Below are positions 1 through 64,000 of a DNA stretch of 64,000 nucleotides, one piece after another. This DNA comes from Minisyncoccia bacterium. Its GTDB lineage: Bacteria; Patescibacteriota; Minisyncoccia; Phycocordibacterales; UBA918. A model generated the notes under the pieces. It did not search any database, had not been told where the DNA came from, and saw nothing but the letters and a program-made list of their open reading frames with translations. Numbering within the stretch: the first letter of the stretch is position 1; each line of letters starts with the position of its first letter. A program made the translations under genes and the position numbers. The stretch covers positions 299,446-363,445 of the forward strand of contig JBKBPM010000001.1 in the NCBI GenBank assembly GCA_046293175.1. Direction: 5' to 3'.

Positions 1-385
1 ATAACCCTCGTCGCATCCTAGATTATCAGTGTGGGAGTGGGCATTGCCAACTGGTATCAGAATACGAACAAAAGTAACTGGCAAATTACTTTGTTGTACA
101 TACAAAACATGACCATTATTGAGGTCAAACTTTTCAAAATGGAGTTTATCTTGCTGAACCATACAAACAGTATACTAAATTAAAATGGGCGCGAAAGTTT
201 TTGCTTCCGCGCCCATCAGCCTTACTCGCTCCGCCGCAGCTTTGTGGTCGTCAGAGTCAGGTGAGTCGTGTGAACGTGCAGGGGGTGGTTCAAACTTGTG
301 CCACTTACCCGCCGTCCTCCAAGTCCACACTGACCGTGACTAGACAAAATTGTGCGAATTTCAGCTTCTGCCGCTGCCAGCCGAC

Positions 386-508
386 TCATTGCGGACGCTT
401 CGAGCTGGACGTACCTTTGCTTCCGCCGCCGCTGTACTTGTTCATGTTCTGGTTACCGCGGTAGCTGGTGCCAGAAACTGCGCGGCTTTTTCCGCCTTTA
501 AAACCCAT
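386..508 (-). CDS. candidate small basic Gly/Ser/Lys-rich peptide (40 aa, MGFKGGKSRAVSGTSYRGNQNMNKYSGGGSKGTSSSKRPQ)
   Basis: Not in the ORF track (under 60 aa). ATG on minus strand at 508..506, TGA at 388..386. Very strong RBS GGAAGGAGGTGA ending 5 nt upstream of the ATG. Upstream TTGACA-like -35. No recognised family. Confidence 0.3.
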   Translation of the reverse strand: MGFKGGKSRAVSGTSYRGNQNMNKYSGGGSKGTSSSKRPQ

Positions 509-590
509 CTGTATCACCTCCTTCCTATTTGGGGTTTTCCTAGCAATACACTACAGTTTTCTTTTTTTGTCAATAGGTCAAAATTATGTC

Positions 591-1067
591 TTAATTTAGG
601 TAGAGAAAGACCACCGGAGCCAAGAGCCACCAGAAGAAGTATTCTTTGGGTGAGAAGATGGCTTGGATAGGGCTGCCGGGGGTGACGAATTCGGTGACGG
701 GAAGGACATGGAAGCTAAAGACCATAACGAGGATGGTACCACCGGTGGCGAGAAGGAGCTTTTTGCCAAAGCTTTCAAACTTCTTTTCTTGGTAAGGTCG
801 AGGCATGAGTCTCGCCATGAGGATGGTCGAGATGACCGTAAAGACTCCAAAGATGAGCACTTTCATAAATGAGTCGCCTTCCCCACCACTGAGGATTGTG
901 CTGTAATACGGGAACTCAAGGGAGATCAAGAGGGCGAAGTAGAGTCCGACGGTGAGATTGATCACTGCCTGTCGGCCACGCACGATGCTGTACACCAAGA
1001 AGAAGCCAAAGACGCCGAGTAGGTACGCGAACTCTTGGATGATGAGGAGGATGTCCCCGGTATTCAT
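591..1067 (-). CDS. hypothetical integral membrane protein (about 4 TM)
   Basis: 158-aa ORF with several hydrophobic helices. No recognised motif. Confidence 0.45.
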   Translation of the reverse strand: MNTGDILLIIQEFAYLLGVFGFFLVYSIVRGRQAVINLTVGLYFALLISLEFPYYSTILSGGEGDSFMKVLIFGVFTVISTILMARLMPRPYQEKKFESFGKKLLLATGGTILVMVFSFHVLPVTEFVTPGSPIQAIFSPKEYFFWWLLAPVVFLYLN

Positions 1068-1278
1068 AGGTACATTATAGAACTCTTTTGTGGTGTGTGG
1101 ATGCGCTATCCCCTGTTACTCGAAAGTATGATAAGCTTTTTTATACATCCGCTGTCAAGCGTTTTCGCTTCATAATTTTTTGTGTAGCGAATAGAGGTTA
1201 TGGTAGACTAAACTTACCTCGAAATACTCCTGTAACGGTTCCGTCCATTGTGAGGTTATTTCATTTGACCTCAAGTAT

Positions 1279-2029
1279 TTTAGGGGTCCAACCCTGTGAC
1301 TGTGCACAATCACCGGGTTGGACCCCTAAAATGGGTATATCATTAAGTATGCCTAGAGCTGTTGTCCCGTTAGTGGCCGGTGAAATGTACCATGTCTATA
1401 ATCGTGGAGTAGATAAACGAGTGGTCTTTCAAAATAAAAATGATTACCTACGTTTCTATTTATCACTTGCGTATTTTAATAACCAGGAGCGAACTGAAAC
1501 TTTTAATTCAGCCAAGTTGAAATTTACAAACAGAAAAGAGCCCTTAGTGTATATACATTCCTATGCGCTATTACCGAATCATTTTCATTTACTGGTTGAA
1601 CCACTTATAGACACTGGGCTTAGTGAGTTTATGAAGCGCGTTTCAAATGGTTATACAGCGTATTTCAATGAACACAACAATCGTTCAGGAGCACTTTTTC
1701 AAGGCAAGTATAAGCGAGTGCATGTCGATACAGATGAATATAAAAATTATTTACTTGCGTACATTAATGAAAACCACTTAGTTCATGGTTTACCAGAGCC
1801 TGGTGAAGTCTACCAAACAAGTAAAATGCATTTAACAAATCAAATGAAGAGTATTGTTATTAATACTTCAATGCATGATATATACAATCAAAACGAAAAT
1901 ACAGCGCTGGCAAAAGACATCTACAGGCGAAGACTAGAATTAAAGACACTATTGTTTGAAACTGAGTAATGCTTAGCGTTATCTACAATTTAGGGGTCCA
2001 ACCCCGAGACTCGGGGTTGGACCCCTAAA
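1279..2029 (+). mobile_element. IS200-like (IS200/IS605 family, RAYT-type) element, about 751 bp: hairpin - tnpA - hairpin
   Basis: Palindrome tttaggggtccaaccc...gggttggacccctaaa at 1279..1330 directly abuts the tnpA ATG. A near-identical perfect palindrome tttaggggtccaaccccgag/ctcggggttggacccctaaa lies at 1989..2029 just after the tnpA stop. Size and organisation match IS200-type elements (TnpA only, subterminal hairpins). Confidence 0.6.
1331..1969 (+). CDS. tnpA: HUH/Y1 transposase, IS200/IS605 family TnpA (COG1943 / RAYT-like)
   Basis: Internal ATG of ORF 1088..1969. HxH motif (NHFHLLVEP), catalytic-Tyr region (QGKYKRVHVDTDEYKNYLLAYINENHL) and N-terminal YHVYNRGVDKRVVF are typical of the transposase-17 / RAYT family. 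Flanked by the two palindromes. Confidence 0.75.
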   Translation: MGISLSMPRAVVPLVAGEMYHVYNRGVDKRVVFQNKNDYLRFYLSLAYFNNQERTETFNSAKLKFTNRKEPLVYIHSYALLPNHFHLLVEPLIDTGLSEFMKRVSNGYTAYFNEHNNRSGALFQGKYKRVHVDTDEYKNYLLAYINENHLVHGLPEPGEVYQTSKMHLTNQMKSIVINTSMHDIYNQNENTALAKDIYRRRLELKTLLFETE

Positions 2030-2030
2030 G

Positions 2031-3110
2031 TTAGAGGCCTTCCTTACGGAGTTCTTCGATGAGTTTGCGGGCGGACTTGGAGACTGACTTCGGGAAGCCA
2101 ATTTCTACTTTGACCATAAAGTCGCCCCGAGCACGGCCATCAACTGGTACACCCTTCCCTTTGATACGGAGGAGTTCGCCATGAGTAATGCCAGCGGGTA
2201 TCGAGAGTGTCACCGGTCCATCTAACGTCTCGACTTTGTATTCGCCACCGAGGAGGGCGTCGGTGAGCTTGATACCAAGTCGTGTGTAGAGGGTCGAACC
2301 ATCACGCTTGATGGTCGGGTGTCCCTCGACGTGGACTTTGATGTAGAGGTCGCCGCTTTGACCACGTGGCAGCGCTTCCCCGCGGCCAGTCATACGAATT
2401 ACTTCACCGTTTTCGATACCAGCAGGTACTTTAATCGAGACTTCCTCTTCAGCGCGCATGATACCGGCCCCAGCACAGTAGCCACAGCGTTCCTTTGGCA
2501 CCTTACCGGTACCACCACAAGTATTACATTCGCGCACGGTTTGGAAGGTACCCATGATACTCTGGCGAGTCTCACGGATCTTGCCGTTGCCGTTACAGGT
2601 GGTACAGGTAGACATACTCGTCCCCTTCTTTGCACCGGCACCCTCGCAGTAGGTACAGGTGTTGTTTTTGTTGAGAAGTACATTGCGAGTAGTACCAAAG
2701 ACCGCTTCACTGAAGTTGAGGTTGATATCTATCGAGATATCACGACCACGAGATTGCCTTGATCTTCCTCCGCCAAAGCCAAAGTTTTCGAAGATATCAC
2801 CCAAATCAAATTCAAAAGTACCACCTTGGCCACCAAAGCCTTGCTGAAAGTCGGCCCAGCTGAAGCCACCAAAGCCCGCTCCTCCGCCACCGCCATTTTG
2901 ATAAGCGTGACCATAGGTGTCGTATTCGGCTTTTTTCTTTTCGTCACCCAAGACCGAGTAGGCTTCGGTGATTTCTTTGTACTTGGCTTCGTTGCCAGTC
3001 TTTTTGTCTGGGTGGTACTCGGCAGCCAGTTTACGAAAGGCCTTCTTCACCTCGTCACGTGAGGCGCCTTTTTGGAGTCCAAGTACTTCGTAGTAGTCTT
3101 TCATACGCAC
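2031..3110 (-). CDS. dnaJ: chaperone DnaJ
   Basis: J-domain with HPD (YHPDKK), Gly/Phe-rich linker, four CxxCxGxG zinc-finger repeats, C-terminal domains. Confidence 0.95.
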
Positions 3111-3277
3111 ATGCTACGCTAATAATGAGAGTCTGCAACATTGTTGCTCATAGAGAGTGTGGCCAAAATCTTGACTGACTAGGCGTGCGAATGAGGAAAT
3201 GTGAGTTGTATGTGGTTATACGGTGAACGTTTCCGATTGAAGCACAACAACGTCAGACGAGATTTTGGACATGCTCG

Positions 3278-5170
3278 TTACTTGGTAGAATCATCTTTTA
3301 CATCCGCATCACGAACAGGAGAATCTGTGTCGTGTGGGATTTCAGGTGATGTACTTTTTTCAGCGGTGGCGGCTTGGTTCATCACTTCACCAATTTTCTG
3401 CATGGCAGTTGAGAGGGCTTCGCTTGCTGACTTGATAGCGGCGATATCATCTTTACTCTTGGCTTCGTTTACGAGCTTGATCTTGTCTTCGACGTCAGTC
3501 TTGATTTCGGGAGTGATCTTGTCACCAAAATCCTTAAGAGACTTCTCGGCGGTATAGACCATTTGCTCGGCGAGATTCTTGGTATCGATGAGTTCTTTTT
3601 TCTTCGCGTCTTCACTGGCATGTTCTTCAGCATCCTTTTGCATGCGTTCGATATCAGCGTCGGTCAGACCGGAAGAGGCTTCAATCTTGATTGACTGTTC
3701 CTTGCCGGTAGCCTTGTCTTTAGCTGTGACCTTCAAGACACCGTTACTATCGACGTCAAAAGTAACTTCGATCTGTGGGACGCCGCGGGGAGCTGGTGGA
3801 ATACCATCGAGAACAAAACGACCAAGTGATTTGTTGTCAGCCGACATCGGACGTTCACCTTGGGTAATATGAATCTCGGTTGAGGTCTGATTGTCAGCGG
3901 CAGTTGAGAAGATCTGAGACTTCTTCGTAGGGATGTGGGTATTCTTTTCGATGAGCTTCGTTGCTACGCCTCCCATAGTTTCAATTGAAAGTGAAAGTGG
4001 AATCACGTCAACGAGCGTGATGTCCTGCACTTCACCCTGGAAGATACCGGCTTGAATAGCAGCACCAAGAGCCACTACTTCGTCCGGGTTCACACTTTTG
4101 TTTGGTTCTTTGCCAAAGAGGTTGCGTACAGCGTCCACAATCGCTGGCATACGAGTCTGGCCACCGACGAGGATGATTTCGTTGATGTCTTCTTTCTTGA
4201 GACCAGACGCTTCAAGGGCACGCTTTGTGATTTCAATCGAACGGTCAATGTACTCGTGAGCTAGTTCTTCGAGCTTCGCACGAGTGATGGTCATCATCAT
4301 GTGAACTGGTGCACCGTTGTTGTTTGCGATAAACGGAATGTTGATGTCGGTTGAACCAGTGGTTGAGAGTTCCTTCTTCGCTTTTTCGGCGGCGTCATCA
4401 AGGAGACCAAGCGCGAGGGCATCTTTTGAAAGATCAATACCTTCGGCCTTCTTAAATTCATCGATGAGGTACTGCACAAGACGATAGTCGATGTCGCGAC
4501 CACCCATATGTGCGTCGCCGTCGGTAGACTGTACCTCAACTACCCCGTCGCCAACTTCAAGCACGGTCACGTCAAAAGTACCACCACCAAAGTCGTACAC
4601 AACAATCTTCTCGTCTTTCTTCTTGTTAAAACCGTAAGCGAGGGCGGCGGCAGTTGGTTCATTGATGATACGCTTCACATCAAGACCAGCAATTTTGCCA
4701 GCATCTTGGGTTGCCTTACGCTGACTATCGTTAAAGTAGGCCGGCACAGTAATCACTGCTTCGGTAATCTTTTCACCAGTTTTTGCTTCGGCGTCGGCTT
4801 TGAGCTTTGCGAGGATCATCGCTGAGACTTCCTCTGGGCGGTACTCCTTGTCACCAAGGACAACCACCGCACCGCCATCAGCGCCTGCTTTTACTTCATA
4901 CGGAACAATCGCTTTGTCTTTTTGGACCACCTCTTCATTAAAGGTATGCCCCATGAAGCGTTTGATACCGTAAATGGTATTTTTTGGGTTTGTTACAGCC
5001 TGACGCTTTGCAATCTGACCGACGAGTCGTTCGCCAGTCTTTGAAATCGCAACCACAGATGGTGTGGTACGGACGCCTTCGTTGTTTTCAATAATTTTTG
5101 GTTCACCAGCTTCAATAATGGCCATTGCTGAATTGGTGGTTCCAAGGTCGATGCCGAGAATTTTTGCCAT
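3278..5170 (-). CDS. dnaK: chaperone DnaK (Hsp70)
   Basis: Start taken at [18 protein letters not shown] (canonical Hsp70 N-terminus); the track ORF extends to 5236. Hsp70 signatures throughout ([21 protein letters not shown]). Confidence 0.97.
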
Positions 5171-5216
5171 ACTGTAAATAAGAATTAAATAACTAATGTT
5201 AAGAACATCTTTGCCT

Positions 5217-5825
5217 TTAAGTTGTATATTCGCCAACGGTCACACGAGCCGGACGGATAACCTCTTCCCCATTGTTGGTTGCTTTGATGTAGCCAAGCTG
5301 CATGACGGTCATTACCTGATTGTGCTGTGACTCATCCGCAACAGTAACTGTACTCATCGCCTCGTGCTTAATCGGGTCAAAGGGGTGACCGGTTGGATCC
5401 ACTGCACTGACACCATAGCCACGAAGGATACTGGTCAGCTGATTGTTGATACCTTCAATACCTTTGCGCCATTTCTCGTCAGCTTTTTCCCACGCTTCTT
5501 TGTCTAACATAGCGAGGTAAAAGCTGTCGGCGAGTGGTAAGAGCTTCTCAATATGCTTTACCGTATCACGTTCACGATTCCGTACCTGCTCCTCTTCAAG
5601 ACGCTTACGAGCATTGAGGAAATCGGCTTTGGTGCGTTGGACTTCTTCGTGAAGCTCACGGTTTTTTTCCGTCGCTTCTTGTAACTTCGTACGTAATACT
5701 TTTAATTTTTGTTCTGCGGTTGCTTCTTCATCTACTAATTCAGTATCAGAGGGACTGTTATCTTCGTAGGTGAGGTCGCTACTGTCAGTCTGAATAGTAG
5801 GTTCGTCGTTTTTTTTATTCACCAT
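5217..5825 (-). CDS. grpE: nucleotide exchange factor GrpE
   Basis: Coiled-coil N-terminus and GrpE C-terminal beta domain. Sits immediately upstream of dnaK in the classic grpE-dnaK-dnaJ order. Confidence 0.9.
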
Positions 5826-5917
5826 ACTCTCCCATTATAAATCGAAAAAACGTTGCTGTCAAAATAGTAAAACCGGCCCCACGTATGGAGCCGGTTGCAT
5901 TTTTGGTCGATGCCGCT

Positions 5918-6181
5918 TCAGCGTTTCTTCTTGATGATGTGTCGCGTGACTGGCGCGCTTATGGGTGGTCCTCCGTACGGCTCAGACACAACAACCAGCT
6001 TGCCGCGCTGCCACTGCACGTCCTGCCGTTCACTTTCGGCAGGCAACTTGCCGACGTCACCCTCGATGTCGACGACATCGTCGCAGTTGGCGGCAATGTA
6101 CAGGAAGCCGGTAAGCATATTTTGCCCGATCCAGGCATCGTCCGGTACACGGGTGTTGATGGGCGTTCCGGTTTTTTTCAT
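5918..6181 (-). CDS. hypothetical small protein (87 aa) upstream of grpE
   Basis: Good RBS GAAGGAG 6 nt upstream of the ATG. Basic C-terminal tail (IIKKKR). No recognised family. Confidence 0.45.
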   Translation of the reverse strand: MKKTGTPINTRVPDDAWIGQNMLTGFLYIAANCDDVVDIEGDVGKLPAESERQDVQWQRGKLVVVSEPYGGPPISAPVTRHIIKKKR

Positions 6182-6252
6182 CTGGTCACTCCTTCTGACT
6201 TTTGAAATTATATCACAGAATATAAAAAAATCAAAAAGCTACAAACACAAAC

Positions 6253-6276
6253 AAAATCCTCCCGAAGGAGGATTTT
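6253..6276 (-). terminator. rho-independent terminator-like hairpin (aaaatcctcc cgaa ggaggatttt) with U-tracts on both sides
   Basis: Perfect 10-bp stem. In minus sense it is followed by UUUGUUUGUGUUU. Lies downstream (minus sense) of repeat element R1. Confidence 0.5.
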
Positions 6277-6376
6277 GTGTTTTAACGCTTCGGACAGGAA
6301 ACGTAAAAAATGAAATGGAGAGTAAAGCGTGAGATTTCAAAACGGTAGAAATTGGATGCAATACGAGGCGCGCAAG

Positions 6377-6402
6377 AAAAAAGACCCGAATGGGTCTTTT
6401 TT
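6377..6402 (-). terminator. bidirectional rho-independent terminator (aaaaaagaccc gaat gggtctttttt)
   Basis: GC stem flanked by A6/T6 runs. Likely 3' end of the rpsI/R1 transcript. Confidence 0.55.
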
Positions 6403-6545
6403 CTTATTGTGCTTTGTTATAAAACGGAAAGTTTTTGATGTATGGCGAGGAGCATAGGAGAAAATGTTGTGAGTGGGATGAATAATCCAGCGAACAATGT
6501 TTTCTTCGTAGCGACAAAGCCAATCGTCAAAAATTATCGCTTCCC

Positions 6546-6701
6546 CACGAATCACTAAGTATATTTGTTCGCTACGCTCCAAATCTACCAAGTGTTCTCG
6601 GACCCGCCTCGCGGTTTTCTGCTTTGGTAAAGCAGAAAACATCGCTGCGGCCTCAAAACGATAATGGAGTCCAGCAGTGGACTCCATTTGATTATCGTTT
6701 T
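6546..6701 (-). ncRNA. copy R1 of a 3-copy structured repeat / candidate ncRNA family, immediately 3' of rpsI (overlaps the rpsI stop codon)
   Basis: Shares conserved blocks with 53305..53497 and 45708..45775: cacgaatcactaagtata, aagtgttctcg, cccgcctcgcggtttt and aaaacatcgctgcggc (plus strand). The stems between the blocks differ by compensatory changes (see findings). The G-U versus A-U pair in the long hairpin is only valid in the minus-sense transcript. Confidence 0.5.
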
Positions 6702-7096
6702 GACCAAGCTGGGCGCTTGCGAGCTTTAAGGAGACCAAACTTCTTACGTTCTACTGAACGAGCATCACGCTTGAGGAATCCGGCTTTCTTGAGGGTGGTA
6801 CGACGAGCGTCCTTTTCCTTCACGAGTGCACGAGCGATACCAAGTCGGATAGCGTCAGCCTGTGCTGAGATACCCCCTCCTTGTACCTTGGCGGTAATTG
6901 CGTAGTGCTCGATTCCAGCGTCTGGAGTGGCGAGTACTGACTCAATCACCTGTTGGTGACCAACGTGCTTGAAGTATTCAGCCAGTGGACGGTTGTTCAC
7001 GATGACTGAAGTCTCTTTGGCTGGCGTGAGACGCACACGGGTAGTGGCGGTCTTACGACGTCCAATGGCTTCAGTGTAACGAGTTGCAGTAGCCAT
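6692..7096 (-). CDS. rpsI: 30S ribosomal protein S9
   Basis: GRRK N-terminus and the characteristic C-terminus ...KARKRPAWSKR. Confidence 0.9.
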   Translation of the reverse strand: MATATRYTEAIGRRKTATTRVRLTPAKETSVIVNNRPLAEYFKHVGHQQVIESVLATPDAGIEHYAITAKVQGGGISAQADAIRLGIARALVKEKDARRTTLKKAGFLKRDARSVERKKFGLLKARKRPAWSKR

Positions 7097-7097
7097 A

Positions 7098-7463
7098 TTA
7101 TTCAGTAATTATAAGATTTTTAAGCATCGGCTTTTTGAGCTTGTTGTTTGGAAGCATACCACTGATAGATCGGCGCAGTACTTCAGCGTAACCGCGACGA
7201 TCACCGAGGTGTCTGAGGGTTTCTTTTTTAAGTCCTCCTGGGTATCCAGAGTAGGTTTGGTAGATTTCATCTTTCTTTTTCTTTTCAGAAATATCAAGCT
7301 TGCCAGCATTTGTGATTGTGACTGTTACTTCGGACACGAGATGCTTTGCAAAGTCTGCCTGATCCTTACCAAGGAGTACTTTAGCTGCTTCAGTCGCCAC
7401 TGTACCAAGACGCTTTCCAGTTGCGTCAATAGTGTAGTTACGAGTTGTAGTTGAGGTAGTCAT
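7098..7463 (-). CDS. rplM: 50S ribosomal protein L13
   Basis: IDATGKRLGTVATEAAKVLLGK matches the L13 N-terminal signature. ATG at 7463 preferred over the TTG at 7481 used by the track ORF. Confidence 0.9.
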   Translation of the reverse strand: MTTSTTTRNYTIDATGKRLGTVATEAAKVLLGKDQADFAKHLVSEVTVTITNAGKLDISEKKKKDEIYQTYSGYPGGLKKETLRHLGDRRGYAEVLRRSISGMLPNNKLKKPMLKNLIITE

Positions 7464-7470
7464 ATAATAA

Positions 7471-7827
7471 TTATTCGACAAATTCGATTACTGCCTCATC
7501 ACGACCAGCCTGAGTACGACCAACCTTGATCACGCGGGTGTAGCCACCAGCACGCTGCGCAAAACGTGGTGCAATGTCATCAAATACTTTCTTGATGACG
7601 GCTGCACTTGGTTCGCCGAGACGACTCGCGACTATGCGACGAGCAGCTACAGTATTCTTCTTCCCGTGAGTAACGAGACGTTCAATAAATGAGCGAAGTT
7701 CTTTCGCTTTTGCTTCTGTGGTCTTGATCTTGCCATCACGGATGAGTGAGACAGCCAAACCACGCATAAGGGCAGTCCGCTGATTGCGTGATCGCCCAAA
7801 TGTTCGATTTTTATTTCCGTGTACCAT
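7471..7827 (-). CDS. rplQ: 50S ribosomal protein L17
   Basis: L17-like sequence (RTALMRGLAVSLIRDGKIKTTEAKAKELR). Confidence 0.9.
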   Translation of the reverse strand: MVHGNKNRTFGRSRNQRTALMRGLAVSLIRDGKIKTTEAKAKELRSFIERLVTHGKKNTVAARRIVASRLGEPSAAVIKKVFDDIAPRFAQRAGGYTRVIKVGRTQAGRDEAVIEFVE

Positions 7828-7838
7828 ACTAATATACG

Positions 7839-8798
7839 TTATACTGCAAGACTAAGACCCATAGTGGTCAAAAGTTCAATAATTTCTTCTACTCCTTTTG
7901 GACCGATACCATCGAGCGCAAGAATATCATCTTTCTTCTTGCGTACAAGGCCACCTACTGTACGGATACTCGCGGCTTCAAGAGCCTGGAGGGTACGAGA
8001 ACTAAGTTCAAGTGTCTCAATACGAGTCTTTAATACTTCAGTGTCTGGTTCAGTTGTTGCCCCTTTGACTTCAACCTCAGGAGCACTATTGGTGTGCGGA
8101 GTTTGATCCTGGAAACCAATAATAGCCTTGAGTTGATGAATCATGATTTCGATTGATTGTTCAAGGGCAGCACGAGGAGTAATAGTGCCATCGGTCTCAA
8201 TCATTAGACGGAGACGGTTGTAGTCGGTACGGTCACCAACTCGCATGTTTTCTACTTCATAGTTAGCTCGGCGGATTGGTGTGAATACCGCATCAAGAGC
8301 GATAGTACCAATTTCTACTTTGTCCTTCTGGTGCACTTCGCGAGGCACGTAGCCAAGACCACGTTCGATAGTGATTTCCATATCGAGTGTTGTACTCTTC
8401 TCGGTAATTTCAGCAATCGGTTGCTCAGGACTGAGGATTTCAATCTGAGAAGGTACTGTTATATCCGCAGCGGTAACCATGCCTACGCCACTCTTTTTGA
8501 GGGTGACCTTGATTGGTCCTTCACCGTGGAGCTTAAAACGTACGCGCTTGAGGTTGAGAAGAATGGTGATAACGTCTTCACGGACACCAGCGATGGTAGC
8601 GAATTCATGCGCAACACCTTCGATCTTTACCTGGGTGATGGTTGCACCTGGGAGTGAGGCGAGGATAATGCGACGAAGTGAGTTACCAAGCGTGTGACCG
8701 TAGCCTGGGAAGAGGCCGTCAATCTCGTAGATGCCTTGAAACTCTTCTTCTGAAACAACTCGTGGCTTTGATGGGAGGGTTACATTTGTTTCCAACAT
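7839..8798 (-). CDS. rpoA: DNA-directed RNA polymerase alpha subunit
   Basis: 319 aa with N-terminal dimerisation domain (LRRIILASLPGATITQVKIEGVAHEF) and C-terminal alpha-CTD. Confidence 0.95.
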   Translation of the reverse strand: MLETNVTLPSKPRVVSEEEFQGIYEIDGLFPGYGHTLGNSLRRIILASLPGATITQVKIEGVAHEFATIAGVREDVITILLNLKRVRFKLHGEGPIKVTLKKSGVGMVTAADITVPSQIEILSPEQPIAEITEKSTTLDMEITIERGLGYVPREVHQKDKVEIGTIALDAVFTPIRRANYEVENMRVGDRTDYNRLRLMIETDGTITPRAALEQSIEIMIHQLKAIIGFQDQTPHTNSAPEVEVKGATTEPDTEVLKTRIETLELSSRTLQALEAASIRTVGGLVRKKKDDILALDGIGPKGVEEIIELLTTMGLSLAV

Positions 8799-8840
8799 AG
8801 TGTGTGTGATTACAACGTGACTAAAACGACGAGTGTTTCA

Positions 8841-9449
8841 TTAACGGCTATAGTACTCGAGGACCTGCTCTGCATCGAACATAAACTCAGCTGGCGTATA
8901 ACTTGCTACACCAGTTACTGTACCCTCTAGCCCCTTGGCATTAAAGGTGAGCCATGAAGGGATTGAGAGAAGCTGATCTGATTCTTGGAGTCCAAGATAC
9001 ATTGCACTTCCCTTACTTCCTTCACGTATAGTAACGACATCTCCAACCTCCACCTTGTGAGATGGGATTGAAAGACGACGACCATTTACAAGAATGTGAC
9101 CATGAGCCACCATCTGACGTGCAAAGCGACGAGTCTTTGCGAGACCAAGTCGGTATACAACGTTATCAAGTCGACTTTCGAGACGCTCAATGAGCTTTGC
9201 AATTGGCTGGTGGCCACTTTCGATAGCCTCATTTACGTAACGAGTAAGTTGCTTTTCGGTAATACCGTAGATAAAGCGCATCTTTTGCTTTTCGATGAGC
9301 TGCTTCTTAAAGTCACTTGCTTGTCCACTTCCACGCTTTCGTGGACGACCAGGACGTTGTTCTGAGAGGGCAAACTTTGCACTCTGAGTTTTTTCAAAGA
9401 TTGGAGCACCGAGACGCTTCGCAATCTTGTATTTAGGACCAATTTTCAT
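8841..9449 (-). CDS. rpsD: 30S ribosomal protein S4
   Basis: S4 N-terminus (KIGPKYKIAKRLG) and S4 RNA-binding domain. Confidence 0.95.
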   Translation of the reverse strand: MKIGPKYKIAKRLGAPIFEKTQSAKFALSEQRPGRPRKRGSGQASDFKKQLIEKQKMRFIYGITEKQLTRYVNEAIESGHQPIAKLIERLESRLDNVVYRLGLAKTRRFARQMVAHGHILVNGRRLSIPSHKVEVGDVVTIREGSKGSAMYLGLQESDQLLSIPSWLTFNAKGLEGTVTGVASYTPAEFMFDAEQVLEYYSR

Positions 9450-9463
9450 ATGACTGTTGGTGA

Positions 9464-9895
9464 TTAGATACGGCGAGGCTTAGGCGCACGAGGACCATTA
9501 AATGGTACTGGCGTCATATCGACGATGCGAGTAATACTAATGCCCTTGCCAGCAAATGCACGGAGAGCTGATTCGCGACCAGCACCGACACCGCGGACAA
9601 CGACTTCAGCATCCTTCATACCCATCTGGGTAGCTTTTTCGCCGATGATTTCACCAACTTTGGCTGCGGCAAACGGAGTACTCTTGCGAGAACCTTTAAA
9701 GCCTAAGGCACCGGAAGATGCACTCATAACTGCGTTACCCTTTGGGTCACAAAGAGTAAGGAGAGTATTGTTAAAAGTGGCTAAAATATTAAGGCGACCA
9801 GTTGCTACTTTACGTTTTGGAATGCGGTTGAGTGCTCGTGAAGAGCCTGCTACATCCGAGCCGCCGCTCTTTTTCATGATTCGTTTCTTTCCCAT
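9464..9895 (-). CDS. rpsK: 30S ribosomal protein S11
   Basis: GFKGSRKSTPFAA and C-terminal PKPRRI motifs. Confidence 0.95.
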   Translation of the reverse strand: MGKKRIMKKSGGSDVAGSSRALNRIPKRKVATGRLNILATFNNTLLTLCDPKGNAVMSASSGALGFKGSRKSTPFAAAKVGEIIGEKATQMGMKDAEVVVRGVGAGRESALRAFAGKGISITRIVDMTPVPFNGPRAPKPRRI

Positions 9896-9926
9896 ATGTT
9901 TAAGATACTTGAATTAAGAGAGACTT

Positions 9927-10304
9927 TTAAGTCTTTTCGAGCTTACGGCGACCGCTACCCATCGTCTTCTTCACACCCTTGAGGGTACGAGCATTGGTCT
10001 TGGTGCGCTGTCCACGGGCAGGCAAACGCTTTGCGTGACGTGAGCCACGGTAGCTTTGGATGTCCTTGAGGCGTTTAATATTGGCAGAAACCTCGCGCTT
10101 AAGTTCACCTTCAATAGTGAAGGCTTCGACACTTTCACGGATGAGGTTTTCCTGTTCGGTGTTTAGATCAGTAGGTTTTAATGTCTCTTTGATCTTGTGC
10201 GAGGCAAGGATCTTTTTCGCGCGCGAAAGTCCAATGCCATAAACAGCGGTGAGACCATAGGCCAGCTGTTTATCGTCGGGGATTGTGATACCTGAAATAC
10301 GCAT
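9927..10304 (-). CDS. rpsM: 30S ribosomal protein S13
   Basis: MRISGITIPDDKQLAYGLTAVYGIG and basic C-terminal tail. Confidence 0.95.
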   Translation of the reverse strand: MRISGITIPDDKQLAYGLTAVYGIGLSRAKKILASHKIKETLKPTDLNTEQENLIRESVEAFTIEGELKREVSANIKRLKDIQSYRGSRHAKRLPARGQRTKTNARTLKGVKKTMGSGRRKLEKT

Positions 10305-10317
10305 ACACTTTTGTTAA

Positions 10318-10434
10318 CTAGCCTTGTCGCTGCTTGTGACGTGGCTTCCTCTTATTAATTACGTAGATAACACCTCGTCGCTTAACGATGATGTCATCAG
10401 GACTCATCTTTTTGACTGATGAACGAACTTTCAT
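10318..10434 (-). CDS. rpmJ: 50S ribosomal protein L36 (zinc-independent variant)
   Basis: Internal start of ORF 10318..10500. [38 protein letters not shown] aligns with L36, but the Zn-ligand cysteines are replaced (C11S, C14D, C27N). Confidence 0.85.
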
Positions 10435-10444
10435 GTTGTTCTTC

Positions 10445-10675
10445 TTACATTCTCTTACTAATACGTGCTTTGCCGCCGTACGGGTCGATAACCATACCAA
10501 CTCGGTCGCCGACTAAAACTCTGATTCTAAACCGTCGCATTTTACCAGCGAGATAGGCAATCTGTGATTCTTTAGTATCGTCACGAATAACACGGAAAAG
10601 CGCATTTGGGAGCGCTTCTTCCACCGTGCCAAAAACTAGGTCTTCACGTGAATTGTCGAGTTCTTGCTGATCCAT
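10445..10675 (-). CDS. infA: translation initiation factor IF-1
   Basis: S1-like OB fold sequence ([18 protein letters not shown]...[16 protein letters not shown]). Confidence 0.9.
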
Positions 10676-10740
10676 TTAGACGGGAGTGAGTGTAGCAAAA
10701 GAATCGCAATTCGTCAACAGTATAGGGGTTAATTTATAGG

Positions 10741-12177
10741 CTAATTCTCTCCTACCACCTCGACAATGTCAATTTCTGTGTAGTCACTTGGCATCGTGCG
10801 CTTCCAAATTGGGCGGATTTTGACCTCACTCTTCTCAATTCCTCGGTAACTCGACATGATTTGTGGAATGGCTGTCTTTTCTTTGTTGACGAGGTCTAAA
10901 GCCAATTTTCCTTCATCCACGGTCCAAACGATCTTAGGGACACCGACGATTTTGAAACTAAGGCTTTCCTCATTGGCGAGGAAACTTTGGCTGGTGGTAG
11001 CGTTTGTGTAGGTAAAGGTCAAAAGGTCAATATTATCAATCCGAACAGGATCATTTTCGTAGCCAACAATAGTTTCTTTGGCAATAAATGAGGCAAAGTC
11101 AGCCGCTTTAAATAACGGCATCTGAAGCACGGCTTGTTCTTTAATGGTAACGAGTTTGTCTCCGTACTGTACGGGCTGTAGCTGGTTGTACACGATAGAT
11201 ACTGAGTCTTTGAAGGTAGTATAGCCAGCGGGACGTTCTGATTCGATTCGAGCCAGTAATGTGTCTCTCAGTTCAGCCTGGAGACTCTGACGTGCGGTAG
11301 CAAGTGCGTCTTCATTTATAATAAACTTTGGTCCATTAAATCCATTTGTAAAGGCGACTGGGTTCTTGGCACTAATAGCATTATAAAGGTCCATGTAGTT
11401 ACCTTCCTTAAAACCAGGCACCTTCAAATCAGTACCGGCTTTGAGGTTGTATTTGTCTCCCGGTTGATCAGCAAAGACTTTGGCGCGGATAGTGCCAGGT
11501 ACCAATTTACCATCAACTGTTACTGCTCCCGGTACAACAACTGATTCCTCGATGCGAAATACGAGACCATCGAGGGTTTCAAAACGGGTATTTTTGATTA
11601 AGCGTTCAGCACCCGGTGTAGTTTTTGAAATTTCTATTTCACCGGAAGCCTGTACTTTTACCTGTTCTTGGCCGCTGGCTTCTACCTGGCGCTCACTGGT
11701 GGCTTCAAGGGTCAGGATCTCATAGCTCAGTTCCTCTGGACGCTGTTCTTTATACGCGGTGAAGGTGGCGTTAACGTTGAGTTCACGTATTTTTGGATAA
11801 AACGTGACGGTGGCACCGCCGGTAAGGTAACTAATAAAAATCCCTATACTCGTGATGCCAACAAATAGAACAGAGGCGATGATAAGATGCTGACGACTCT
11901 TTTTCTTACCATTTATTACCGGTATTGAGTCAAAACCCTCATCTTCGTCTGAAGCAAAGTGTGTCTCTTCTGGTTCCGTTTCTGGTTCTGGTGCATGACG
12001 GCGTGGTCGCATATCAAGTCCAGCACCAGCCCGTGGAGGCTTCATGTCACTAATCTGGGTCCGTACTGGAGTCCCTTCGTTACTTTGCGACCGGATAATA
12101 GTTGGATGCTGACCGTCGGTGCGAGTTCGACGCGGCTCGGTCGGACGAATGTCCTGCAGGTTCCATTTTTGTGTCAT
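10741..12177 (-). CDS. hypothetical membrane-anchored protein (disordered N-terminus, 1 TM, large extracytoplasmic domain)
   Basis: 478 aa. Pro/Arg/Glu-rich N-terminal 100 aa, single TM (LIIASVLFVGITSIGIFISYL), then about 360 aa with no motif I recognise. Sits where secY-adk-map normally precede infA. Confidence 0.6.
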   Translation of the reverse strand: MTQKWNLQDIRPTEPRRTRTDGQHPTIIRSQSNEGTPVRTQISDMKPPRAGAGLDMRPRRHAPEPETEPEETHFASDEDEGFDSIPVINGKKKSRQHLIIASVLFVGITSIGIFISYLTGGATVTFYPKIRELNVNATFTAYKEQRPEELSYEILTLEATSERQVEASGQEQVKVQASGEIEISKTTPGAERLIKNTRFETLDGLVFRIEESVVVPGAVTVDGKLVPGTIRAKVFADQPGDKYNLKAGTDLKVPGFKEGNYMDLYNAISAKNPVAFTNGFNGPKFIINEDALATARQSLQAELRDTLLARIESERPAGYTTFKDSVSIVYNQLQPVQYGDKLVTIKEQAVLQMPLFKAADFASFIAKETIVGYENDPVRIDNIDLLTFTYTNATTSQSFLANEESLSFKIVGVPKIVWTVDEGKLALDLVNKEKTAIPQIMSSYRGIEKSEVKIRPIWKRTMPSDYTEIDIVEVVGEN

Positions 12178-12200
12178 AGATTTCTCTACAGTATAGCTCT

Positions 12201-13433
12201 TTATACCTGGGTAAAGCGAGTGGCACTCCCCTGTTTGTGGAAAAACTGTCCACTCATAAGGACGCCAGTGTCAATTCTCCGCTTGAGGAGGTCGATTTTT
12301 TGTTCTCCAGTAAATTGCGTGAGCATGAGGTCATGTGAGAGGGTGTGTACCGTGTGGGCTGAGCTCGTGGCGGCCTTTGCAGCAGCGGCGATATAGTTAT
12401 CAAAAAAGCGCTCATGGAGGTAGCTGCTATGCAAAAAAATTACCTTTGGAATAGCAAGACTGTCACCAGTTTCGTGGAAAAGTGACTCGAGCGCATTTTG
12501 GTATTCATTCATGAGAACAGTAATCGCTTCTTTTTCACTAGCAGTGACACAGTCAAGTGAATCAGCATCGTAAGTTCGTTTGAGGATTGTGGCAGCGTCT
12601 CCTTCTGGGGTATCAAGTCGTGTTGCAAGATTACGAACCAGGGTGTTAATACCAATTGGTGTGTAGGTAGTGTACTGAAGGACGCCACCGCGAACGATAG
12701 CTAGTTCCGTCGCTTCGTAGGTCAAATCAACGAGGCAGTACTCGGTCATATCGGGATACAGATCTTTGATGGTGCTATGAAAAACTAGCATGGCTGAGTA
12801 CCGTTCAAGCTTAGTATTGGTGAACATGCGCTGGCGGAGATCCTCAATTGCACTAGTAATCAGATTTTGGGCAATAGCTGAAACCTGCGTCAGGGTAACT
12901 ACTGATGCAGTTTGCCCGATTGGATTCATGGTACGATAGCCGTTGGCGGTGATATCGGTAGTAGCTCGAGTCATGATAGTTAGTCCAGAACCATGCTCTT
13001 TTTCGCTTTCGGAGAGGGCTTCCATAGTTTTTTGATTGGCCTTTTCGGTCAGATTATCAATGAGGGCACTGGTAATTGTAAAGGGTGTCTCACTTTCGTA
13101 TTCAATAACTTTACTTACTGTGTATGACCACGGGGCGGTAATGGACACCTGGAGGGTTTCGATACTGTGTCGGGGGAAACTCTTGGCCAGTGCGGCTCGT
13201 CCTTCACTATCAAGTGCTATCATACTATTCATAAGCGCAGTGAGCATACTTTTGGTACTACGTGCAAAATCGTAATCAATACCAATGGTCGCAAACTCGC
13301 GTTTGGCCCAGACAATTGTCGGTTGCTTTTCACTAGTCAGAGACACTACAACTGCAGTCAATACACTACCAGAGCCAATCTCAATGATGGCACCAACTCG
13401 TGAGGTACCTCCTGACTTACTAAAGAGCTTCAT
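12201..13433 (-). CDS. actin-like ATPase, FtsA/PilM-like (possibly Ppx/GppA-like)
   Basis: N-terminal phosphate-1 loop (AIIEIGSGSVLTAVV) and a second motif (LVDLTYEATELAIVRGGVLQYTTYTPIGINTLVRNLATRL) resembling FtsA/PilM DIGGGTTD...P.GG..IT.DIA. Motif-level only. Confidence 0.5.
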   Translation of the reverse strand: MKLFSKSGGTSRVGAIIEIGSGSVLTAVVVSLTSEKQPTIVWAKREFATIGIDYDFARSTKSMLTALMNSMIALDSEGRAALAKSFPRHSIETLQVSITAPWSYTVSKVIEYESETPFTITSALIDNLTEKANQKTMEALSESEKEHGSGLTIMTRATTDITANGYRTMNPIGQTASVVTLTQVSAIAQNLITSAIEDLRQRMFTNTKLERYSAMLVFHSTIKDLYPDMTEYCLVDLTYEATELAIVRGGVLQYTTYTPIGINTLVRNLATRLDTPEGDAATILKRTYDADSLDCVTASEKEAITVLMNEYQNALESLFHETGDSLAIPKVIFLHSSYLHERFFDNYIAAAAKAATSSAHTVHTLSHDLMLTQFTGEQKIDLLKRRIDTGVLMSGQFFHKQGSATRFTQV

Positions 13434-13507
13434 GTTCTTTGTAGTATAGCAAACTACTCGACCAGAAATAGTCGACTAGTTCTGAGAACGTGGATTGTGC
13501 AAGAGTA

Positions 13508-15454
13508 TTATTCGAGCACTGCTTTGATACGACGGACACCAGCAGACGATGATTCTTCTTTGGTGATCTTGAAGGTTCCTTTGATGTCGGCGAGGTCTTC
13601 GACGTGTGGACCACCACAGAGTTCTTTGGAGACGACCACACCAGCATTGGTGGTCATGGTGTAGACCTTTACTTCATCGGGATAGCGATCCCAGAATGAA
13701 GCTTCGATTGTTGGGTCGTTTTGCGCAGCCACCTTACTCATCATGGTGATGGTAACTGGACCACCTTGCTTGATGGCATCATTTACGTAGGCCTCTACTT
13801 TGCGGAGATCTTCATCACTGATTTTTTCTCCATGGGTTACGTCGTAGCGAAGTCGTTCACCAGTGATATTGCTTCCCGCCTGGTGGACATGAGTACCCAA
13901 AACTTTTCGTAAACCAGCCAGCATGAGGTGGGTGGCGGTGTGGTACTGTACCACCTGCTCTGATTGGTCAGCGAGGCCGCCCTTAAACTTCTGTTCAGCG
14001 CCCGCTCGACTGAGATTGCGGTGTTCATCCATTAGCTTTTCAAACCCCGCTCGCTCGACAATGAGTCCCTTCTCGGCCGCAATTTCTTCGGTGAGCTCAA
14101 TTGGGAAACCGTAGGTTGTGTAGAGATCAAAGGCATTTTGGGCACTAATGGCTTGCTTGGTCACCGGTGCTACGTCTTTATCAATCACTTTTTTGCCATC
14201 GACCTCCTTACTTGTCAGATGAATCTGAAGGGAAACTTTATTAAATTGCTTAAGACCAGCCTCAAGCGTCTTGCGGAATTGCTCTTCTTCTCGGGCAATA
14301 GCAGTCTTAATATCTTCTCGTTTCTCTGCGAGATTCGGGTAGTGAACTTCGTAGGTCGCAATCACACTTGAAGCCAAGTCGGCAAATTTACCGGCCGGAA
14401 TGCCAATCTTATCTGCATACCGCACCGCGCGACGAAGGAGACGACGGACGAAGTAGCCTTGTTGGTCATTGCTTGGATATACCCCATCCCCAATCATAAA
14501 GACCGCCCCACGAATATGGTCAGTAATGACGCGGAAGGCGACTTCATTACCGGCGTAGAGTTTCCCGGAAAGTTCAACAATTTGTTTGATCACCGTATGG
14601 AGGAGATCTACATGAAAGACGTCAGGATTTCCTACCTTCGCTGCGGCAATACGTTCAAGTCCACCACCAAAGTCGACGTTTCGTTGTGGGAGCTTTGCAA
14701 AACTACCATCCTCCTGTTTGATATACTCAATAAACACTGAGTTGCCAATCTCGAGGAATTGCCCTGAGTCACTGTTTGGATGCGCCGCTTGCTGGCCGTA
14801 GACCGGATGAGTGGCGTGTTCCGGACCAAAGTCATAGAAGACTTCACTATCTGGTCCACCAATTTCACCAACGGGCATATTGCTTGGCTTGCCGCTGCGA
14901 CTCCACCAGTTTTTGCCGGCGTCGTAGTAGAAGATACGGCCTCCTTGCATACCAACTTCGTAACCGTCTTCTTCACTGCCGATAAAGATATCTTTGGCCT
15001 CAATGCCGCGTTCGGCAAATAATTCTTTCCAAATAGCGACTGATTCATCATCTCGGGGAATACCAAGTGTTTCGTCTCCTGCAAAGACGGTGACGTAGAT
15101 ACGAGCCGGATCAAGCCCGACTTCATCGACGAGGAAAGTAAAGAACCAGCGGAGTTGTTCCTTTTTGAAGTAGTCACCAAGAGACCAGTTACCGAGCATC
15201 TCAAAGAAGGTGGTATGACGATTGTCCCCTACTTCTTCGATATCATTCGCGCGGAAACACTTTTGCGAGTCAGCGAGACGAGTGCCCATTGGGTGCTTTT
15301 CTCCCATCAGATACGGGATGAGTGGCTGCATACCACTGCCCGTGAAGAGTGTCGTGGGGTCATTTTCTGGTACGAGGGCGGCAGACGGAATAACCGCATG
15401 ACCATTTTTGGCCATAAAGTCGAGATACCGCTGTCTGATTTCATTTCCGCTCAT
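13508..15454 (-). CDS. alaS: alanyl-tRNA synthetase (short form, lacks C-Ala domain)
   Basis: Class II catalytic core (FTGSGMQP, FEMLGNWSLGDYFK), editing-domain HxxxH (HTATHLMLAGL) and CGGPHV motif. 648 aa versus about 870 in typical bacteria. Confidence 0.9.
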   Translation of the reverse strand: MSGNEIRQRYLDFMAKNGHAVIPSAALVPENDPTTLFTGSGMQPLIPYLMGEKHPMGTRLADSQKCFRANDIEEVGDNRHTTFFEMLGNWSLGDYFKKEQLRWFFTFLVDEVGLDPARIYVTVFAGDETLGIPRDDESVAIWKELFAERGIEAKDIFIGSEEDGYEVGMQGGRIFYYDAGKNWWSRSGKPSNMPVGEIGGPDSEVFYDFGPEHATHPVYGQQAAHPNSDSGQFLEIGNSVFIEYIKQEDGSFAKLPQRNVDFGGGLERIAAAKVGNPDVFHVDLLHTVIKQIVELSGKLYAGNEVAFRVITDHIRGAVFMIGDGVYPSNDQQGYFVRRLLRRAVRYADKIGIPAGKFADLASSVIATYEVHYPNLAEKREDIKTAIAREEEQFRKTLEAGLKQFNKVSLQIHLTSKEVDGKKVIDKDVAPVTKQAISAQNAFDLYTTYGFPIELTEEIAAEKGLIVERAGFEKLMDEHRNLSRAGAEQKFKGGLADQSEQVVQYHTATHLMLAGLRKVLGTHVHQAGSNITGERLRYDVTHGEKISDEDLRKVEAYVNDAIKQGGPVTITMMSKVAAQNDPTIEASFWDRYPDEVKVYTMTTNAGVVVSKELCGGPHVEDLADIKGTFKITKEESSSAGVRRIKAVLE

Positions 15455-15576
15455 ACAAAATAATGTTATTTCTAGTGGTAGTTACTATACCAGATTTATG
15501 AGCTTTGGCGAGAGGAAGGTTGCGAGAGAGACCAGCTGTGCTACTTTTTGTGGTGACTCAGAACAAGGAGATTCAA

Positions 15577-15708
15577 ATGGGTGAGTATGATTACTCTTCT
15601 GATGGAGGTCCGGAAGAAGTGAAGCTGGTGTTCAAGTTGGGACGTAGCGGCGGGCAACTGTTTTCAGAACTACCACTCGACATTCAAGGTCGCTTCTTTT
15701 TGAGGTGA
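15577..15708 (+). CDS. candidate small protein (43 aa, MGEYDYSSDGGPEEVKLVFKLGRSGGQLFSELPLDIQGRFFLR)
   Basis: Internal ATG of ORF 15505..15708 preceded by AAGGAG (7 nt spacing). Followed by a 10-bp hairpin (cgcttcgaca...tgtcgaagcg). Divergent from alaS. Confidence 0.3.
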   Translation: MGEYDYSSDGGPEEVKLVFKLGRSGGQLFSELPLDIQGRFFLR

Positions 15709-15819
15709 TGCACCATCTGGACGCTTCGACACGGAAGCTTGTCGAAGCGAGACGTTTAGGCAGTTGAAGCCTTCCTACCTTACAGTAGCGGAATCCCGCT
15801 GCGGTGGGGTTCTTCATTA

Positions 15820-17679
15820 TTATTTCGGCTTTTGTTTTTTGGCCAACTTTTGGAAGGTTTTGATGTCCTCTTCGAGCTTGGTGAGCGCTGCTTCAAAGGT
15901 AGCGGCTTTCGTCGTATCGATACCAGCGTCTTTGTAGATATCTTTGATGAGCTTTGATTCGCCAGCGGTGAGGAATTGGTCAATCTTCGCACTATAAGAC
16001 CGATCAGCGCGGAAGCGAGCGGCCATGATACTACTCATCAAAAGGCCATAGGCGTAGCTGTATGTGTAGAAGCCCATTCGGAGGTGTGAGACGTACACAT
16101 AGGTGTAACCATCATCTGGGGTCAATTTCACGCCTTTACCGAGGTACGCTGCGAGATGTTTGTTAGTGAGTGCGGCGTATTCTTCGTTTGTGAGACCACC
16201 TTCACGCATAACCGATTCATGTATATCAAGTTCGGTGTTGAAGAAGGCAATTTGGCGTTGGATAGTTGAGATATCGCGGAGAATACGGTCGTGGAGTAAA
16301 ACAAACTGCGTATGTTCATTCATCTGCGCATACACCGCATCAAATACCAAATTTTCAAACAAGGTACTTGCTGTCTCCGCAGTCACTATCGAATGACCAT
16401 CATAAAATGGCGATTGTCCGTCCATGCTACGACGGGCATGAATTGCGTGACCCATTTCGTGGGCGAGGGTTTCAAGTGATTTGAAATCAGTGATGTGATT
16501 GAGAAAAACATTAATTGGCTGGCCACTTTGCGCAGACATAAAAGCACCACCTGATTTGCCACTCCGCGGCCAGACATCAATCTGCCCTTTCTCTAACATG
16601 GTATCAAAGAGTTCACCGTACCGTGGGTTTACGTCATAAAAGACATCACGACAAATAGCCACCGCGTCGGTAAATGAGATCTTTACGTCTTCACCAATTG
16701 ATTCATTTCGTTGACTGTAATCAAGGTGAGGGACACCGTGATAGGCCGCTTTGATTTCATAGAATTTGCGACTGAGAGCAAAACCCTTCTTCCCCACTAC
16801 TTCACGGAGAGTCATGAGGGCTTCTTCGGTGTCTTGGTAACTCTGTACGGTAGCACTGTAGGGATGTTTGTACCCGCGGATATCGTCTTCGGTACGAGCA
16901 TCGGTCACAATTGCGTTCATTTCATGCTCTGCCACTTCGCCAATTTGCTTTAATTCCTCAACAATCAATTTCCAGAGCTTTGGCTTGTCGGCAAACTTCT
17001 GCACGTTGATGAGCTCAATCGCCTCTGGCAAAGCCACTCGCTTCCCTTTCCAGGTGATGTGTCGGTCAGTAATGATTTTGTCAGTCATATCCACCCACCG
17101 ACCACTGGCTTGTCGGCTCTTGAGGCTTATAATCTTTTCTTCGGCTTCACTGAGGTGATGGGCAGCTCCAACAAACAGCCGTTCAAGGTAGTAGTGATAC
17201 GGTGCGAGTTTTGGATCTTTGAGCAGCACCTTCTGTGTTGCTTTGGGAATCTTGCCGAGCTCAAGTGGGAAAAAGAGGGTCTCATCACTCGCTTTGCGGA
17301 GACGGTTCTGAATAAGTGAGAGTTGCTTGGTTGCGTTCGTGTCCTTGGTATCAACACAGCTACGGAGCCAGAAGTAACGGGTAGCGCGTGAGTACGTCGG
17401 GTTGCCGGCCATTGCTTCGCTATCCTTGAGTGCAGCAAGGAGAAGGTCGGTTTTGGTCGTAAAGGCTTTGCCTCGCCATTTTTTGGCAAAGGCACGATAG
17501 GCAGATTCGGTGGCAGCGATATCTTTTTCAATCTGCGGGTCTTTATCACTCTTGTAGTACAAAGAAAAGTCCCATGATTCTTGTATGGTCACGGGTGCAT
17601 GACTGTTTTTTTGCGTATACTTAAAACTCTTTTTCTTGGGATTTTTGGACGGCATAAATAAATTCTTTGTAACTTTCAA
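15820..17679 (-). CDS. pepF: oligoendopeptidase F (M3 family metallopeptidase)
   Basis: HEMGHAIH zinc motif and M3B-like length and architecture. Confidence 0.9.
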   Translation of the reverse strand: MKVTKNLFMPSKNPKKKSFKYTQKNSHAPVTIQESWDFSLYYKSDKDPQIEKDIAATESAYRAFAKKWRGKAFTTKTDLLLAALKDSEAMAGNPTYSRATRYFWLRSCVDTKDTNATKQLSLIQNRLRKASDETLFFPLELGKIPKATQKVLLKDPKLAPYHYYLERLFVGAAHHLSEAEEKIISLKSRQASGRWVDMTDKIITDRHITWKGKRVALPEAIELINVQKFADKPKLWKLIVEELKQIGEVAEHEMNAIVTDARTEDDIRGYKHPYSATVQSYQDTEEALMTLREVVGKKGFALSRKFYEIKAAYHGVPHLDYSQRNESIGEDVKISFTDAVAICRDVFYDVNPRYGELFDTMLEKGQIDVWPRSGKSGGAFMSAQSGQPINVFLNHITDFKSLETLAHEMGHAIHARRSMDGQSPFYDGHSIVTAETASTLFENLVFDAVYAQMNEHTQFVLLHDRILRDISTIQRQIAFFNTELDIHESVMREGGLTNEEYAALTNKHLAAYLGKGVKLTPDDGYTYVYVSHLRMGFYTYSYAYGLLMSSIMAARFRADRSYSAKIDQFLTAGESKLIKDIYKDAGIDTTKAATFEAALTKLEEDIKTFQKLAKKQKPK

Positions 17680-18274
17680 ATACGTGATTAAATTCGTTTA
17701 AGAGTGGTCCCTCAAGGCGATTGTTAATGACATTCGCTAGGGTTTGGTACACCTCAAGACGTTCGGTGAGATTTTTACCAAAGTCTTGAAGGAACCGCGC
17801 TGGCGTCTCGTAATATTCCTCGACAATGGTGCGGAAATTGTGTGCTTTATCAGCGGCCGCAATCATAATAGCGTCTTTCGGTCCTTTTTTCAGCTGCACG
17901 GCATAGGCCTTTTTCTTTTCAGTCCAGGTGAGCTTACGGTCGCCATCGTGGGTAGGTTCGGTGAGAGTTTCGACGAGCTCACGTACCGTACCGCCAAAGT
18001 CTTCTTCGAGTTCATCCAGTGTATAGTCGGTATCCTCAACGGTATCGTGAAGAAGAGCCGCTACCATCACATCCTCATTGTCGGTGTAGTCATGGAGAAT
18101 AAACGCCACAGACATGAGGTGGGTGATGTACGGATACGGCATCGAACCCTTACGTTCCTGGTCGCGATGAAGGACAGCAGCGGCACGGATAGCTTGTTCG
18201 ATACGGTAGGAGTACATAATGTTTATAGTTTTAGGCAGCTCGTCTCGAGTCAGATGATCGAGAGCCATAACCAC
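17621..18274 (-). CDS. HD-domain hydrolase of the RelA/SpoT (p)ppGpp-hydrolase type (small alarmone hydrolase-like)
   Basis: H...QERKGSMPYPYITHLMSVAFIL....AALLHDTVEDT matches the RelA/SpoT HD signature. Stand-alone 217 aa. Overlaps the annotated pepF start by 59 nt (start choices uncertain). Confidence 0.7.
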   Translation of the reverse strand: MVMALDHLTRDELPKTINIMYSYRIEQAIRAAAVLHRDQERKGSMPYPYITHLMSVAFILHDYTDNEDVMVAALLHDTVEDTDYTLDELEEDFGGTVRELVETLTEPTHDGDRKLTWTEKKKAYAVQLKKGPKDAIMIAAADKAHNFRTIVEEYYETPARFLQDFGKNLTERLEVYQTLANVINNRLEGPLLNEFNHVFESYKEFIYAVQKSQEKEF

Positions 18275-18836
18275 CTGAACTCTTTATGTTGAGGTTTGTG
18301 CGGCCGGCAGTGTTCGGTGTAACATTGTTCTTTGCCTGATTGGCCTTGGCTTGGTTGGCCATAGCTCGTGTTAAATCGGCCTGGAGGTTGCCGAGACTGC
18401 TACGCTTTTGTCTGATTTCACTATCAAGGGCGTTGATTTCACGCATACGGGTGTCACGTGCTCGTCGCTCAGCCTCACTCTGTTCACGTGTGAGGCTTGT
18501 TAATTTTTGGTTGAGATCATTAAATCGGTTGTGCTGCTCGTTGTGTTTACGTTGAAGTACAGACTGTTCTTCCTGAAGTTTATTGAGTTTGTTTTGGAGA
18601 GTGGTTTGCTCTTTTTGATAGTAGTCTATATTGTCTTGGAGTGCTTTTAGGCTATTTTGTAGTGTTCGGATATCTTGAGTCACTTTACGATTGTCGTTGG
18701 CATACTTCGCTTGAATGGCAGTTAGCTCACTTTGCATCATGAGAGTGATCCGCTGCTTTTTGGTTTCTAAATCGACGACACGTTTTTGTTGGTCATCAAC
18801 GAGTTTTCGTTTTGTGTCTACATCATCAAAAGCCAT
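18231..18836 (-). CDS. hypothetical coiled-coil protein
   Basis: Heptad-rich Q/K/L sequence over about 160 aa with a Ser/Arg-rich tail. 6-nt gap to the upstream MGMT-like gene. Confidence 0.5.
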   Translation of the reverse strand: MAFDDVDTKRKLVDDQQKRVVDLETKKQRITLMMQSELTAIQAKYANDNRKVTQDIRTLQNSLKALQDNIDYYQKEQTTLQNKLNKLQEEQSVLQRKHNEQHNRFNDLNQKLTSLTREQSEAERRARDTRMREINALDSEIRQKRSSLGNLQADLTRAMANQAKANQAKNNVTPNTAGRTNLNIKSSGGYGSRSSDSRRAA

Positions 18837-18841
18837 AGTAC

Positions 18842-19141
18842 CTAGAGTATAACACCTTCTTTTTGTAAAATCTCCCTTTTCACAACTTCCCCACCTCGGT
18901 TGTAGCCACCAAGTCTACCGTCGCTTCGGATCACTCTGTGACACGGAATGTCAGGATTGTAGTTCTTGGCCATGAGGTTTGCGACTGCGCGAGCGGCTTT
19001 CTGATTGCCGGCTTTGGCTGCTACTTCGCCATACGTCATTGTCTGACCTTTTTTGATGCTTTTTACCACCCTATGCACTTGTTCGCTAAACATTGTCATA
19101 TTTTCATTTTTACCGAGGTTGCCGAGGGGTACCCTAGGCAA
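18842..19141 (-). CDS. methylated-DNA-protein-cysteine methyltransferase family (MGMT/Ogt C-terminal domain-only)
   Basis: PCHRV active-site motif in NYNPDIPCHRVIRSDGRLGGY. Only 99 aa. Confidence 0.75.
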   Translation of the reverse strand: MPRVPLGNLGKNENMTMFSEQVHRVVKSIKKGQTMTYGEVAAKAGNQKAARAVANLMAKNYNPDIPCHRVIRSDGRLGGYNRGGEVVKREILQKEGVIL

Positions 19142-19144
19142 ATT

Positions 19145-19948
19145 TTATTTACTTGCTTGTTTGATGGCGATAAGCTTTTTGCCGCACGCTTCGCGATACG
19201 GGCAGTATTCGCAGGCGGCACCACTTTCTGGATACATATCAGAGTCAAGGGTGGTTTTGATGGCCTTTAGCGTCTTCCCGATCCAACTAATGTCTCCCAC
19301 GCATGGCACGAGGGTGGTATCGAAGTGTAGCGTGTCAAAGAAACCGTCCTGGTCTTTGTTGGCGTTCGCGTACACAAAGTAACCAGTATCAGAGACGGTG
19401 AAGCCATTTTGACGCAAGAGCCACTGGTAGACACCCATCTGGCGTGCATACTGAGCACTCCAGGATGAATCATCAAGGGTGAGTATCTCTCCGTCTTTTG
19501 AGGTGGCTTTGTAGTCGACCACAATGAGTGTGCCATCAGGTTGCTGCCAGATATCGTCAACGGCACCGGATACAACGAGGCCAGTTTCTTTGTCTGTCCA
19601 TTCAATGCCCGAGAAATTGTCCCGCCAGAGATCTATACTCTCGTGCATAAACGGCACCGCGTCTATGTTGTACTTCTCGGCGATCGGGTGTCTTGTTCCT
19701 GCTACTCGATGAGTGTCAAACTCTTTTTTTAGGAGTTCATCAACCGCGATGTTTAGGTTAAATGATGGCATGCTCGGACGCTTTGTACCGAGCTTGTTAT
19801 CAAGGTAAAAGCAACGTGGACATTCCACAAAAAATTCAATCTTCGAGCGGGATAAGCGCCACTTCGCTCCCCCATAATTCCACTCAGCACTGCGGTTTGG
19901 GTTGTATTTCTTTACGTATTCGGCCATATGATGCTTTGAGTATAGCAC
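19145..19948 (-). CDS. PD-(D/E)xK nuclease with Cas4/RecB-like Fe-S cysteine cluster
   Basis: N-terminal CPRC plus C-terminal CEYCPYREAC (4 Cys) bracket a D-x-K core (VVDYKATSK), as in Cas4/AddB-type nucleases. An alternative ATG at 19927 is more likely given the hairpin at 19954..19976. No CRISPR or cas genes nearby. Confidence 0.65.
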   Translation of the reverse strand: MLYSKHHMAEYVKKYNPNRSAEWNYGGAKWRLSRSKIEFFVECPRCFYLDNKLGTKRPSMPSFNLNIAVDELLKKEFDTHRVAGTRHPIAEKYNIDAVPFMHESIDLWRDNFSGIEWTDKETGLVVSGAVDDIWQQPDGTLIVVDYKATSKDGEILTLDDSSWSAQYARQMGVYQWLLRQNGFTVSDTGYFVYANANKDQDGFFDTLHFDTTLVPCVGDISWIGKTLKAIKTTLDSDMYPESGAACEYCPYREACGKKLIAIKQASK

Positions 19949-19953
19949 AAACA

Positions 19954-19976
19954 GGCGGAACCAAAGGTTCCGCCCG
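19954..19976 (-). terminator. hairpin ggcggaacc aaa ggttccgcc (terminator of the 20120..20653 gene)
   Basis: 9-bp GC-rich stem directly downstream (minus sense) of the stop at 20120. Confidence 0.4.
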
Positions 19977-20119
19977 TTTGTATTCAGGTGCCACTAAGAG
20001 TGGCTAGTCAATGGTCTCAGATTCGAGACGGCAAGGAGAAGAAAGGTGAGGTGTACTTATTGTACATTGAACTTTTCTTCGACGCAGCCAACAAAGAAGA
20101 TGAGGTCAGTGGGTAGTCA

Positions 20120-20653
20120 CTACTCAGCTTTGAAAGTGGTGAATACGGTGTCGAGCTGCTTATCAGATGCAGAGTTGAATGACTTATCGCCACCGTTGGT
20201 GAACATCATCACCGCGTATTCGCGACCAGCTACAGTTGGTGTAACAAGTGGAATGGCTGTGGGTACTACGTTGCCAGCCTTACTAAAGCGAATCACACCG
20301 TTGATGTAGCCAAGCTTACCGTCGTTGTATTCACGAACACCAATCCAACCTTCTTCAATTGGGTATGATACTTCTGCGAGATTTACCATGCGGCCAGCCT
20401 TCTTGTCGTTTATAACTACCTTACCTTCTCCCATTGGAAGTGTGGTAACTGGAGTTTCAGCGGTGGTATCATCAGAATTATTTTCCTCTTCAGTTGAAGT
20501 AGCGGTTGCATCTTCCTTTTTTTCATCCATTGGCTTGTTATCATTGCCTTTATCACCACCCATAAATGCCCATACGAGGAGGCCACCGATGAGGAGTCCA
20601 AAAACAAATGAAACTACGGTCTTCTGAGATTCTTCTTTTTGTACGTCTGTCAT
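20120..20653 (-). CDS. hypothetical membrane-anchored protein
   Basis: Single N-terminal TM (VVSFVFGLLIGGLLVWAF), acidic low-complexity linker, C-terminal globular domain. Confidence 0.5.
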   Translation of the reverse strand: MTDVQKEESQKTVVSFVFGLLIGGLLVWAFMGGDKGNDNKPMDEKKEDATATSTEEENNSDDTTAETPVTTLPMGEGKVVINDKKAGRMVNLAEVSYPIEEGWIGVREYNDGKLGYINGVIRFSKAGNVVPTAIPLVTPTVAGREYAVMMFTNGGDKSFNSASDKQLDTVFTTFKAE

Positions 20654-20731
20654 ATACGATTACACCAATTAATTTAATACTTGCCATTATACCATGGATA
20701 AAAAAGCCCTTGATAGTTGACACTCACCCGT

Positions 20732-21607
20732 TTATTGTGCGCTGGTAGTAGTGTGGTGTGTGAGCGAGGCCGCTTCATTAAGCACGGCAGCTTGCCGTTC
20801 TTGGCTGAGATTGATACTCCGCAGTAGATGCGGCTTTGCGGTTATGTCACTCGTCACAATAATGTCTCGTTCAATTAAACGAGCAATTTGTAGACGATTG
20901 AGAGTCTGTAGTACCGTAATGGGATAAACTTTGGCCCGCTGAATCCGGTCATGGAGATTGTTTTTACGCGGATAGTCCCATGATAAGAGATTAATACCAA
21001 CACACTCACTGTACTTTTCAGCTGTAACGGTAAATTTGGTGTTAGTAATGAGCCAAAACTCCTTAACCCCACAGACATCACCTTGGCAGATCTTTTGGTC
21101 GCGGAGATCAAGGAGTCGTGCATAAGAGTACATAGCGACTTGCAGGTCAGTCTTGATGCCGGGTCTGGCATGAAACTTCGCTTCACCCACAAAGGCATGG
21201 TCTTCTTTATAGGCAGCGATATCGATTTCATGCGGTGCACAGTGGCCTTGCAGTGTGATACCAGTTTCGGTGGTGTAGCCATCGGCAGCAAAAAGTCTTG
21301 CGAGGAATCGTTCAAACGGGAAGCCGGTAGGACCAAGACCTAAAAGGGCACGCCGCAGCGCATACCGGGTCGCCGCAGTAGCACCAATGTTGCGTAGGAG
21401 GTCAAAGGCGATACGGTAAATTTCTTGCGTTCGTATGCCGTTGTAGAGCTGATGCTCAATGCGATTAATAATAGTTACAATTTCTTCAGGAGTTGCGCCG
21501 GCACGTCGAAGTGAACGTCGAAGTTTTTCGACTTTGAAGTACTCCTTGGTGCCATCAGCTTTTTCTACGAGGAACGTCACTACCGCATCATACCACCCCC
21601 GATACAT
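20732..21607 (-). CDS. ATP-cone domain fused to Mrr-like restriction endonuclease domain
   Basis: N-terminal ATP-cone-like (VEKADGTKEYFKVEKLRRSLRRAGATPEEIVTIINRIE...) and Mrr_cat-like core (FERFLARLFAADGY...HEIDIAAYKEDHAFVGEAKFH). Confidence 0.65.
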   Translation of the reverse strand: MYRGWYDAVVTFLVEKADGTKEYFKVEKLRRSLRRAGATPEEIVTIINRIEHQLYNGIRTQEIYRIAFDLLRNIGATAATRYALRRALLGLGPTGFPFERFLARLFAADGYTTETGITLQGHCAPHEIDIAAYKEDHAFVGEAKFHARPGIKTDLQVAMYSYARLLDLRDQKICQGDVCGVKEFWLITNTKFTVTAEKYSECVGINLLSWDYPRKNNLHDRIQRAKVYPITVLQTLNRLQIARLIERDIIVTSDITAKPHLLRSINLSQERQAAVLNEAASLTHHTTTSAQ

Positions 21608-22656
21608 CTTCCCCCCTCATATAGTACACAGGACTGACCGCTTGCTCCTTGTTCGATGGTGGTAGTTGGAGTGAGATCTATCTCATTGTCTCGCACGGCA
21701 GTGATGGTGAGTGGAAATGGTGTTTGACGGTAACGGAATTGTGCTTCGATAGTCTGGCCGACCACAGGCGGAACAGCATCACGCCAGACTAGGTTGGTGA
21801 TGGCGATAGTATCATTAACGCTGATAATAGGGGCTTCGTCACTGACGGTGATGGTGTTTGCACTTACATCTTTCTTTACCACATACTGTGGCTTACTATC
21901 AGCGCTCGTATGATGCAGGGTGAAGCCATGACGCTGACCAAGGGTGTACACAAAAGCTCCCTGATGTTCACCCACTACCTTCCCAGTTGTATCAAGTACA
22001 GGACCAGGGGTAAGGGCGATGTAGTGCGATAGAAATTCTGGAATATCGATATGCCCGAGGAAGCACACTCCTTGACTATCTTTCTTTGCGGCGGTTGGTA
22101 ATCTGGCTACAGCCGCTTCAGCTCGGAGGTTACTTTTCACCGTATTTCCTACCGGAAAGAGGATTTTTTCAAGCTGTTCAGGTTTTAGCGACCAGAGGAA
22201 ATAAGATTGATCCTTCTGAGGATCAATCCCCCGCCAGAGCTCACGTTCCCCTCCCTCCCCCTTCCCTTTTTGTGCATAATGACCAGTTGCGACATAATCG
22301 GCTCCATTTTCGAGGGCGAACTTGAGAAAGGCTCCAAATTTCACCTTTTCATTACAAAGCACATCCGGATTTGGCGTGAGGCCTTGGCGATAGCTTTCGA
22401 TAAAATACTCCGCTACTTCATCACGATAGGCTGCGACCGCATCACAGGTCATAAATGGGATGTCGAGGTGAGCGGCGACGCGCATGGCATCAAGCCTTTC
22501 TTCTTCCCAGTTACAAACGAGCCAATCCGGGTGCCAGACTTTGATAAACACCCCGACGACCTGGTAGCCCTGGTTCTTGAGACGAAGGGCGGCGACAGAT
22601 GAATCTACCCCACCTGATAGTCCAACAAAGACGGTTTTATTTGCTTTTCCAGCCAT
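21580..22656 (-). CDS. mnmA: tRNA-specific 2-thiouridylase
   Basis: PP-loop SGGVDSSVAA and MnmA-like length and motifs. Confidence 0.9.
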   Translation of the reverse strand: MAGKANKTVFVGLSGGVDSSVAALRLKNQGYQVVGVFIKVWHPDWLVCNWEEERLDAMRVAAHLDIPFMTCDAVAAYRDEVAEYFIESYRQGLTPNPDVLCNEKVKFGAFLKFALENGADYVATGHYAQKGKGEGGERELWRGIDPQKDQSYFLWSLKPEQLEKILFPVGNTVKSNLRAEAAVARLPTAAKKDSQGVCFLGHIDIPEFLSHYIALTPGPVLDTTGKVVGEHQGAFVYTLGQRHGFTLHHTSADSKPQYVVKKDVSANTITVSDEAPIISVNDTIAITNLVWRDAVPPVVGQTIEAQFRYRQTPFPLTITAVRDNEIDLTPTTTIEQGASGQSCVLYEGGRCIGGGMMR

Positions 22657-22873
22657 AGATAAGGCTACTATAGCCTAGAAAACGCGAAATGAGAATCAGC
22701 AGGTTGTATGGGACAATGTTAGAACTTTTTTAGTATATATACATGAAAGATCGCCCTGAAGACCAAGGCGGTCAATCAAGGCGGTTTGGCGTCATGATTC
22801 AACAGCTTGTGGGTCAGAGCTACGCTTACGCTCACCTGTCAGTCTGTTGATGCCCATAGTCTCTTTTTATAAG

Positions 22874-23872
22874 TTACTTCAAATAGCGGGCAATATTCCG
22901 CTTATGGTCGTCGTAGGTGGTGGCGTAGTAGAAGACACCATCCTTGCCGGTGATATAGAAGTAATAGTCACTTGGGGTAGGATCAAGAACGGCGCCGATC
23001 GAGGCAGCGCCAGGGTTCCCAATTGGAGTCGGTGGAAGGCCTTTATTGAGGTACGTATTGTACGGAGAATCAATCTTCAAATCTTCCGGCGTAAGTTCCT
23101 CAAGAGGCTTATCAAGCACATATTCGATAGAGGCATCAGCCTGTAGCGGCATACCATCGCGGAGGCGGTTTTGAAGGATACCTGAGACCATTCCCATTGA
23201 TTCAGGGTCATTCGCTTCACGCTCGATAATAGAGGCAAGGATAACTACTTCGGCTTCAGAAAGACCACTGGCGGCAATGGTGCCACGCTTTGGAATCATA
23301 AATTCCTCGTATTTTTCATTGAGCGTTTTGATGACATCATCCGCCGTGAAATGTGGCGGAAAGAAATATGTTTCTGGGAACAGTGTGCCTTCGTATGGCA
23401 GGGCGGCTGCAATGAAATCGGCTTCACTGATGTTTGGTAAGGCGGTGTGCACTGCTGCTGCTAATTCAGTTACTCTCTCCCCTTCACGATGGGTTACGCG
23501 TACGAGATTACTGGTAAAGTCACCAGTAGCAAGCTTATCAGCCACTTCAAAAACATTGTACGGTTTATCAAAGACATACTGACTGGCCTTGATATCCTGC
23601 GGCGAATACTTGGTGAGGATAATTGTGTAGAGTAAGAGCGAAGAGCGAACAACACCACTTTGGTGGAGAGTAGTAACAATCTCACTGATACTTGAACCTT
23701 CTTCAATAGTGATCGGGGTACCAATTGGGAAATTTGCTGGTGCAGGTGCATTACGAACCAAAAAGTAAATGAGTGCAATAGCAACGAGACCGAGTATACA
23801 AAGCAACAGTACGAGGTACTTAACAGCCCGCTTGGGAGAAACCACAGTAAATGGTGATGGTGTTCCTTCCAT
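22874..23872 (-). CDS. mltG: endolytic murein transglycosylase MltG (YceG family)
   Basis: N-terminal TM and YceG-like motifs (ASIIEREAN, PYNTYLNKGLPPTPIGNPG). Confidence 0.85.
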   Translation of the reverse strand: MEGTPSPFTVVSPKRAVKYLVLLLCILGLVAIALIYFLVRNAPAPANFPIGTPITIEEGSSISEIVTTLHQSGVVRSSLLLYTIILTKYSPQDIKASQYVFDKPYNVFEVADKLATGDFTSNLVRVTHREGERVTELAAAVHTALPNISEADFIAAALPYEGTLFPETYFFPPHFTADDVIKTLNEKYEEFMIPKRGTIAASGLSEAEVVILASIIEREANDPESMGMVSGILQNRLRDGMPLQADASIEYVLDKPLEELTPEDLKIDSPYNTYLNKGLPPTPIGNPGAASIGAVLDPTPSDYYFYITGKDGVFYYATTYDDHKRNIARYLK

Positions 23873-23875
23873 AAA

Positions 23876-25207
23876 TTAGATGTCAAAACTACCCGTTGGT
23901 AGATTTGGTGGTGCTTCTTTACGTGTTGATGGAATGCGTGATAATCCTGGAGTCATAACCGTGCTACTTGGAATATGGAACATGGTGGCGAGCTCCTCAA
24001 CTGACATAATCTGCATTGGCATACTCGGTTGTAAGGCGTTGCCGTGGGTCGGCGCACGGTGTTTGTACTTATTAAGTTCACGAATTTTCAGCTTACGCTT
24101 TTTGGCGCCAGACCAGTCAGAGAACCAGTTGTAGTCAAAGTCCGTACGCCACGCTACACCAATTTGGTTACGACCAATCAGATCGTACGCTGAAAATGAA
24201 CGAATGGTTGGGGCAATCATATTACCATCAAAAGCACCTTTTTTGGTGGCATAAATCCAACGAATACCCACTTCATACGCATACTTTCCCATTTGACGCT
24301 CCATGGCTTCGATGGTGGCGCGTTCACCTGGTGTGAGGCGGACTTGTGGTTCACCGGTAGCGTCTTCTTCATGACCACCTTTAGCACGACCCATAAGTTC
24401 ATCAATCTTGGCTTGAATACGCTTTTCCCAGGTGCCGTGTTCATGGAAGTGGCCGGTTTTGAAGGTCTTTTTGGCGTGTGGGATACAAAGGAACTGTATC
24501 CAGATATGCTCGTACGGCTTACAGGTCCCAAGGTGCTCAATCATGGCGGCCATCGGGTCAATTTTAAATTCTTCCTTTGGAAGCTTGTCCATACCCATGT
24601 CAATATAGGTTTTAATTGGGTATTCTTCATCACCCTTTTGTTTCATCCAGAATGCAAAGAGATCATGTTTGTCTAAATCTGGCACCACACAAGCAGTGTA
24701 GTCAATTTCTTCTTCAACAACTTCGACCCCTGGGTATTGCGCATAGAGTTGGGACTCAACGGCATTCTTCACTTTTTTTGTGGGACAGTTGATATACAAA
24801 CGAACATCACCGCCAACCGAGACAATCTCAAGTGACATCACCAAGGGGTGCTTCCCATCGATATAGGTCTGCCAGAGGTTGTCTGGTGACTGTACGTTGT
24901 GGACCTGAGAAAGAACCTGCTCCATGGCTTCAGGAGATTTAAAGACTTCTGAGGGCAGCTTGATACGAAGGGTTGTTCGCCCTTGCTGGTGCATGAACTT
25001 ATGCTTCACGTATTCCATCCACTTTTCGTAGAGAAGCCAGAACAACAAAAATGGCAACCAGATTGGCGTTATTGCAATTATAAGCGACAGTATCGGCTCG
25101 ATATCGACGCCCATGATATTAAACGTGGTGCGCATTACGAGAATACCGATGATAATTAGAATTGGTGCAGCCAAGAATCCAAGCATGGCTTTGAACAAAT
25201 CGGACAT
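23876..25207 (-). CDS. hypothetical membrane protein (2 N-terminal TM plus about 370-aa cytoplasmic domain)
   Basis: 443 aa with no recognisable catalytic motif. 4-nt gap to mltG suggests co-transcription. Confidence 0.6.
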   Translation of the reverse strand: MSDLFKAMLGFLAAPILIIIGILVMRTTFNIMGVDIEPILSLIIAITPIWLPFLLFWLLYEKWMEYVKHKFMHQQGRTTLRIKLPSEVFKSPEAMEQVLSQVHNVQSPDNLWQTYIDGKHPLVMSLEIVSVGGDVRLYINCPTKKVKNAVESQLYAQYPGVEVVEEEIDYTACVVPDLDKHDLFAFWMKQKGDEEYPIKTYIDMGMDKLPKEEFKIDPMAAMIEHLGTCKPYEHIWIQFLCIPHAKKTFKTGHFHEHGTWEKRIQAKIDELMGRAKGGHEEDATGEPQVRLTPGERATIEAMERQMGKYAYEVGIRWIYATKKGAFDGNMIAPTIRSFSAYDLIGRNQIGVAWRTDFDYNWFSDWSGAKKRKLKIRELNKYKHRAPTHGNALQPSMPMQIMSVEELATMFHIPSSTVMTPGLSRIPSTRKEAPPNLPTGSFDI

Positions 25208-25284
25208 AGGTGGGTATATTGTACACTAGAATTAGGTCTAGATTAACAAATTATTCAGGCGTCTTTGGTTTTGCGTTGATAAAC

Positions 25285-25318
25285 AAAAGCGGTCGGGGCC
25301 TAGGCCGCGACCGCTTTT
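25285..25318 (-). terminator. rho-independent terminator (aaaagcggtcg gggcctaggccg cgaccgctttt)
   Basis: Stem plus U-tract immediately downstream of the 25326 stop. Confidence 0.6.
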
Positions 25319-25325
25319 TGTTTGA

Positions 25326-26363
25326 TTAGTCTGCCAAAGTGTACTGTCCGTTACTGAGTCGTTTGAATAGATTGGTGTCTTGGAGGTTTACGATAATCGT
25401 GTTGTCCTTGACGTAACGTTCTTTTCGCACTTTTTCAATCAATTCTTCGCGTGAGAGTGGACCTTCGTTTTCGAGGATATCTCGAAGAACATCCTTCACG
25501 ACACCGGCGGTGTACCCCCACTCAGTGAGTGCATAGAGGCCGCGACCTACAAGTACAAAACGTTCATCCTTGATAAGTTCGTTGTGGGTAGTAGCGACGT
25601 GTGCCTTGTGGTTAAAGAGATCCTGAATCGCCTTTGATACTTCCTTAAAGTGCATCGGTGAGCCGTGACGCTTGACCGCGAGGTACGCGTAGTCGCGGAT
25701 ACCCTTTACACGGACATTTGGACTATCAGCTGGTCCCCAGTCACCGAGTGGATTCTTGGCAATCTGTTTTGAAATCAGTAGCCAACGCTTGAGAGTCTCG
25801 TCATCATGCTTATCTGCGATTTCAATCAACTCATTGCGGAAACGAGAGAGGATTTCACTTTCAGATACAAGGTCGTCACGATTGAGAGTGCTATGAACAT
25901 TTTTGAGAGCTTTTTCAACCATATCAGCCACCTTCTTTTCGGTGAACCAACGGTGGTGGTAGAGAGGGTTTTCTTTGCCTTTGTAGAAGGCGTCGCCAAC
26001 AACAAGGAGAAAGTAGAGGTGATTGCGGGTAGATTCGTCCTTTGTGAGACTCTCGAGGAGGACGTTCTCTGCCACGACACCACCACCAAGAAGACGGATG
26101 GCTTCCTGGAGTTCGGCGAGGAGTTCAGCGTGTTCGGAATAAACCGCTGACTTCTGGATAGTTGAAATACCGTAGTTTTCAATCTGACGCACACGCTCGC
26201 GGGTAATACCATAGGTCTGACCGATTGCTTCAAGCGTAAAAGTCTCACCATCGTTGCCGAGGCCATAGCGCTTTTCAAGGACATCACGAGCACGTTCGCC
26301 AATGGCGCTAAGGAGCTTTTTGGTGACCTGTTTTGGTTTAAACGTAATCATATTTCCGCACAA
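25326..26363 (-). CDS. sigma-70 region-4 HTH domain protein (N-terminal HTH, C-terminal domain unknown)
   Basis: TLEAIGQTYGITRERVRQIE is a sigma-70 region 4.2 signature. The rest (about 270 aa) is unassigned. Confidence 0.55.
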   Translation of the reverse strand: MCGNMITFKPKQVTKKLLSAIGERARDVLEKRYGLGNDGETFTLEAIGQTYGITRERVRQIENYGISTIQKSAVYSEHAELLAELQEAIRLLGGGVVAENVLLESLTKDESTRNHLYFLLVVGDAFYKGKENPLYHHRWFTEKKVADMVEKALKNVHSTLNRDDLVSESEILSRFRNELIEIADKHDDETLKRWLLISKQIAKNPLGDWGPADSPNVRVKGIRDYAYLAVKRHGSPMHFKEVSKAIQDLFNHKAHVATTHNELIKDERFVLVGRGLYALTEWGYTAGVVKDVLRDILENEGPLSREELIEKVRKERYVKDNTIIVNLQDTNLFKRLSNGQYTLAD

Positions 26364-26462
26364 ATAATCTATTTTTTAATTGAGTTGACCACCCTCTCGT
26401 GTAGTCGTCGTCCTCCGTTATATCATGCTATTTGACAAACGTCAAACACCATCGTAAAGCCC

Positions 26463-29285
26463 CTAGGCCACGATAATGTTGAGGATTTTGCCAGGGATGT
26501 AGATAACTTTGGTAATAGTTCCCCCACTCACGTACTTCGAGATGTGATGATCACCACGGGCAAGCTCAAGAGCAGTAATTTCACTGGCGTCTGGTGCCAA
26601 GGTGATCTTGCCGCGCAATTTACCATTAATCTGTACACCAATCACTACCGCAGTGTCGCGTGCAAGTGTCTCGTCGCCGACCGGATACTCTTCACGGTGG
26701 ATACTTGAGGAGTGCCCAAGCTCGTGCCAGATTTCTTCGGTCAGGTGTGGAGCAAATGGAGCCAAGAGTCGCACAAATAATTCGTATGAGGCTTTGGTGA
26801 GTCCTGCTTTCTCAGCGAGGTTTACAAAGATCATCATCGCACTAATTGCGGTATTGAACTTGAACTCTGTAATATCTTGACTGACTTTGATGATGGTCTT
26901 GTGCAGTTGACGGGTCACTTCTGCAGTTTCTGCGCCGACGATGTGTTCAGGAAGGCCATACACACGTTCGAGGAAGCGACGGATACCGGCGATACCGCCC
27001 ATGTCCCATGGGTAGTTGTTACCCTCATAGGGCCCCATAAAGGCGAGATACATTTTGACTGTATCAGCACCGACGAGCTTCACTTGTTCGTCTGGATCAA
27101 TAACATTCCCTTTACTCTTACTCATCTTGTTACCATCTGGACCCAGGATGAGTCCCCGGTTGATACGCCGACGGTACGGTTCGCTCTCGGTCACCAGACC
27201 AAGGTCAAAGAGCGCCTTCTGCCAGAAGCGGGAGTAGAGGAGGTGCATGGTGGTGTGTTCTGCCCCACCAAAGTAGATATCAATCGGCATCCAATCTTTC
27301 TGACGTTCTAGGCTGGAGAGAGCATCATCATTGAGGTTATCGATGTAGCGAAGGAAATACCATGAAGAGTCGACAAAGGTGTCCATAGTTTCAACTTCAG
27401 GTGACCATCCTTCACCAAATAGCTCGACGGTTCGGCGTTTCAACTCTTCACTTTTGGCGAGTGGGGCGACACCGGTAGGGGTTGGATCGACACCTTCGGG
27501 TAGGAGCCATGGTAGGTGTTCTTTTGGTACTACGTGCGCTTCACCATCGGGACTGTATACAATTGGGATTGGGACGCCCCAATAGCGCTGTCGCCCAATC
27601 GACCAGTCACGGAGACGATAGGTCGAGGTCATCCGACCACCGACTTTCGCAACAATTTTTTCTTTGGCGGTTTCTGACGGTAATCCATCGAACTCACCTG
27701 AGTTGCAGACAGTCCCGCTACCAGTAAATGGAATCACCCCATCAAGTTGTCGGAGACAGTAGAGATCTTCTTCGATAGTAAACTTTTCAAGTAATTCTTC
27801 CTTGGTAAGCCATACCGGTTCTTGCTTAGCTAACTCCTCAGCTGGTATTTCGTTTTGTGTGTCTGAAGTTAGTTCAAGGAGGACTCGACGACTAGTTAGA
27901 ACTCTATTTACTTGTTTACCGGGATGGAAAAAGTGAGCTTCTGTTTCCTCAGAGATAAATCGAACGAATTTGGTTTTGTAACCTGTTTTTTCCTCGACTT
28001 CACGGATCGCTGCTTCCTCATAACTTTCTCCTTTCTCGAGACCACCAAATATGAAGCTATAGTTTTGAAACTCATGACTATACTGCACAAGATATTTGTC
28101 GGTCTTAGGGTTGTAGACGAGTGATCCAACAGCAGTGCGTGGCACCGGATTCGGTAGAGGTTGACCGAAGACTTTTCGTACCACCTGCTTCACCGGCAAA
28201 TCAAACTTCTTTGCAAATTCACCGTCACGTTCATCGTGAGCTGGTACGGCCATAATCGCCCCGGTGCCGTAGTCACCAAGCACGTAGTCTGCGACAAAGA
28301 CAGGGATTGCTTCTCCATTGGCGGGATTGATAGCAGTAATACCTTCGAGCTTCACGCCCGTCTTTTCCTTCGTGGTGTCAAGACGATCTTGTTCGTCTTT
28401 TTGTTTGGCTTTGGCTACATATGCATCCACATCAGTTACGTTCGCGGTTTTTTCCCGCACTTCAGCTGTCTGGAGTAGCGGGTGCTCCGGGGCGAGGACG
28501 AGGTAGGTAGCCCCAAAGAGCGTATCAGGACGAGTGGTGAAGACAGTGACTTTGTCACCAGTTGAAAGAGTAAAGTCTATCTCAGCGCCCTTTGAGCGAC
28601 CGATCCACTGCCGTTGGGCTTCTTTGATATGCTCTGGCCAATCGAGCGCGGCGAGGTCGTCCGTCAGTCGATCAGCGTACTTCGTGATACGCAACATCCA
28701 CTGTGGCATCTCGCGCTTCTCTATGACATCACCCGACCGTTCACAGGTACCGTCTGCGAGTACCTGTTCGTTCGCTATCGCCGTGTTACAACCCGGGCAC
28801 CAGTTTACGACCCCTTTGCCACGGTACGCAATACCATTGTTAAAAAACTGCGTGAACATCCACTGCGTCCACTTGTAGTAGCTCTCGTCGGTACTGGAGG
28901 TGGTTTTGTCCCAGGCAAACATGTTGCCCATACTCGCGAGCTGCTCGCGCATGTAGGCCATGTTGTCATACGTCCAGGTCTTGGGGTTGAGGCCACGTTT
29001 AATAGCGGCGTTTTCGGCGGGGAGACCAAAGGCATCAAAGCCCATCGGAAAGAGCACCTGCTTACCCTGCATCTGGCGAAAGCGGGCGTAGATATCAGGT
29101 ACCGCAAAAGCGTACCAATGACCGATATGGAGGTTGCCAGAGGGGTATGGCCATTCGACGAGGAGGTATTCCTTTTCGCGACTGTGGTCACGGTCACCAA
29201 CCGTGTGTTGACCCGATTCGGCCCAGACTTGTTGCCACTTCTTCTCAATCGCGTTGTCGAATTTTTTGTGCATAGAAAATACCAC
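26463..29285 (-). CDS. leuS: leucyl-tRNA synthetase with a Nudix-like insertion
   Basis: HIGH (HIGH at YPSGNLHIGHW), KMSKS (KMSKSKGN), CP1 editing motifs TTRPDT and GTGAIMAVPAHDERD. Extra segment of about 125 aa between ...KQVV and NSGEFDGL containing GGLEKGESYEEAAIREVEEKTGY. Confidence 0.95.
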   Translation of the reverse strand: MVFSMHKKFDNAIEKKWQQVWAESGQHTVGDRDHSREKEYLLVEWPYPSGNLHIGHWYAFAVPDIYARFRQMQGKQVLFPMGFDAFGLPAENAAIKRGLNPKTWTYDNMAYMREQLASMGNMFAWDKTTSSTDESYYKWTQWMFTQFFNNGIAYRGKGVVNWCPGCNTAIANEQVLADGTCERSGDVIEKREMPQWMLRITKYADRLTDDLAALDWPEHIKEAQRQWIGRSKGAEIDFTLSTGDKVTVFTTRPDTLFGATYLVLAPEHPLLQTAEVREKTANVTDVDAYVAKAKQKDEQDRLDTTKEKTGVKLEGITAINPANGEAIPVFVADYVLGDYGTGAIMAVPAHDERDGEFAKKFDLPVKQVVRKVFGQPLPNPVPRTAVGSLVYNPKTDKYLVQYSHEFQNYSFIFGGLEKGESYEEAAIREVEEKTGYKTKFVRFISEETEAHFFHPGKQVNRVLTSRRVLLELTSDTQNEIPAEELAKQEPVWLTKEELLEKFTIEEDLYCLRQLDGVIPFTGSGTVCNSGEFDGLPSETAKEKIVAKVGGRMTSTYRLRDWSIGRQRYWGVPIPIVYSPDGEAHVVPKEHLPWLLPEGVDPTPTGVAPLAKSEELKRRTVELFGEGWSPEVETMDTFVDSSWYFLRYIDNLNDDALSSLERQKDWMPIDIYFGGAEHTTMHLLYSRFWQKALFDLGLVTESEPYRRRINRGLILGPDGNKMSKSKGNVIDPDEQVKLVGADTVKMYLAFMGPYEGNNYPWDMGGIAGIRRFLERVYGLPEHIVGAETAEVTRQLHKTIIKVSQDITEFKFNTAISAMMIFVNLAEKAGLTKASYELFVRLLAPFAPHLTEEIWHELGHSSSIHREEYPVGDETLARDTAVVIGVQINGKLRGKITLAPDASEITALELARGDHHISKYVSGGTITKVIYIPGKILNIIVA

Positions 29286-29346
29286 CTCATTTATGAATAA
29301 CGTATTTGTTAGTATGCCATGAATTGGCAGAATGTAAAAAGAAAGC

Positions 29347-29372
29347 GAGCGGGCGCAAAGTTGCGCCCGCTC
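29347..29372 (-). terminator. rho-independent terminator (gagcgggcgc aaagtt gcgcccgctc)
   Basis: 10-bp GC stem followed in minus sense by a U-rich tract. Confidence 0.55.
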
Positions 29373-29379
29373 GAAACGG

Positions 29380-30105
29380 TTAGGTGGTGGTAGACCGCCG
29401 GAATGTCAGCATGGCCCATAGGAACAGCCCACTGCCAGCATAGGAGACGAGCACAAGCCAGAACGGCATAGATGAACCTTTGCTGTTCCAGCCTAAAAAC
29501 ATGATACCTGGGATGGTGACTGAACCAACCCACCACATCCAGTCTTCGGCCCGGTCTGTCGCATCCTCGGAAGGATGTTGACACAGATACTGCCAGAAGT
29601 AGCGCGGCCAGAAGTAGACCGGCCAGAGCATGAGCACCCAGATGAACGGGACACTGAGCCACCGCCATTTGCTCGGCGGTGGCGGTTCAACCGCCTCGCC
29701 CGCTGTGTCGTCTGCTGCGAACTTCATGATAGCCTCGACTTCGTCGATTTCTTCTTCCGTGACTTGGACTGATGTCGGTTGCGCCGGTGATCCGGAAATC
29801 CCCCGCATTTCATCCATATCGTCATAACCGAAGCGAGCCAGAAGTGAGGTATTTTCCCCGTGCGGTTCTGCCGCCCCATCCTGGTCTTTTCGCCTGAAAA
29901 AGAGCAGGAGGGTTGACCCTGCTACCACGATGCTGGCGAGGGTGGCGAGGAAAAATGTCCACCAGCCAACCCAGTACCCGACCGTGCCGATAGCGGCAAA
30001 GACGAGAACAGCGAGGCCGATGGACACGGCCCAATAGAGGGTCCGGTCATCTTCCGGTGTGTGTTCGCCCCAGCTGCGGTGCGGTTCGTTCGTTTGTTCT
30101 GTCAT
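29380..30105 (-). CDS. hypothetical membrane protein (Trp-rich), in a locally high-GC segment
   Basis: 241 aa with about 5 TM. GC visibly higher than its surroundings. Confidence 0.5.
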   Translation of the reverse strand: MTEQTNEPHRSWGEHTPEDDRTLYWAVSIGLAVLVFAAIGTVGYWVGWWTFFLATLASIVVAGSTLLLFFRRKDQDGAAEPHGENTSLLARFGYDDMDEMRGISGSPAQPTSVQVTEEEIDEVEAIMKFAADDTAGEAVEPPPPSKWRWLSVPFIWVLMLWPVYFWPRYFWQYLCQHPSEDATDRAEDWMWWVGSVTIPGIMFLGWNSKGSSMPFWLVLVSYAGSGLFLWAMLTFRRSTTT

Positions 30106-30200
30106 TGGCTACTCCCTCTGGTGCCTGTTTCCCTGCTTGATTTGCAGGTCCATTCGTGACCTTACAAAAAATAGCGACATTTGTCTATCCACAGGTAAGA

Positions 30201-30229
30201 AAACCCACAAACGTGGTGTTTGTGGGTTT
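30201..30229 (-). terminator. rho-independent terminator (aaacccacaaac gtggt gtttgtgggttt)
   Basis: 12-bp stem downstream of the response-regulator stop. Confidence 0.55.
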
Positions 30230-30236
30230 CTCGTTT

Positions 30237-30641
30237 CTACTCTGCTGTGTATAAAAGGAGTCTGATCTGCTTCACGAGGTCATCGAGGCTATGGTGCGCC
30301 TTAATAAAGTAATCGAGAGGCTTCGCTTCATGTGCGAGGCCGATGTTGTTCACATCATCCATGGCAGTAAGAATCACCACGTTGGCACTCCGACCCCATT
30401 CGTCCTCGCGCAAGCGACGGAACATTTCCTGTCCGTCCATAATCGGCATCATGAGATCAAGAAGAATCAAGTCTGGATGATCACGAAGCGCCATTTCAAG
30501 TCCTACCTGACCGTTTTCGGCTCCTGATACCTTGTATCCTTCTTCGTGGAGGGCTTCTATCATCGCCTCGCGGAGGTCGACTTCATCTTCAATGACAAGA
30601 ATACGTTTTTCCATGTCCCCGATTGTACCATAGCTACCCAT
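30237..30641 (-). CDS. stand-alone response-regulator receiver domain (CheY-like)
   Basis: ILVIEDE...DLILLDLMMP...T receiver motifs with no output domain. Start chosen at MGSYGT with a GAGGA RBS. Confidence 0.8.
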   Translation of the reverse strand: MGSYGTIGDMEKRILVIEDEVDLREAMIEALHEEGYKVSGAENGQVGLEMALRDHPDLILLDLMMPIMDGQEMFRRLREDEWGRSANVVILTAMDDVNNIGLAHEAKPLDYFIKAHHSLDDLVKQIRLLLYTAE

Positions 30642-30677
30642 GGTCTGTCCTCTACCACATTGGTATGATACTTGTAT

Positions 30678-31943
30678 ATGCAAATTAAGGTCGGCTTCGG
30701 GACTTGGCGAGCCGTGCGTATGTTCCTTATTGTTCTCGCTCTGTCTGCAGTCTATGGCGGTATCTATTTTGTTGTGTCGCTCTTGTTGCCAACTATACTC
30801 GGGCCAGTGTTGCTTGTAAGCTTCGTACTCTTACTTGCCTTTGGGGTGGTGACAGTTGGTTCGCCTGATGAAGCTATGGCCAAATGGCACGAAGACCAAC
30901 TCCTCTCGACCCGCGAACTTTACTCCACCCTCTATACGCAGAGTCCAGTGCCGTATCTTACCCTGGATAAGGCAGGGGTGATTACAACGTGTAACCAAGC
31001 AGCCGCTCGCCTCTTTGGAATTACGATGGAACAAATGGTCGGTACAACCGTGAGTGACCGCTTCACTCACGAGGATGAGGTACATCTTTCGGTAGTGCTC
31101 GGTAAGTTCTCATCTGGCTCGACCATTATGGATAGCGAACTACAATTTCGTACCTACACTGATGAACTACGCTGGGTCTCTCTGTACTACTTCGTAAACC
31201 AGACCTTTGACCAACGTCTCGTCTCAATGATTGATGTCACACAGCATAAGATAGTTGATAAGGCGAAGAGCGAGTTTGTCGCGCTTGCGACCCACCAGTT
31301 GCGGACGCCTGTCGCGGCTATCCGCTGGAATGTAGAGCTGCTTGAACGGTCGATGCGTGGTGCCGCGAGTGAGAAGCAAACCAACTACCTCATGAAGATC
31401 GGCCGCAATGTGACCCGTATGCTCGCCCTCATTAATGACTTTCTTAGTGTCTCAAAGCTTGAGACTGGTACCTTCTCCACTGCTCCCGAGCCGATTGAAC
31501 TCTCGACCTACCTCCCGACCATTGTGGAAGAATTTGAAGGTCAGATTAAAGAAAAGCAGATTGAACTTACGGTCAATTATCAACCGGCACCTTTCACCTA
31601 CACTGCTGATAGTCGTCTTTTCCATATTATTACGAGCAATCTTCTCTCCAACGCAGTGAAGTACGTGCGACCGAGCGATCGTATTGCTTTTGGCTACGTG
31701 CTTGAAGGCAATGAACTCGTCTTTACCGTCGCTGATAGCGGTATTGGTATTCCCGCCGAGCAGCTGCCGCGCCTCTTTAGTAAGTTCTTCCGGGCTTCAA
31801 ATGCTATGCAGCACCGCGCCGAAGGTACAGGACTTGGGCTCTACATCGTGAAGGAATCAGTGGAGCAGCTTGGGGGGACGATTACCGTGCAGTCAGTTGA
31901 GAATCAGGGTACAACCTTTATTGTCAGGCTTCCAGTGGCATAG
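30678..31943 (+). CDS. sensor histidine kinase (2 TM, PAS, HisKA, HATPase_c)
   Basis: H-box HQLRTPVAAIRWNVELL, PAS-like segment, G-boxes (GTGLGL). Divergently arranged with the receiver gene. Confidence 0.85.
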   Translation: MQIKVGFGTWRAVRMFLIVLALSAVYGGIYFVVSLLLPTILGPVLLVSFVLLLAFGVVTVGSPDEAMAKWHEDQLLSTRELYSTLYTQSPVPYLTLDKAGVITTCNQAAARLFGITMEQMVGTTVSDRFTHEDEVHLSVVLGKFSSGSTIMDSELQFRTYTDELRWVSLYYFVNQTFDQRLVSMIDVTQHKIVDKAKSEFVALATHQLRTPVAAIRWNVELLERSMRGAASEKQTNYLMKIGRNVTRMLALINDFLSVSKLETGTFSTAPEPIELSTYLPTIVEEFEGQIKEKQIELTVNYQPAPFTYTADSRLFHIITSNLLSNAVKYVRPSDRIAFGYVLEGNELVFTVADSGIGIPAEQLPRLFSKFFRASNAMQHRAEGTGLGLYIVKESVEQLGGTITVQSVENQGTTFIVRLPVA

Positions 31944-32086
31944 ACAAACAAAAACCGCTTCCTTTTGAGGAAGCAGTTTTGTTATCACCATTCAAAACTA
32001 AGTGATAAGACACGGATAAAGCCATTAGGAATAGGCTTTACTCGCGAAAAATCGCAATTGTCGCGCTTTGCGCTCTGTAGCTCATT

Positions 32087-32986
32087 TTACTTAACGACTC
32101 GTTCAAAACAATATCGTCCTTCTTTATAGTTCCAATTTTCAGGATTCTTGATCCTGGCCATCGGGTCTACATAGCCACTGTCCATGAACTCATTTGGCGC
32201 ACTATCGCGGGAGAAGGTGGCGCAGAGCTTAAAGCCCTTGTCGGTTTTTTCATAACTATAGGCCTCGCGTCCTTCTGGTGCGGTTGGTACTACCCCACCA
32301 ACGTCCGTATACGCCTCTTCGAGCGTATTTGGCAGGGTTGAGCTACTCATCGCCATATAGCTATCAATTTGCCACTGGATATTGCGGAGGTCGTTTACCT
32401 GTTGCTCATCAAGCTTCATGTCGCGGACCACGGCTGGGGTTTCGATATTACCAAGGCCAAAGGCAACTGCTAGAAATACCACCAAGGATGCACCAATACC
32501 AAACATGACTGACTTCCCCTCTTCTTTCACCCAGATACCGCGGGCATCAAGAATGTAGTAATGGAAGGCGGCACCTACCACAACGAGTACGGTCGCGGCC
32601 TTAAGGAGGAACCGGGTGGTCAAGTCACCGTTAAGGAAGGTGTAGATGGTGGTTACGAGTGTCCCAAGGAGTACCAGTCCGCCAATGAGGAGTGAGAGGT
32701 AAATGAGCCACTTCGTGATGTTCTGATAAAGTGCACCTTGTTCAACCCGACGGAAACGGTTCATGAGCCGAGTGAGGACGAGATAAGTTGGGAAAAAGAC
32801 AAGCAACATCGCAATACCGATACGGATACCTTCAGTAGCACTTTCTATTTCCCAATAGGTGTCACTAGCACTTGGGTAACTGATATTAATAAGTCCAAAT
32901 AAGAGCGTGATTAAAAATGATGCAGACAAGTAAAGCGCAATTAATGACCCTACTTGTAAGACAACGTTACGTGGTGTGTTTTCCAT
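32087..32986 (-). CDS. hypothetical membrane protein (polytopic N-terminus plus extracytoplasmic C-terminal domain; DUF5671-like)
   Basis: About 5 TM followed by a soluble domain with conserved Cys pair. Family assignment from memory only. Confidence 0.5.
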   Translation of the reverse strand: MENTPRNVVLQVGSLIALYLSASFLITLLFGLINISYPSASDTYWEIESATEGIRIGIAMLLVFFPTYLVLTRLMNRFRRVEQGALYQNITKWLIYLSLLIGGLVLLGTLVTTIYTFLNGDLTTRFLLKAATVLVVVGAAFHYYILDARGIWVKEEGKSVMFGIGASLVVFLAVAFGLGNIETPAVVRDMKLDEQQVNDLRNIQWQIDSYMAMSSSTLPNTLEEAYTDVGGVVPTAPEGREAYSYEKTDKGFKLCATFSRDSAPNEFMDSGYVDPMARIKNPENWNYKEGRYCFERVVK

Positions 32987-33023
32987 ATATCTTTATTATA
33001 CGCTTATACAGGCTGAAAAGTAA

Positions 33024-33617
33024 CTATCTGTTGGTATTGGTCCAAAGGTCTTTCCACCATTCGGACGGATCCCGCTCATAGAGGGTTTTGCCAAGTTCTT
33101 TGGCAGCGTCAGTCTTGAGGCGATCAATTGGTCGCGAATCTACATCGCTGCGTTTACCTGCGAGCCAAATCTGTGCTTCTTTACTACCCTGCCACTCGTA
33201 TTCACGGAGGAGGAGTATTTGGTCGATAATATCAGCGTCTTTGGCACAGAGAGATTCGAGTGATTCTCGTTTCTCATACTCCTGGTTAAGTACCAGCAGG
33301 TCATCAAATGGCAGTGTGCCAAGTTGATCTTCGGCTATTTCTGCATCAAATACCTTCACGTAGCGTTTGTGTACCCAGTTGTGGTCGTTACTGCGGATTT
33401 CACCAAGATCATGAATAAGACACATCATGACTGTCTTGTATGGATCGGCACCGGCAAGTTTGGCTAAATGCCAGCCGATAATGGCGACGCGGTAAGAGTG
33501 CGAAGCAATAGTATCTGACGAATCCTCGACAAGGAGCGTCTGCCGGTGCATGCGCTGCAAACGGCGCATGGTACCTACTTCGAATAAAAAGTCAGCCAAT
33601 CGCTTATTGGTATCCAT
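33024..33617 (-). CDS. HD-domain phosphohydrolase (YfbR-like)
   Basis: HSYRVA...HDLGE motifs. Start at MDTNKRLADF (33617) preferred over the track ORF start 33722. Confidence 0.7.
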   Translation of the reverse strand: MDTNKRLADFLFEVGTMRRLQRMHRQTLLVEDSSDTIASHSYRVAIIGWHLAKLAGADPYKTVMMCLIHDLGEIRSNDHNWVHKRYVKVFDAEIAEDQLGTLPFDDLLVLNQEYEKRESLESLCAKDADIIDQILLLREYEWQGSKEAQIWLAGKRSDVDSRPIDRLKTDAAKELGKTLYERDPSEWWKDLWTNTNR

Positions 33618-33775
33618 ACCAGTATTATACGCCAGTTTGTGGCGAAAGAAAAAAGGGGCGCAAAGCGCCCGACGTGCCAGAGTGGCACCAAGTACCGACA
33701 GTGTGGGCAACGTACCACCCACTCAAAGCTTGGGGTGAAGAACGCGTGGCCACAATGCGGACAATATATAATCAT
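33575..33775 (-). CDS. candidate zinc-ribbon small protein (two CPHC motifs)
   Basis: MIIYCPHCGHAFF...VRCPHCRY with a strong RBS AAGGAG 7 nt upstream. Overlaps the preferred HD start by about 43 nt, so uncertain. Confidence 0.3.
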   Translation of the reverse strand: MIIYCPHCGHAFFTPSFEWVVRCPHCRYLVPLWHVGRFAPLFSFATNWRIILVWIPISDWLTFYSK

Positions 33776-33867
33776 AGACTGCTCCTTTTTTGGTTTTTCC
33801 TTGCTCTATGACGGTCGAAGTAGGAAAAAGGTTACAGAACCGATGAATCACGGTATACTCTAGGTAT

Positions 33868-34137
33868 ATGAAACCTGATGATTTGAAACAAGCCCCCAAG
33901 CTTTTTTGTGAGAGTATTAACATTGGCTTTACCTCCGAGTTCTTTGTGATGGGACTCTCCTCTGGTAATCAGGCCTCTATCTATTCACTCACTCCCCAGC
34001 ACGCGAAGCGCTTGCAGCAGTATCTCACGCACCAAATTGCCGACTACGAAAAGACCCATGGCGCTATCAAAGCCGAGTGGTCCCCAACAATTATCAGTCC
34101 CGTCCAGCGGGCCAATCCTCCGAGCGACCTTAGTTAA
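33868..34137 (+). CDS. hypothetical small protein (DUF3467-like)
   Basis: 89 aa with FVMGLSSGNQASIYSLTPQHAKRLQQYL resembling DUF3467. Recalled, not searched. Confidence 0.4.
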   Translation: MKPDDLKQAPKLFCESINIGFTSEFFVMGLSSGNQASIYSLTPQHAKRLQQYLTHQIADYEKTHGAIKAEWSPTIISPVQRANPPSDLS

Positions 34138-34164
34138 AAGCTTCAAAAACGTTTAAGTAATAAC

Positions 34165-34198
34165 AAAAACTTACTATCATATATGATAGTAAGTTTTT
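34165..34198. terminator. bidirectional terminator, perfect palindrome aaaaacttactatca tata tgatagtaagttttt
   Basis: 15-bp stem flanked by A5/T5. Between the convergent 33868..34137 (+) gene and ychF (-). Confidence 0.65.
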
Positions 34199-34246
34199 GC
34201 ACTGGCACTTTATGTTTTTACAAATGGTACCTCTTTGTAGCGGTAG

Positions 34247-35347
34247 CTAGATCAAAAACTCAATCACGTCACCATCTTGCACAATATACTCCTTACCTTC
34301 GGTGCGGAGTTTGCCGGCTTCACGCGCTTTGGCAATTGAGCCACACTCGACTAGGTCTGCAAAGGTTACTACTTGTGCGCGGATATATTTCTTTTCAAAA
34401 TCAGTATGGATGGCAGCCGCTGCTTTTGGTCCAGTTGAACCAATTGGTACGGTCCAGGCACGTGTCTCCTTTTCACCGGTGGTGAAATAGGACATGAGTC
34501 CAAGCCGGGTGTAACAAGCCCGGATGAGGGTGCCAATACCACTATCCTGGGCACCGTATTCACGACGGAAGTCCATCTTCTCGTCTTCGGCGAGGTCGCG
34601 TAGTTCATGTTCCATCCCAGCGTCAACCACTACATACTCTGCACCGGTGACATCAAAGAAATCAAGCAAGTCATGCCAGCGTTCGTCACTCTGGTCATCG
34701 AGGTTCATGCCGCCGTGCTTCTTGTTACAAATATACAAAAAGGGCTTCATGGTGAGGAGGTGGAGGTGTTTTACGACCTTTAACTCGTCTTCATTCATCT
34801 CAAGCTGGTTTGCAAGGTTTCCATCGGCGAGATGCTGTTTGATACGAACGAGGAGGTCGCGTTCGACGATCGCATCCTTGTCCCCTCGCTTCGTATCACG
34901 TTCGACGTTCTGGAGGCGCTTCTCCACGGTCTCTGCGTCAGCCAGCACAAGTTCGAGATTAATCACTTCGATATCCCCACGTGGGTCAATGTGGCCGGCC
35001 ACATGGTGGATGTCTTCGTCTTCAAAGATACGTACCACCTGTCCAATCATATCGGTCTCGCGGATGTTGGCAAGGAACTTGTTGCCGAGACCTTCCCCAC
35101 TGGCGGCACCCTCAACCAATCCGGCAATATCCACAAATTCAATCACTGCTGGAATAATTTGCTGTGAACTAGAAATAGCACTGAGGGTCTCGAGTCGACT
35201 ATCCGGTACTGCCACCACACCGACAGATGGGTCGATGGTAGCAAAAGGATAGTTCGCAATGAGGACCTCATTGCGTGTAAGGGCGGTGAATAAAGTTGAT
35301 TTGCCGACGTTTGGGAGGCCGACAATACCGACTGATAGTTTTGACAT
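34247..35347 (-). CDS. ychF: ribosome-binding ATPase YchF
   Basis: GLPNVGKST P-loop, Obg-like G domain, C-terminal TGS domain. Confidence 0.95.
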   Translation of the reverse strand: MSKLSVGIVGLPNVGKSTLFTALTRNEVLIANYPFATIDPSVGVVAVPDSRLETLSAISSSQQIIPAVIEFVDIAGLVEGAASGEGLGNKFLANIRETDMIGQVVRIFEDEDIHHVAGHIDPRGDIEVINLELVLADAETVEKRLQNVERDTKRGDKDAIVERDLLVRIKQHLADGNLANQLEMNEDELKVVKHLHLLTMKPFLYICNKKHGGMNLDDQSDERWHDLLDFFDVTGAEYVVVDAGMEHELRDLAEDEKMDFRREYGAQDSGIGTLIRACYTRLGLMSYFTTGEKETRAWTVPIGSTGPKAAAAIHTDFEKKYIRAQVVTFADLVECGSIAKAREAGKLRTEGKEYIVQDGDVIEFLI

Positions 35348-35511
35348 ATGGGGCTGAGTGTAGCAGAAAAGTCTATAAAAAAGAAGCCGCCCTCCGAAGA
35401 AGGCGGTGTCGAGGGAGCCGTACCAGGAGCCGGCGGGACTGCTCTAGGTACATCATGCGGCCAGCATCAATGAGGCTCACCTCGACATTTCTACTATAGC
35501 AGAGACGATAG

Positions 35512-36351
35512 TTATAGCAATGGGGCGACGTATTCGCAGAATTTGATTTCGTTCTTATCCTTCCCCAGCTTTACTGCAAAAGCTTCTTTAACTGCCTCAC
35601 GACCACCAAGAATATCAACGAGTTTTTTTTCTTGGGCTTTGGTACCGGTGAGGGTTGAACCATCGGCAAGTACGGCCACGTCATCGCGATTTATATTTCG
35701 GTATTTACTCACGAGATCAATAAAGTAGTTGTGTATCTCTTCGAGCTGTCCCTCAAGGAGTGCGCGCTCTTCTTCTGTTAGTGGTTTGTTTGGACTGCCG
35801 GTGTCTTTGAATTTACCAGAGTTAAGTGGTACGTAAGTGATACCTTCTTCTTCATTCTTTTCTGATTCCTCGGTGTATGACATGGTCACGCCGATGCTCC
35901 CGACGTCTGACATCGGGGACGCCACAATTGTATCGGCAGCCGAAGCAATCATGTACCCACCTGAGGCAGCGATGTCTCCGACGAGTGCGATGTTTGGTAT
36001 TTCGAGTGCAGCGATCTGACTGGCGATGTCTTCAGACGCCACTGGTGTGCCACCAGGTGAGTTGATTTCAAACATTACGCCTTCAATCATGCTTTCGTAC
36101 TCTAGAGTCGAGAGGAAGTCACGCACATCAGTTGGTGTGGTCACAAAGTCATCGTACATCACTCCATTGCCGTACGGCATAATCACCCCATTAATGGGCA
36201 TCACTGCGATGTTACATTCACCATCACTGATACTTGTGAGACTAAAGGTAAAGAAGCCAATCATCCCAATGATGATAGCGAGGGTCAGGATAACAGCAAA
36301 GACTTTGAGTAAAACACTGGCGAGCTCCCGCCTAAATGACATATGAGACAT
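35512..36351 (-). CDS. sppA: signal peptide peptidase SppA (36K type)
   Basis: N-terminal TM and ClpP/crotonase-like S49 motifs (GDIAASGGYMIASAAD). Confidence 0.85.
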   Translation of the reverse strand: MSHMSFRRELASVLLKVFAVILTLAIIIGMIGFFTFSLTSISDGECNIAVMPINGVIMPYGNGVMYDDFVTTPTDVRDFLSTLEYESMIEGVMFEINSPGGTPVASEDIASQIAALEIPNIALVGDIAASGGYMIASAADTIVASPMSDVGSIGVTMSYTEESEKNEEEGITYVPLNSGKFKDTGSPNKPLTEEERALLEGQLEEIHNYFIDLVSKYRNINRDDVAVLADGSTLTGTKAQEKKLVDILGGREAVKEAFAVKLGKDKNEIKFCEYVAPLL

Positions 36352-36375
36352 ATAGTGCTCAGTATAGCAGAGGTA

Positions 36376-36771
36376 CTACCAATTAAGGTAGGTAATGGTG
36401 AATTGGAGTACTGTCGCAAAAGAAACCCAAAGGAGATATGGGATATTAGCATACACAATCCATGGATAATATGGGAAGATGAAGTAAAGGGCAGCAACCA
36501 GAGAACCGAGCACCACTATAATATCAATAGCAGCTAGGAGGTTACTTTGAAGACCGAATTGCAATGGTGTAAATAGTATGTTGGCGACTAAGTTAAGGAG
36601 AAAGATACCGGCAATCCAGTACGGTACCTCGCCGGTGTAGGTTTTATAAAATACGTACGTGAAGCTCACCGCAATAATGGCGTAGAGGACACTCCAGACC
36701 GGACCAAAAAGCCAAGCTGGAGGTGCCCAGGTTGGTTTGATAAGGGTTGCGTACCACGTGTACTGTTCCAT
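36376..36771 (-). CDS. tspO: TspO/MBR tryptophan-rich sensory protein
   Basis: 5-TM 131-aa protein with WAPPAWLFGPVWSVLY and other TspO signatures. Confidence 0.85.
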   Translation of the reverse strand: MEQYTWYATLIKPTWAPPAWLFGPVWSVLYAIIAVSFTYVFYKTYTGEVPYWIAGIFLLNLVANILFTPLQFGLQSNLLAAIDIIVVLGSLVAALYFIFPYYPWIVYANIPYLLWVSFATVLQFTITYLNW

Positions 36772-36844
36772 ATCACTATTATATCACGTGTGCCAAACAA
36801 AAAGGCGGAAAGACTGAGTCTTTGACCCGCCTTTCCGCTGTGGT

Positions 36845-37180
36845 TTATTGCTTGGACTTCAGTCGACGTTTCCGATCCTTGATCACCTTTGGTTCGAGCC
36901 AGTAGCGCTCGTTCCAAGGCGGACCAATTTCAAGAATGGTATAAGTCTTACCGTGAAGCTTCATGTACGAACGAACTCGGGGTGCCAGAATCATATACCA
37001 ACCACATCCTTGCAGTTTTTCACCCACTTGCGCGGATTCGATTGCAAGGTCTACGCTCGTGCACATAAGTCGGTCAGAACCAGGTCTGAGCTGACGTTCC
37101 ACATACGACGGCGAGACTTCGATTTCTGCCAGTGCCGGTCCTGCTACCAAGAACAGCAGAAACAGAATAAATCTATTCAT
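36845..37180 (-). CDS. hypothetical secreted protein
   Basis: Signal peptide (MNRFILFLLFLVAGPALA). No motif. Confidence 0.45.
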   Translation of the reverse strand: MNRFILFLLFLVAGPALAEIEVSPSYVERQLRPGSDRLMCTSVDLAIESAQVGEKLQGCGWYMILAPRVRSYMKLHGKTYTILEIGPPWNERYWLEPKVIKDRKRRLKSKQ

Positions 37181-37287
37181 CTGTGCCTCCTTGGGCGATG
37201 ATCAATTTCGTTAGTACTATATCACATAAAACAAAGAAAATCAATGTGTTAGCATTGATTTTCTTGATAGTAGAGCCATTTTTCTGA

Positions 37288-37866
37288 TTAGATCCCTTTC
37301 TTCCCCATCGCGGCAATCTCACGGAGCCATTTTTCGCGGCAAGGTGAACCGACCTTCTCGCAGGGGCCATAAGCAGTCACGGCGGTGCGGATACCAGCGA
37401 ATTCGAGGATACCGTACTGGATTTCGTTCGTGAAATCACCAAAACGCCACCAGGTCTGGAATGGTGAGTGGGTACCAGAGAGGACAATCACACGGGCTGA
37501 ACGACCTTTGAGATGTTTGTCGATACGTTTCGTCTCTTTATTGAAATTAAAGGCAAAGCCAGGGAGCCAAAAACGGTCAAAGAGACCTTTAAGTAAAGCC
37601 GGCATGGCACACCACCAGTTTGGATACACAATCACGATATGTTCCGCTTCACGGAAGCGGTTTTGGAGGTCAATGAGATCTGGTTCAAGCTGTTGGATTT
37701 CTTTGTAGCCTTTATGGAGGATAGGATCAAACTGCAATTGGCCAAGATTCACGCGAACAACTTCGTGTCCAGCTTCACGAGCGGCGTTTTCGTAACTGTT
37801 CGCTACTTCCCCACTAAATGACTCGTGATCAGGGTGACCACAAAGAACTAAGATCTTTTTTGACAT
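37288..37866 (-). CDS. flavodoxin-like NAD(P)H dehydrogenase (quinone) family (Flavodoxin_2 / MdaB-KefF-like)
   Basis: KILVLCGHPDHESFSGEV and the overall flavodoxin_2 pattern. Confidence 0.75.
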   Translation of the reverse strand: MSKKILVLCGHPDHESFSGEVANSYENAAREAGHEVVRVNLGQLQFDPILHKGYKEIQQLEPDLIDLQNRFREAEHIVIVYPNWWCAMPALLKGLFDRFWLPGFAFNFNKETKRIDKHLKGRSARVIVLSGTHSPFQTWWRFGDFTNEIQYGILEFAGIRTAVTAYGPCEKVGSPCREKWLREIAAMGKKGI

Positions 37867-37885
37867 AGATACCTAGAGTATACGG

Positions 37886-37917
37886 CAACAGGACATCACG
37901 AATGTGATGTCCTGTTG
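37886..37917. promoter_or_regulatory. perfect 14-bp inverted repeat caacaggacatcac gaat gtgatgtcctgttg 20 nt upstream of the 37866 start
   Basis: Possible operator, or terminator of the 38079..38399 gene. Confidence 0.3.
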
Positions 37918-38078
37918 ATAATACTAATTTAGTATTTTTAAACCAAATCAAATCAAGAATTAGACAAGTGGCCCGAGATTCTAGGCGTCGAGCCAAAGAA
38001 TTAGGAGTCGTACTTACTTGTATGATGACTGTTTCTTTGGTGAAGACATCAACGACGATTAGGCTAATTGTTTGATTC

Positions 38079-38399
38079 TTAGCGTCGGATAGAGCCGTTG
38101 GGATTAAACTTACCTGCCGCCCCACCTCCCATCTGCATCTTCGCCAGTTTCTCCTTCATTTCTGGACTCATCACGGCGAGAATCTCCTGCTGGTACTTTG
38201 GGAGTACCTTCATAGCCGCTGCCATCTGGTTGTTGCCGTTTGATTTAAGCTCCGCTTGCATCTCTTTGGCAATTTTTTCAAATAGCTCGGGCTTCTTTTC
38301 GAGCATTTCAATAATCATTTGTTGTTGCTCGATTGGGACGTTTTTCATTTGCGATTGTACGAGCTTCTTAATCGCCATGTTCTTTAATTTTCCAAACAT
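38079..38399 (-). CDS. hypothetical protein (Lys/Glu/Met-rich, helical)
   Basis: 106-aa ORF. No motif. Confidence 0.4.
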   Translation of the reverse strand: MFGKLKNMAIKKLVQSQMKNVPIEQQQMIIEMLEKKPELFEKIAKEMQAELKSNGNNQMAAAMKVLPKYQQEILAVMSPEMKEKLAKMQMGGGAAGKFNPNGSIRR

Positions 38400-38488
38400 A
38401 CGTCGCCATCATACCACATACCACCAGCAACAGATGAAATATGGACATTATCTAATATTTATGGTACTATACTAATTATTTTTAGTAT

Positions 38489-40087
38489 TTGTATATGGGT
38501 ATCATTCAGGCTGTCATTGACTCAATAATTCACTTCATTTCTGTGACTTTAGTTAGTCAAGTAAAATTATTCTTCACTTCACGCTGGTCATTAAAGAAAA
38601 TTACTATATTGGTAGGTCTCGTTGCGGCTGGAGCTATTGTGTGGTTCGTGAGCAGTACTGAAGATAGCCCAGAAGTAGCTAGTCTCCCACCGCAAGTACG
38701 GGTTGCTACGGTAGATACCCTAAAAAATCAAAATACTGCCCAGTTTATTGGTACTGTGCGTTCGGTGAGTGAAGCCGACCTTCAAACCGAACGTGGTGGT
38801 CGAGTTACTAGCGTTCGTGTTAAAGCCGGTGATGTTATTCGTGCCGGGACTGTTATTGCCACACTGGAAAACGCTTCAGAACAAGCGGCTGTGTTGCAAG
38901 CTCAAGGGTCGTACCAAGCAGCACTCGCTGCTAATCGCCAAGGCATTCTTGGCATTGCCGAGGCTACCACTGCGCTTGAAACTGCGAAGCGTAATGCTGT
39001 AACTGGTAATGCTAGTGCCTATAATACAGTGAGTGGTGTTGTGCGAACGACAGTAGACTCATACTTCGCAAATCCAACTTCGCAGTTGCCTGGTCTTCGT
39101 ATCGATGGCAAAGGGAGTACCCAAGTTATTAATGCAGCTCGTGTTGCACTCGAAAGTACACTTGCGAAGTGGCAGAGTGAAAGTACTGCCCTGACCCCAG
39201 CAGGTAACATTACAGCCGCGATTGAAAATGGTCGTCGTTACACCAAAGAAGTAGTTGCGCTAGTAGATAGTTTGATTACAGCTCTTGAACGTGATACCGC
39301 TGGTGGTTCAGCTGGAGACCTGGAACGAGCAGCGAATATTACGGTGCTTACTACCGCTCGTGGTACTTTGCTTGGTATCGAGAGTTCACTCCAAGGTTCT
39401 CTCTCTGCTATCTCAGCGGCTGAAGATGCGAAAGCCCGGGCCGAGATTACTGCTGGTAGTAGTGGACCAACTGCCAATAGTGCAGCCATCACTCAAGCAC
39501 TTGGCGCGCTCCGTGCTGCGCAAGCGAATCTAGAAAAGACAATTATTCGCTCTCCAATTTCTGGAACCGTAGCTGTCCTCCGTGTTAATGCTGGGGAGTA
39601 TATTGCTGCTCAAACACCAGTTGCCCGTGTGACAGGTGGTACGGGACTCGAAATCTCAATTTTCGTTGGCGACCGCGACCGTGAGCAATTTGTGATTGGT
39701 AATACTGTGCAGATAGATGGAACAGCAACTGGTACGGTAGTGAATATCGCACCAGCAATTGATCCTGTCACGCAAAAAGTAGAAGTTAAAGTTGCTACTG
39801 ATGCAATGAACCTAGTGAATGGAGACACCGTTTCGGTAACGCTTAATGCGAGTACGAGCACTGTAGCAACTAAGCTCGAGGTGCCAATTACTGCTATAAA
39901 ATTTACTGACACAGCTGGTTTTGTTTTTGTTGTTGATAACAATCTCCTTCGTGCCGTCCCGGTTGAAATCGGAGAAGTGAATGGTTCACTGGTTACTATT
40001 AAAAGTGGTATCGATAGTACTACTGAATTTGTAGTAGATGCGCGTGGTAAAACTGACGGGGAGCAGGTAGAAGTAATTCGCGATTAA
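38489..40087 (+). CDS. efflux periplasmic adaptor / membrane fusion protein (HlyD family)
   Basis: N-terminal TM, biotinyl/lipoyl-like hairpin segments (VKAGDVIRAGTVIATL; IIRSPISGTVAVLRVNAGEYI). Sits 2 nt from the RND gene. Confidence 0.8.
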   Translation: MYMGIIQAVIDSIIHFISVTLVSQVKLFFTSRWSLKKITILVGLVAAGAIVWFVSSTEDSPEVASLPPQVRVATVDTLKNQNTAQFIGTVRSVSEADLQTERGGRVTSVRVKAGDVIRAGTVIATLENASEQAAVLQAQGSYQAALAANRQGILGIAEATTALETAKRNAVTGNASAYNTVSGVVRTTVDSYFANPTSQLPGLRIDGKGSTQVINAARVALESTLAKWQSESTALTPAGNITAAIENGRRYTKEVVALVDSLITALERDTAGGSAGDLERAANITVLTTARGTLLGIESSLQGSLSAISAAEDAKARAEITAGSSGPTANSAAITQALGALRAAQANLEKTIIRSPISGTVAVLRVNAGEYIAAQTPVARVTGGTGLEISIFVGDRDREQFVIGNTVQIDGTATGTVVNIAPAIDPVTQKVEVKVATDAMNLVNGDTVSVTLNASTSTVATKLEVPITAIKFTDTAGFVFVVDNNLLRAVPVEIGEVNGSLVTIKSGIDSTTEFVVDARGKTDGEQVEVIRD

Positions 40088-40088
40088 T

Positions 40089-43000
40089 ATGTGGGAATTT
40101 TTTGTCCGAAATACACGGTTCGGTTACCTTTTTGTGGTCGCCCTTATTGCGACTGGTACGTATACACTTTTGACCATTCCTCGAGAATCAGCACCTGAAG
40201 TGGTAATCCCAGTTGGTATCGTGCAGACAGTACTTCCTGGTGCACCAGCTGCTGACGTCGAGTCGCTCGTAACAAACGAGATTGAACGAGGCCTTGTATC
40301 ACTTGAAGATGTAAAAAAGATTACGTCAACCTCTCGTGAAGGTGTATCTATAGTACAAGTTGAGTTTGATGCCGGTGCCGAAGTTGATACCGCAATTCAA
40401 AATCTCAAAGATGAGATAGATACCATTGCACGCGATCTGCCAGAAACAGCTGAAGATCCATTTGTGAGTGAGGTCAACTTCGTTGATCAGCCAATTATGA
40501 CCGTGGCAGTGGCAGGTGATCTGTTACCGATTGAGTTTCGTACATTGGCAAATGATCTGGAAAAAGAAATAGAGTCGGTTCCCGGCATTTCAAGGGTAAC
40601 TGTTTCTGGTGTAGAAGAACGTGAATTAACGGTCATTGTTGATCAGGCGGCATTAGTACGTTATGACTTATCACTGAGTGCCGTTACCCAAGCTCTTGGT
40701 AATGCCAATCGAACCCTTCCCATTGGCCAGATTACCAACAATGGTGTGACATACAATGTAGCCTTTGAAGGTGATATTGAATCTCCTGCTGATATTGCGA
40801 ACGTTTCTGTTGGTCAAAAAGGTGGTCAGCCAGTGTACGTCCGTGATATCGCTGTAGTGAAAGATGAACTAGCCCCGGCCGCTACCCTCTCGCGGGTGAG
40901 TTTTGGTGGCGAACCCTCACTCACCTCTATTTCACTTGATGTGTTCAAGCAAAGTGGTGGTGACATCACGAGAATTGCCAAAGCAGTGAACGAACGTTTG
41001 GCTGAGCTATCTAAAGAAGGTAATATTCTCCACGGACTCAATTACACAGTATTGCTTGATTCTGGTGAACAGATCGAAACAGACCTTCGAAACCTCACTC
41101 TATCAGGCGTACAAACTGTCCTCCTTGTTGTTGGTTTGCTAGCCCTAACAATTGGTTGGCGTGAAAGTCTTATTGCTGGCGCATCTATTCCTCTGTCTTT
41201 CTTGATTGGGTTTATTGGACTCTACTTCTCAGGTAATACAATTAACTTCCTTAGTCTTTTTGCTCTTATTCTCGGTATTGGTATCTTGGTTGACTCGGCT
41301 ATCGTGATGGTGGAAGGCATTAATGCTCGCATGAAAGCTAATCCAAATATTGATAAAGATGAAGCTGCGATTCTGACTATTCGTGAATTCGCCGCGCCGC
41401 TTATCTCGGGCACACTCACGACTGTAGCGATGTTTGCGGGTCTCTTTATTGTAAGTGGTGTCATTGGACAATTTATTGCTTCAATCCCGTTTACACTTAT
41501 CTTCATCCTCTTTGCGTCGATGTTTGTAGCGCTCTCAATCGTGCCGCTATTTGCAGCACATTACTTACGTCGTCGCAACAGTACAGCGTTTGAAGCGAAG
41601 CAGGTTGCGTACGCTCATGCGCTCGAGAGTCGCTATAGAACCTATCTCGTGCAAATGCTGGGAGATGATGTCAAACAAGAAAAATTCCTCCAGTTAATTT
41701 TCTCCCTCCTTTTGGCGTCGTTGGTGGTCGTATATAGTCTCATTTCTGCTGTTCTCGTCTTCCTTATCACGTACTTCTTTGGTCTTCGCATTAAACGGTG
41801 GCTCAGAACCAAAACGTGGCGAGGCTTCTTCAAATGGCTGTTCTCATTTGTCGTTATGCTTGTACTCCTTGGTGGTACAATTTTTGCGAGTGGTCAGTTC
41901 TTGCCAAAGATTAACCCAGTAAAAGTAGTGTTTTTCGAACAGAGTGACGTTGATTATGTCATTATTGGTATCGAGAAGCCTGAGGGTACACAAAAAGAAG
42001 TTACGGATATCGCTACCCGCCGGGTGGAAGAAATCCTCTATACCATCCCAAACATTGAATCCTATGTAGTAACAGTAGGTAGTGGCAGTCAGTTTGCTGG
42101 TGGCGGAACCGGAGAAAAACTTGCGAATATCTTCATTACCCTCACACCAGACCGTGATCAAACAAGTACAGAAATGGTTGAGACCTTGCGCACCGCGCTG
42201 GCACCGATTCGTGATGTTAAAGTAACTGTGACGCAACCTAGTGATGGTCCGCCAACTGGAGCTGCGATCATTATCAAGTATCTTGGTGATGATTTGGTCG
42301 AGTTGACTGAAGTAGCAGACAAAACAGCGACCCTTATGCGCAGTATTCCACATACCACCAATGTGAATACGAGTACCAATAATAACAATACTGAGTTTGT
42401 GCTCGAACTTGACCGGGCCAAAGCAGCAGCCTTGGGACTTGATCCGTTTAGTGTTTCTGCGCTCATGCGTACCGCAGTGTATGGTAGTGAAGCAACTGCT
42501 TTGACCACCCTTACTGAAGATATTCCAGTTGTGGTGAAGCTTAACCTCTCTGGAGACGATCAAGCAACTACTGCTACTAACAACGATACAACTATTGATG
42601 CGCTCATGCGGCTTATAATCCCGACTCCTAACGGATCGGTGCCTTTATCTGCAATTGCGACTGTATCGCTGCGTGAGTCGAGTTCTGTAATCAATCACGA
42701 GGAAGGAAAACGAGTTGTATCAGTAACTGCGGATGTCACTGCTACTGGAAATGTCCGTGAAGTGCAAGCTGAAGTCTTAAAACAAATTGAAGAAAAACTA
42801 GATTTGCCAGACACGGTGACCCTTAGTACTGGTGGAGGTGAAACTGAAGAATCTAACAAGGCGTTTTTCGAAATGCTCCTTGCGCTCGTGGTTGGAGTAA
42901 TCCTGATGGTAGCCATCTTGGTTTACCAATTTGGTTCGTATCTCCATACCCGTTATGTACTCTCCATTCTTCCCTACTCCCTCATCGGTATCTTCTTTGG

Positions 43001-43358
43001 GCTAGGCATTACCTTTAACCCAGTCTCTTTCCCTTCTATTATGGGATTCATTGCATTGTCGGGTATTGTCGTGAATAACTCAATTCTCTTGATTGATATG
43101 ATGAACCAAGAACGTCGTCGTAACCCTGATCGTCCCATTCGTGATGTGGTTATTGATGCAGCAGTCAGTCGACTTCGTCCCATTCTTCTGACCACCCTCA
43201 CCACTGTGATTGGTATGATTCCGCTCACGTACGCTGGTGATCTTTGGGCACCACTGGCCTACGCAGTGATGTTCGGGTTATCATTCTCAGTTATCATTAC
43301 CCTGATTCTGATTCCGATAGTATACAATCGAAAGCCAGGTAAACTTGGTCATCGTTAG
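40089..43358 (+). CDS. RND efflux transporter (AcrB/HAE1 family)
   Basis: 1089 aa, 12-TM topology with two large periplasmic loops and AcrB-like conserved segments. Confidence 0.95.
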   Translation: MWEFFVRNTRFGYLFVVALIATGTYTLLTIPRESAPEVVIPVGIVQTVLPGAPAADVESLVTNEIERGLVSLEDVKKITSTSREGVSIVQVEFDAGAEVDTAIQNLKDEIDTIARDLPETAEDPFVSEVNFVDQPIMTVAVAGDLLPIEFRTLANDLEKEIESVPGISRVTVSGVEERELTVIVDQAALVRYDLSLSAVTQALGNANRTLPIGQITNNGVTYNVAFEGDIESPADIANVSVGQKGGQPVYVRDIAVVKDELAPAATLSRVSFGGEPSLTSISLDVFKQSGGDITRIAKAVNERLAELSKEGNILHGLNYTVLLDSGEQIETDLRNLTLSGVQTVLLVVGLLALTIGWRESLIAGASIPLSFLIGFIGLYFSGNTINFLSLFALILGIGILVDSAIVMVEGINARMKANPNIDKDEAAILTIREFAAPLISGTLTTVAMFAGLFIVSGVIGQFIASIPFTLIFILFASMFVALSIVPLFAAHYLRRRNSTAFEAKQVAYAHALESRYRTYLVQMLGDDVKQEKFLQLIFSLLLASLVVVYSLISAVLVFLITYFFGLRIKRWLRTKTWRGFFKWLFSFVVMLVLLGGTIFASGQFLPKINPVKVVFFEQSDVDYVIIGIEKPEGTQKEVTDIATRRVEEILYTIPNIESYVVTVGSGSQFAGGGTGEKLANIFITLTPDRDQTSTEMVETLRTALAPIRDVKVTVTQPSDGPPTGAAIIIKYLGDDLVELTEVADKTATLMRSIPHTTNVNTSTNNNNTEFVLELDRAKAAALGLDPFSVSALMRTAVYGSEATALTTLTEDIPVVVKLNLSGDDQATTATNNDTTIDALMRLIIPTPNGSVPLSAIATVSLRESSSVINHEEGKRVVSVTADVTATGNVREVQAEVLKQIEEKLDLPDTVTLSTGGGETEESNKAFFEMLLALVVGVILMVAILVYQFGSYLHTRYVLSILPYSLIGIFFGLGITFNPVSFPSIMGFIALSGIVVNNSILLIDMMNQERRRNPDRPIRDVVIDAAVSRLRPILLTTLTTVIGMIPLTYAGDLWAPLAYAVMFGLSFSVIITLILIPIVYNRKPGKLGHR

Positions 43359-43380
43359 ACCAATTACAAATCAAAACTAC

Positions 43381-43408
43381 GGCACCACTAGGTGCCGCGT
43401 TTTGTTTC
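43381..43408 (+). terminator. rho-independent terminator (cggcacc acta ggtgccg cgttttgttt)
   Basis: Stem plus T-tract right after the RND stop. Confidence 0.6.
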
Positions 43409-43418
43409 GTGTAATCAA

Positions 43419-43964
43419 TTAGTCTTGATTTGATACAGTGGGAGCTGGTGGTACTGGCTTCTTGTGTGACTTAAGTATTGCCATAATGCCATTCACAAGT
43501 CCGGTCGCAAGCATGAGCATCGCGATGTAGCCGAGTACGAACTGGAGATAGGTGAAGCTGGTGAGGCCAAGTGGCAGGAGTGCGGCGAGGGTACCAAGGG
43601 TGTACCAACTCCCTGCCTGGAGTGATGGCCCAAAGGTACTCGGCATAATGCGGAGGGTCATGAGGATGGCATTACTATAGAGCACTGCGAGGATGGTCCA
43701 CTGTGCAAACAAGAGTGGCGTAAAGGCCGCTGCTCCCAGGTGGTACGTATTGTATGCGGTGAGAATAGCCAGGGTAAAGAATAAAGCCACCATCGCGACA
43801 CGTAATACCACGTACAACACGGACATCATCTTGCGCTCGGTGCCATCGATGGACCCGTCAGCGATGGCGACAAAAAAGTTCGTTATGGCTAAGGTTGAGC
43901 TCCCGACCCCAAGTGAGGTCGCAAAGCTAAAAATCACTGCTACAAATAAGATAAGAAGTTCCAT
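43419..43964 (-). CDS. hypothetical polytopic membrane protein
   Basis: 181 aa, 5-6 TM. Confidence 0.5.
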   Translation of the reverse strand: MELLILFVAVIFSFATSLGVGSSTLAITNFFVAIADGSIDGTERKMMSVLYVVLRVAMVALFFTLAILTAYNTYHLGAAAFTPLLFAQWTILAVLYSNAILMTLRIMPSTFGPSLQAGSWYTLGTLAALLPLGLTSFTYLQFVLGYIAMLMLATGLVNGIMAILKSHKKPVPPAPTVSNQD

Positions 43965-44044
43965 ATGTTTCTATAGTACCACCTCAAAACCTTGTTACCT
44001 CTCTCCTCTGTTAATTGTTATACTAGAGAACAAATACATAAATT

Positions 44045-44761
44045 ATGAAAAAGCATTTCTTTTTTGATATGGACAAGACTATTGCTCCATCACGTCAGCC
44101 AATCCTTAATGAAATGTATGAGCTATTATCAACAAGTCCTATAGATGTCGTCATTGTGTCAGGACAAACAGTGCCTTTAATAGCCTGGCAAAGTAATAAC
44201 CTACCGGCGTATCGACTGGGACAAAATGGCAACCATGCGGTTGACCGAGAAGGAGTAGAACTTTGGCATACACCACTCGAACAACATCACCGTGACCAGA
44301 TTCTCGATCATATCAATGAAGTTATTGAGATTCTTGACCATGAATTAAATCACGAGTGGTCCCCCATTGAAGACCGAGGTGCACAAATTACATTTAGTCC
44401 AATCGGCAATACAGCTCCAGTTGAGGTAAAAGCAACCTATGATCCTGACAGAAAGAAGCGTGAACATATTCTCGCCACCATTCCTTTTGCAGCAGAAGAT
44501 CTGGTTGTAAAAATTGGCGGGTCAACTAGTCTCGATTATCTTCACAAAGATCGACAAAAAGGTAACAATGTCCGAAAGTTCATTGATCTTCTGGGATGGA
44601 GCGATGATGCGTGTGTATACTACGGTGACGGTCTCTACCCTGGCGGTAATGATGAGTCAGTAATTGGCGTTATTGATACTGTCTTCGTTGAAGATCACCT
44701 CGATTGCTACCAAAAACTAGTTGAGTACCTTAAAAAGGACTCTCTGACCACTCCATCTTAG
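44045..44761 (+). CDS. HAD-superfamily hydrolase, eukaryotic-type phosphomannomutase (PMM)-like
   Basis: Motif I FFFDMDKTIAPSRQPI (DxDxT), like PMM LFDVDGTLTPARQKI. C-terminal GDGLYPGGNDESV resembles PMM motif IV. Confidence 0.65.
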   Translation: MKKHFFFDMDKTIAPSRQPILNEMYELLSTSPIDVVIVSGQTVPLIAWQSNNLPAYRLGQNGNHAVDREGVELWHTPLEQHHRDQILDHINEVIEILDHELNHEWSPIEDRGAQITFSPIGNTAPVEVKATYDPDRKKREHILATIPFAAEDLVVKIGGSTSLDYLHKDRQKGNNVRKFIDLLGWSDDACVYYGDGLYPGGNDESVIGVIDTVFVEDHLDCYQKLVEYLKKDSLTTPS

Positions 44762-45506
44762 CAACATCAACACCCGTTTCAGTCATCGTACCGTCTACCT
44801 TGGCATAAGCGGCTTCTTTGAGTGTGTTTATATCACAGATTGCATCTGTATTATTCGTGCGGCAGGTACTGGCGGCACTAAAGCGGAGTGGCGCTACGTG
44901 TCCAGGTGTACCGCCTTCACTAAAGACGAGGTGCCACTGCGTATTATCAAACGGGGCTGGTACATTCTTTAGCAGCTGTCCTTTATTTGAGAACGAGAAT
45001 TCTCGTTCTTCGAGTACGTCACCCTTGGAACAACTGATATCCGTTATTACCCAGGTTTTATCAGCCACTTTCATCTTCACCAAAGCAAAACCACTTGGAG
45101 TTCCGGTAGCGTAATCTGAAATGACCATCAGCTCCACTTCGGTAGGATTTTCAGAAACATATTTCATTTTAATTTTGTCTGGTGCTACGCTCTGGCAGAG
45201 TACTGGATCTACCCCGTCGTTTCCACCATTGAGCTTCGCTATAAGTGAATCTCGGACACCATTTTCAAGAGCGGTACTACTGAGGAGGATTGAGTCAGTT
45301 TTCATTTTACCACCATTAGCCTGCACCTCATCAAGCCAGGCATCATAAAAGTCAAAAGCAATATCAAGGGACTCAGGTAACTTGCGGGTGTCTTCATTCT
45401 TAAAGGTCATACTATTACTGAACCAAAAAAGCGCTGAACAAGCGGCTAAAAGTGCCACCAAAAAAACACCATAAATAATAAACTGCCGTTTAGAAACTGT
45501 TTGCAT
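44730..45506 (-). CDS. hypothetical membrane-anchored protein
   Basis: N-terminal TM. No motif. Convergent 32-nt overlap with the PMM-like gene. Confidence 0.45.
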   Translation of the reverse strand: MQTVSKRQFIIYGVFLVALLAACSALFWFSNSMTFKNEDTRKLPESLDIAFDFYDAWLDEVQANGGKMKTDSILLSSTALENGVRDSLIAKLNGGNDGVDPVLCQSVAPDKIKMKYVSENPTEVELMVISDYATGTPSGFALVKMKVADKTWVITDISCSKGDVLEEREFSFSNKGQLLKNVPAPFDNTQWHLVFSEGGTPGHVAPLRFSAASTCRTNNTDAICDINTLKEAAYAKVDGTMTETGVDVAKMEWSESPF

Positions 45507-45658
45507 AAGATCTAGATTATACCAGTGAAGACGCCTGCCTAGGACTTTACTTACGAGGGATGTATGGTGGTGGGTTAGATGGTGGTGGAATTTATCGTTA
45601 CATGGTTAGTATAGTTTATCGCTATTTTGTGTCGCAATGCTCGCAAGTAACTGGTAAA

Positions 45659-45834
45659 CTTTTGATTCCCCTAAGGTCGCACAACAGCAACGACATAGGA
45701 ATCGGTCACCAGTCACTAAGTATATTTGTTCGTTTCACTCCAAATCTACTAAGTGCTGTCCACCCCGCCTCGCCGACCCAGAGGGTCCCCGGCTACGTCT
45801 TTCGATTCCCCTAAGGTCGCACAACAGCAACGAC
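45659..45834 (-). repeat. copy R2 of the structured repeat family, bracketed by 36-bp direct repeats (1 mismatch) carrying an inverted 16-18 nt copy of the tRNA-Ala(GGC) 3' end
   Basis: Direct repeats ctttYgattcccctaaggtcgcacaacagcaacgac at 45659..45694 and 45799..45834. Between them, 45708..45775 matches the long hairpin and the CCGCGAGG block of R1/R3. Confidence 0.55.
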
Positions 45835-45865
45835 CACAATGCAAAAACATTGTGGTCGGCTGATT

Positions 45866-45938
45866 GTGGACCTTAGGGGAATCGAACCCCTCACCTCTTC
45901 CATGCCATGGAAGCGCTCTACCAAATGAGCTAAAGGCC
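45866..45938 (-). tRNA. tRNA-Ala (anticodon GGC)
   Basis: Reverse complement folds as a cloverleaf GGGCCUU/AAGGUCC with G3:U70, anticodon loop AUGGCAU, T-loop GGUUCGAUUCC and A73. No CCA encoded. Confidence 0.9.
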
Positions 45939-45947
45939 CGGTGCGTA

Positions 45948-45976
45948 CGATTCTATCATGAAATCATTACCGAGCA
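45948..45976 (-). promoter_or_regulatory. sigma-70-like promoter for tRNA-Ala(GGC): TTGCTC -17- TAGAAT
   Basis: The -10 ends about 9 nt upstream of tRNA position 1. Lies in the 52-nt gap after queA. Confidence 0.45.
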
Positions 45977-45990
45977 ACTCGTACTCTCAT

Positions 45991-47031
45991 TTAGACAATA
46001 AGCATCGCATCACCAAATGAATAAAAGCGATAGCGCTCTTTTATTGCTTCTTGGTATAGCTCCACAATGTGACGATTACCTCCTTTATGCTCGATATAAG
46101 CCTGCACAAGACAAAGGAGTGAGGACTTCGGCACATGAAAGTTTGTCATGAGGATGTCTGGATAGGTAAAGGTATATGGTGGGTAGATAAACAGATCCGC
46201 CTTTCCTACTTCACCCACTCCATTTCCAATAGCTCCTTTGGCACTTTCAAGCGTGCGTACGACGGTGGTACCCACTGCCATAATTGGTCGGCCAGCTGTT
46301 CTTGCGCTGTTGATAACCTTTGCCGTACTGTCTGGCACCACGTAGTACTCTTCGTGAAGTTTTTTGTTGGCAAAGTTCTCAGCAAAGATTGGCGCAAATG
46401 TTCCTAATCCGACCTGGAGGGTGACTGGTGCAACAGTGACTCCGACTTTGTTCAGCGATTCAATAAGACCAGGGGTAAAATGGAGCGAGGCGGTTGGTGC
46501 TGCCACTGACGGTGTCTCATGTGCAAACATCGTCTGATAATCTGCGCGTTTGACTGCTTCGTCGTTGGTATTTTTGATATATGGTGGCAGCGGTGTCTCA
46601 CCATGAGCCAGCAAGAGTGCATGTAGGATTTCTGCCTTTCCATTAAACTGGAGAAGTATGCTTTTCTCGTGATTTTCAAGTACCGTAAAGAACATATCAA
46701 ACACTTCGATGATACCCCCAAGCTGTACGCTACGATTCACGAGCGCCCGTACTTTACCCTCAGGCGTAATGCCTTGATCAACCAAAATGAGGAGTTCGAT
46801 GGGTTCACTGTTGTAGCTGCCTTTGAGCCGAGCAGGCAACACTTTTGTGTCATTCACAATCATCTGTGCTCCCGCTACATAGCGAGGAAGATCGCGAACG
46901 CTACTATGCGATACCGTATTGCTCCGTGTATCATAGACAAATAAACGAGCAGTATCGCGTGGATTAACAGGCGAGTGCGCTATGAGGTCAGAAGGAATAT
47001 CGTACGTGTATTGGTCGAACAATGGCTCCAT
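45991..47031 (-). CDS. queA: S-adenosylmethionine:tRNA ribosyltransferase-isomerase
   Basis: N-terminal YDIPSDLIAHSPVNPRD...RL and QueA-like length. Confidence 0.9.
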   Translation of the reverse strand: MEPLFDQYTYDIPSDLIAHSPVNPRDTARLFVYDTRSNTVSHSSVRDLPRYVAGAQMIVNDTKVLPARLKGSYNSEPIELLILVDQGITPEGKVRALVNRSVQLGGIIEVFDMFFTVLENHEKSILLQFNGKAEILHALLLAHGETPLPPYIKNTNDEAVKRADYQTMFAHETPSVAAPTASLHFTPGLIESLNKVGVTVAPVTLQVGLGTFAPIFAENFANKKLHEEYYVVPDSTAKVINSARTAGRPIMAVGTTVVRTLESAKGAIGNGVGEVGKADLFIYPPYTFTYPDILMTNFHVPKSSLLCLVQAYIEHKGGNRHIVELYQEAIKERYRFYSFGDAMLIV

Positions 47032-47051
47032 GTGGTCAGAAATGAACGATA

Positions 47052-47486
47052 TTATAAATCATTATCACGCTGGTGTGTAATCTCACTAAGGTTCGCAATC
47101 AAATCATCGTACCCTTCGCGGGCGGTAGCGGCATCACGAGCGGTGAGACGAGCGTCTTCTTCGATATACCCCACAAAAGCTGGACTTGCCACCACATCAA
47201 GGGCGGTCTTGAGACCTTGTTCAATATGGGCGCGACGATCACTGAGTTGGCAGAGGTACGTCGAGAGGTCGTAGCGGACAGCCTCGATATTCGCGAGAAT
47301 GTCACTCGCTTCTTCTGATTCCTCATCTTCGTTTGATACCGTCTCCAAATTAGCTTCAGCCTGGCGCAAAAAGCGCTCTACCGCGAGCAAACGCACGCCA
47401 AGACGCTCTTCTTCACGCTTGAGCATTTGGAGCTGCTTCAGGGCAGATTCCTGGCTGTTTTTTAGGGTGATAAGGAGTTTTTCCAT
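47052..47486 (-). CDS. hypothetical coiled-coil/acidic protein
   Basis: 144-aa ORF 20 nt downstream of queA. No motif. Confidence 0.45.
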   Translation of the reverse strand: MEKLLITLKNSQESALKQLQMLKREEERLGVRLLAVERFLRQAEANLETVSNEDEESEEASDILANIEAVRYDLSTYLCQLSDRRAHIEQGLKTALDVVASPAFVGYIEEDARLTARDAATAREGYDDLIANLSEITHQRDNDL

Positions 47487-47661
47487 AACCGTATACTACC
47501 ACCAGACGTTCCTCGCACAACTTGACAGACCCGCTAAATCAAGCGAGTTTACACCAAAAAATGGCCTTTTAGACCATTGACATTCTGCCCATTCGTCTCC
47601 TTATGTAGTGATTTTGCTACTTGTATTTTACAGACAGTCATATTATTGCAATATCTAAAAA

Positions 47662-47982
47662 ATGTTGTACAGTATCGATAGACAGTTGCCAATTTGTGGA
47701 GAATCACATGGCCGTACCCCTCGCACACCTCGCCCACCTACCCACCGACTCAGCTTCAAGAAAACGTCTACAGGTAAGGCAACCAAGCCAGTCACTCCGG
47801 ATGCGGATACGCTCGATGACAACGACGCTCGCCTTGAAGCTGCCCGTCAGGCTGCAGCGGCTGCCGCTGCGCTTCCTCGTCGTAACCCCGGTGGAACGTT
47901 TCCCGCGGGGGGTGGGGCCGGTGGTACTGAAAGAGCCACCTCGTCCTCACAATCCAGAGCCCAGCAGACTGACCTCGACTGA
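47662..47982 (+). CDS. doubtful ORF: Ala/Pro/Gly/Arg-rich low-complexity protein in a high-GC patch
   Basis: Only ORF in a 600-bp gap. No RBS. Composition-driven. Confidence 0.2.
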   Translation: MLYSIDRQLPICGESHGRTPRTPRPPTHRLSFKKTSTGKATKPVTPDADTLDDNDARLEAARQAAAAAAALPRRNPGGTFPAGGGAGGTERATSSSQSRAQQTDLD

Positions 47983-48095
47983 GCGCTCTCCGGTACAGAC
48001 CGCGACACAGATCCAGTTACGCTCATGCCACTGCCTGATCAGCATCACAGCAGCGTCTACCAGTGCTGGTCATTTCTATTTTATTCTTTAACAAC

Positions 48096-48809
48096 TTACT
48101 TCCCTGCCTCGTACTCTGCACGCACGATTGCCTCATCCTCGCGACTGAGTGTCTTTTGATACCGAGCACCCTTGACCCCTTTAACCCGCGCTTCACACTC
48201 GGCCCAGGTAGCATGTATTTGCACTACCCCATCAACTTTGCTGATATACGAATAGGCCTTCTGCGTTTGGCGCTTGCGAGCATCACTGCGGTCTTGCTTT
48301 TTGGTGTCGTCATAACTTGTATCAGAGAGATCGTGCCCGTAGTCCTTCACAGGCCCGTTATAAAGCGGGTAAGTGCCTTTCTCTGCCATGGTTGATGCAA
48401 TTTCGTCTACTCGTTCATTACCGACAATACCGACGTGTCCTGGGACTTTATGCCAATCGATAGTCGTAATCTTCAAGAGCGGTAGAAGCGCCTGCCACAG
48501 TTCTTTGTTCGCCACATCGGTCTTCGCCTTCGTTTGCCAGCCATTTTCGGCCCACCTATACACCCAGCCGGTAGCACCTTCAACCACGTACTTCGAGTCG
48601 GTATAGATGTGTACCGTAGCAGTGGTGCCGGTAACCTGTTTTAGTGCCTCTACGACTGCCGTTAGCTCCATTTCATTGTTGGTTGTCCTGGTTTTGTATC
48701 CACCAAGCTCGGTGACCGTCTTGCCATCAGTAATGACTACTCCATAGCCACCGCGGCCGGGATTCCCTTTAGCTGCCCCGTCTGTAAATATCGTGATCGT
48801 CGCTGTCAT
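48096..48809 (-). CDS. rnhA: ribonuclease HI with a C-terminal hybrid-binding (HBD / Cauli_VI-like) domain
   Basis: RNase H core (TIFTDGAAKGNPG...ELTAV...HIYTDSKYV...WHKVPGH) followed by KAYSYISKVDGVVQIHATWAECEARVKGVKGARYQKTLSREDEAIVRAEYE, which resembles the RNase H1 N-terminal HBD fold motif. Confidence 0.8.
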   Translation of the reverse strand: MTATITIFTDGAAKGNPGRGGYGVVITDGKTVTELGGYKTRTTNNEMELTAVVEALKQVTGTTATVHIYTDSKYVVEGATGWVYRWAENGWQTKAKTDVANKELWQALLPLLKITTIDWHKVPGHVGIVGNERVDEIASTMAEKGTYPLYNGPVKDYGHDLSDTSYDDTKKQDRSDARKRQTQKAYSYISKVDGVVQIHATWAECEARVKGVKGARYQKTLSREDEAIVRAEYEAGK

Positions 48810-48875
48810 GAGGAAAAGTGTAACATGCGACCGACTTGCAGTCATAGTCGAGGTCTAACCTGCTATAATCAGCGT

Positions 48876-49157
48876 ATGGTTACCGTCGAACTTATCGCTG
48901 TCTTGCTTCTTGGTATTAATCTCATCAGCATCATGCTTATGGGCTATGACAAGCGTCAGAACACTCTCAATTCCGATGCTCCACGCCTTCCTGAAGGCGT
49001 ACTCTTTCTCATGGCCATCGTTTTTGGTAGTGCTGGTGTTCTCCTTGGTATGTTTGCCTTTCGGCACAAGATCCGCAAGTGGTACTTTCAAGTAGCGATT
49101 CCCCTCCTCCTCGTGCAGCAAATACTCCTTGGCTACTTTGTATATCCATTGCTCTAA
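48876..49157 (+). CDS. DUF1294-family small membrane protein
   Basis: MGYDKRQN...FRHKIRKWYF pattern. Start taken at MVTVELIAV. Confidence 0.55.
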   Translation: MVTVELIAVLLLGINLISIMLMGYDKRQNTLNSDAPRLPEGVLFLMAIVFGSAGVLLGMFAFRHKIRKWYFQVAIPLLLVQQILLGYFVYPLL

Positions 49158-49453
49158 AGCTGCCTGTAAAAAGACGATGCGCTTCCCGAGTATACGAAAA
49201 GCGCCCCAGGTATCCAAAGGGCGCTCTCAAGCGGGCAAAAAACCCACAAGGCACTAGTTACTGTTTGCTTCAAGGCAGTCAGCTGGACTCCAGTGAATAA
49301 ATCCATTTTTATCGATAAAGTATCGTCTCTGCATTTATATGCTCCTCTGGCTAAAAAACTTAGTTCCCAGAGGCTCTTCAAATCTTTACATCGTATAAAG
49401 TAAGCCTCTGTAGTGACAGTAAACTACAGATTATTAATAATTTCAAGTACTTA

Positions 49454-50260
49454 TTATAGTGACTTAGAATAGTTGCACTTTGGGTATGTTATACAACCAA
49501 GAAATTTTCCATACTTGCCAGATTTTTCAACTAGCTTACTACCACACTTTGGACAAGTTATTTCAGTAACTGTAACTAGCTTTTGTTTTGGTAAATCCTT
49601 ATCATCAAGAATTGATACAAGTTTTCGTCCGTCGATGAGATTAATATTATTTTTTTGTGCAAATGCCAGCGCTTCTTTTGTGAATTTACCTGATGTCACA
49701 ACAAAACCACCGACTGCCTTTTCCGCTGTCATTAATCCATAGACTTCACGGATAACAGTCACTGGTACTTTACTTGCTTTATAATGCTTGCACTGGACAA
49801 GGTGAAGTCCTTTTGAGTCATGTAATTTTATATCAATACCACCATCTGCACCTCCACCACCAGTTAATTGTGCACTATAGCCTTGCTTCTTAAACCACTC
49901 GAACATCAAAAACTCAAAGTCTTGCCAACTCATAGACTGAATTGCTTTTAAAGCGCCTTGTTGAGAAATAGAGCCAAAAAGTACACGACTCCGAATTCGT
50001 TGCAGTACACTGATAAGTGCACCGGTTAGCAACGCAGCTGGAACTATGTATTTAAAGAGCGCTATGTAAAAAACTTTAAAGATCATCAGCAGCACACCTG
50101 ATTGATCCTGAAAAAGCGATTGTGAGAGTTCGATGGCTGGAACAAAATAATACAAAAGAATTGCCGCTGGTATAGTTGCCCAAAGCGGTAGCATTATTGA
50201 TAGTTCTGTAAGTTCACTAAAAAAGTATTCAAACGGAGTTGGTTCTGATCGTCGAGACAT
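49454..50260 (-). CDS. membrane-anchored Mrr-like restriction endonuclease with C-terminal topoisomerase-type C4 zinc ribbon
   Basis: 2 N-terminal TM. Mrr_cat core (SWQDFEFLMFEWFKKQGY...GGADGGIDIKL...LVQCKHYK). C-terminal CPKCGSKLVEKSGKYGKFLGCITYPKC. Confidence 0.75.
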   Translation of the reverse strand: MSRRSEPTPFEYFFSELTELSIMLPLWATIPAAILLYYFVPAIELSQSLFQDQSGVLLMIFKVFYIALFKYIVPAALLTGALISVLQRIRSRVLFGSISQQGALKAIQSMSWQDFEFLMFEWFKKQGYSAQLTGGGGADGGIDIKLHDSKGLHLVQCKHYKASKVPVTVIREVYGLMTAEKAVGGFVVTSGKFTKEALAFAQKNNINLIDGRKLVSILDDKDLPKQKLVTVTEITCPKCGSKLVEKSGKYGKFLGCITYPKCNYSKSL

Positions 50261-50268
50261 AAATGTAA

Positions 50269-50850
50269 TTATACAAACCGCATACTTTTACTCCCCAGTG
50301 GCTTTAGATACTGCTGATACCGGGCGTCACTTATGGTGAGCTTGTAGTTCAAGCGATTGACTACGATACGGTAGTGCTTCCCTACCTTGCCGCGCACAGT
50401 CACGACGAGCTCAAGCTCAGCTGTCTTACTTTTTGGTACGACGAGGTACCGCAGTGTCCCGACACTGATCTGGGTCAGCCCTCGTGTCTGTACCGCGACA
50501 CTGGCACTAGCAACACTACTCTCCCCGGTACCCTCGATCTGATACATAAAGCCGACAACCGTCTTCCCAGACGCTATAGAAAGCGGTACATAGAGCGGCA
50601 CCTGCTTCGCAGTGAGCTCAAGGACAAAGCGGAATTCACCTACTGCCTTATCTGGACCTTCTGCTACCTTTGTTCGGGAGAAGCGCAGCTTTGTACCACC
50701 TACTCGTACTGCAAGGTATTCATCGATCCCTTCTACCTGCTTCGCAGTCACAAGTTCCTTTTGCAACTGCTTCACACGTCCAGCAAGCTCTTTAAGCTGG
50801 TTCTTTTCAGCTAGTGTCGGCTTTTTCATACTTTTAGTATGAAACGACAT
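50269..50850 (-). CDS. hypothetical protein (N-terminal coiled coil plus beta-rich domain)
   Basis: 193 aa. 9-nt gap to the Mrr-like gene. Confidence 0.5.
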   Translation of the reverse strand: MSFHTKSMKKPTLAEKNQLKELAGRVKQLQKELVTAKQVEGIDEYLAVRVGGTKLRFSRTKVAEGPDKAVGEFRFVLELTAKQVPLYVPLSIASGKTVVGFMYQIEGTGESSVASASVAVQTRGLTQISVGTLRYLVVPKSKTAELELVVTVRGKVGKHYRIVVNRLNYKLTISDARYQQYLKPLGSKSMRFV

Positions 50851-50877
50851 ATGACGGGCTGCAAGACCTACCTGGTA

Positions 50878-51297
50878 CTATAAAAAGTTAAACCCAATGA
50901 CAGCCGCCCCAATCCAACACGATACCGATACTGCCCCAGAGCCGAGGAGTGTGAGCTTCTGTCCACGAGTGAGGCTCGCAAACGGTGTGGTAGTAGACAG
51001 CGCAGACAGCCGACCGATCACAAAGCCGTTCACGAGGAGTGCTAACACCATGAGCATCTTCACTGCAAAGGTAGGTTCTTCAAGCACAATAGGATTTTGT
51101 CTGACCAACATGACACCGGTGACGATCATCGCGCCAAGGCCTACCCAGGCGAGCTGGTGGAGACGCTTGACCTTCACAGCGTTTAGTACAGCCTTCTTCC
51201 CCCGCATATACAGGTATCCATTGTGGTCGGCAATGATGATAACAACCGCAACAAACGCCAGTGCTAAAAGGTGTAGGGCTTCAAATTCAATTTCCAT
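50878..51297 (-). CDS. hypothetical membrane protein (4 TM)
   Basis: 139 aa. First gene of an apparent 3-gene minus-strand operon. Confidence 0.5.
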   Translation of the reverse strand: MEIEFEALHLLALAFVAVVIIIADHNGYLYMRGKKAVLNAVKVKRLHQLAWVGLGAMIVTGVMLVRQNPIVLEEPTFAVKMLMVLALLVNGFVIGRLSALSTTTPFASLTRGQKLTLLGSGAVSVSCWIGAAVIGFNFL

Positions 51298-51499
51298 ATT
51301 GATTTAAAAATTAAGGCTAGATGTTTCTAGATCAATATCTGTAAGTTTAGTTTTAAGAGAATCTAGAATTGGTATTTATAAATATAACATAAAACTGTCA
51401 ATTATCTCATATATAGTAAAGCTCAACAGTTACAACTTCTTGGCAGAAAGCGGTTCATGTGTCAGTATTAAGGCAGGTTGAACATTTTGGAGGAATGCC

Positions 51500-51958
51500 A
51501 TGAGGTCGATAAGAGTCGACAAGTTTGTGGCAGACTTCTGCTACAAAACTGATAGTCGAGGCCTAGCAAGACCGGAAGAAAAAGCGGTGTCCGCAGCCTT
51601 CTTCTACAAGCCAGGTCTAAAGCATGTAGTACTAGCCGACACGAAGGAAAATATCCGGATCATCAAGGAGTGGAACGACGACCTCATCCGGGTGTATGGA
51701 CAACCGCGACTTTCCCCATATGATTGTCGGTCAATCGTGTGGAAGGGGCGTGGGTGGTTCATCCTGAGCATGCCTGAGAGCGTCTTTCAGTCCCTCTGCG
51801 CGTATGTTGCCGATAGTGGGTACATGCTCACGGAGCGCTCTTTTGAGTTCGAGGACGAGTATGGGAACACGAGCATGTTCCTCTTCCACAGTCCGACGTT
51901 TCGGATGCTGCGGCCACAGCCATTGCGGCTTGAGCAACCGCAGCTGCTGTTGAAATAG
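51500..51958 (+). CDS. hypothetical protein, paralog A of a tandem pair
   Basis: About 30% identity to the 52059..52493 product over about 120 aa (CYK...HVVL...W.I.SM.E...GY.L). Confidence 0.55.
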   Translation: MRSIRVDKFVADFCYKTDSRGLARPEEKAVSAAFFYKPGLKHVVLADTKENIRIIKEWNDDLIRVYGQPRLSPYDCRSIVWKGRGWFILSMPESVFQSLCAYVADSGYMLTERSFEFEDEYGNTSMFLFHSPTFRMLRPQPLRLEQPQLLLK

Positions 51959-52058
51959 CGAGGGCGCCTGAGTAATCGGGCGCCTTTTTGATTTTGCTAC
52001 CTAGCTTGGCAGAATGCCGTTCCTATGCCAGTATAAATACAGATAGATCATCGGGAGG

Positions 52059-52493
52059 TTGATCGTGATACCGAACTTCAAAGAGCCTCTACGCGCGAAT
52101 GTTTGCTACAAAGTGAATAGAACTGCTGATGATCTTGATCGTGAAGCGGTCGGTATGTCACTGCGCTTTTTCGCCAATAAGCAACTGCGACATGTGGTCT
52201 TGGAACATACACCAGACCTCGCTCCGGTAGTGAACAGCTGGCGGTCGCATATCGGTGAGCTACCGAAAAAGGCTTTCCCAGTGGACCAGATACGGGTTGT
52301 CATCTGGGCGGCACGGGTATGGATCATCATGTCGATGGAAGAACGGGACGTGTATGGTCTTGTGCTCTATACTGAAGAATGGGGTTATGAACTCCGCCGA
52401 GAAATTCCAATCCGTAGAGATGGAGTTACTACCAACATAAGATTCCCATTCTGGGGTCAGAATTTTTTCACGCTCGTACCAACTGCGTCGTGA
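52059..52493 (+). CDS. hypothetical protein, paralog B of a tandem pair
   Basis: See paralog A. Same strand, 100-nt spacing. Confidence 0.55.
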   Translation: MIVIPNFKEPLRANVCYKVNRTADDLDREAVGMSLRFFANKQLRHVVLEHTPDLAPVVNSWRSHIGELPKKAFPVDQIRVVIWAARVWIIMSMEERDVYGLVLYTEEWGYELRREIPIRRDGVTTNIRFPFWGQNFFTLVPTAS

Positions 52494-52596
52494 AGAGAAC
52501 CAAATGATATGGCGTCCGGGACACTGGGCGCCTTTTTGATATGGAAAAGAGAAAGGCCGCGCTGGGGAGAGCGCGGCCTTTGGGGGCTGTGACAGG

Positions 52597-52863
52597 TCAG
52601 CAGTAGCCTGTTCCTTGATTCTGACGGCAGAGGACAGGCTTGCCGTCAATGGACACCAAGTAGTTGGTACCCATGACCTCGTAAGTGAACTGGCAGCTTT
52701 CGCTCTCGGCGCATGCTGCGATCAGATCGAGTCCAAGTTGGTTCTGACCTGCAGCGTAGCCGTATTCACGGCCTGCTTCAACGCCCCTTCGGTACGTGTA
52801 CGACGATGCGGCGAAGGTCACGAGCGCAACCGTAAGCATCAAAGCAAGATATTGCAGTTTCAT
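52597..52863 (-). CDS. hypothetical small secreted Cys-rich protein
   Basis: Signal peptide (MKLQYLALMLTVALVTFAASS) plus 5 Cys in 65 aa. GGAGG RBS. Confidence 0.5.
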   Translation of the reverse strand: MKLQYLALMLTVALVTFAASSYTYRRGVEAGREYGYAAGQNQLGLDLIAACAESESCQFTYEVMGTNYLVSIDGKPVLCRQNQGTGYC

Positions 52864-52950
52864 CTAGAAGAACCTCCGTGTTCAGCTGCTATGATAATAG
52901 CACAGATTTTGGTAAAAATCAAGGGTTATGAGAATATAATATTGAAAAAG

Positions 52951-52975
52951 CCGGGGTGTAACCCCGCCTTTATAT
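52951..52975 (-). terminator. rho-independent terminator (aaaagcc ggggtgtaacccc gccttt)
   Basis: Ends the tRNA-Ala(UGC)/R3 transcription unit in minus sense (GGCGGGGUUACACCCCGGCUUUUU). Confidence 0.55.
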
Positions 52976-53304
52976 ATGGGTACTCGACTTCTTCTGCCGA
53001 GACACGTTTTGAAATCGCTTCGACCCACCGGCTCCAGTCATGACGACGAGAGAACGGAATACGGCGGATTGACTCGATATACTCGCCTACCATAACACAG
53101 GCCGTTACGTAAGCTTCTTTAAGGTCTTTGTGGCTCACAAAGTGCAGTGTAGCGATTAGCTTCTTTGTTGGCCATGGTGACCTCCTTGTCTGGCGGTAGC
53201 ATAGAGGATTTGAGTAGGATGTAAAATGGAAGACCCTCGAAGATTCGGTCCTTACAGAACCAGTACCCGTTGTCGCTATATTGTTTTGCAATTACTGCAG
53301 TGGT

Positions 53305-53497
53305 CACGAATCACTAAGTATAATCTCTCACTACGTTCAGATTCTACTAAGTGTTCTCGACCCCGCCTCGCGGTTTTTCGCCTTGCGAGGGCGAAAAACA
53401 TCGCTGCGGCTTCCACATCGGCACGGAAGCGATACTTATCGCTTCCTAGACAAAACAAAGACCACTCCAGTGAGTGGTCTTTGTTTGTCTGCCGATG
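53305..53497 (-). ncRNA. copy R3 of the structured repeat / candidate ncRNA family, abutting the 3' end of tRNA-Ala(UGC)
   Basis: Same conserved blocks as R1, with compensatory stem differences. An extra 5'-proximal (minus sense) multi-hairpin domain is closed by ccacatcggca/tgccgatgtgg, which includes the last 3 nt of the tRNA. Confidence 0.5.
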
Positions 53498-53570
53498 TGG
53501 ACCCGAGAAGATTCGAACTCCCTGCCTCCTCAGTGCAAATGAGGCGCTCTACCAAGTGAGCTACGGGCCC
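53498..53570 (-). tRNA. tRNA-Ala (anticodon UGC)
   Basis: Reverse complement GGGCCCGUAGCUCA...CCUCAUUUGCACUGAGG...GGUUCGAAUCU...CGGGUCCA. G3:U70, anticodon UGC, A73. No CCA encoded. Confidence 0.9.
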
Positions 53571-53607
53571 AAGTTTTGCAAGCGCGACACCTGCAAAGCT
53601 GGTGCAT

Positions 53608-53636
53608 ATACTACTTAATCTAGAGTAAATAGTCAA
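53608..53636 (-). promoter_or_regulatory. sigma-70-like promoter for tRNA-Ala(UGC): TTGACT -17- TAGTAT
   Basis: Good match to consensus. The -10 lies 37 nt upstream of tRNA position 1. Confidence 0.5.
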
Positions 53637-53641
53637 TAGGA

Positions 53642-54238
53642 TTATTCTAGAACTTGAAGTTTCCACGGGGTGGCTACAGCGGCTGAACTATACTGTCCAA
53701 TGGTGATTGCATCACCATTCCAGGCCGCAGTCAGCGCGTCACTGATATTGGTGATGAACTTCTTTCCGTTAAAAGAAACCGGCTGAATCACGTTTTCCTC
53801 CACATCAAAGATATAGTGGGTACATTCTTCTACTTCTGTCTGTTGTTCACAGAAATGCACAAAGCGGTGGTCTGCAGATGCGCTATAGGTAGGAATCTTT
53901 TTGTGGATACCTTGGGTAGCAAAACCTTCCACGTTTTCTACTGGCATTATTTCATTACTGAGAGAGAGAACAAACCGATCGCCGTGGACATAGGCATAGA
54001 GTTTGCCATCTTCATAGCGAGCTACTTCCTCTGTGGTTGTTGGTACAACGTCTTCCGGTGGGTTGCCAGTTGGTGGTATATACCCCTCTGGAACAAAATC
54101 AGGGGCTACCACTACCTCGCTGGTTTCCAGAGAGAAGTGATTTGAAATACCAAAACCAATAAAACCGGAAGTAAGTCCAATAATGTAAGCCAGTACAACG
54201 AGCACGGCTTTTTCGTGTTTAGTACCTTCTAAATTCAT
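53642..54238 (-). CDS. hypothetical membrane-anchored protein
   Basis: N-terminal TM (VLVVLAYIIGLTSGFIGFGI), Pro-rich linker, C-terminal domain. Confidence 0.5.
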   Translation of the reverse strand: MNLEGTKHEKAVLVVLAYIIGLTSGFIGFGISNHFSLETSEVVVAPDFVPEGYIPPTGNPPEDVVPTTTEEVARYEDGKLYAYVHGDRFVLSLSNEIMPVENVEGFATQGIHKKIPTYSASADHRFVHFCEQQTEVEECTHYIFDVEENVIQPVSFNGKKFITNISDALTAAWNGDAITIGQYSSAAVATPWKLQVLE

Positions 54239-54306
54239 ATAGCTACAGTATAGTCCCTAACCATCACTTTGTGTAAGTGGTGTGTTGAAAAAGTTTTACG
54301 AAGCTG

Positions 54307-54663
54307 CTAGCGAAGATTGCTTGTAATGCGGTTGATGCGCTCGGCCATTTCGAGATCGTCTTCGGTCACGGCATTTATACTAGGTGTCTTGAGGGTCACT
54401 TTTACCAGTTCGGGTGTGATGCAGATTTCGGGATAGTGCTTTTGCACTTCGGCATAAACGGTGATGCGGGTGGCAAACATAAAGGCATCGAGGTAGCGTG
54501 AGAAAACAAACTGACCCACCAATACTTGGTGCTTCTGGTCGTAGGTCCAGTGGTGACCCAAGGCGCGCAGACGCTTCTGCGGTACTTTTGGTACCATCAC
54601 CTTTTTGGTTGCCTTTAGCTTCGTGGCTTTGGTGACCTTGTTGGTTATGGTAAGTTTAGCCAT
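54307..54663 (-). CDS. pterin-4a-carbinolamine dehydratase (PCD/DCoH)-like with basic N-terminal extension
   Basis: HHWTYDQKHQVLVGQFVF...EVQKHYPEI...L.T matches the PCD pattern ([HW]...HHPE). Motif-level. Confidence 0.55.
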   Translation of the reverse strand: MAKLTITNKVTKATKLKATKKVMVPKVPQKRLRALGHHWTYDQKHQVLVGQFVFSRYLDAFMFATRITVYAEVQKHYPEICITPELVKVTLKTPSINAVTEDDLEMAERINRITSNLR

Positions 54664-54664
54664 A

Positions 54665-55636
54665 TTACGAGTAGACTCGAGCAGTCCGTACTAGGTGATC
54701 AATGAGATCATTAAAACTGAGTCCCACCGCGGCCGCTGCTTTTGGGAAAAGCGATTCACTGGTGAGACCCGGGAGTGTGTTCACTTCAAGGAAGTACACT
54801 TCCCCATCTTTTACAATGCAGTCTGTACGGGAGTACTGCGAGAGTCCCAGGACACGGTGTACTGTCTCAGCAAGTTCAGCAATTTTCTCTTTTTCATCGT
54901 AGGAGAAACGGCCGGGACAAAGTTCAGTGGTACTACCATCATACTTGACTGTTTCATCAAAGAAGGCGCTGCCTTGTGGTGGGATGATTTCGATAGCTGG
55001 AAGAGTGTAGAGCTCATTATCACGGAAGTCACCTAAAACCGCACAGGTAGCCTCTCTTCCTTGTATATGTTCTTCAACCATACATTCGCCGTATTTTGCC
55101 ACCGCATGTGACAGCGCGTCTTTGAGCGTATCAGCCGAAACTATCTGCACACCATGGGATGAGCCACTACTGGTGGGCTTAAGGACATACGTTGGACCAA
55201 AGCTACTAGCTATCACACTGGACACTGCTTCAATATCAAGGAGGTTGTCACTTGTTACTCGAACATGGCGGGGGAGATGAAAGATATGCTCGCGGAGCGC
55301 ACGCTTCGTCATATCTTTGTTGAAGGCCATGGCGGAAGCAAATGAATTACTACCGGTAAATGGGATATGGAGCCGTTCACAGATGCGCTGGACGGTGCCG
55401 TCTTCGCCGTATGCTCCGTGCATGGCAATAAAGACGACATCAGTGGTCATGAGCGCCTTGTCAGGGTCTTTGACCCGACCATCGACAATCCATTCACCAG
55501 CTTTGGAGACGGTGACATCCGCCACATGATAGCCAAGGTCGGAGAGTGCTCGAAGGACACCCGCTCCGGTCTGCATTGACACGTCGTATTCACTACTAGG
55601 TCCGCCACGCAAAACTGCGACACGAGTCTTGATCAT
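54665..55636 (-). CDS. ddl: D-alanine--D-alanine ligase
   Basis: ATP-grasp. VAVLRGGPSSEYDVS N-terminus and EVNTLPG C-terminal motif. Confidence 0.9.
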   Translation of the reverse strand: MIKTRVAVLRGGPSSEYDVSMQTGAGVLRALSDLGYHVADVTVSKAGEWIVDGRVKDPDKALMTTDVVFIAMHGAYGEDGTVQRICERLHIPFTGSNSFASAMAFNKDMTKRALREHIFHLPRHVRVTSDNLLDIEAVSSVIASSFGPTYVLKPTSSGSSHGVQIVSADTLKDALSHAVAKYGECMVEEHIQGREATCAVLGDFRDNELYTLPAIEIIPPQGSAFFDETVKYDGSTTELCPGRFSYDEKEKIAELAETVHRVLGLSQYSRTDCIVKDGEVYFLEVNTLPGLTSESLFPKAAAAVGLSFNDLIDHLVRTARVYS

Positions 55637-55679
55637 ATGAATATTTTAGCATGGTATTTGCACCAATAAAAAAACAATA

Positions 55680-56915
55680 TTAGGAAAGTGTGCGTTTGCG
55701 TTGCTTTTGGCGGAAATAGGTGATGGAGAAGCGGTGAGCTTCGGCGTTGGCGTGAAGGATTTCGAGCTTGTGAGCCTCTATAAGAGCATCTGGGCCAAGG
55801 ATATGGTGGGCTTTGTGACGATCGTCCTTCACTACTGCGATGACAGGTATCAAGAGCGCGTGTTCCGCCAGAATAAGCTCAGCGGTGCGTTTCTGAACTT
55901 CGTTACCATCCACCACGATTATATTTGGAAATGGCCACTCCGGGTGTGCGAGGCGGCGGGTGAGGACTTCCTTCAGCGCTGCGGGATCATTCGCGTCTTT
56001 GAGCGTTTTAATCTTGAACTTACGGTACTCGTCCTTTTGCGGTTCGCTCCCTTCTACTACCGTCATCACACCAACCATGTCTTGACCGGCCATATGGGCG
56101 ACGTCATACGCCTCGATGCGCAGCGTACGACTGGTTCGTAAGCTTGCTCGTTCCGCTTTAATGAGTGCAATATCTTGAATATGTTCGAGGGCAAAAATCT
56201 GCTTTTTGATTTTGTTCGCCATCTCGAAGTGTTCGACCTTGGCCTCACGGTGCATATCACGAGTGAGTTCTTTGATAATTTCCTTCTTCTTGCCTTCAAA
56301 AAAGAGCTTTAAGTGCTTGATAGTACGGTCGTAGAGAGCTTTATCGGTGTGATTTGGGTAGAGACCAATCTGGCGATTGAAATCGACTTTGCCGCGAGCG
56401 AGTTTTGTACGCTCGAGTCCAACCGGCTCTTTGGTGTCGTAAAACTGGAAAAGTTTACGGACAATCTTGAGTGCTTCTCGTAAAAGACCACCACTCGGGA
56501 ACGGTCCGAAGTGGTATTTGATTTCTTTTTCGGTGAATTTTTCGGTGAGGTCTTTGCCGCGAACAACCAGCACTCGTGGCCACGGTTCGTTCGTGATCAC
56601 GAGGTGGTTGTATGACTTATCGTCCTTGCTCCTTGTGTTGTACCGTGGCTTGTGGCTACGAATAAGATTCGTCTCAAGGATGAGGGCTTCAAGGACGCTT
56701 TCGGTAGCAGTAACCTCAATTGAGGCGGCCTCGGCTACCATGTTCTTAATCAACTCGGAGCGCTTTTCTTTGATATCGTTCGCGAAGTAACTGCGGATAC
56801 GGTTCTTCAGTGATGTTGCTTTACCGATATATAAAATAGCTTTGTTAGCATCAAGAAAAAAGTACACCCCGGGTGTATCTGGCAGGTCGTAGTTTTTGAG
56901 GTCACTTTTGGTCAT
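55680..56915 (-). CDS. uvrC: excinuclease ABC subunit C, short form (no C-terminal HhH2 domain)
   Basis: GIY-YIG (GVYFFLDANKAILYIGKATSLKNR), UVR-like coiled segment, RNase-H-like endonuclease domain (RIEAYDVAHMAGQDMVGVMTV). 411 aa. Confidence 0.85.
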   Translation of the reverse strand: MTKSDLKNYDLPDTPGVYFFLDANKAILYIGKATSLKNRIRSYFANDIKEKRSELIKNMVAEAASIEVTATESVLEALILETNLIRSHKPRYNTRSKDDKSYNHLVITNEPWPRVLVVRGKDLTEKFTEKEIKYHFGPFPSGGLLREALKIVRKLFQFYDTKEPVGLERTKLARGKVDFNRQIGLYPNHTDKALYDRTIKHLKLFFEGKKKEIIKELTRDMHREAKVEHFEMANKIKKQIFALEHIQDIALIKAERASLRTSRTLRIEAYDVAHMAGQDMVGVMTVVEGSEPQKDEYRKFKIKTLKDANDPAALKEVLTRRLAHPEWPFPNIIVVDGNEVQKRTAELILAEHALLIPVIAVVKDDRHKAHHILGPDALIEAHKLEILHANAEAHRFSITYFRQKQRKRTLS

Positions 56916-56986
56916 AGCGAAAATACTCTATCACAAAATGTGAAAACCGCCCTGCGGGAGGGCGGTAGTCATCGTCTGGAGAGGCG

Positions 56987-57172
56987 TCAGATTGACGCCC
57001 AGTCCTTGAAGATAGGTTGTTGAGCCTGTTGTTGGTCACCACTCTCACCTTCCGAGTCACCGTATTGAATGGTGTCTTTGGTTTTCTCTCGTGAACGATG
57101 ATTCTGCGCACGTACGCGTGCTTCTTCGACGGCAGCAGCGGTGCTCCCTGGCGGCAGGTCATGGTCAATCAT
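56987..57172 (-). CDS. candidate small acidic protein (61 aa)
   Basis: GGGAGA RBS-like sequence 5 nt upstream of the ATG. No motif. Confidence 0.3.
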   Translation of the reverse strand: MIDHDLPPGSTAAAVEEARVRAQNHRSREKTKDTIQYGDSEGESGDQQQAQQPIFKDWASI

Positions 57173-57253
57173 TATCGTCTCCCAAGTTTGTTACTTTCCT
57201 GGCTATTATCTTACTCCACTACCGTTTATTCTGAGAGTCTAGGCTGTGCTTAA

Positions 57254-59914
57254 CTACAGTACCTTCTTCAAATAGCGGCCGGTATGTGATTTGGGGTTTT
57301 CGGCCACTTCTTCAGGTGTGCCTTTGGCGACTACCTCACCCCCGCCAGCGCCTCCTTCAGGGCCTATGTCGATGATGTAGTCAGCACACTTCACGAGGTC
57401 AAGGTTGTGTTCGATAACCATCACGGTATTACCCTTGTTCACGAGCTCCTGGAGAATCTCAATGAGCTTTCGTACGTCGTCGTAGTGAAGACCAATGGTT
57501 GGCTCATCAAGCAGGTAGATAGTCTTTTGGGTGTGTGGTTTGTAGAGTTCGGACGCTATCTTCACACGCTGGGCCTCTCCACCTGAGAGCGTGGTAGCAC
57601 TTTGACCGAGCTTCAGGTACGAAAGCCCAACATCAAGGAGTGTCTTGAGGCGTTCTTCAATGGCGGGCACGTCTTTGTAGAATTCATACGCTTCTTCGAT
57701 AGTCATCTCGAGCACCTGGTAGATATTCTTTTTCTTGTAGGTGACCTCAAGTGTCTCTTTGGTGAAGCGCCTCCCTTCACAAACATCACATTCGACATAG
57801 ACGGTCGGGAGGAAGTGCATTTCGACCGCAATCTCACCATTTCCCTGACAGGCCTCGCACCGACCACCCTTCACATTAAACGAGAAGCGACCAGGCTTCC
57901 AGCCACGGGCACGAGCTTCACTACTCGCGGCAAAAAGATCACGGATATGGGTGAAAGCACCAGTGTACGTGGCGGGGTTTGAGCGCGGGGTACGACCAAT
58001 TGGCGATTGGTCAATGAGGATGGAGCGGCCGAGGTACTCAGTACCTGTAAAGCTCGCGCAGTTGTACGTCTTTGGACTACGGTAGGCCTTTTCGAGGCGT
58101 GCTTTGAGGTTCCGATCGACAATTTCGTACATGAACGTTGACTTACCCGAACCAGAGACTCCAGTCACACAAATAAGTCGCCCAAGCGGGATATCGATAT
58201 TCAGGTTCTTGATATTAAAGGCTTTGCCACCTTTAATCTTGAGTGAACCCTTTTCACCAGTTCGGCGATCAGGAATTGAAATTGATTTTTCGTGCCGAAG
58301 ATAGGCTAGGGTTGATGAGCCAGAATCATTCTTCTTCGCCTGGAGTAAATCTTCAAGCCAACCGGATACCACTACCTGACCACCATGAATACCCGCTCCT
58401 GGGCCAATGTCAACAATATAATCTGATGCATAGATGGTATCTTCATCATGTTCGACCACGATAATGGTGTTGCCGAGGTCACGCAGCTCTGAAAGCGTCT
58501 TTACCAGCCGATCATTATCGCGCTGATGGAGACCTATGGTTGGTTCATCAAGGACGTAGAGCGCACCGACAAGACCGGAACCAAGCTGGGACGCAAGACG
58601 GATACGCTGGGCCTCACCACCAGAGAGGGTGTTCGCCCGGCGATCAAGTGTGAGGTACTCAATACCGACGTTATTCATGAACTCGAGTCGTTCAATTACC
58701 TCCCGCAGTGCCGGCCAGGCAATTTCTTGCTGATGTTTTGAGAGCTTGAGATTTTCGATAAACTTCGTCGCCTCTTTGACAGTCATCGCGGTGAAATCAA
58801 CGATATTAATACCAAGAGAATTGGCGTCTCCACCGAGGAATACACGGAGAGCCTCTTTACGCAAGCGAGCGCCGTTACAGACTGGACAGACATCACTCTG
58901 GAAAATCCCCACTACCCCAAGTCCGTTACACTCAGGACAGGCACCATACGGTGAGTTGAATGAAAAGAGACGCGGTTCGACTTCAGGGAATGATGAGCCG
59001 TCTACTGGACAAATAAACTTGGCCGAGAGCATGCGTGAGGTGCCGTCTGGAGATTCTATCTTCACCAGACCGTTCGCAAGACCTAGTGCGACTTCTACCG
59101 CTTCGGAGAGACGTTCGTGTGAGCCTTTTGGATCATCGGTGAATTCGCTCACGTAGATCTCATCGACGAGCACATCGATATCGTGACGCTTGGTTTTACT
59201 TAGTTCAATCCGTTCGCGGAGCTGCTTTACTTCCCCATCAATTTTAATCGTTTCAAAGCCTTTCCCGAGGAGATCGTAGAGGAGCTGGTAGTACTCACCC
59301 TTACGGCCGACTACGACTGGTGCAAAAATAACCACCCGACCCTTTGATACTTCAATTCCCATCACCTTTTGTGACTGGGCTTTGGTGGCAGACTTTACTT
59401 CCTTTGATTCGATTGATTCGAGTACGACGCGGAGGATTTCGTCTTGCGACATCTTCTGGATCGGGACATCAACATCAAGACAGTATGGCTGTCCAACTCG
59501 TGCATAGAGAATACGGAGGTAGTCGTAAATTTCGGTGATGGTGGCGACGGTCGAACGAGGGTTCCGACTCGCTGACTTTTGGTCAATGGAGATGGCTGGT
59601 GAGAGACCAGAGATTTCGTCGACATCAGGTTTCTGCATCTTGTTGAGGAACTGACGGGCGTACGGCGACAATGATTCGACGTAGCGACGTTGTCCTTCGG
59701 CAAAGATTGTGTCAAACGCAAGCGATGACTTGCCTGAGCCAGACGGACCGGTGATGGCAATCATCGCACCACGAGGCATTTCGACCGAGATGTCTTTGAG
59801 GTTGTGGGTACGAGCACCCCGCACGATGATCTTTTGTGATCGATCGTCCATGTTGGTGCGAGTCACCTTCTTTGGTGGCTGCTTTTCTTCACCTTTCTTG
59901 GTACCCTTAGCCAT
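57254..59914 (-). CDS. uvrA: excinuclease ABC subunit A
   Basis: Two ABC ATPase modules ([26 protein letters not shown] x2) and zinc-finger Cys clusters. Confidence 0.95.
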
Positions 59915-60240
59915 ACAAAAACTCTCTAAACGAATAACGCAACAAGCGAAACGCCACTGCCTGGAGGTAGTGGTTCCTTAGAGAGAGTATAGCAGAGAAT
60001 CATTATTTTATAAATGAAGTGACCCCCAAGCAGGCTTGGGGGGTCGTTTAATCTCCGGTACACGACGCTGTTGCCGGAGGCAAATCTTCAGCACCGAACG
60101 TTCTCGCCAGCGGATACTCAGCGTATGAATGAACCACCGAGCGGAGGCATCTCCCGATCAATAACTTAAACGTACACTTGCTATAGCATACTAAATAATA
60201 AAATGAAGCGCTGTTCTAGCGCTTGAAAATCAACACAAAT

Positions 60241-60263
60241 CTCCCTAGGCAAGGCCTAGGGAG
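60241..60263 (-). terminator. hairpin ctccctagg caagg cctagggag immediately after the uvrB stop
   Basis: 9-bp stem. U-rich tract follows in minus sense. Confidence 0.45.
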
Positions 60264-60270
60264 AGGGTTG

Positions 60271-62415
60271 TTACATAAGGGTTTTCTTGGCTTTTTTGCT
60301 TTTACCGGCAGCTTCGGCTTCAAGGAAGGCGATTTCGTCCCGGATGATGGCAGCAGTTTCGAAGTCGAGGATGGAGACGGCATCTTGCATCTGCTGGCGT
60401 TTTTCTTTCAGCACTTTTGTGGGATTACGCTTAAAAAGTTCCATGTCGACTTTAAGCATTGTTTCGATAGTATCATCGTGTTTGGTACGGAGTTGGTCAG
60501 CGATGGATTTGATTTCTTTTGCGATCGTGGTTGGAGTGATGCCATGTTCAGTATTGTACGCCAGCTGGATGGCACGACGGCGGTTGGTTTCGTTCACTGC
60601 GTACGTCAGTGCATCAGTCATCTCATCGGCATAGAGCACCACTCGCCCATTGACGTTTCGCGCGGCGCGGCCAATCGTCTGAATGAGCGCTGTCTCACTG
60701 CGGAGGAAGCCCGCTTTGTCAGCATCGAGGATGGCGACGAGTTCCACCTCAGGCAAGTCGAGTCCTTCACGAAGGAGGTTTACCCCCACAAGACAGTCGA
60801 ATTTACCTTTACGGAAATCGGTGAGAATATCGATCCGTTCGAGCGTTTCGACGTCACTATGGATGTACTTAGTATTAATATTTCGAGCCGTGAGGAATTC
60901 GGCGAGGTCTTCGGCCATTTTCTTCGTAAGTGTGGTCGCAAGGACACGTGCACCACCTTCTATTACCTTCACCGCTTCTTCGATGAAGTCCTTGATCTGT
61001 CCTGGATAGGTTCCCTTCTCTATTACCGGGCGCATATCAATCTCGGGGTCAATGAGACCGGTTGGACGAATGATTTGCTCTACCACTGCCCCTTCGGCCA
61101 CACAGCGGTTGATGTCTACCCCACGGAAGTAGGCAGATTGGCTTTCGGTGTCACTTTTACTCTTCTTGTCGGTATCGATTGCGTCAGCTGGGCAACAGTG
61201 CTCAAATTCGTACTTGCCTGGAGTGGCTGATGTGTAGATACATTGTCCGACACGGGCTTCAAATTCATCAAACTTGAGTGGACGATTGTCTACGGCACTC
61301 GGCAGGCGGAAACCGAATTCAACCAATGTATCTTTACGACTACGGTCGCCAGCATACATACCACCAATTTGTGGCAAGGTGACGTGTGATTCATCCACAA
61401 TAGTGAGAAAATCTGGGGTGCCATCGGCTTTGTGTGGGAAATAATCAAGAAGTGTGTATGGTGCTTCGCCAGGCTTGCGGCGATCAAAATGCCGTGAGTA
61501 GTTTTCGATACCACTACAGTAACCAATCTCACGAATAAGCGCGAGGTCGTGTTCAGTGCGACGGCGGAGACGTTCAGCTTCAAGAATCTTGCCGTCCTTC
61601 TTGAATTGCTCGAGCTGGAGCTGGAGTTCGATTTTAATATCTTCGTACGCAACTTTGCGCTCATCCTCTGGTGAGACGAAGTGCTTGGCTGGGAAGAGGA
61701 AGAAAACATTAGGTTCTTCAATAATGGCACGGGTAATACTATCGATCTTGGTGATGCCAGAAACAGTATTGCCATCAAAGCCGAGGCGATAGATAGCACG
61801 TTCGTTTGTCGGCATGATTTCAACCATATTCCCAACCGCACGGAACTGTCCGGGCGTGAGGTCAGCATTGGTGCGTTCAAAATAGAGATCGATTAGGGTA
61901 CGCAACATATCACTCCGAGTAGTTGAAAATCCCTTCCCGATCTTGAGATGTTTTTTCTCATACTCAGCTGGTGAACCAAGACCATAGATACAGGACACTG
62001 ACGCGACGATGATCACGTCTGGCCGGGTCAACAGTGCCTGGGTCGAGGCGTGGCGGAGGCGGTCGATCTCTTCGTTAATCTGTGATTCTTTTTCGATGTA
62101 GGTGTCTGAGGTCGGCATATACGCCTCTGGCTGGTAATAGTCATAGTAGGAGACGAAGTAGTGCACCGCATTGTTCGGGAAGAAGTCCTTGTACTCTTGC
62201 GCCAACTGCGCAGCAAGGGTCTTGTTATGTGCAATGACCAGGGTTGGCTTTTGGATTTGGGCAATTACATTTGCCACCGTGAAGGTCTTACCTGAGCCAG
62301 TGACACCAAGAAGAGTCTGATGTCGCAAACCACTACGAAAACCCGCCACGAGCCGTTCTATGGCCTTTGGCTGGTCTCCAGCCGGAGTCTTTTCGGTTGA
62401 GAGTTCAAATTGCAT
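60271..62415 (-). CDS. uvrB: excinuclease ABC subunit B
   Basis: Helicase motifs (GVTGSGKTFT, DESH), beta-hairpin region, C-terminal UVR domain. Start taken at MQFELST (track ORF extends to 62466). Confidence 0.95.
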   Translation of the reverse strand: MQFELSTEKTPAGDQPKAIERLVAGFRSGLRHQTLLGVTGSGKTFTVANVIAQIQKPTLVIAHNKTLAAQLAQEYKDFFPNNAVHYFVSYYDYYQPEAYMPTSDTYIEKESQINEEIDRLRHASTQALLTRPDVIIVASVSCIYGLGSPAEYEKKHLKIGKGFSTTRSDMLRTLIDLYFERTNADLTPGQFRAVGNMVEIMPTNERAIYRLGFDGNTVSGITKIDSITRAIIEEPNVFFLFPAKHFVSPEDERKVAYEDIKIELQLQLEQFKKDGKILEAERLRRRTEHDLALIREIGYCSGIENYSRHFDRRKPGEAPYTLLDYFPHKADGTPDFLTIVDESHVTLPQIGGMYAGDRSRKDTLVEFGFRLPSAVDNRPLKFDEFEARVGQCIYTSATPGKYEFEHCCPADAIDTDKKSKSDTESQSAYFRGVDINRCVAEGAVVEQIIRPTGLIDPEIDMRPVIEKGTYPGQIKDFIEEAVKVIEGGARVLATTLTKKMAEDLAEFLTARNINTKYIHSDVETLERIDILTDFRKGKFDCLVGVNLLREGLDLPEVELVAILDADKAGFLRSETALIQTIGRAARNVNGRVVLYADEMTDALTYAVNETNRRRAIQLAYNTEHGITPTTIAKEIKSIADQLRTKHDDTIETMLKVDMELFKRNPTKVLKEKRQQMQDAVSILDFETAAIIRDEIAFLEAEAAGKSKKAKKTLM

Positions 62416-62446
62416 GGGACTCAAGTATACAGGTGAAGGGGTAATA

Positions 62447-62725
62447 CTACAAAAGCACGCGTTCAAGGGTGGTCATGGCCATGAGGAGTGGTATGAGGGC
62501 GCCAACAAGGGCAAATAATCGACCAGGTAACGTAACTGCCACGAGAAAACCGGAGAACCACGTCACAAAAACGAAGCTATTTACGACGAGCTGCATAACA
62601 CCAAACCAGTAGCCGTCCTCTGGTTCAATATTGGCATAGATAAATAAAGTCAGTCCCATGACTCCAGAAATAGCCATCAGTACTTTGGCTATATTTGGCT
62701 TCGTTAAATGGGTGAACGACTCCAT
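62447..62725 (-). CDS. hypothetical small membrane protein (3 TM)
   Basis: 92-aa hydrophobic ORF between tgt and uvrB. Confidence 0.4.
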   Translation of the reverse strand: MESFTHLTKPNIAKVLMAISGVMGLTLFIYANIEPEDGYWFGVMQLVVNSFVFVTWFSGFLVAVTLPGRLFALVGALIPLLMAMTTLERVLL

Positions 62726-62788
62726 ACGTCTTAAAATTGTACCACAATTTATAACACCAATTTGATGTATAAAATGTGCAGCACAAAA

Positions 62789-64000
62789 TTATGCTTTTGC
62801 TAATAATTGCTCACGCAAATTCTTAGTGAAGTTGACGATGAAGTGAAGGTTGTGGATCGACGCGAGGTGCGGACCAAGTATCTCACCAGCGCGGAAGAGG
62901 TGCGCGACATAAGCCTTCGTGTATTTCCCGGCGACGTAGCCAGTTGAGAGTGGGTCAAGGAGCGAGTGGTCATCTTTGTACTGTGCATTACGGAGGCTGA
63001 TTTTTTTGGTCTCTGGGTAAGTGAAGGTACCACAGGGTGTGGTGATCATGTTGCCGGTCATGACGTAGATGGTGCCGGTACGGCCGATACGGGTTGGTGC
63101 AACACAGTCAAAGGTATCGCAACCTTGAAGGACACCCTGCACGATGTCTTCAGGCTCGCCGATTCCAAGGAGGTGGCGTGGTTTGTCGGTAGGCAAAATC
63201 TCATTTACCACCTGGAGGGAGTCGCCGAGGTCGTCTTTAGAAAAGCTGCCGCCAATACCAAACCCATCGAAGTCCATATCAGAGAGGATGCGTGCACTTT
63301 CCTGACGTAAGTCCATAAAGCGACCGCCTTGCACGACACCATAGAGACCCTGCTTCTTTAAAGCTTCATAGTTTTGCTTGTGGGCCAAGATACTGCGCTT
63401 CGCCCAGCGGTGGGTACGGTCAGACGCCTCCTTCTGGTACTCGTAGTCAGCAGTTGGGCTCGTACACTCATCAAAAGCGATGATAATGTCCGCACCAATC
63501 GCGTGTTGAATATCAATACTACGCTCTGCGGTGAAACGGTGCATCGAGCCATCGAGGTGCGAGGTAAAGGTCACCCCTTCTTCGTCAATGATACAGAGTT
63601 TGCCATGATCTTCGGCAAACTTCTGACTATAGACATTAAGGCCTTTTTTCACCGGTAGCTCGTTTTCATTGTCGTCGACTTCCCCTTTAGCGAACTTGGT
63701 TACCCCTTTACCAAACGCTGCGCCGAGACTAAAAACCTGGAAACCACCGGAATCTGTCATCGTTGGAGTGGGCCATTTGGCAAACTCATTTAGTCCACCA
63801 CCGGCTTTGATAACCTCGTGTCCAGGCTGAAGGAAGAGGTGGTAGGTGTTCGCGAGTGTAACCTCGTTTCCGACATACTGGGTGAGGTCTTCGGGCATGA
63901 GACTCTTTACACTGGCTTTGGTACCGACGACCACAAAGGCGGGCGTATGGATATCACCATGTGGGGTATGAATAATGCCGGCGCGGGCAAGATTACCTTT
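62789..64000 (-). CDS. tgt: queuine tRNA-ribosyltransferase (5'-partial; start lies beyond the window end)
   Basis: TIM-barrel Tgt motifs (MTDSGGFQVFSL, zinc site C..C..C..H region). The reading frame stays open to position 64000, where HTPAFVVVGT aligns with E. coli ETPCFMPVGT. Confidence 0.9.
   Translation of the reverse strand, partial: KGNLARAGIIHTPHGDIHTPAFVVVGTKASVKSLMPEDLTQYVGNEVTLANTYHLFLQPGHEVIKAGGGLNEFAKWPTPTMTDSGGFQVFSLGAAFGKGVTKFAKGEVDDNENELPVKKGLNVYSQKFAEDHGKLCIIDEEGVTFTSHLDGSMHRFTAERSIDIQHAIGADIIIAFDECTSPTADYEYQKEASDRTHRWAKRSILAHKQNYEALKKQGLYGVVQGGRFMDLRQESARILSDMDFDGFGIGGSFSKDDLGDSLQVVNEILPTDKPRHLLGIGEPEDIVQGVLQGCDTFDCVAPTRIGRTGTIYVMTGNMITTPCGTFTYPETKKISLRNAQYKDDHSLLDPLSTGYVAGKYTKAYVAHLFRAGEILGPHLASIHNLHFIVNFTKNLREQLLAKA

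Follow-up and report, generated by a model that had tools for sequence, protein, structure and literature searches.

The 64,000-nucleotide stretch analysed here (the window) carries on its minus strand three related structured sequences, R1, R2 and R3, which raise the question of what kind of genetic unit they are. A sequence-only reading had proposed a lineage-specific ncRNA family or a structured mobile or terminator module. To the reading that R1, R2 and R3 are small (~150–200 nt) non-autonomous insertion elements with a conserved scaffold, which target tRNA 3' ends and the T-loop-like 3' end of rpsI by a mechanism that we infer, we give about an even chance.

Three copies in the window and their parts

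A covariance model run over the window with filters off found only three copies, all on the minus strand: R3 (53300-53416, 56.7 bits, E = 1e-10) downstream of tRNA-Ala(TGC) (53497-53570, minus strand), R1 (6536-6660, 41.4 bits, E = 2.6e-7) downstream of rpsI (6692-7096, minus strand), and R2 (45694-45812, 28.5 bits, E = 1.8e-4) downstream of tRNA-Ala(GGC) (45866-45939, minus strand). The next-best match (35373-35497, E = 0.2) was rejected as a fourth copy because it is a terminator-like hairpin. A repeat search of the window gave one three-copy family with 82–84% identity (80–84% over the core), and the pattern GCGAGGCGGG-N3-10-CACTTRGTAGA occurred three times compared to 0.00 expected from shuffles.

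Both searches agree with the number, positions, strand and gene contexts first described for these copies. The compensatory changes claimed for hairpin A, the inner helix AUUUG/CAAAU versus AAUCU/AGAUU, and the G.U pair in the outer helix of R1 are likewise present. Other parts of that description had to be changed. The blocks described as unpaired are largely paired (CCGC with GCGG, CG with CG), and GAGAACACU, also taken to be unpaired, forms the base of the long hairpin together with AGUGAUUC. R2, which had been considered short, is full-length according to the covariance model; its first block is degenerate and its hairpin A differs. The element also reaches beyond the conserved blocks on its 5' side, where a hairpin and then a stretch antisense to the 3' end of the host gene lie upstream of the core.

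The order of the element is host 3' end, hairpin, antisense of the host 3' end (the 'guide'), core, and a second sense copy in the right flank. The scaffold comprises P1, formed by guide and right-flank repeat; P2, with two 2x2 internal loops and hairpin A; and P3, with a nearly invariant G.U pair and hairpin C. The annotated parts are the following.

53302..53409, minus strand: R3 core, with P2 (CCGC/GCGG, CG/CG, hairpin A), P3 (GGUCGAGA/UCGUGACC) and the hairpin C cap; covariance-model match, fold z = -4.2
53413..53423, minus strand: R3 guide TGCCGATGTGG, antisense of the tRNA-Ala(TGC) 3' end and trailer; complement match, read-through fold
53424..53500, minus strand: R3 5' hairpin, with apex ACUG and a side hairpin at 53426-53447; sequence reading, fold
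53295..53303, minus strand: R3 right-flank target repeat CCACTGCAG, corresponding to CCACATCGGCAG at the tRNA end and forming P1 with the guide; sequence comparison
53228..53298, minus strand: decayed 'type B'-like element after R3, GGTACTGGTTCTGTAAGGAC then CGAATCTTCGAGGGTC; alignment with type B 3' modules
6543..6650, minus strand: R1 core, with blocks 1 and 2 and hairpins A and C intact; covariance-model match, fold z = -4.1
6653..6665, minus strand: R1 guide ATTATCGTTTTGA, antisense of the rpsI end TCAAAACGATAAT (Ser-Lys-Arg-stop); sequence reading, fold
6663..6703, minus strand: R1 5' hairpin, its 5' arm being the rpsI 3' end (6703-6691) and then CAAATGGAGTCCA, with apex CUGC (6674-6677); sequence reading, terminator scan, fold
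6533..6542, minus strand: R1 right-flank repeat AAGCGATAAT, a second copy of the rpsI stop region, followed by ancestral intergenic sequence; relatives' loci
45704..45798, minus strand: R2 core, degenerate and full-length, with block 1 ACGUAGCCGGG and hairpin A GACCC-UCU-GGGUC; covariance-model match
45801..45818, minus strand: R2 guide GACCTTAGGGGAATCGAA, exact antisense of tRNA-Ala(GGC) TTCGATTCCCCTAAGGTC (45869-45886); 18-nt exact complement
45831..45858, minus strand: R2 5' hairpin CGACCACAATG-TTTTTG-CATTGTGGTCG, terminator-like; terminator scan
45695..45704, minus strand: R2 right-flank repeat CGATTCCTAT, a copy of the T-loop and the 3' part of the T-stem, forming P1 with the guide; sequence comparison, covariance model
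45587..45694, minus strand: second, different element directly after R2, with a 'type B'-like core CTTGCGAGCAT ... ACTAACCATGTAACGAT; repeat search, alignment with type B elements L026 and L100

R3 is the canonical family member within the window. Its guide is an exact complement over 12 nt that starts 5 nt before the tRNA end (complemented sequence TCCACATCGGCA), and it pairs with the tRNA 3' end in the predicted read-through fold. The 5' arm of its 5' hairpin begins in the final 4 nt of tRNA-Ala(TGC) (CCAC, 53500-53497), and the predicted fold of 53290-53512 has -111 kcal/mol (z = -10.3). In R1 the closing pairs of P3 are non-canonical (GUCC...GGGG), and in the predicted fold of 6528-6712 (z = -7.1) the guide is base-paired to the end of rpsI. 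R2 has kept P3 and hairpin C intact; its guide is complementary to tRNA-Ala(GGC) from the T-loop, starting at T54, to the acceptor 3' strand. The element after R2 opens with 36 nt (45659-45694) that repeat the 3' arm of the hairpin and the guide, and closes, downstream of its type B-like core, with a decayed T-loop repeat. The decayed element after R3 aligns with the type B 3' modules (GGTGTACAGnnnCTGTAAG and T-loop repeat) of L026, L100 and L087; its CGAATCTTCGAGGGTC is a copy of the T-loop and 3' part of tRNA-Ala(TGC).

Fold, predicted transcription signals and spread of the family

Comparative analysis demonstrated that the scaffold of ~110 nt is a predicted three-way junction conserved across Patescibacteria and Elusimicrobia. 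Of its 36 pairs, 27 had compensatory changes when 19 sequences were aligned independently by MAFFT, and 34 had them among 93 distinct sequences. In the latter set, 92.3% of the cells were paired, compared to 66.8% in shuffles and 37–48% in slid controls. P1 also covaries across the family. These values strengthen the initial claim of selection on a folded single strand. G.U combinations outnumber A.C by 193 to 36 in the 93 sequences, indicating that the tRNA-sense strand is the folding strand, and one particular G.U pair recurs in 84 of them; the minus-sense polarity assigned to R1, R2 and R3 was therefore correct. The scaffold probably acts as a single strand of tRNA-sense polarity, and RNA is the most likely form.

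A 101-codon frame in R1 (beginning MFSALPKQKTARRVREHLV...) and a 41-codon frame in R3 have similar N-termini, as a small protein-coding gene would predict. However, element frames gave no Pfam match, the R2 frame has an in-frame stop, and in 36 of the 72 members the frame starting at the ATG of block 1 runs into a stop in fewer than 25 codons. Hairpin lengths also differ across the family by amounts that do not keep the frame, and substitutions compensate for pairing. With no Pfam match and only half of the members keeping the frame open that far, a coding gene was rejected, its probability being negligible, and the element is regarded as non-coding, as was already proposed.

No family of Rfam 15 (4227 models, among them the curated riboswitches, introns, ribozymes and housekeeping RNAs) other than tRNA reached gathering thresholds in the window and 16 loci. 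At E-value cut-offs of 5–10, the window and canonical members gave only weak matches (≤24 bits), mostly on flanking terminator-like hairpins, with some overlapping the element. This is consistent with the earlier failure to match the element to a known RNA family. Intron_gpI gave no match at the same cut-offs, and the core consists of two hairpin domains of ~110 nt in total. TIGR-Tas arrays were rejected since their RNAs are 36 nt and unrelated, as were the group I introns of patescibacterial tRNA genes, which are located at anticodon-loop position 35/36. Full-text literature searches found no description of tRNA-flanking structured elements in Patescibacteria or Elusimicrobia, and the element family is apparently undescribed.

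A promoter and terminator scan of the window found no promoter for R1, R2 or R3. The 5' hairpins of R1 (apical part, 6663-6688) and R2 (45831-45858) scored as intrinsic terminators; for that of R3 no terminator was called by the same scan. The combination of hairpin and T-run is confined to the 5' hairpin, and the core is conserved structure beyond a terminator. Together with long palindromic terminators that relatives carry across the rpsI stop codon, these scores would suit an elaborate transcription terminator or 3' stabiliser of highly expressed genes, with neither guide function nor mobility. We consider this very improbable. The cores of R1 and R2 sit downstream of the terminator-like hairpin, and the core keeps, unlike terminators, ~40 specific nucleotides and a three-way junction across two phyla. 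The target duplications and empty sites described below would also be left unexplained.

To the covariance-model search of the window we added genomes, and the three copies proved to belong to a widespread family. Exact-pattern scans of genomes and metagenomes yielded ~130 true loci, nearly all of them in Patescibacteria and Elusimicrobia; about 47 of 118 genome matches were excluded as chance matches in G+C-rich genomes. As many classes of Patescibacteria and also Elusimicrobia carry the family, it is not lineage-specific. Misbinning is very likely for the locus L025, assigned to 'Muribaculaceae', whose element sequence is identical to that of L084 from Elusimicrobia, and may also apply to L091 ('Duodenibacillus') and L104 ('Gammaproteobacteria'), both on short contigs. 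The association with tRNA 3' ends, suspected from the window, is very strong: a same-strand tRNA, with any anticodon, lies within 120 nt upstream in 64 of the 96 model matches in genomes, and a further 11 lie directly behind another copy. An independent metagenome sample had a same-strand tRNA within 130 nt upstream in 35 of 58 cases. The 3' end of rpsI is occupied in at least four separate lineages, and each guide matches its own codons.

Insertion sites, guides and a candidate mechanism

At rpsI, the core is absent in five relatives (L121, L122, L123, L125 and L126) with RpsI 85–90% identical. In these, the rpsI stop abuts the homologue of window positions 6532-6500, the sequence that comes directly after the R1 right-flank repeat. 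The empty site indicates that R1 is an insertion of ~158 nt. Import of the present 3' end of rpsI was tested by comparing L126 with L127; the loci are ~10% different throughout, and a Ser-codon switch at the rpsI end is therefore only suggestive. Tandem arrays and stacks of decayed copies occur in the family, including a 201-nt unit in three tandem copies in L091 and tandem units in L110, L089 and L040. The same 5' module stands before several unrelated cores. The empty site, the target duplications and the tandem arrays directly support the 'mobile module' option and, taken together with the tRNA 3' association, uphold the original proposal of an ncRNA family or a structured mobile or terminator module.

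By comparison of complementary stretches, the putative guide was found to match its cognate host gene and not other tRNAs, the exact complement having a median of 11 nt to the cognate tRNA versus 5 nt to non-cognate tRNAs. Relative to the tRNA end, guide starts fall into two groups, -21 to -23 and -3 to -7, and the attachment point is accordingly T54-C56 of the T-loop or 3–7 nt before the tRNA 3' end. The inverted pair of guide and right-flank repeat differs in every copy and equals the local target. Exact right-flank repeats range from 4–6 nt, which is chance level, to 32 nt, and some run far beyond the need of pairing, even including terminators; repeats of 18–32 nt argue against an origin solely by selection for P1 pairing. 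The apex of the 5' hairpin is CUGC in 50 of 113 elements, compared to a background of 2.8%. In L124, L127 and L128, long palindromes extend over the rpsI stop codon although no core is present, so an ordinary terminator arm could account for part of the 'guide'.

A family of host-beneficial sRNAs, expressed as tRNA-sRNA dicistrons, would also place structured RNAs at these sites. The scaffold would be released by tRNA-processing enzymes or RNase III, the 5' segment would pair with the 3' part of its own pre-tRNA and control folding, 3' processing or termination, the right-flank copy would act as an internal decoy, and mobility would be ancient or incidental. In agreement with such a role, the copies lie on the same strand directly downstream of the host gene without a promoter of their own, and two alternative guide pairings are possible. 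Within-genome copies have diverged (median identity 64%; identical only in tandem units) yet retain their fold and the internal-loop bases that are conserved. Differences between the syntenic copies of five Elusimicrobia are compensatory, and the elements persist in very small genomes. However, copies are present at just 72 of 122 tRNA genes in the sampled loci, and rpsI of close relatives has none. The right-flank repeats exceed the pairing need with up to 32 nt and included terminators, the identical tandem units and decayed stacks resemble repeated insertion, and several unrelated cores share one 5' module. We regard a host sRNA family as possible, if rather unlikely.

To search for a partner enzyme or mobile carrier, neighbouring ORFs within 2.5–3.5 kb were clustered, first for 71 and then for 129 loci. 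In both sets, the recurrent neighbours reflected housekeeping synteny only; we take them to be RecG, a SpoU/TrmH-type methylase, IF-2, a Mur ligase and PolA. No recombinase, reverse transcriptase or nuclease gene recurred within 2.5 kb of the 129 loci, and no ORF was found inside the element units (135–201 nt). The core had no blastn match in phage and plasmid collections. A lone match to a viral contig was rejected as a chance match inside a G+C-rich coding region, and a phage or plasmid origin was rejected for want of a true match in phage, plasmid and viral collections. As no such gene is linked and the core is absent from these collections, the mobilising activity is hypothetical.

These results bear on the idea that the elements are miniature satellites or scars of tRNA-gene integration by a tyrosine recombinase encoded elsewhere, be it on a phage, a plasmid or the chromosome, with a double-stranded attP that includes the tRNA 3' end and a folded core serving as accessory or regulatory RNA. 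The insertion points, T-loop and extreme 3' end, are reportedly the classical integrase sublocations in tRNA genes; the gene 3' end is rebuilt with the old copy displaced, and copies pile up in tandem. We nevertheless judge this origin improbable. In addition to the missing integrase within 2.5 kb of the 129 loci and the lack of matches in phage, plasmid or viral collections, a unit of 135–200 bp is very small for a double-stranded circle, and double-stranded att arms predict neither strand-specific G.U pairs nor compensatory stems.

For the insertion elements we favour, entry may occur by strand exchange within the target segment, starting from a small circular or panhandle intermediate. In this intermediate the guide would pair with the element's own target copy, giving a duplex replica of the chromosomal site, and one crossover would produce the observed order, with the gene 3' end rebuilt and the old end displaced to the right flank. 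The scaffold may be the handle for a trans-acting enzyme that is not encoded nearby. The promoterless element would be transcribed by read-through from the tRNA or rpsI gene, and in the transcript the guide could pair either with the host 3' end, forming a long terminator-like hairpin, or with the displaced copy, forming P1.

Some observations run against the insertion-element reading. The within-genome copies are old, as seen from their median identity of 64%, and the model leaves unexplained how guide and repeat are acquired for a new target. Compensatory divergence of the syntenic copies in five Elusimicrobia would be expected from a locally useful RNA and fits less well with a purely selfish element.

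A more specific reading is that the scaffold is the RNA component of a new nucleic-acid-guided mobility, either through its own catalysis or as guide scaffold of an unrecognised trans-acting recombinase or nuclease. Here, a ~110-nt RNA (or ssDNA copy) would base-pair through its 10–20-nt guide to a tRNA gene, at the T-loop or at the 3' end. The RNA might be a small integrating or ligating ribozyme, possibly acting via a circle joined at the CUGC loop, and the guide would be re-templated from each new target. We hold this to be a doubtful, though not a far-fetched, extension.

Comparison with known systems

Patescibacteria are among the bacteria with the smallest genomes. Despite this, many patescibacterial tRNA genes carry a downstream structured element of 150–200 nt that is absent from curated RNA libraries. 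If the element is a host RNA, it would add a new level to the RNA biology connected with tRNAs, in two phyla that are poorly understood. On the practical side, the elements give carrier genomes partial tRNA copies, long palindromes and tandem units, which can mislead tRNA annotation as well as binning and assembly.

Dicistronic genes of tRNAs and small RNAs, such as plant tRNA-snoRNA genes and bacterial tRNA 3' spacers, resemble the elements in being promoterless, on the same strand and directly behind a tRNA, and tRNA-processing enzymes could release the RNA. However, they lack an antisense copy or repeat of the tRNA 3' end and show no insertion polymorphism. REP/REPIN and MITE-type repeats are likewise short, non-coding, hairpin-forming sequences just 3' of genes with the enzyme encoded elsewhere. 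In contrast to these, the elements have a strict target (tRNA 3' end or T-loop mimic) and a terminal inverted pair derived from it, and their within-genome copies are old and diverged with the fold kept. There is neither a short duplication of fixed length nor a family-wide terminal inverted repeat, and near-identical copies in a genome are confined to tandem units, the median identity being 64%.

Integrative elements of tRNA genes (tyrosine-integrase islands, prophages and satellites) also insert in the T-loop or at the tRNA 3' end, restore that end from an element-borne copy, leave the old copy as a direct repeat, and stack in tandem. They measure kilobases, whereas the elements described here have 150–200 nt without integrase or any other gene, and carry in addition an antisense target copy and a strand-specific, covarying conserved fold. 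Such a fold, with inverted repeats that rebuild a duplex site and with compensatory change, is known from integron attC and CTX-phage attP(+). We found the corresponding features in P1, built from guide and repeated target, in the G.U strand bias and in the covarying stems. Differences are that many unpaired and internal-loop bases are conserved here, that the rebuilt duplex copies a tRNA segment, and that no integron integrase, cassette array or dif-like site was seen nearby.

Self-splicing introns share with the elements an internal antisense to insertion-adjacent sequence (P1/P10 from the IGS in group I; EBS-IBS in group II) and a host gene that stays functional. Group I introns have a conserved P3–P9 catalytic core with a G-binding site and are usually at least 200 nt in size. 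The core found here has ~110 nt and no Rfam intron match, and the flanking 'exon' is duplicated, which is not the case with introns.

The bridge (seek) RNAs of IS110/IS1111 are likewise structured ncRNAs encoded by an element, with parts complementary to the flanking target, and pairing could specify the site in both cases. They differ in having an adjoining DEDD/serine recombinase gene inside the element, while the present elements have none and no ORF inside. In bridge RNAs, split guides for target and donor lie in each of two internal loops; a search for complementarity to the host tRNA target gave here a single contiguous stretch of 10–20 nt 5' of the scaffold, which would be another layout. 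Furthermore, the target duplication is long and variable here, and the guide differs in each copy. If mobile, the element would be gene-less, with its choice of site written in a base-pairing segment beside a conserved scaffold. Bridge RNAs, omega RNAs and intron guides are programmable systems with this architecture; here it would come without a linked protein, and a partner enzyme or self-catalysis, if found, would be of general interest.

The element copies in the window and their fold

Three copies of the element lie in the window, each directly behind its host gene, a tRNA gene or rpsI:

R1, minus strand, 3' of rpsI (6692-7096)
R2, minus strand, 3' of tRNA-Ala(GGC) (45866-45939)
R3, minus strand, 3' of tRNA-Ala(TGC) (53497-53570)

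A repeat search of the window joined R1, R2 and R3 into a single family with 82–84% identity. A 21-base pattern over two conserved blocks matched three times in the window against 0.00 expected from shuffles, and the covariance model of the family found the same three copies there and no others. The window is patescibacterial, and its RpsI is nearest to proteins of Parcubacteria, Kaiserbacteria and Paceibacteria. The helices and compensatory substitutions listed in the sequence-only reading were all found in R1–R3, and each copy folded far better than its own shuffles (z about −4). Three details of that reading were revised: most of the blocks it described as unpaired are paired; R2, taken as a shorter copy, is full-length and degenerate; and each element reaches further 5' than the conserved blocks.

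A protein-coding gene was rejected, as Pfam gave no match for the frames that are open across R1 and R3, R2 contains a stop inside this frame, and 36 of 72 family members do not keep it open for 25 codons. A known RNA was rejected as well. The proposed Rfam 15 scan reported the two tRNAs alone in the window; at E-value cut-offs of 5 or 10, applied to the window and to canonical members elsewhere, it returned only weak matches of at most 24 bits, mostly to terminator-like hairpins, and no Rfam 15 family matches the element.

Nineteen members of similar length were aligned with MAFFT, and the RNAalifold consensus yielded a three-way junction of about 110 nt, the core:

P1, closing helix
P2, CCGC/GCGG and CG/CG, each followed by a 2x2 loop (AG/AG after the first), with hairpin A as the cap
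P3, GGUCGCGA/UUGUGACC, capped by hairpin C

Compensatory changes occur at 27 of the 36 pairs in this alignment. With the covariance model derived from it, standard pairs made up 92.3% of cells in an alignment of 93 distinct sequences, compared to 66.8% after column shuffles and 37–48% with partners slid by 1–3 columns in the same alignment, and both sides change at 34 of the 36 pairs. Because the model itself shaped the 93-sequence alignment, the independent evidence is that from MAFFT, and it bears out the covariation claimed earlier. In the 93 sequences, G·U outnumbers A·C by 193 to 36 (75 to 33 minus two conserved G·U columns), and one P3 G·U is found in 84 of the 93 sequences. Thus, the tRNA-sense strand folds, in agreement with the assignment to the host-gene strand in the sequence-only reading. 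The simplest reading is that the folded molecule is RNA; the alternative is single-stranded DNA of tRNA-sense polarity.

Spread and genomic placement

A scan of one genome per species with the pattern CCGCAGCGATG-N18-40-CCGCGAGGCGG gave at least 118 loci. Among the 118 matches listed, about 71 are true members, from many lineages of Patescibacteria (Saccharibacteria, Paceibacterota/Parcubacteria, Kaiser-, Nomura-, Taylor-, Lloyd- and Adlerbacteria) and also from Elusimicrobia; the remaining listed matches were dismissed as chance matches in G+C-rich genomes. The covariance model found 96 copies in the 71 loci, and a stricter pattern added 59 loci from metagenomes. Three short element-carrying contigs (numbered loci L025, L091 and L104) come from bins of unrelated phyla (Muribaculaceae, Duodenibacillus and Gammaproteobacteria, respectively). 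The element sequence of L025 is identical to that of the Elusimicrobia contig L084, so that L025 is very likely misbinned on this sequence evidence; L091 and L104 may be misbinned.

The association with tRNA 3' ends seen in the window held throughout the family:

Placement of the element
Genomes (96 model matches): same-strand tRNA within 120–130 nt, 64; another copy immediately in front, 11; contig edge, 10; tRNA within 400 nt, 4; other, 7
Metagenomes (58 loci): same-strand tRNA within 120–130 nt, 35; within 450 nt, 8; contig edge, 5; other, 10

Every anticodon type is represented among the tRNA hosts. Among the 122 tRNA genes of the sampled loci, just 72 have a copy, and the element is therefore optional. 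In several of the other placements, the upstream sequence ends like a tRNA, although ARAGORN called none. Clear T-arm and acceptor 3' ends, likewise uncalled, lie about 100 nt upstream of the element in L004, L009, L130, L147 and L185; these may belong to tRNA genes that contain introns or are unusual in some other way. The rest of the non-tRNA placements are mainly rpsI. The family of R1–R3, type A, sits at the rpsI 3' end (codons W-S/A-K-R-stop) in at least four separate lineages (the window, 6691-6703, also L104 and L120; L006; L110/L073; L181), and the antisense copies there each match their own synonymous codons. As an observation only, TGGTCNAARCGNTAA at the end of rpsI is similar to the T-loop consensus GGTTCRAAYC.

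Target copies and insertion

At the loci read, the order was constant: host 3' segment, hairpin, antisense copy of that segment (the guide), core, and a second sense copy (the right-flank repeat), with the guide abutting the core. The exact complement of the guide has a median of 11 nt against the cognate tRNA vs. 5 nt against non-cognate tRNAs. Guide starts fall into two classes, at T54 in the T-loop and 3–7 nt ahead of the tRNA end; the right-flank repeats of the first class start near C56 and those of the second 3–5 nt ahead of the end. These repeats have a median length of 8 nt (up to 32 nt) and take in the tRNA terminator in some Elusimicrobia. An exact CUGC tetraloop occurs in the hairpin of 50 of 113 elements (background 2.8%). 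Of the window guides, that of R2 is a perfect 18-nt antisense of tRNA-Ala(GGC) from T-loop to acceptor strand, that of R3 spans the tRNA-Ala(TGC) end and trailer, and that of R1 the final rpsI codons and stop. Neither tRNA-Ala gene encodes a 3' CCA. The element hairpin begins within a few bases of both, so that the last 4 nt of tRNA-Ala(TGC) lie in the hairpin stem. The 5' hairpins of R1 and R2 score terminator-like, and no promoter-like site was found upstream of the window cores. In predicted folds of the read-through transcripts, the guide forms a long hairpin with the 3' end of its host gene (z = −7.1 for R1 and −10.3 for R3), and the element folded alone is closed by P1.

R2 and R3 both run directly into a decayed element whose core is of a different type, type B, with the 3' module GGTGTACAGnnnCTGTAAG:

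45587-45694, minus strand, decayed type B element behind R2
53228-53298, minus strand, decayed type B element behind R3

Each ends in one more incomplete copy of the T-loop and 3' part of the tRNA that R2 or R3 follows. In the element behind R2, the guide region is the 36-nt repeat 45659-45694/45799-45834. Just downstream of the R3 complex lies a promoter-like TTTACA-16-TATGCT (53198-53225), upstream of an 18-codon ORF (MANKEANRYTALCEPQRP; 53119-53175, minus strand) with a strong AAGGAGG ribosome-binding site; a similar TATGCT box occurs downstream of R1. At least three other small structured cores were found behind tRNA genes:

Type B, L026:381-531, L100:1392-1560, L087, L041
Type C, L089, tandem with period 137
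Type D, L116:2146-2300 and the flank of L109

All have the 5' module of type A (hairpin, antisense T-loop, GAAAG/GAAAA) and a right-flank tRNA 3' repeat, indicating that type A is one member of a wider class.

Relatives with RpsI 85–90% identical keep rpsI-grpE-dnaK synteny and lack the core. In L121, L122, L123, L125 and L126, the stop codon directly abuts the homologue of the window sequence after right-flank repeat AAGCGATAAT. This empty site indicates that R1 is an insertion of about 158 nt with about 10 nt of the rpsI end duplicated. Elsewhere, a 201-nt unit that includes a copy of the tRNA 3' end is present three times in identical form in L091; tandem units also occur in L110, L089 and L040. 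At the site where L035 and L085 carry a single copy, L015 has two that have diverged.

Three relatives carry a core-less palindrome after rpsI with arms overlapping the gene end (L124:2899-2950, L127:2905-2960, L128:2899-2950). It is perfect over 23–26 nt in L124 and L127, where it reaches the last codons, and near-perfect in L128, where it reaches the stop region. An antisense copy of the gene end can therefore exist without the core. The L127 palindrome looks like a 38-nt hairpin inserted in the middle of a short pre-existing inverted repeat. Compared along the whole locus, L126 and L127 differ by about 10%, and a Ser-codon switch at the end of rpsI is at most suggestive of an imported gene end. 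The rpsI-grpE spacer is variable, with small unannotated ORFs that differ between relatives: 87 aa in the window (5918-6181, minus strand; spacer 5826-6340) and, in L121:2906-4858, L124:2906-3614 and L128:2906-3401, 180 aa plus an amino-acid kinase, 158 aa or 105 aa.

Interpretation and likeness to known systems

A non-autonomous insertion element whose site is read by base pairing, and whose scaffold serves a factor acting in trans, fits these data best. Entry would occur by a single exchange inside the target segment, rebuilding the gene and displacing its old end, and the conserved scaffold would serve the trans-acting factor. A small circular or panhandle intermediate, the guide paired with the element's own target copy, would account for the order of the three target copies, not for the gain of new targets. 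No recurrent recombinase, reverse transcriptase or nuclease was found near the element among 129 loci, and a search of viral, phage and plasmid collections did not find the core. A tRNA-linked RNA that is useful to the host, its guide acting on its own pre-tRNA, is the main rival. Within-genome copies, with a median identity of 64%, are old. Copies at syntenic positions in five Elusimicrobia are set apart by compensatory changes, which points to selection on each resident copy. The insertion element and the host-useful RNA are compatible, not mutually exclusive, readings.

In placement and arrangement at the target, the elements resemble tRNA-gene integrative elements; target complementarity beside a scaffold is a likeness to guide-bearing mobile RNAs such as bridge RNAs and intron guide sequences, and strand-specificity one to folded single-strand att sites. 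They lack the features that define these groups, having no recombinase, intron core or fixed duplication. The family matches nothing in Rfam 15 or in the literature searched, and there is a real chance that it represents something new in kind.

Follow-up and report, generated by a model that had tools for sequence, protein, structure and literature searches.

A Nudix-fold domain nested in the CP1 editing domain of a Patescibacterial leucyl-tRNA synthetase behaves as an exchangeable cassette

Aminoacyl-tRNA synthetases (aaRS) are among the most conserved enzymes, and in bacteria the accessory domains they carry are as a rule of ancient origin, do not vary and have to do with tRNA or with editing. 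In leucyl-tRNA synthetase (LeuRS), the CP1 domain receives the tRNA 3′ end, and a leucine-specific domain before the KMSKS loop is found in most, though not all, bacterial enzymes. The LeuRS of T. thermophilus (1H3N/2BYT) and of E. coli (4AQ7/4ARC) ranked top in a Foldseek search with the whole LeuRS encoded in the window (the 64,000-nucleotide stretch of DNA analyzed here), with 37% whole-protein identity for T. thermophilus and 33% for E. coli. Domain order and the HIGH, KMSKS and editing motifs are as in these two enzymes, but where their CP1 hairpin has ~20 residues (presumably ~22 at this place in E. coli), the window LeuRS contains an enzyme domain of 138 amino acids. The first-pass annotation of the window had regarded a Nudix module inside a class I synthetase as undescribed, and full-text literature searches found no description of a Nudix domain within LeuRS, nor of a Nudix cassette nested in LeuRS and swapped between close strains; the 2017 Nudix clan survey (PMC5389931) mentions neither tRNA nor synthetases.

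The host gene, leuS, lies at 26463..29285 on the minus strand in DNA from an ultra-small Patescibacteria bacterium and encodes a bacterial-type LeuRS of 940 amino acids from a GTG start, or 936 from the NCBI start at M5. The open-reading frame scored 878.3 bits against the equivalog model TIGR00396 (leuS_bact; cut-off 548.4), matched the Pfam families tRNA-synt_1, tRNA-synt_1_2 and Anticodon_1, and is 100% identical to a database protein (P0001) titled 'MAG: class I tRNA ligase family protein [Candidatus Paceibacteria bacterium]'. The HIGH signature (29118..29129, minus strand), the KMSKS loop (27114..27128, minus strand) and the editing motifs TTRPDT (28521-28538) and GTGAIMAVPAHDERD, the latter with AHDERD at 28224-28241, were all located by translation, as first annotated. 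H53, G55 and H56 of the HIGH signature and the CP1 editing residues T250, T251, R252, T255 and D351 are invariant across 107 homologs, and the window LeuRS retains all synthetic and editing signatures. Unlike the T. thermophilus enzyme, it lacks the leucine-specific domain before the KMSKS loop: the alignment showed no counterpart of T. thermophilus residues 582-637, the local sequence reading ...LILGPDGNKMSKS, and pLDDT fell below 50 at aa 713-727, near the KMSKS region, in the full-length model. This absence does not exclude assignment to the bacterial-type class, since a similar case is described for Mycoplasma mobile LeuRS (PMC3643597).

The insert (aa 385-522, 138 aa; 27720..28133, minus strand) was examined by profile search and structure prediction. 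Pfam NUDIX (PF00293; cut-off 21.1 bits) matched it within the full protein at 53.2 bits (E 3.9e-14) and as an excised segment at 57.5 bits (E 1.8e-15). AF2 modeled the excised segment as a Nudix fold with a pLDDT of 95.4, the box being borne on the helix at segment residues 57-69, and the domain had a pLDDT of 95-97 within the full-length LeuRS model. All top 50 Foldseek matches of the segment in the PDB were Nudix proteins, with E-values down to 1e-10 (2azw), among them Ndx1 (1vc8, TM 0.81) and an Ap4A hydrolase (3i7u, TM 0.79). The original suggestion of a Nudix-like domain, made from the sequence alone, was therefore borne out by both profile and fold, and it is close to certain that residues 385-522 are a genuine Nudix domain nested in CP1. 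Its position differs from that first proposed, after the editing domain, as the insert divides the CP1 Pfam match (PF13603) at about profile position 143 of 185. The N-terminal part of CP1 (aa 225-384; 28134..28613, minus strand) covers profile positions 1-143 at aa 225-372, and the C-terminal part (aa 523-547, SGTVCNSGEFDGL...; 27645..27719, minus strand) gives a second PF13603 stretch that aligns with T. thermophilus LeuRS from residue 380 onward. Deletion of aa 385-522 produced a single contiguous match over profile positions 1-183 and raised the score from 201.8 to 208.2 bits, placing the Nudix domain inside CP1, at a point flanked by T. thermophilus residues 376-380. The spacing from KQVV to NSGEF is 158 residues, compared to ~23 in T. 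thermophilus, an excess over the canonical hairpin of ~135 rather than the ~125 initially estimated; the initial range of 27600-28100 covers most of the domain and gives way to the exact one above. The insert is a complete, independently folding domain on a two-stranded stalk of the CP1 surface hairpin, and a linker pLDDT of at least 90 in the full-length model suggests that its orientation relative to CP1 may be fixed.

Two artefactual or mobile origins were considered and rejected. The junctions KQVV|RKVF and TVC|NSGEF have none of the Hint-block residues of an intein or other self-splicing element (Cys or Ser at the N-junction; His-Asn followed by Cys, Ser or Thr at the C-junction), no Hint or intein Pfam match was found, and the segment is a complete Nudix fold. 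An assembly or gene-calling artefact is contradicted by the uninterrupted open-reading frame and by the recurrence of this architecture in over 100 independent proteins (NCBI, JGI, ENA and Logan).

That distribution also alters the initial picture of a peculiarity of one gene. More than 100 LeuRS from Paceibacteria/Parcubacteria bear Nudix domains at the same CP1 hairpin, and relatives hold one of at least four families (A-D, the window copy being type A), two in tandem, or just a short loop, such that the Nudix-in-LeuRS architecture is a lineage trait whose content varies between strains. A word-indexed search with the insert alone gave no match, while exhaustive HMMER and profile searches did recover relatives. 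Among the best 150 representatives of the insert family, 96 are LeuRS by BLAST, at least three further short fragments contain a piece of the LeuRS editing domain, and a single ValRS-like fragment was the only long multi-domain match in another host. Sister LeuRS also contain nested Ham1/ITPase (E 1.5e-59), HAD_2, Ser_hydrolase (alpha/beta-hydrolase) and NTP_transf_5 domains in addition to Nudix, at surface loops near aa 211-250, 369, 578 and 610, and LeuRS with no cassette occur in the same clade. These nested enzyme domains account for the NCBI labels, which go no further than 'class I tRNA ligase family protein' or, in one case, name an 'RdgB/HAM1 family' pyrophosphatase.

The chief new finding is that this domain and its hairpin behave as an exchangeable cassette, which in the window comprises aa 366-531 (27693..28190, minus strand), that is, the hairpin strands KQVV... 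and ...TGSGTVCNSGE together with the Nudix domain. Three pairs of contigs with flanks 93-98% identical carry unrelated cassettes, or none. In the first pair (L001 and L002), which share 97-98% nucleotide identity over ~14 kb and 98-99% amino acid identity in the LeuRS core, L001 has a B+A tandem of 976 bp and L002 a type C cassette of 529 bp; the second pair (L083 and L084) has type D against no cassette, and the third (L085 and L086) has A'+C against D. Nucleotide homology between near-conspecific contigs ends after GLPV and returns at FDG. In the window, the cassette has a GC content of 0.43 and a GC3 of 0.36 compared to 0.52 and 0.56 for the rest of the gene, and GC3 overall is 0.27-0.37 in cassettes against 0.56-0.60 in LeuRS cores. 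Between the window and L001, pS is 0.875 for the A module and 0.35-0.43 for the core. The A modules of L001 and of another contig, L003, have a dN/dS of 0.074, and cassettes are nonetheless under purifying selection (dN/dS about 0.07). Of 13 pairs whose cores are at least 94% identical, 10 differed in cassette, a fraction that is not a turnover rate because clustering of the database at 90% collapses close pairs sharing a cassette, and the exchange claim relies only on the three DNA-verified contig pairs. On this evidence, it is very likely that the hairpin and the Nudix domain recombine as a unit.

The Nudix box of the window copy, GGLEKGESYEEAAIREVEEKTGY (aa 414-436; 27978..28046, minus strand), matches GX5EX7REUXEEXGU at eight of nine fixed positions. 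The single E-to-K deviation recorded by the first-pass annotation was confirmed, but it is not minor: codon AAA at 27987..27989 (minus strand) encodes K433 in place of the second Glu of REUxEE, so that the box reads REVEEK and the complete box with three metal-binding Glu residues is not found in this copy. Across 73 aligned cassettes, G414, E429 and E432 are invariant, and G415, E420, R428 and a Glu at position 433 are present in at least 90%. The canonical EE and complete box occur in 42 of 44 type A copies (the window copy being counted twice, as query and as P0001), Lys within the EE pair being confined to the window copy and one other protein (P0062, RETLKETGY); most type B and type C cassettes have a complete box, and type D keeps the E-x2-EE triad. 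We take position 433 to be equivalent to E57 of MutT, a metal ligand essential for catalysis, and catalysis by the window copy is probably weakened, lost or altered.

The window module may thus have no catalytic activity at all, and one reading is that it is dead: a structural passenger, a ligand-binding appendage or a domain awaiting replacement by another cassette. Cassette-less LeuRS are viable in the clade, making the module dispensable for LeuRS function, and non-catalytic Nudix domains are a recognized class, as the clan survey describes (PMC5389931). Against this, no other conserved residue is altered, the module elsewhere being conserved as in active-looking copies, and the protein shows no accelerated divergence (dN 0.167 from window to L001 and 0.184 from window to L003, compared to 0.186 between L001 and L003). 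K433 arises by a single G-to-A transition that could be recent or strain-specific. We consider inactivity of the window copy unlikely, and as a reading of the whole family it is contradicted by the conserved catalytic box.

Beyond the box, type A modules share a set of polar residues (R14, E36, H85, K88, N91, R92, E102, E115 and K118), several of which fall in an X-loop 15-25 residues downstream, HFFHPGKQVNR in the window (aa 451-461; 27903..27935, minus strand). In this loop F83, H85, K88 and R92 are invariant in type A, and P86, G87 and N91 are conserved in at least 90%. Position +17 is Tyr in 26 of 29 aligned type A copies and Phe in the remaining three, among them the window copy; types B and D, as well as free-standing relatives, likewise have Tyr at +17/+18. 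A Tyr 16-18 residues past the box has been tied to ApnA activity as a correlative marker, according to the clan survey (PMC5389931, citing Dunn 1999).

Given the nesting of Nudix and unrelated hydrolases at several surface loops, our best reading is that LeuRS would serve as a constitutively expressed carrier of the Nudix module. The module itself would be an autonomous pyrophosphohydrolase that depends on Mg2+ and cleaves a nucleotide rich in phosphate, an NTP or ApnA-like compound, in house-cleaning or salvage apart from aminoacylation or editing. Cassettes would be swapped through homologous recombination, for which the highly conserved leuS coding sequence on either side would supply the homology arms. 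No co-adapted interface is needed, since cassettes swap between cores that are 98-99% identical. Free-standing Patescibacterial Nudix proteins of ~160 amino acids with a shared X-loop are likewise best read as supporting a carrier, on sequence comparison. Three observations sit less easily with it: the LeuRS specificity of the family is not predicted by a pure carrier and may reflect a functional link, the high linker pLDDT suggests a fixed orientation of the module relative to CP1, and the replacement of an enzyme module from one strain to the next is a pattern seen more often in conflict systems than in house-cleaning. The house-cleaning mechanism is accordingly put forward as tentative, falling slightly short of probable, while the combined account, with a complete nested domain, an exchangeable cassette and this mechanism, is on balance plausible.

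The functional link could take the form of coupling to LeuRS chemistry, as the first-pass annotation had suggested with Ap4A and misactivated aminoacyl-AMP as possible substrates. The module would then remove adenylate-derived by-products at source, either the Ap4A/ApnA that forms from Leu-AMP and ATP or aminoacyl-adenylate mimics, misactivated or toxic, that target LeuRS; if toxins are the target, the turnover of cassettes among strains would be an arms race. Synthetases are a recognized source of Ap4A, and ApnA hydrolases are enriched among the structural neighbors of the module (the Ap6A-ase Ndx1, the Aquifex and C. elegans Ap4A-ases, M. smegmatis MutT1 and Mtb Rv2985), with lupin and human Ap4A hydrolases among the profile matches. 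The Tyr 17-18 residues past the box in types A, B and D and in the free-standing family is consistent with this, as are the conserved X-loop His, Lys and Arg, which would suit a polyphosphate chain, the near confinement of the family to LeuRS and the fast replacement of cassettes. In the window copy, however, +17 is Phe and a metal ligand is replaced by Lys, the fold similarity is generic (15-25% identity), and the top profile match is an effector reported to decap mRNA rather than an ApnA-ase. Aminoacyl-AMP is an acyl-phosphate and not a nucleoside diphosphate-X compound, and therefore an atypical Nudix substrate. The nesting of Nudix together with unrelated Ham1 and HAD hydrolases at several distant loops of sister LeuRS argues against a geometry-dependent link, as does the occurrence of cassette-less LeuRS in the same clade. 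These comparisons hint weakly at ApnA as a putative substrate, giving weak support to Ap4A and none to aminoacyl-AMP, and coupling, with its toxin version included, is improbable.

On a wider form of this idea, Paceibacteria LeuRS would possess a dedicated system of docking sites, made up of the CP1 hairpin and no fewer than three further surface loops, in which nucleotide-hydrolase cassettes (Nudix A-D, Ham1, HAD and alpha/beta-hydrolase) are interchangeable. The cassettes would be functionally coupled to the synthetase, for instance by repairing tRNA ends or by breaking down ApnA, by-products of the adenylate type or toxins that mimic an adenylate and are directed at LeuRS, with strain-level turnover driven by selection (conflict or host adaptation) and not by drift. 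We regard this as doubtful, though if true it would make an essential synthetase a modular, fast-evolving multi-enzyme platform.

A further reading is action on RNA ends, with LeuRS as a tRNA-binding platform: from tRNA-Leu at CP1, the module would strip a triphosphate or a group resembling a cap at the 5′ end, or a pyrophosphate or nucleotide adduct at the 3′ end. This would draw on the top type A match in the PDB, the effector AvrM14-A/B, reported to decap mRNA (full-length alignment with X-loop), on weak top NCBIfam matches to the RNA pyrophosphohydrolases YtkD and RppH and to NudC, on the placement of the tRNA 3′ end in CP1 and on HAD and nucleotidyltransferase modules of sister LeuRS that could complete an end-repair pathway. 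It is very unlikely, as these similarities are all weak (E 1e-4 to 1e-7) and centered on the generic box, the best-scoring co-nested domain, Ham1/ITPase, works on free NTPs, and the free-standing proteins of 160 aa that are closest to the module bear no RNA-binding appendage. The idea of a defence or phage origin gained no support: the sole PADLOC match was generic to Nudix domains (type C against PDC-S07, 1.7e-10), and a BFVD fold search returned ordinary phage and giant-virus Nudix proteins of no special closeness.

An essential synthetase thus accommodates entire foreign enzymes within its proofreading domain and exchanges them among near-conspecific strains, making CP1 a natural permissive insertion site of use in protein engineering. 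With LeuRS as carrier, genome-reduced Patescibacteria would be packaging nucleotide house-cleaning enzymes into an essential gene, and the question is raised whether Ap4A or adenylate by-products of synthetases are handled in cis.

Searches for a close characterized enzyme of the module subfamily found none, the best PDB profile matches having E-values of 5e-7 to 6e-6, and NCBIfam subfamilies gave only far sub-threshold matches (YtkD, RppH, NudC, NudI and MutT). The nearest relatives of type A are the free-standing Patescibacterial Nudix proteins (P0279-P0383; profile E ~1e-40, 36-46% identity), which have the same length, the X-loop FYHxPKGxNR and the C-terminal E..VWL motif. They are stand-alone genes labeled only 'NUDIX hydrolase' or 'MutT (NUDIX family)', and the usual form of their box, GGIExGQTAEEAARAEVxEETGY, shares with type D cassettes a Gln and an Ala at two structural positions. 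In one locus, a HAD_2 gene precedes the free-standing gene by 4 bp, which likewise fits a carrier. The best profile-to-PDB match of type A, the flax rust effector AvrM14-A/B (8DP8/8DP9; E 5e-7), aligns over its full length, including an F..PG.K...R X-loop, but is a secreted eukaryotic protein of very low identity, reported to be an mRNA-decapping Nudix effector. Solved Nudix ApnA/NTP pyrophosphohydrolases (2AZW from E. faecalis, T. thermophilus Ndx1 1VC8, Aquifex 3I7U, M. smegmatis MutT1 5GGC and Mtb Rv2985 9CXX) share the alpha/beta/alpha fold of the window module (TM 0.6-0.8, rmsd 2.6-3.8 Å, 15-25% identity), with helix and box at the matching place and a Tyr ~17 residues past the box as in most type A copies. 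The window copy differs from these enzymes in Lys for the second Glu of EE and Phe for the X-loop Tyr, and none of them is nested in a synthetase, all being either free-standing or N-terminal domains. The family NF040702, 'isoleucine--tRNA ligase, N-acetyltransferase domain-containing', is likewise a fusion of a class Ia synthetase with an unrelated small-molecule enzyme domain, but it combines another synthetase with another accessory fold, and the window LeuRS scores 68.6 bits against its cut-off of 1999.

The window's leucyl-tRNA synthetase (LeuRS) is encoded by an open-reading frame of 940 aa with a GTG start (26463-29285, minus strand) and is identical to an NCBI entry, P0001, whose start is M5. 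It is a bacterial-type LeuRS (TIGR00396, 878 bits versus a cut-off of 548), matched by Foldseek to LeuRS structures from T. thermophilus and E. coli. The motifs that the first-pass annotation had called intact, HIGH, KMSKS, TTRPDT, and GTGAIMAVPAHDERD, were all found, with coordinates confirmed by translation. None of the editing residues T250, T251, R252, T255, and D351 varies among 107 homologs, so that, judged from its sequence, the window LeuRS looks fully functional. The leucine-specific domain is absent at ...RGLILGPDGNKMSKSKGN (window 27105-27150, aa ~711-727), leaving no equivalent of T. thermophilus LeuRS residues 582-637. In this, it resembles the Mycoplasma mobile enzyme, which has a GKDG tetrapeptide in place of that domain (PMC3643597).

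In the window LeuRS, 158 residues separate ...KQVV from NSGEF..., compared to ~23 at the equivalent place in T. thermophilus LeuRS, where the insertion point falls between residues 376 and 380; the excess is ~135 residues rather than the ~125 first estimated. Both checks proposed in the first-pass annotation, a NUDIX HMM search of the excised segment and structure prediction, were positive. The excised segment matched Pfam NUDIX (PF00293) at E 1.8e-15 and 57.5 bits (cut-off 21.1), and the match in the full-length protein spans aa 382-502. An AlphaFold2 model of the full LeuRS, made with a 107-sequence alignment, had a mean pLDDT of 88.9, with 95-97 in the insert blocks, at least 90 in both linkers, and the KMSKS loop as the sole low-confidence stretch (pLDDT <50). 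The isolated segment, aa 366-532, was predicted at pLDDT 95.4 with a beta-beta-beta-alpha-beta-beta-beta-alpha layout, and its best 50 Foldseek PDB matches were all Nudix proteins. These neighbors include 2AZW (E 1e-10), M. smegmatis MutT1, and Mtb Rv2985, and the TM scores to the T. thermophilus Ndx1 Ap6A hydrolase and the Aquifex Ap4A hydrolase were 0.81 and 0.79.

The insert had been placed after the CP1 editing domain (PF13603) and instead lies within it. Profile positions 1-143 of 185 match aa 225-372 and the match resumes beyond the insert, whereas in-silico removal of aa 385-522 gave a single contiguous match over positions 1-183 of 185, scoring 208 bits versus 202 before, indicating that the Nudix domain is nested in CP1. 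It sits in a surface hairpin that follows the catalytic Asp motif. The window segment is shown by these data to be a complete Nudix fold, borne on a stalk in CP1 of a LeuRS with intact signatures. The first 15 cassette residues, aa 370-384 (RKVFGQPLPNPVPRT, window 28134-28178), have two candidate origins: they align both to a native loop of T. thermophilus LeuRS, ERP-GEPLPEPLERA, and to the N-terminal end of the free-standing Nudix relatives, in which F4, G5, and R14 are invariant. The alanyl-tRNA synthetase of the window (13508-15454, minus strand) is only 648 aa, with tRNA-synt_2c and tRNA_SAD and no nested domain; domain nesting is specific to LeuRS within the window, and no second Nudix box was found in these 64 kb.

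The best 120 LeuRS homologs are 65-86% identical and come from Paceibacteria, Parcubacteria, and Patescibacteria MAGs (taxonomy as labeled for the MAGs); PF00293 is present in 114 of them and missing from the remaining six, each ~815-832 aa. Clustering of the inserts gave at least four families, plus rarer types: type A (44 copies including the window's, box GGLExGEsYEeAAvRETxEETGY), type B (37 copies, GGGTxGE..AI.RELxEETGF), type C (21 copies, GGLxxGE.....L.RE[IL].EET.Y), and type D (17 copies, GGIExGQTPEEAALAEIxEEAAL, with the E-x2-EE triad kept). LeuRS proteins of ~1100 aa carry two tandem Nudix domains at the same site, in the combinations B+A, D+A, B+C, D+C, and A'+C. Among GTDB species representatives, a site-II Nudix domain occurs in LeuRS labeled Parcubacteria, Kaiser-, Nomura-, Uhr-, and Moranbacteria, and Minisyncoccia, down to ~45% core identity, and is missing from roughly half of the species sampled.

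When 1.84 billion representatives were searched exhaustively with HMMER, the insert had 395 relatives at E <= 1e-3. By BLAST, 96 of the best 150 are LeuRS or LeuRS fragments, at least three further short fragments contain, according to Pfam, part of the editing domain, and the remainder are mostly free-standing Nudix proteins of 118-300 aa. The nearest relative is a free-standing Patescibacterial family of ~160 aa (profile search, E ~1e-40, 36-46% identity), which has its X-loop in common with the type-A cassette. On a 738-kb Staskawiczbacteria contig (L087, 4400-5486), a HAD_2 hydrolase gene is followed after 4 bp by the gene of one free-standing type-A relative, P0301, an arrangement that mirrors the co-nesting of Nudix and HAD within the LeuRS P0132; this adjacency was not seen in two other contigs, L088 and L089. 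In P0265, a metagenomic representative of 825 aa, the N-terminal half is ValRS-like (TVRPET, GTGIVKITPGHD); behind it come a DUF559/Vsr-like endonuclease domain (PF04480, E 4e-26) and then a Nudix domain of degenerate, type-A-like sequence that shares 31% identity with the window's. The C-terminal synthetase half is missing, and P0265 may represent a gene that was split or has decayed, or else the footprint of a mobile element.

Cassette types are scattered over the neighbor-joining tree of LeuRS cores, and three syntenic contig pairs prove exchange at the DNA level. L001 and L002 (encoding P0002 and P0011) are 97-98% identical in nucleotides over ~14 kb of flanks and 98-99% identical in the amino acids of the LeuRS core, and carry a B+A tandem of 976 bp versus a type C cassette of 529 bp; homology ends past the GLPV codons and restarts exactly at the FDG codons. 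L083 and L084 (P0054 and P0089; flanks 93-96%) carry type D of 507 bp versus a 129-bp loop, and L085 and L086 (P0063 and P0070; flanks 95-98%) carry A'+C of 1017 bp versus D of 531 bp. A broader count, in which 10 of 13 pairs with at least 94% core identity have differing cassettes, is skewed by the clustering of the database. The intragenic cassette is the main homology break between L001 and L002, the other being one short non-homologous upstream stretch (L001 6885-7354, L002 2816-3583). The window shares its A module with L001 (flanks 92-93%) and is missing the preceding B module. In all related contigs examined (L001, L002, and L083-L086; window 23876-26363 and 29380-31943), the order around leuS is PAS histidine kinase, response regulator, small ORF, leuS, sigma70_r4/HARE-HTH protein (window 25326-26363), DUF8128 protein (window 23876-25207), and YceG, with MnmA and an ATP-cone protein beyond YceG in the longer contigs.

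The cassettes are compositionally foreign, with a GC3 of 0.27-0.37 versus 0.56-0.60 for the core of the same ORF and a visible dip in GC. They are also more diverged at synonymous sites than their host gene: between the window and L001, pS is 0.875 in the A module versus 0.35-0.43 in the core. They are nonetheless subject to purifying selection, with a dN/dS of 0.074 between the A modules of L001 and L003, another related contig. Together, these results show the cassettes to be interchangeable, imported, and selectively maintained. The simplest mechanism would be homologous recombination, with the highly conserved LeuRS flanks serving as arms.

Related LeuRS proteins have further insert sites at aa ~211-250 (before CP1), ~578, and ~610, and carry one to three Nudix domains among their inserts (P0121 and P0122 were in the set examined). 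P0227 contains a complete nested Ham1/ITPase (E 1.5e-59), and NCBI names the 1330-aa LeuRS P0227/P0273 'RdgB/HAM1 family non-canonical purine NTP pyrophosphatase'. HAD_2 is nested in P0132, Ser_hydrolase-type alpha/beta hydrolases in P0098, P0123, P0141, and P0154, and NTP_transf_5 in P0235. Two recurrent nested modules of ~90-135 aa had no Pfam match (P0148 aa 350-505 and P0062 aa ~243-334; P0181 aa 590-750 and P0227 aa 605-785). One has the motif 'GFWNE...F.FK.K.G' and the other 'G.KTIETR', which by eye we take to resemble the ASCH-domain signature.

The window's Nudix box, GGLEKGESYEEAAIREVEEKTGY (aa 414-436, window 27978-28046, minus strand), matches eight of nine fixed positions, bearing out the near-canonical box with one E to K deviation noted initially; the mismatch is K433 (codon AAA), which takes the place of the second Glu in the EE pair. 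Among 73 aligned cassettes, G414, E429, and E432 are invariant, and R383, G415, E420, R428, Glu at position 433, and W492 are at least 90% conserved. Canonical REUxEE is kept in 42 of 44 type-A copies, counting the window copy and the identical P0001 separately, and Lys occurs in the EE pair only in the window copy (with P0001) and P0062. In MutT, the Glu equivalent to position 433 is an established metal ligand, and by this analogy the window copy is probably impaired. That it is catalytically dead is unlikely. It is otherwise not decaying, since its dN to other A modules (0.167-0.184) equals the divergence among those others (0.186). Also conserved in type A are R14, E36, E102, E115, K118, and an X-loop, HF[Y/F]HPGKxxNR, 15-25 residues downstream of the box. 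Position +17 after the box, Tyr in most type-A copies and Phe in the window copy, is one that a Nudix-clan review (PMC5389931) connects with ApnA activity, and serves here as a lead.

On the favored reading, the nested module would be an autonomous Mg2+-dependent pyrophosphohydrolase acting on a phosphate-rich nucleotide, with LeuRS as its carrier. This is consistent with the co-nesting of Nudix, Ham1, and HAD, classical nucleotide house-cleaning families, and with stand-alone enzymes being the closest relatives of the module. Nested domains at several distant loops suggest that it matters little how they are placed with respect to the active sites of LeuRS, and swapping between 98-99% identical cores suggests that no co-evolved interface is needed. 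Against a carrier role, however, stand the family's near exclusivity to LeuRS, the predicted rigidity of the linkers, and a strain-level turnover unusual for house-cleaning. The structural neighbors and the X-loop Tyr also lean toward ApnA hydrolases, whose substrates are produced by aminoacyl-tRNA synthetases themselves, and this favors a Nudix function coupled to LeuRS, on ApnA or adenylate-type compounds, an alternative that we consider unlikely. Action on RNA ends is very improbable.

Full-text literature searches found no description of a Nudix domain nested in an aminoacyl-tRNA synthetase, in agreement with the initial impression for class I enzymes, nor of cassettes from several families at the CP1 hairpin, of strain-level exchange of such LeuRS cassettes, or of the wider hydrolase set nested in Patescibacterial LeuRS. 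A 2017 Nudix-clan survey (PMC5389931) does not mention tRNA or synthetases. The architecture shows up in precomputed Pfam annotations and is therefore unremarked rather than hidden. The most surprising result is the strain-level cassette exchange. Bacterial LeuRS and the Nudix superfamily, the two families combined here, are already known, and aminoacyl-tRNA synthetases with extra enzyme domains exist, as in the NCBIfam model for IleRS with GNAT.

Follow-up and report, generated by a model that had tools for sequence, protein, structure and literature searches.

Directly behind an intact tRNA-Ala(GGC) gene lie two direct repeats that contain inverted copies of the 3' half of that same tRNA, and the question raised by this locus is what these copies are and why they occur twice. 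Within the window (the whole stretch of 64,000 nucleotides that was analysed), repeat 1 (45659-45694) and repeat 2 (45799-45834) are 36 nt long, identical at 35 of 36 positions and spaced by 140 nt. The original prediction had described the pair with these same coordinates and a single mismatch, and this description holds; the 36-mer has only these two copies in the window, where shuffles predict 0. The inverted copies of the tRNA 3' half measure 16 nt in repeat 1 and 18 nt in repeat 2. By searching the window for the 18-nt sequence TTCGATTCCCCTAAGGTC, we found 3 matches against 0.00 expected: on the plus strand, an exact one in repeat 2 (45801-45818, the antisense arm) and one with 1 mismatch in repeat 1 (45661-45678), and on the minus strand, one inside the tRNA gene (45869-45886). 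This sequence, in which U70 of the G3·U70 pair lies, corresponds to tRNA positions 54-71, that is the T-loop, the T-stem 3' strand and the acceptor 3' strand. The claim that each repeat holds an inverted copy of the tRNA end is confirmed, over all 18 nt in repeat 2 and with the mismatch in repeat 1. The 104 bp bracketed by the two repeats were predicted to hold a block of a repeat family, and they do carry one of the three copies in the window of an element that we call R. The features referred to below are the following.

45866..45939, minus strand: tRNA-Ala(GGC), intact, CCA not encoded (ARAGORN and Rfam RF00005, 62.4 bits).
45869..45886, minus strand: X (UUCGAUUCCCCUAAGGUC), the part of the tRNA that spans its T-loop, T-stem 3' strand and acceptor 3' strand and that supplies the outer portion of the ascending strand in P1, the long hairpin.
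45831..45858, minus strand: hp1, a terminator-like hairpin at the P1 tip, CGACCACAAUG-loop-CAUUGUGGUCG, with tail UUGCUGUUGU.
45799..45834, minus strand: direct repeat 2, a leader module in which the final 4 nt of hp1 are followed by the U-rich tail, by a linker and by the 18-nt arm.
45773..45798, minus strand: branch 1 of R2, with the P5 5' strand, a GUA loop, P6 (GCC/GGC) and hairpin b (GGGGACCCUCUGGGUC).
45701..45772, minus strand: core of R2, with CGAGGCGG, P4 and a long conserved hairpin with invariant internal loops.
45698..45704, minus strand: short sense arm CGAUUCC, which closes R2 with arm GGAAUCG and is also found in L183 and L184.
45659..45694, minus strand: direct repeat 1, where the leader occurs for the second time, with 17/18 of the arm and no unit behind it.
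45595..45626, minus strand: degenerate distal "D module" (AUAGCGAUAAACUAUACUAACCAUGUAACGA), found by motif search; the far end of the element.
45516..45524, minus strand: extended -10 box (TGGTATAAT) of the downstream gene, recognised by eye and missing from the promoter scan list.
53232..53570, minus strand: intact sister R3 with tRNA-Ala(UGC) (tRNA 53497-53570, P1 53413-53500, branch 1 53371-53412, core 53299-53370, intact D module 53247-53279, direct partial tRNA copy 53232-53248).
6540..6702, minus strand: sister R1 after rpsI (S9) (terminator-like P1 hairpin 6654-6702, branch 1 6612-6653, core 6540-6611).

A repeated sequence at which assemblies stop could be an artefact or a product of chance, and Logan assemblies of the same organism do break at this repeat. 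However, the breaks fall exactly at the start of the 31-mer common to both repeats, and one contig of this independent assembly has repeat 1 at its start, complete with the A variant that only this repeat carries. The 36-mer duplication is therefore genuine. Given also that shuffles predict 0 copies and that two related loci, L183 and L184, carry homologous modules, we attribute practically no likelihood to artefact or chance.

By using a covariance model, we found exactly three R copies in the window, all on the minus strand (45701-45772, 53299-53370 and 6540-6611), with scores of 87-93 bits; the core of R2 reaches 88.4 bits (E = 3e-18). A strict core pattern, CACTAAGTATA-N34-44-CCCGCCTCG, matched 100 metagenome stretches, nearly all of them true members and about 90 distinct, and the carriers are Paceibacteria-like bacteria of the candidate phyla radiation (CPR). 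The metagenomes came from lakes, groundwater, wastewater and mats. Aligning 64 distinct cores revealed a long irregular hairpin of 22 pairs in which 94.4% of the cells are paired, while slid controls gave 27-42%. Seven of the core pairs show double-sided changes (90 cells), a level reached by 0 of 500 shuffles of the 64 cores. We counted 102 G·U against 4 A·C in the core pairs, one of the G·U pairs being invariant, and this asymmetry fixes the folded strand as the minus strand of the window, that is the tRNA sense. It agrees with the prediction that a minus-sense transcript of the direct repeats would be antisense to tRNA-Ala; single-stranded DNA of the minus strand would satisfy the G·U argument just as well.

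The second branch covaries as well, since the 3-bp helix P6 occurs as GCG/CGC, GGC/GCC, GAC/GUC, GCC/GGC and GUC/GAC and flanks hairpin b, whose sequence varies. We thus model the R domain (about 130 nt) as a Y, with one branch formed by P5, P6 and hairpin b and the other by P4 and the long hairpin with invariant loops. Core sequence and structure are kept across genomes whose proteins are just 40-60% identical, and the hairpin region is better conserved in sequence than the host proteins. At the gathering threshold Rfam 15 returned only the two tRNAs, and nothing plausible appeared over R2 and R3 at E<=10; full-text literature searches found no description of an R-like element, and IMG/VR viral contigs gave no R match. 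R is an undescribed, highly conserved structured RNA family of CPR bacteria. A tmRNA, a permuted tmRNA and a plus-strand tRNA-like gene were rejected, as ARAGORN detected none and the G·U/A·C counts point to the minus strand. A pseudoknot between CUGC hairpin loops and the core GCAG was also discarded, covariation being absent by eye.

The sequence separating the tRNA from R2 folds into a hairpin, hp1, whose existence had been predicted and which we confirm at 45831-45858 with 12 pairs. It obtains a terminator-like score on the minus strand, with tail TTGCTGTTGT, and its stem shows a compensatory change relative to L184 (CCACAATG/CATTGTGG versus CCGCAATG/CATTGCGG). On the transcribed strand its hairpin is G+C-rich and runs into a U-rich tail, the make-up of an intrinsic terminator. 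It forms the tip of a far longer hairpin, P1 (about 39 bp), which pairs as UUCGAUUCCCCUAAGGUC-CACAA-U-CAGC-CGACCACAAUG (loop) CAUUGUGGUCG-UU-GCUG-UUGUG-C-GACCUUAGGGGAAUCGAA. P1 is the dominant structure when the tRNA-R2 transcript is folded for minimum free energy (z = -8.6), and it runs unbroken into the T-loop. The proposed stem between repeat 2 and the tRNA is thereby borne out, as X is the exact 18-nt complement of the repeat 2 arm and is paired with it in this fold. The linker of repeat 2 pairs in turn with the tRNA trailer (GCUG/UUGUG with CAGC/CACAA). In this fold, repeat 2 is exactly the descending strand of P1, and the ascending strand consists of the tRNA T-loop, the acceptor 3' strand and the trailer, which gives a single explanation for both the tRNA-derived and the other parts of the repeat. 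In most of 41 folded tRNA-linked elements, the tRNA 3' end and trailer likewise pair with the stretch that precedes the (A/G)GCC of R and enclose a terminator-like hairpin, often with a second hairpin; this pattern was judged by eye rather than counted systematically and was present in all elements inspected. The P1 pairing ends at tRNA position 71, the arm C faces C72, and the CCA stays uncovered. A primer-binding site for the tRNA 3'-OH, of the retrovirus type, was rejected because the pairing falls short of the tRNA 3' end.

Then, we compared the locus with its relatives. Tandem R pairs are a property of the family (n=10 unique pairs, periods of 111-188 nt), and the window has a period of 140 nt. 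At the orthologous locus, L183 and L184 keep the leader module and R-type units while L173 has a rearranged unit, the comparison being one between species. Read in tRNA sense, the two informative arrangements are as follows.

L183, neighbour protein 75% identical: tRNA-Ala(GGC); terminator; R (89 bits); ...GACCGAUUCC-AAU; GUCGUUCUAUUGUGA-GACCUUAGGGGAAUCGAAAG; second, divergent unit ending GUGACCGAUUCCC.
L184, neighbour protein 62% identical, with queA next to it as it is in the window: tRNA, then hp1, then GUCGUUGUCAUUGUGA-GACCUUAGGGGAAUCGAAAG, followed by one unit and by another that is degenerate.

In L173 (neighbour protein 83% identical) we found a single hybrid unit with a decayed linker, and a different insertion is present. 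In our alignment (A3), the upstream context of repeat 2, that is hp1, is shared with L184, whose module follows hp1 in the same context, and the upstream context of repeat 1 (ACCGAUUCC-UAUGUC) equals the inter-unit junction of L183, where the second unit comes next. Each R unit of the orthologous loci starts with the same leader module. Because its context is that of the L183 junction, repeat 1 would be the leader of a second unit that has been lost, a comparison based on two orthologous loci. Repeat 1 itself has neither a pairing partner nor a unit of its own. We read the 140-nt spacing as an array period and not as the distance between paired recombination sites, and the end of the element can still be recognised by the D module at 45595-45626. 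The window, L183 and L184 share one and the same 18-nt arm, and its intramolecular partner has shrunk to 7 nt (CGAUUCC) in all three. Since the repeats are identical at 35 of 36 positions within the genome whereas the linker adjoining the arm differs at 4-5 positions between genomes, a recent duplication or conversion within the array is implied, and we assume one.

The same association with tRNA genes is found across the family. Among the 92 unique R copies with enough upstream sequence, a same-strand tRNA ends at most 300 nt upstream in 48 (52%), and an opposite-strand tRNA in only 2. These tRNAs cover 18 amino-acid types, and both tRNAs of the window are followed by R. Most other copies lie 3' of a same-strand gene end, the protein genes ahead of R including those for FtsZ (3 loci), L2 (2), EF-G (2) and S9 (6, including R1 of the window), and immediately ahead of R stands a long hairpin that has the features of a terminator. 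The position of R behind tRNA-Ala(UGC) is stable in six loci (L079, L110, L113, L130, L131 and L002). Between the tRNA and R2, a promoter scan found no promoter-like sites. A promoter within the conserved boxes was rejected as well, as there is no consistent -35/-10 spacing and scans were empty between tRNA and R. Judged by location, R would thus resemble a read-through or trailer sRNA: it lies on the same strand behind the terminator of a highly expressed or stable-RNA gene and appears to be promoterless.

On its other side, R2 is followed by a minus-strand gene for a hypothetical protein (44730-45506) whose extended -10 box is conserved in L173, and we conclude that this gene has its own promoter. 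The protein that it encodes is 100% identical to a hypothetical protein from a "Candidatus Paceibacteria" MAG. The idea that R is a 5' leader or riboswitch of the next gene was rejected, since the L002 element is followed by a convergent gene; moreover, terminators separate R1 from its next gene, and the gene next to R2 has the conserved -10 box. A T-box leader was dismissed on similar grounds, with no RF00230 match at E<=10, R lying 3' of genes, and a downstream gene that has its own promoter. On the other side of the locus, QueA (45991-47031) has its closest match in the genome collection, with 57% identity, in a Nomurabacteria MAG. By these two proteins the genome is assigned to the CPR (Patescibacteria). 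Open reading frames called across R elements, such as one of 97 aa in L173, are likely spurious.

We then asked how far the arms of R elements match the tRNA behind which they lie. Among 50 tRNA-linked elements, 12 have an antisense arm whose match to the cognate tRNA is 11-19 nt long, more than any non-cognate tRNA reaches (at most 9-12 nt). At the far side of the element, 18 of 44 carry a direct, cognate-specific copy (12-18 nt) of the tRNA segment from T-loop to 3' end; R3 has a decayed one (53232-53248). The subtype of trailer, linker and core seen in R2 also occurs on tRNA-Gly and tRNA-Phe in other genomes, with the arms matched accordingly. About half of the tRNA-linked copies lack a long tRNA-derived arm, which indicates that arm pairing is not essential to the R domain. 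An inverted repeat of the tRNA 3' end of at least 9 nt follows 19 of 42 tRNAs with R versus 11 of 41 without canonical R, so that exact inverted-repeat length separates the two groups weakly, its link to R being moderate. Some tRNAs counted as lacking canonical R carry divergent units. When we scored instead the tRNA nucleotides paired downstream in minimum-free-energy folds, tRNAs without R reached the same score. The arm-tRNA match has two possible causes, namely a selected pairing or a correction of the palindrome through template switching, which is known as a mutational process.

Taking these observations together, we consider it probable that the locus is the 3' flank of tRNA-Ala(GGC) with a member of the R family and that the direct repeats are the leaders of tandem units. 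In RNA sense the order would be the tRNA, a short trailer, hp1, the leader module (U-rich tail, linker and 18-nt arm) and the R domain. Unit 1, which is R2, would be intact and the body of unit 2 lost, with repeats 2 and 1 as their respective leaders. As there is no promoter between the tRNA and R2, R would most likely be transcribed solely by RNA polymerase that has passed hp1. In this read-through RNA the arm could capture the tRNA 3' half in P1, stripping the acceptor and T strands from the tRNA, and the R domain may serve as a conserved platform for a protein or RNA partner, or for processing. The arm would match its cognate tRNA either through selected pairing or because the palindrome grew and was corrected by template switching. 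What we have established is the anatomy of R, its strand, its conservation, its genomic context and the homology of the arrays; from these we infer read-through transcription, strand capture and the use of R as a platform for binding or processing. For the role of the domain, our best guess is an RNA made by terminator read-through. Two observations count against parts of this scheme: hp1 and many other P1 tips look like efficient terminators while R appears promoterless, which weighs against the proposed R RNA, and the tRNA would lose its cloverleaf on pairing with the arm, which weighs against the capture. A broader proposal, about which we have clear doubts, is that R is a new class of tRNA-coupled RNA, fused through P1 to most tRNA genes and to the top-expressed operons of Paceibacteria, which would act in cis on read-through transcripts and whose arms would be re-tailored to each tRNA by templated palindrome extension.

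The reading with which the locus was first explained takes the 36-mers for att-type duplications of the tRNA 3' end, left by an element that entered and left tRNA-Ala(GGC) with the help of a tyrosine or serine recombinase and inverted later. The 3' halves of tRNAs reportedly are classic att cores, and 18 of 44 R elements do end with the cognate-specific direct copy running from the T-loop to the tRNA 3' end. In addition, a csoR/MauE/DUF305 cassette in L173 has an intact tRNA-Ala(GGC) on one side and a degenerate tRNA 3' remnant on the other, from which we conclude that islands do use this tRNA. The two 36-mers, however, are antisense to the tRNA and only half tRNA-derived, their other half being the terminator tail and the linker that pairs with the trailer. 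The 104 bp between them are a conserved RNA domain with neither recombinase gene nor cargo, and the same module recurs once per unit at the starts of units of the orthologous locus, in genomes with 62-75% identity of the neighbour protein. The same design at tRNAs of 18 amino-acid types would need as many recombinase specificities, and IMG/VR viral contigs contain no match. Applied to the 36-mers, the integration scar is thus largely refuted, and we regard it as very improbable. An insertional origin of the R family at tRNA 3' ends is a separate matter: it would not explain the two 36-mers, but it keeps some probability, because the direct tRNA copies at the far ends resemble an att site or a target-site duplication.

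The alternative offered alongside the integration reading, a miniature element that would target the tRNA 3' end or mimic it, comes close to what we found, as the 18-nt arm can pair with the tRNA 3' half. Taken as a non-autonomous mobile DNA (of the MITE, REPIN or IS200/IS605 type), R would move as folded single strands and insert behind terminator or tRNA hairpins; the tRNA-derived copies would be footprints of palindrome extension or target duplication, and the 36-nt repeats a local duplication during insertion. R is indeed multi-copy, strand-specific and hairpin-rich, the cognate-specific inverted and direct copies of tRNA ends look like footprints, and one subtype of trailer, linker and core is found on tRNA-Ala, tRNA-Gly and tRNA-Phe of different genomes. 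The tolerance for G·T suits single-stranded DNA as well as RNA, and the window holds a Y1 (IS200-like/RAYT-like) transposase gene flanked by palindromic doublets (1279-2029). These palindromes, though, show no sequence relation to R: TTTAGGGGTCCAACCC, the palindrome that flanks the gene, has its only copies in the window at 1279-1330 and 1989-2029 and is absent from R. Moreover, selfish repeats are species-specific, unlike R, whose core is conserved at 40-60% protein identity with invariant internal loops and compensatory changes and whose orthologous positions are stable, as in the six tRNA-Ala(UGC) loci. Conserved terminal inverted repeats and a target duplication of fixed length are both absent, and the closing arms of R differ at every locus, from 4 to 22 nt, which does not fit a MITE. 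We therefore find a selfish origin improbable, and keep to the reading of R2 as one unit of a structured RNA family whose leader is matched to the tRNA.

If R were such a class of tRNA-coupled RNA, it could capture the tRNA 3' half and thereby control or quality-check tRNA maturation, or it could cut or insulate read-through RNA in compact genomes. The tiny genomes of CPR bacteria retain many R copies exactly behind tRNAs and behind genes for ribosomal proteins, EF-G and FtsZ, and R would thus point to an unrecognised step in the way a large, uncultured branch of bacteria handles RNA 3' ends, insulates termination or matures its tRNAs. The alignment and covariance model are ready for a new RNA family, and the locus-matched copies of tRNA ends offer a natural case for how structured elements acquire matched stems. 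For annotation, the locus is a warning that repeats of tRNA fragments beside tRNA genes are not always integration scars.

Several known systems share parts of this design. With the att sites of tRNA islands and phages, the far ends of R elements share a duplicated segment from the T-loop to the tRNA 3' end, whereas the 36-mers are antisense, come with no recombinase, enclose an "insert" of 104 bp and belong to a family spread over many tRNA types. REP/BIME, ERIC and Correia repeats are species- or genus-specific simple palindromes. They resemble R as dispersed, hairpin-forming, transcribed repeats at gene 3' ends (the transcription of R being our inference), but R differs by its multi-helix fold, its deep conservation and an orientation locked to the upstream gene. 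GOLLD and ROOL are large RNAs (400-800 nt), single-copy, often in prophages and often near tRNA genes, and are in Rfam; R shares with them the status of an orphan structured RNA and the marked link to tRNA genes, but unlike them R matches neither Rfam nor IMG/VR. The nearest structural precedent for copies of tRNA ends in downstream tandem units is the distal repeat of E. coli tyrT, which reportedly consists of 3.14 units of 178 bp, each with the last 19 nt of tRNA-Tyr. Both loci have tandem units after a tRNA gene, copies of the tRNA 3' end and direct repeats at the unit period; in tyrT, however, the tRNA fragment is direct and the unit locus-specific, whereas in the window it has the inverted orientation, folds with the tRNA into a hairpin and is followed by a domain conserved across the family.

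Concerning function, 3'ETS-leuZ is said to be an RNA from a tRNA external transcribed spacer that acts as an sRNA sponge. It would share with R its origin, as a functional RNA from the trailer of a tRNA transcript, but it is short and locus-specific, with neither a dispersed conserved fold nor a copy of the tRNA end. According to PMC8144298, the rrA/rrB/rrF sRNAs of E. coli lie between the dual terminators of rrn operons, are promoterless, arise by read-through and exist as near-identical copies; like them, R would be a short RNA encoded immediately downstream of the first terminator in a stable-RNA operon that is very strongly expressed. Compared with that description, R has a larger, Y-shaped covarying domain, occurs behind any tRNA type and behind protein genes, forms tandem arrays and has an entry hairpin that takes in the tRNA's own 3' half. 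Together, by analogy of position and presumed biogenesis, rrA/rrB/rrF and the tRNA 3'ETS RNAs would be the nearest functional analogues of R.

The R family of structured RNA elements also comprises divergent core subtypes, such as GGGGUCGCACGAGUGUGG...CCCACGAGAGUGACC, which score just ~27 bits with the covariance model of the core (model R1). Within arrays (divergent cores in L104, L162 and L163), these subtypes alternate with canonical units, and thus the strict core pattern captures only part of the family. Divergent cores were likewise located in orthologues of the locus holding R2, the window copy downstream of tRNA-Ala(GGC):

L183 2215-2320, divergent R core
L184 1450-1560, divergent R core
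L173 2785-2851, divergent R core

Downstream of R units we found a second conserved module, the D module, made of (A)UAGCGACAAC-NNN-GUACUG followed by a UGUAA-loop hairpin; the stem of this hairpin covaries from locus to locus. After the module there is usually a partial copy, in the same sense, of the 3' half of the cognate tRNA. Besides L153, L130, L115 and L165, it was identified at:

window 53247-53279, minus strand, D module
window 45595-45626, minus strand, degenerate D module
L173 2883-2925, D module

We also noticed that its loop resembles an anticodon loop in sequence (C-U-GUA-A-G).

On the other side, the hairpin immediately upstream of R very often has a CUGC loop (GCAG on the opposite strand) at many loci, whatever the stem sequence (e.g. 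L078, L080, L106, L127 and window 6663-6688); a covarying partner of this loop was looked for and not found. ORFs of 84-130 aa called or listed over R elements run antisense to the conserved RNA structure, and are probably spurious gene calls:

L173 2686-2979, minus strand, ORF over R element
window 45560-45814, plus strand, ORF over R element
window 53226-53618, plus strand, ORF over R element

Relatives at 83% protein identity (L173, also L174-L182) carry a copper-type cassette:

L173 927-2668, csoR / MauE / DUF305 cassette, ~1.65 kb

Flanked by the intact tRNA-Ala(GGC) on one side and a degenerate direct remnant of the tRNA 3' end (GGTTCGGTAAATTTCCCCTATAGTCCAC) on the other, it has the look of a small island that went in at the 3' end of tRNA-Ala(GGC). 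A CsoR-box-like palindrome, ATACCCCCTAGGGGGTAT, comes after the tRNA in these relatives.

Elsewhere in the window, an unusually G+C-rich stretch separates grpE from R1, the copy after rpsI:

5826-6545, G+C-rich stretch
5918-6181, minus strand, ORF of 87 aa lacking a Pfam match; its ribosome-binding site, AGGAGTG, is strong
6255-6280 and 6374-6405, two terminator-like hairpins bracketing the ORF / G+C-rich stretch

Finally, the window holds a transposase ORF:

~1352-1969, plus strand, Y1_Tnp ORF, IS200-like/RAYT-like (Pfam PF01797, E = 6.6e-7)
1279-1330 and 1989-2029, head-to-head doublets of TTTAGGGGTCCAACCC, one on each side of the ORF

All four window copies of TTTAGGGGTCCAACCC lie in these doublets. 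With its Y1_Tnp ORF between head-to-head doublets, the region 1279-2029 of this candidate-phyla-radiation (CPR) genome has a layout like that of RAYT/REPIN systems.
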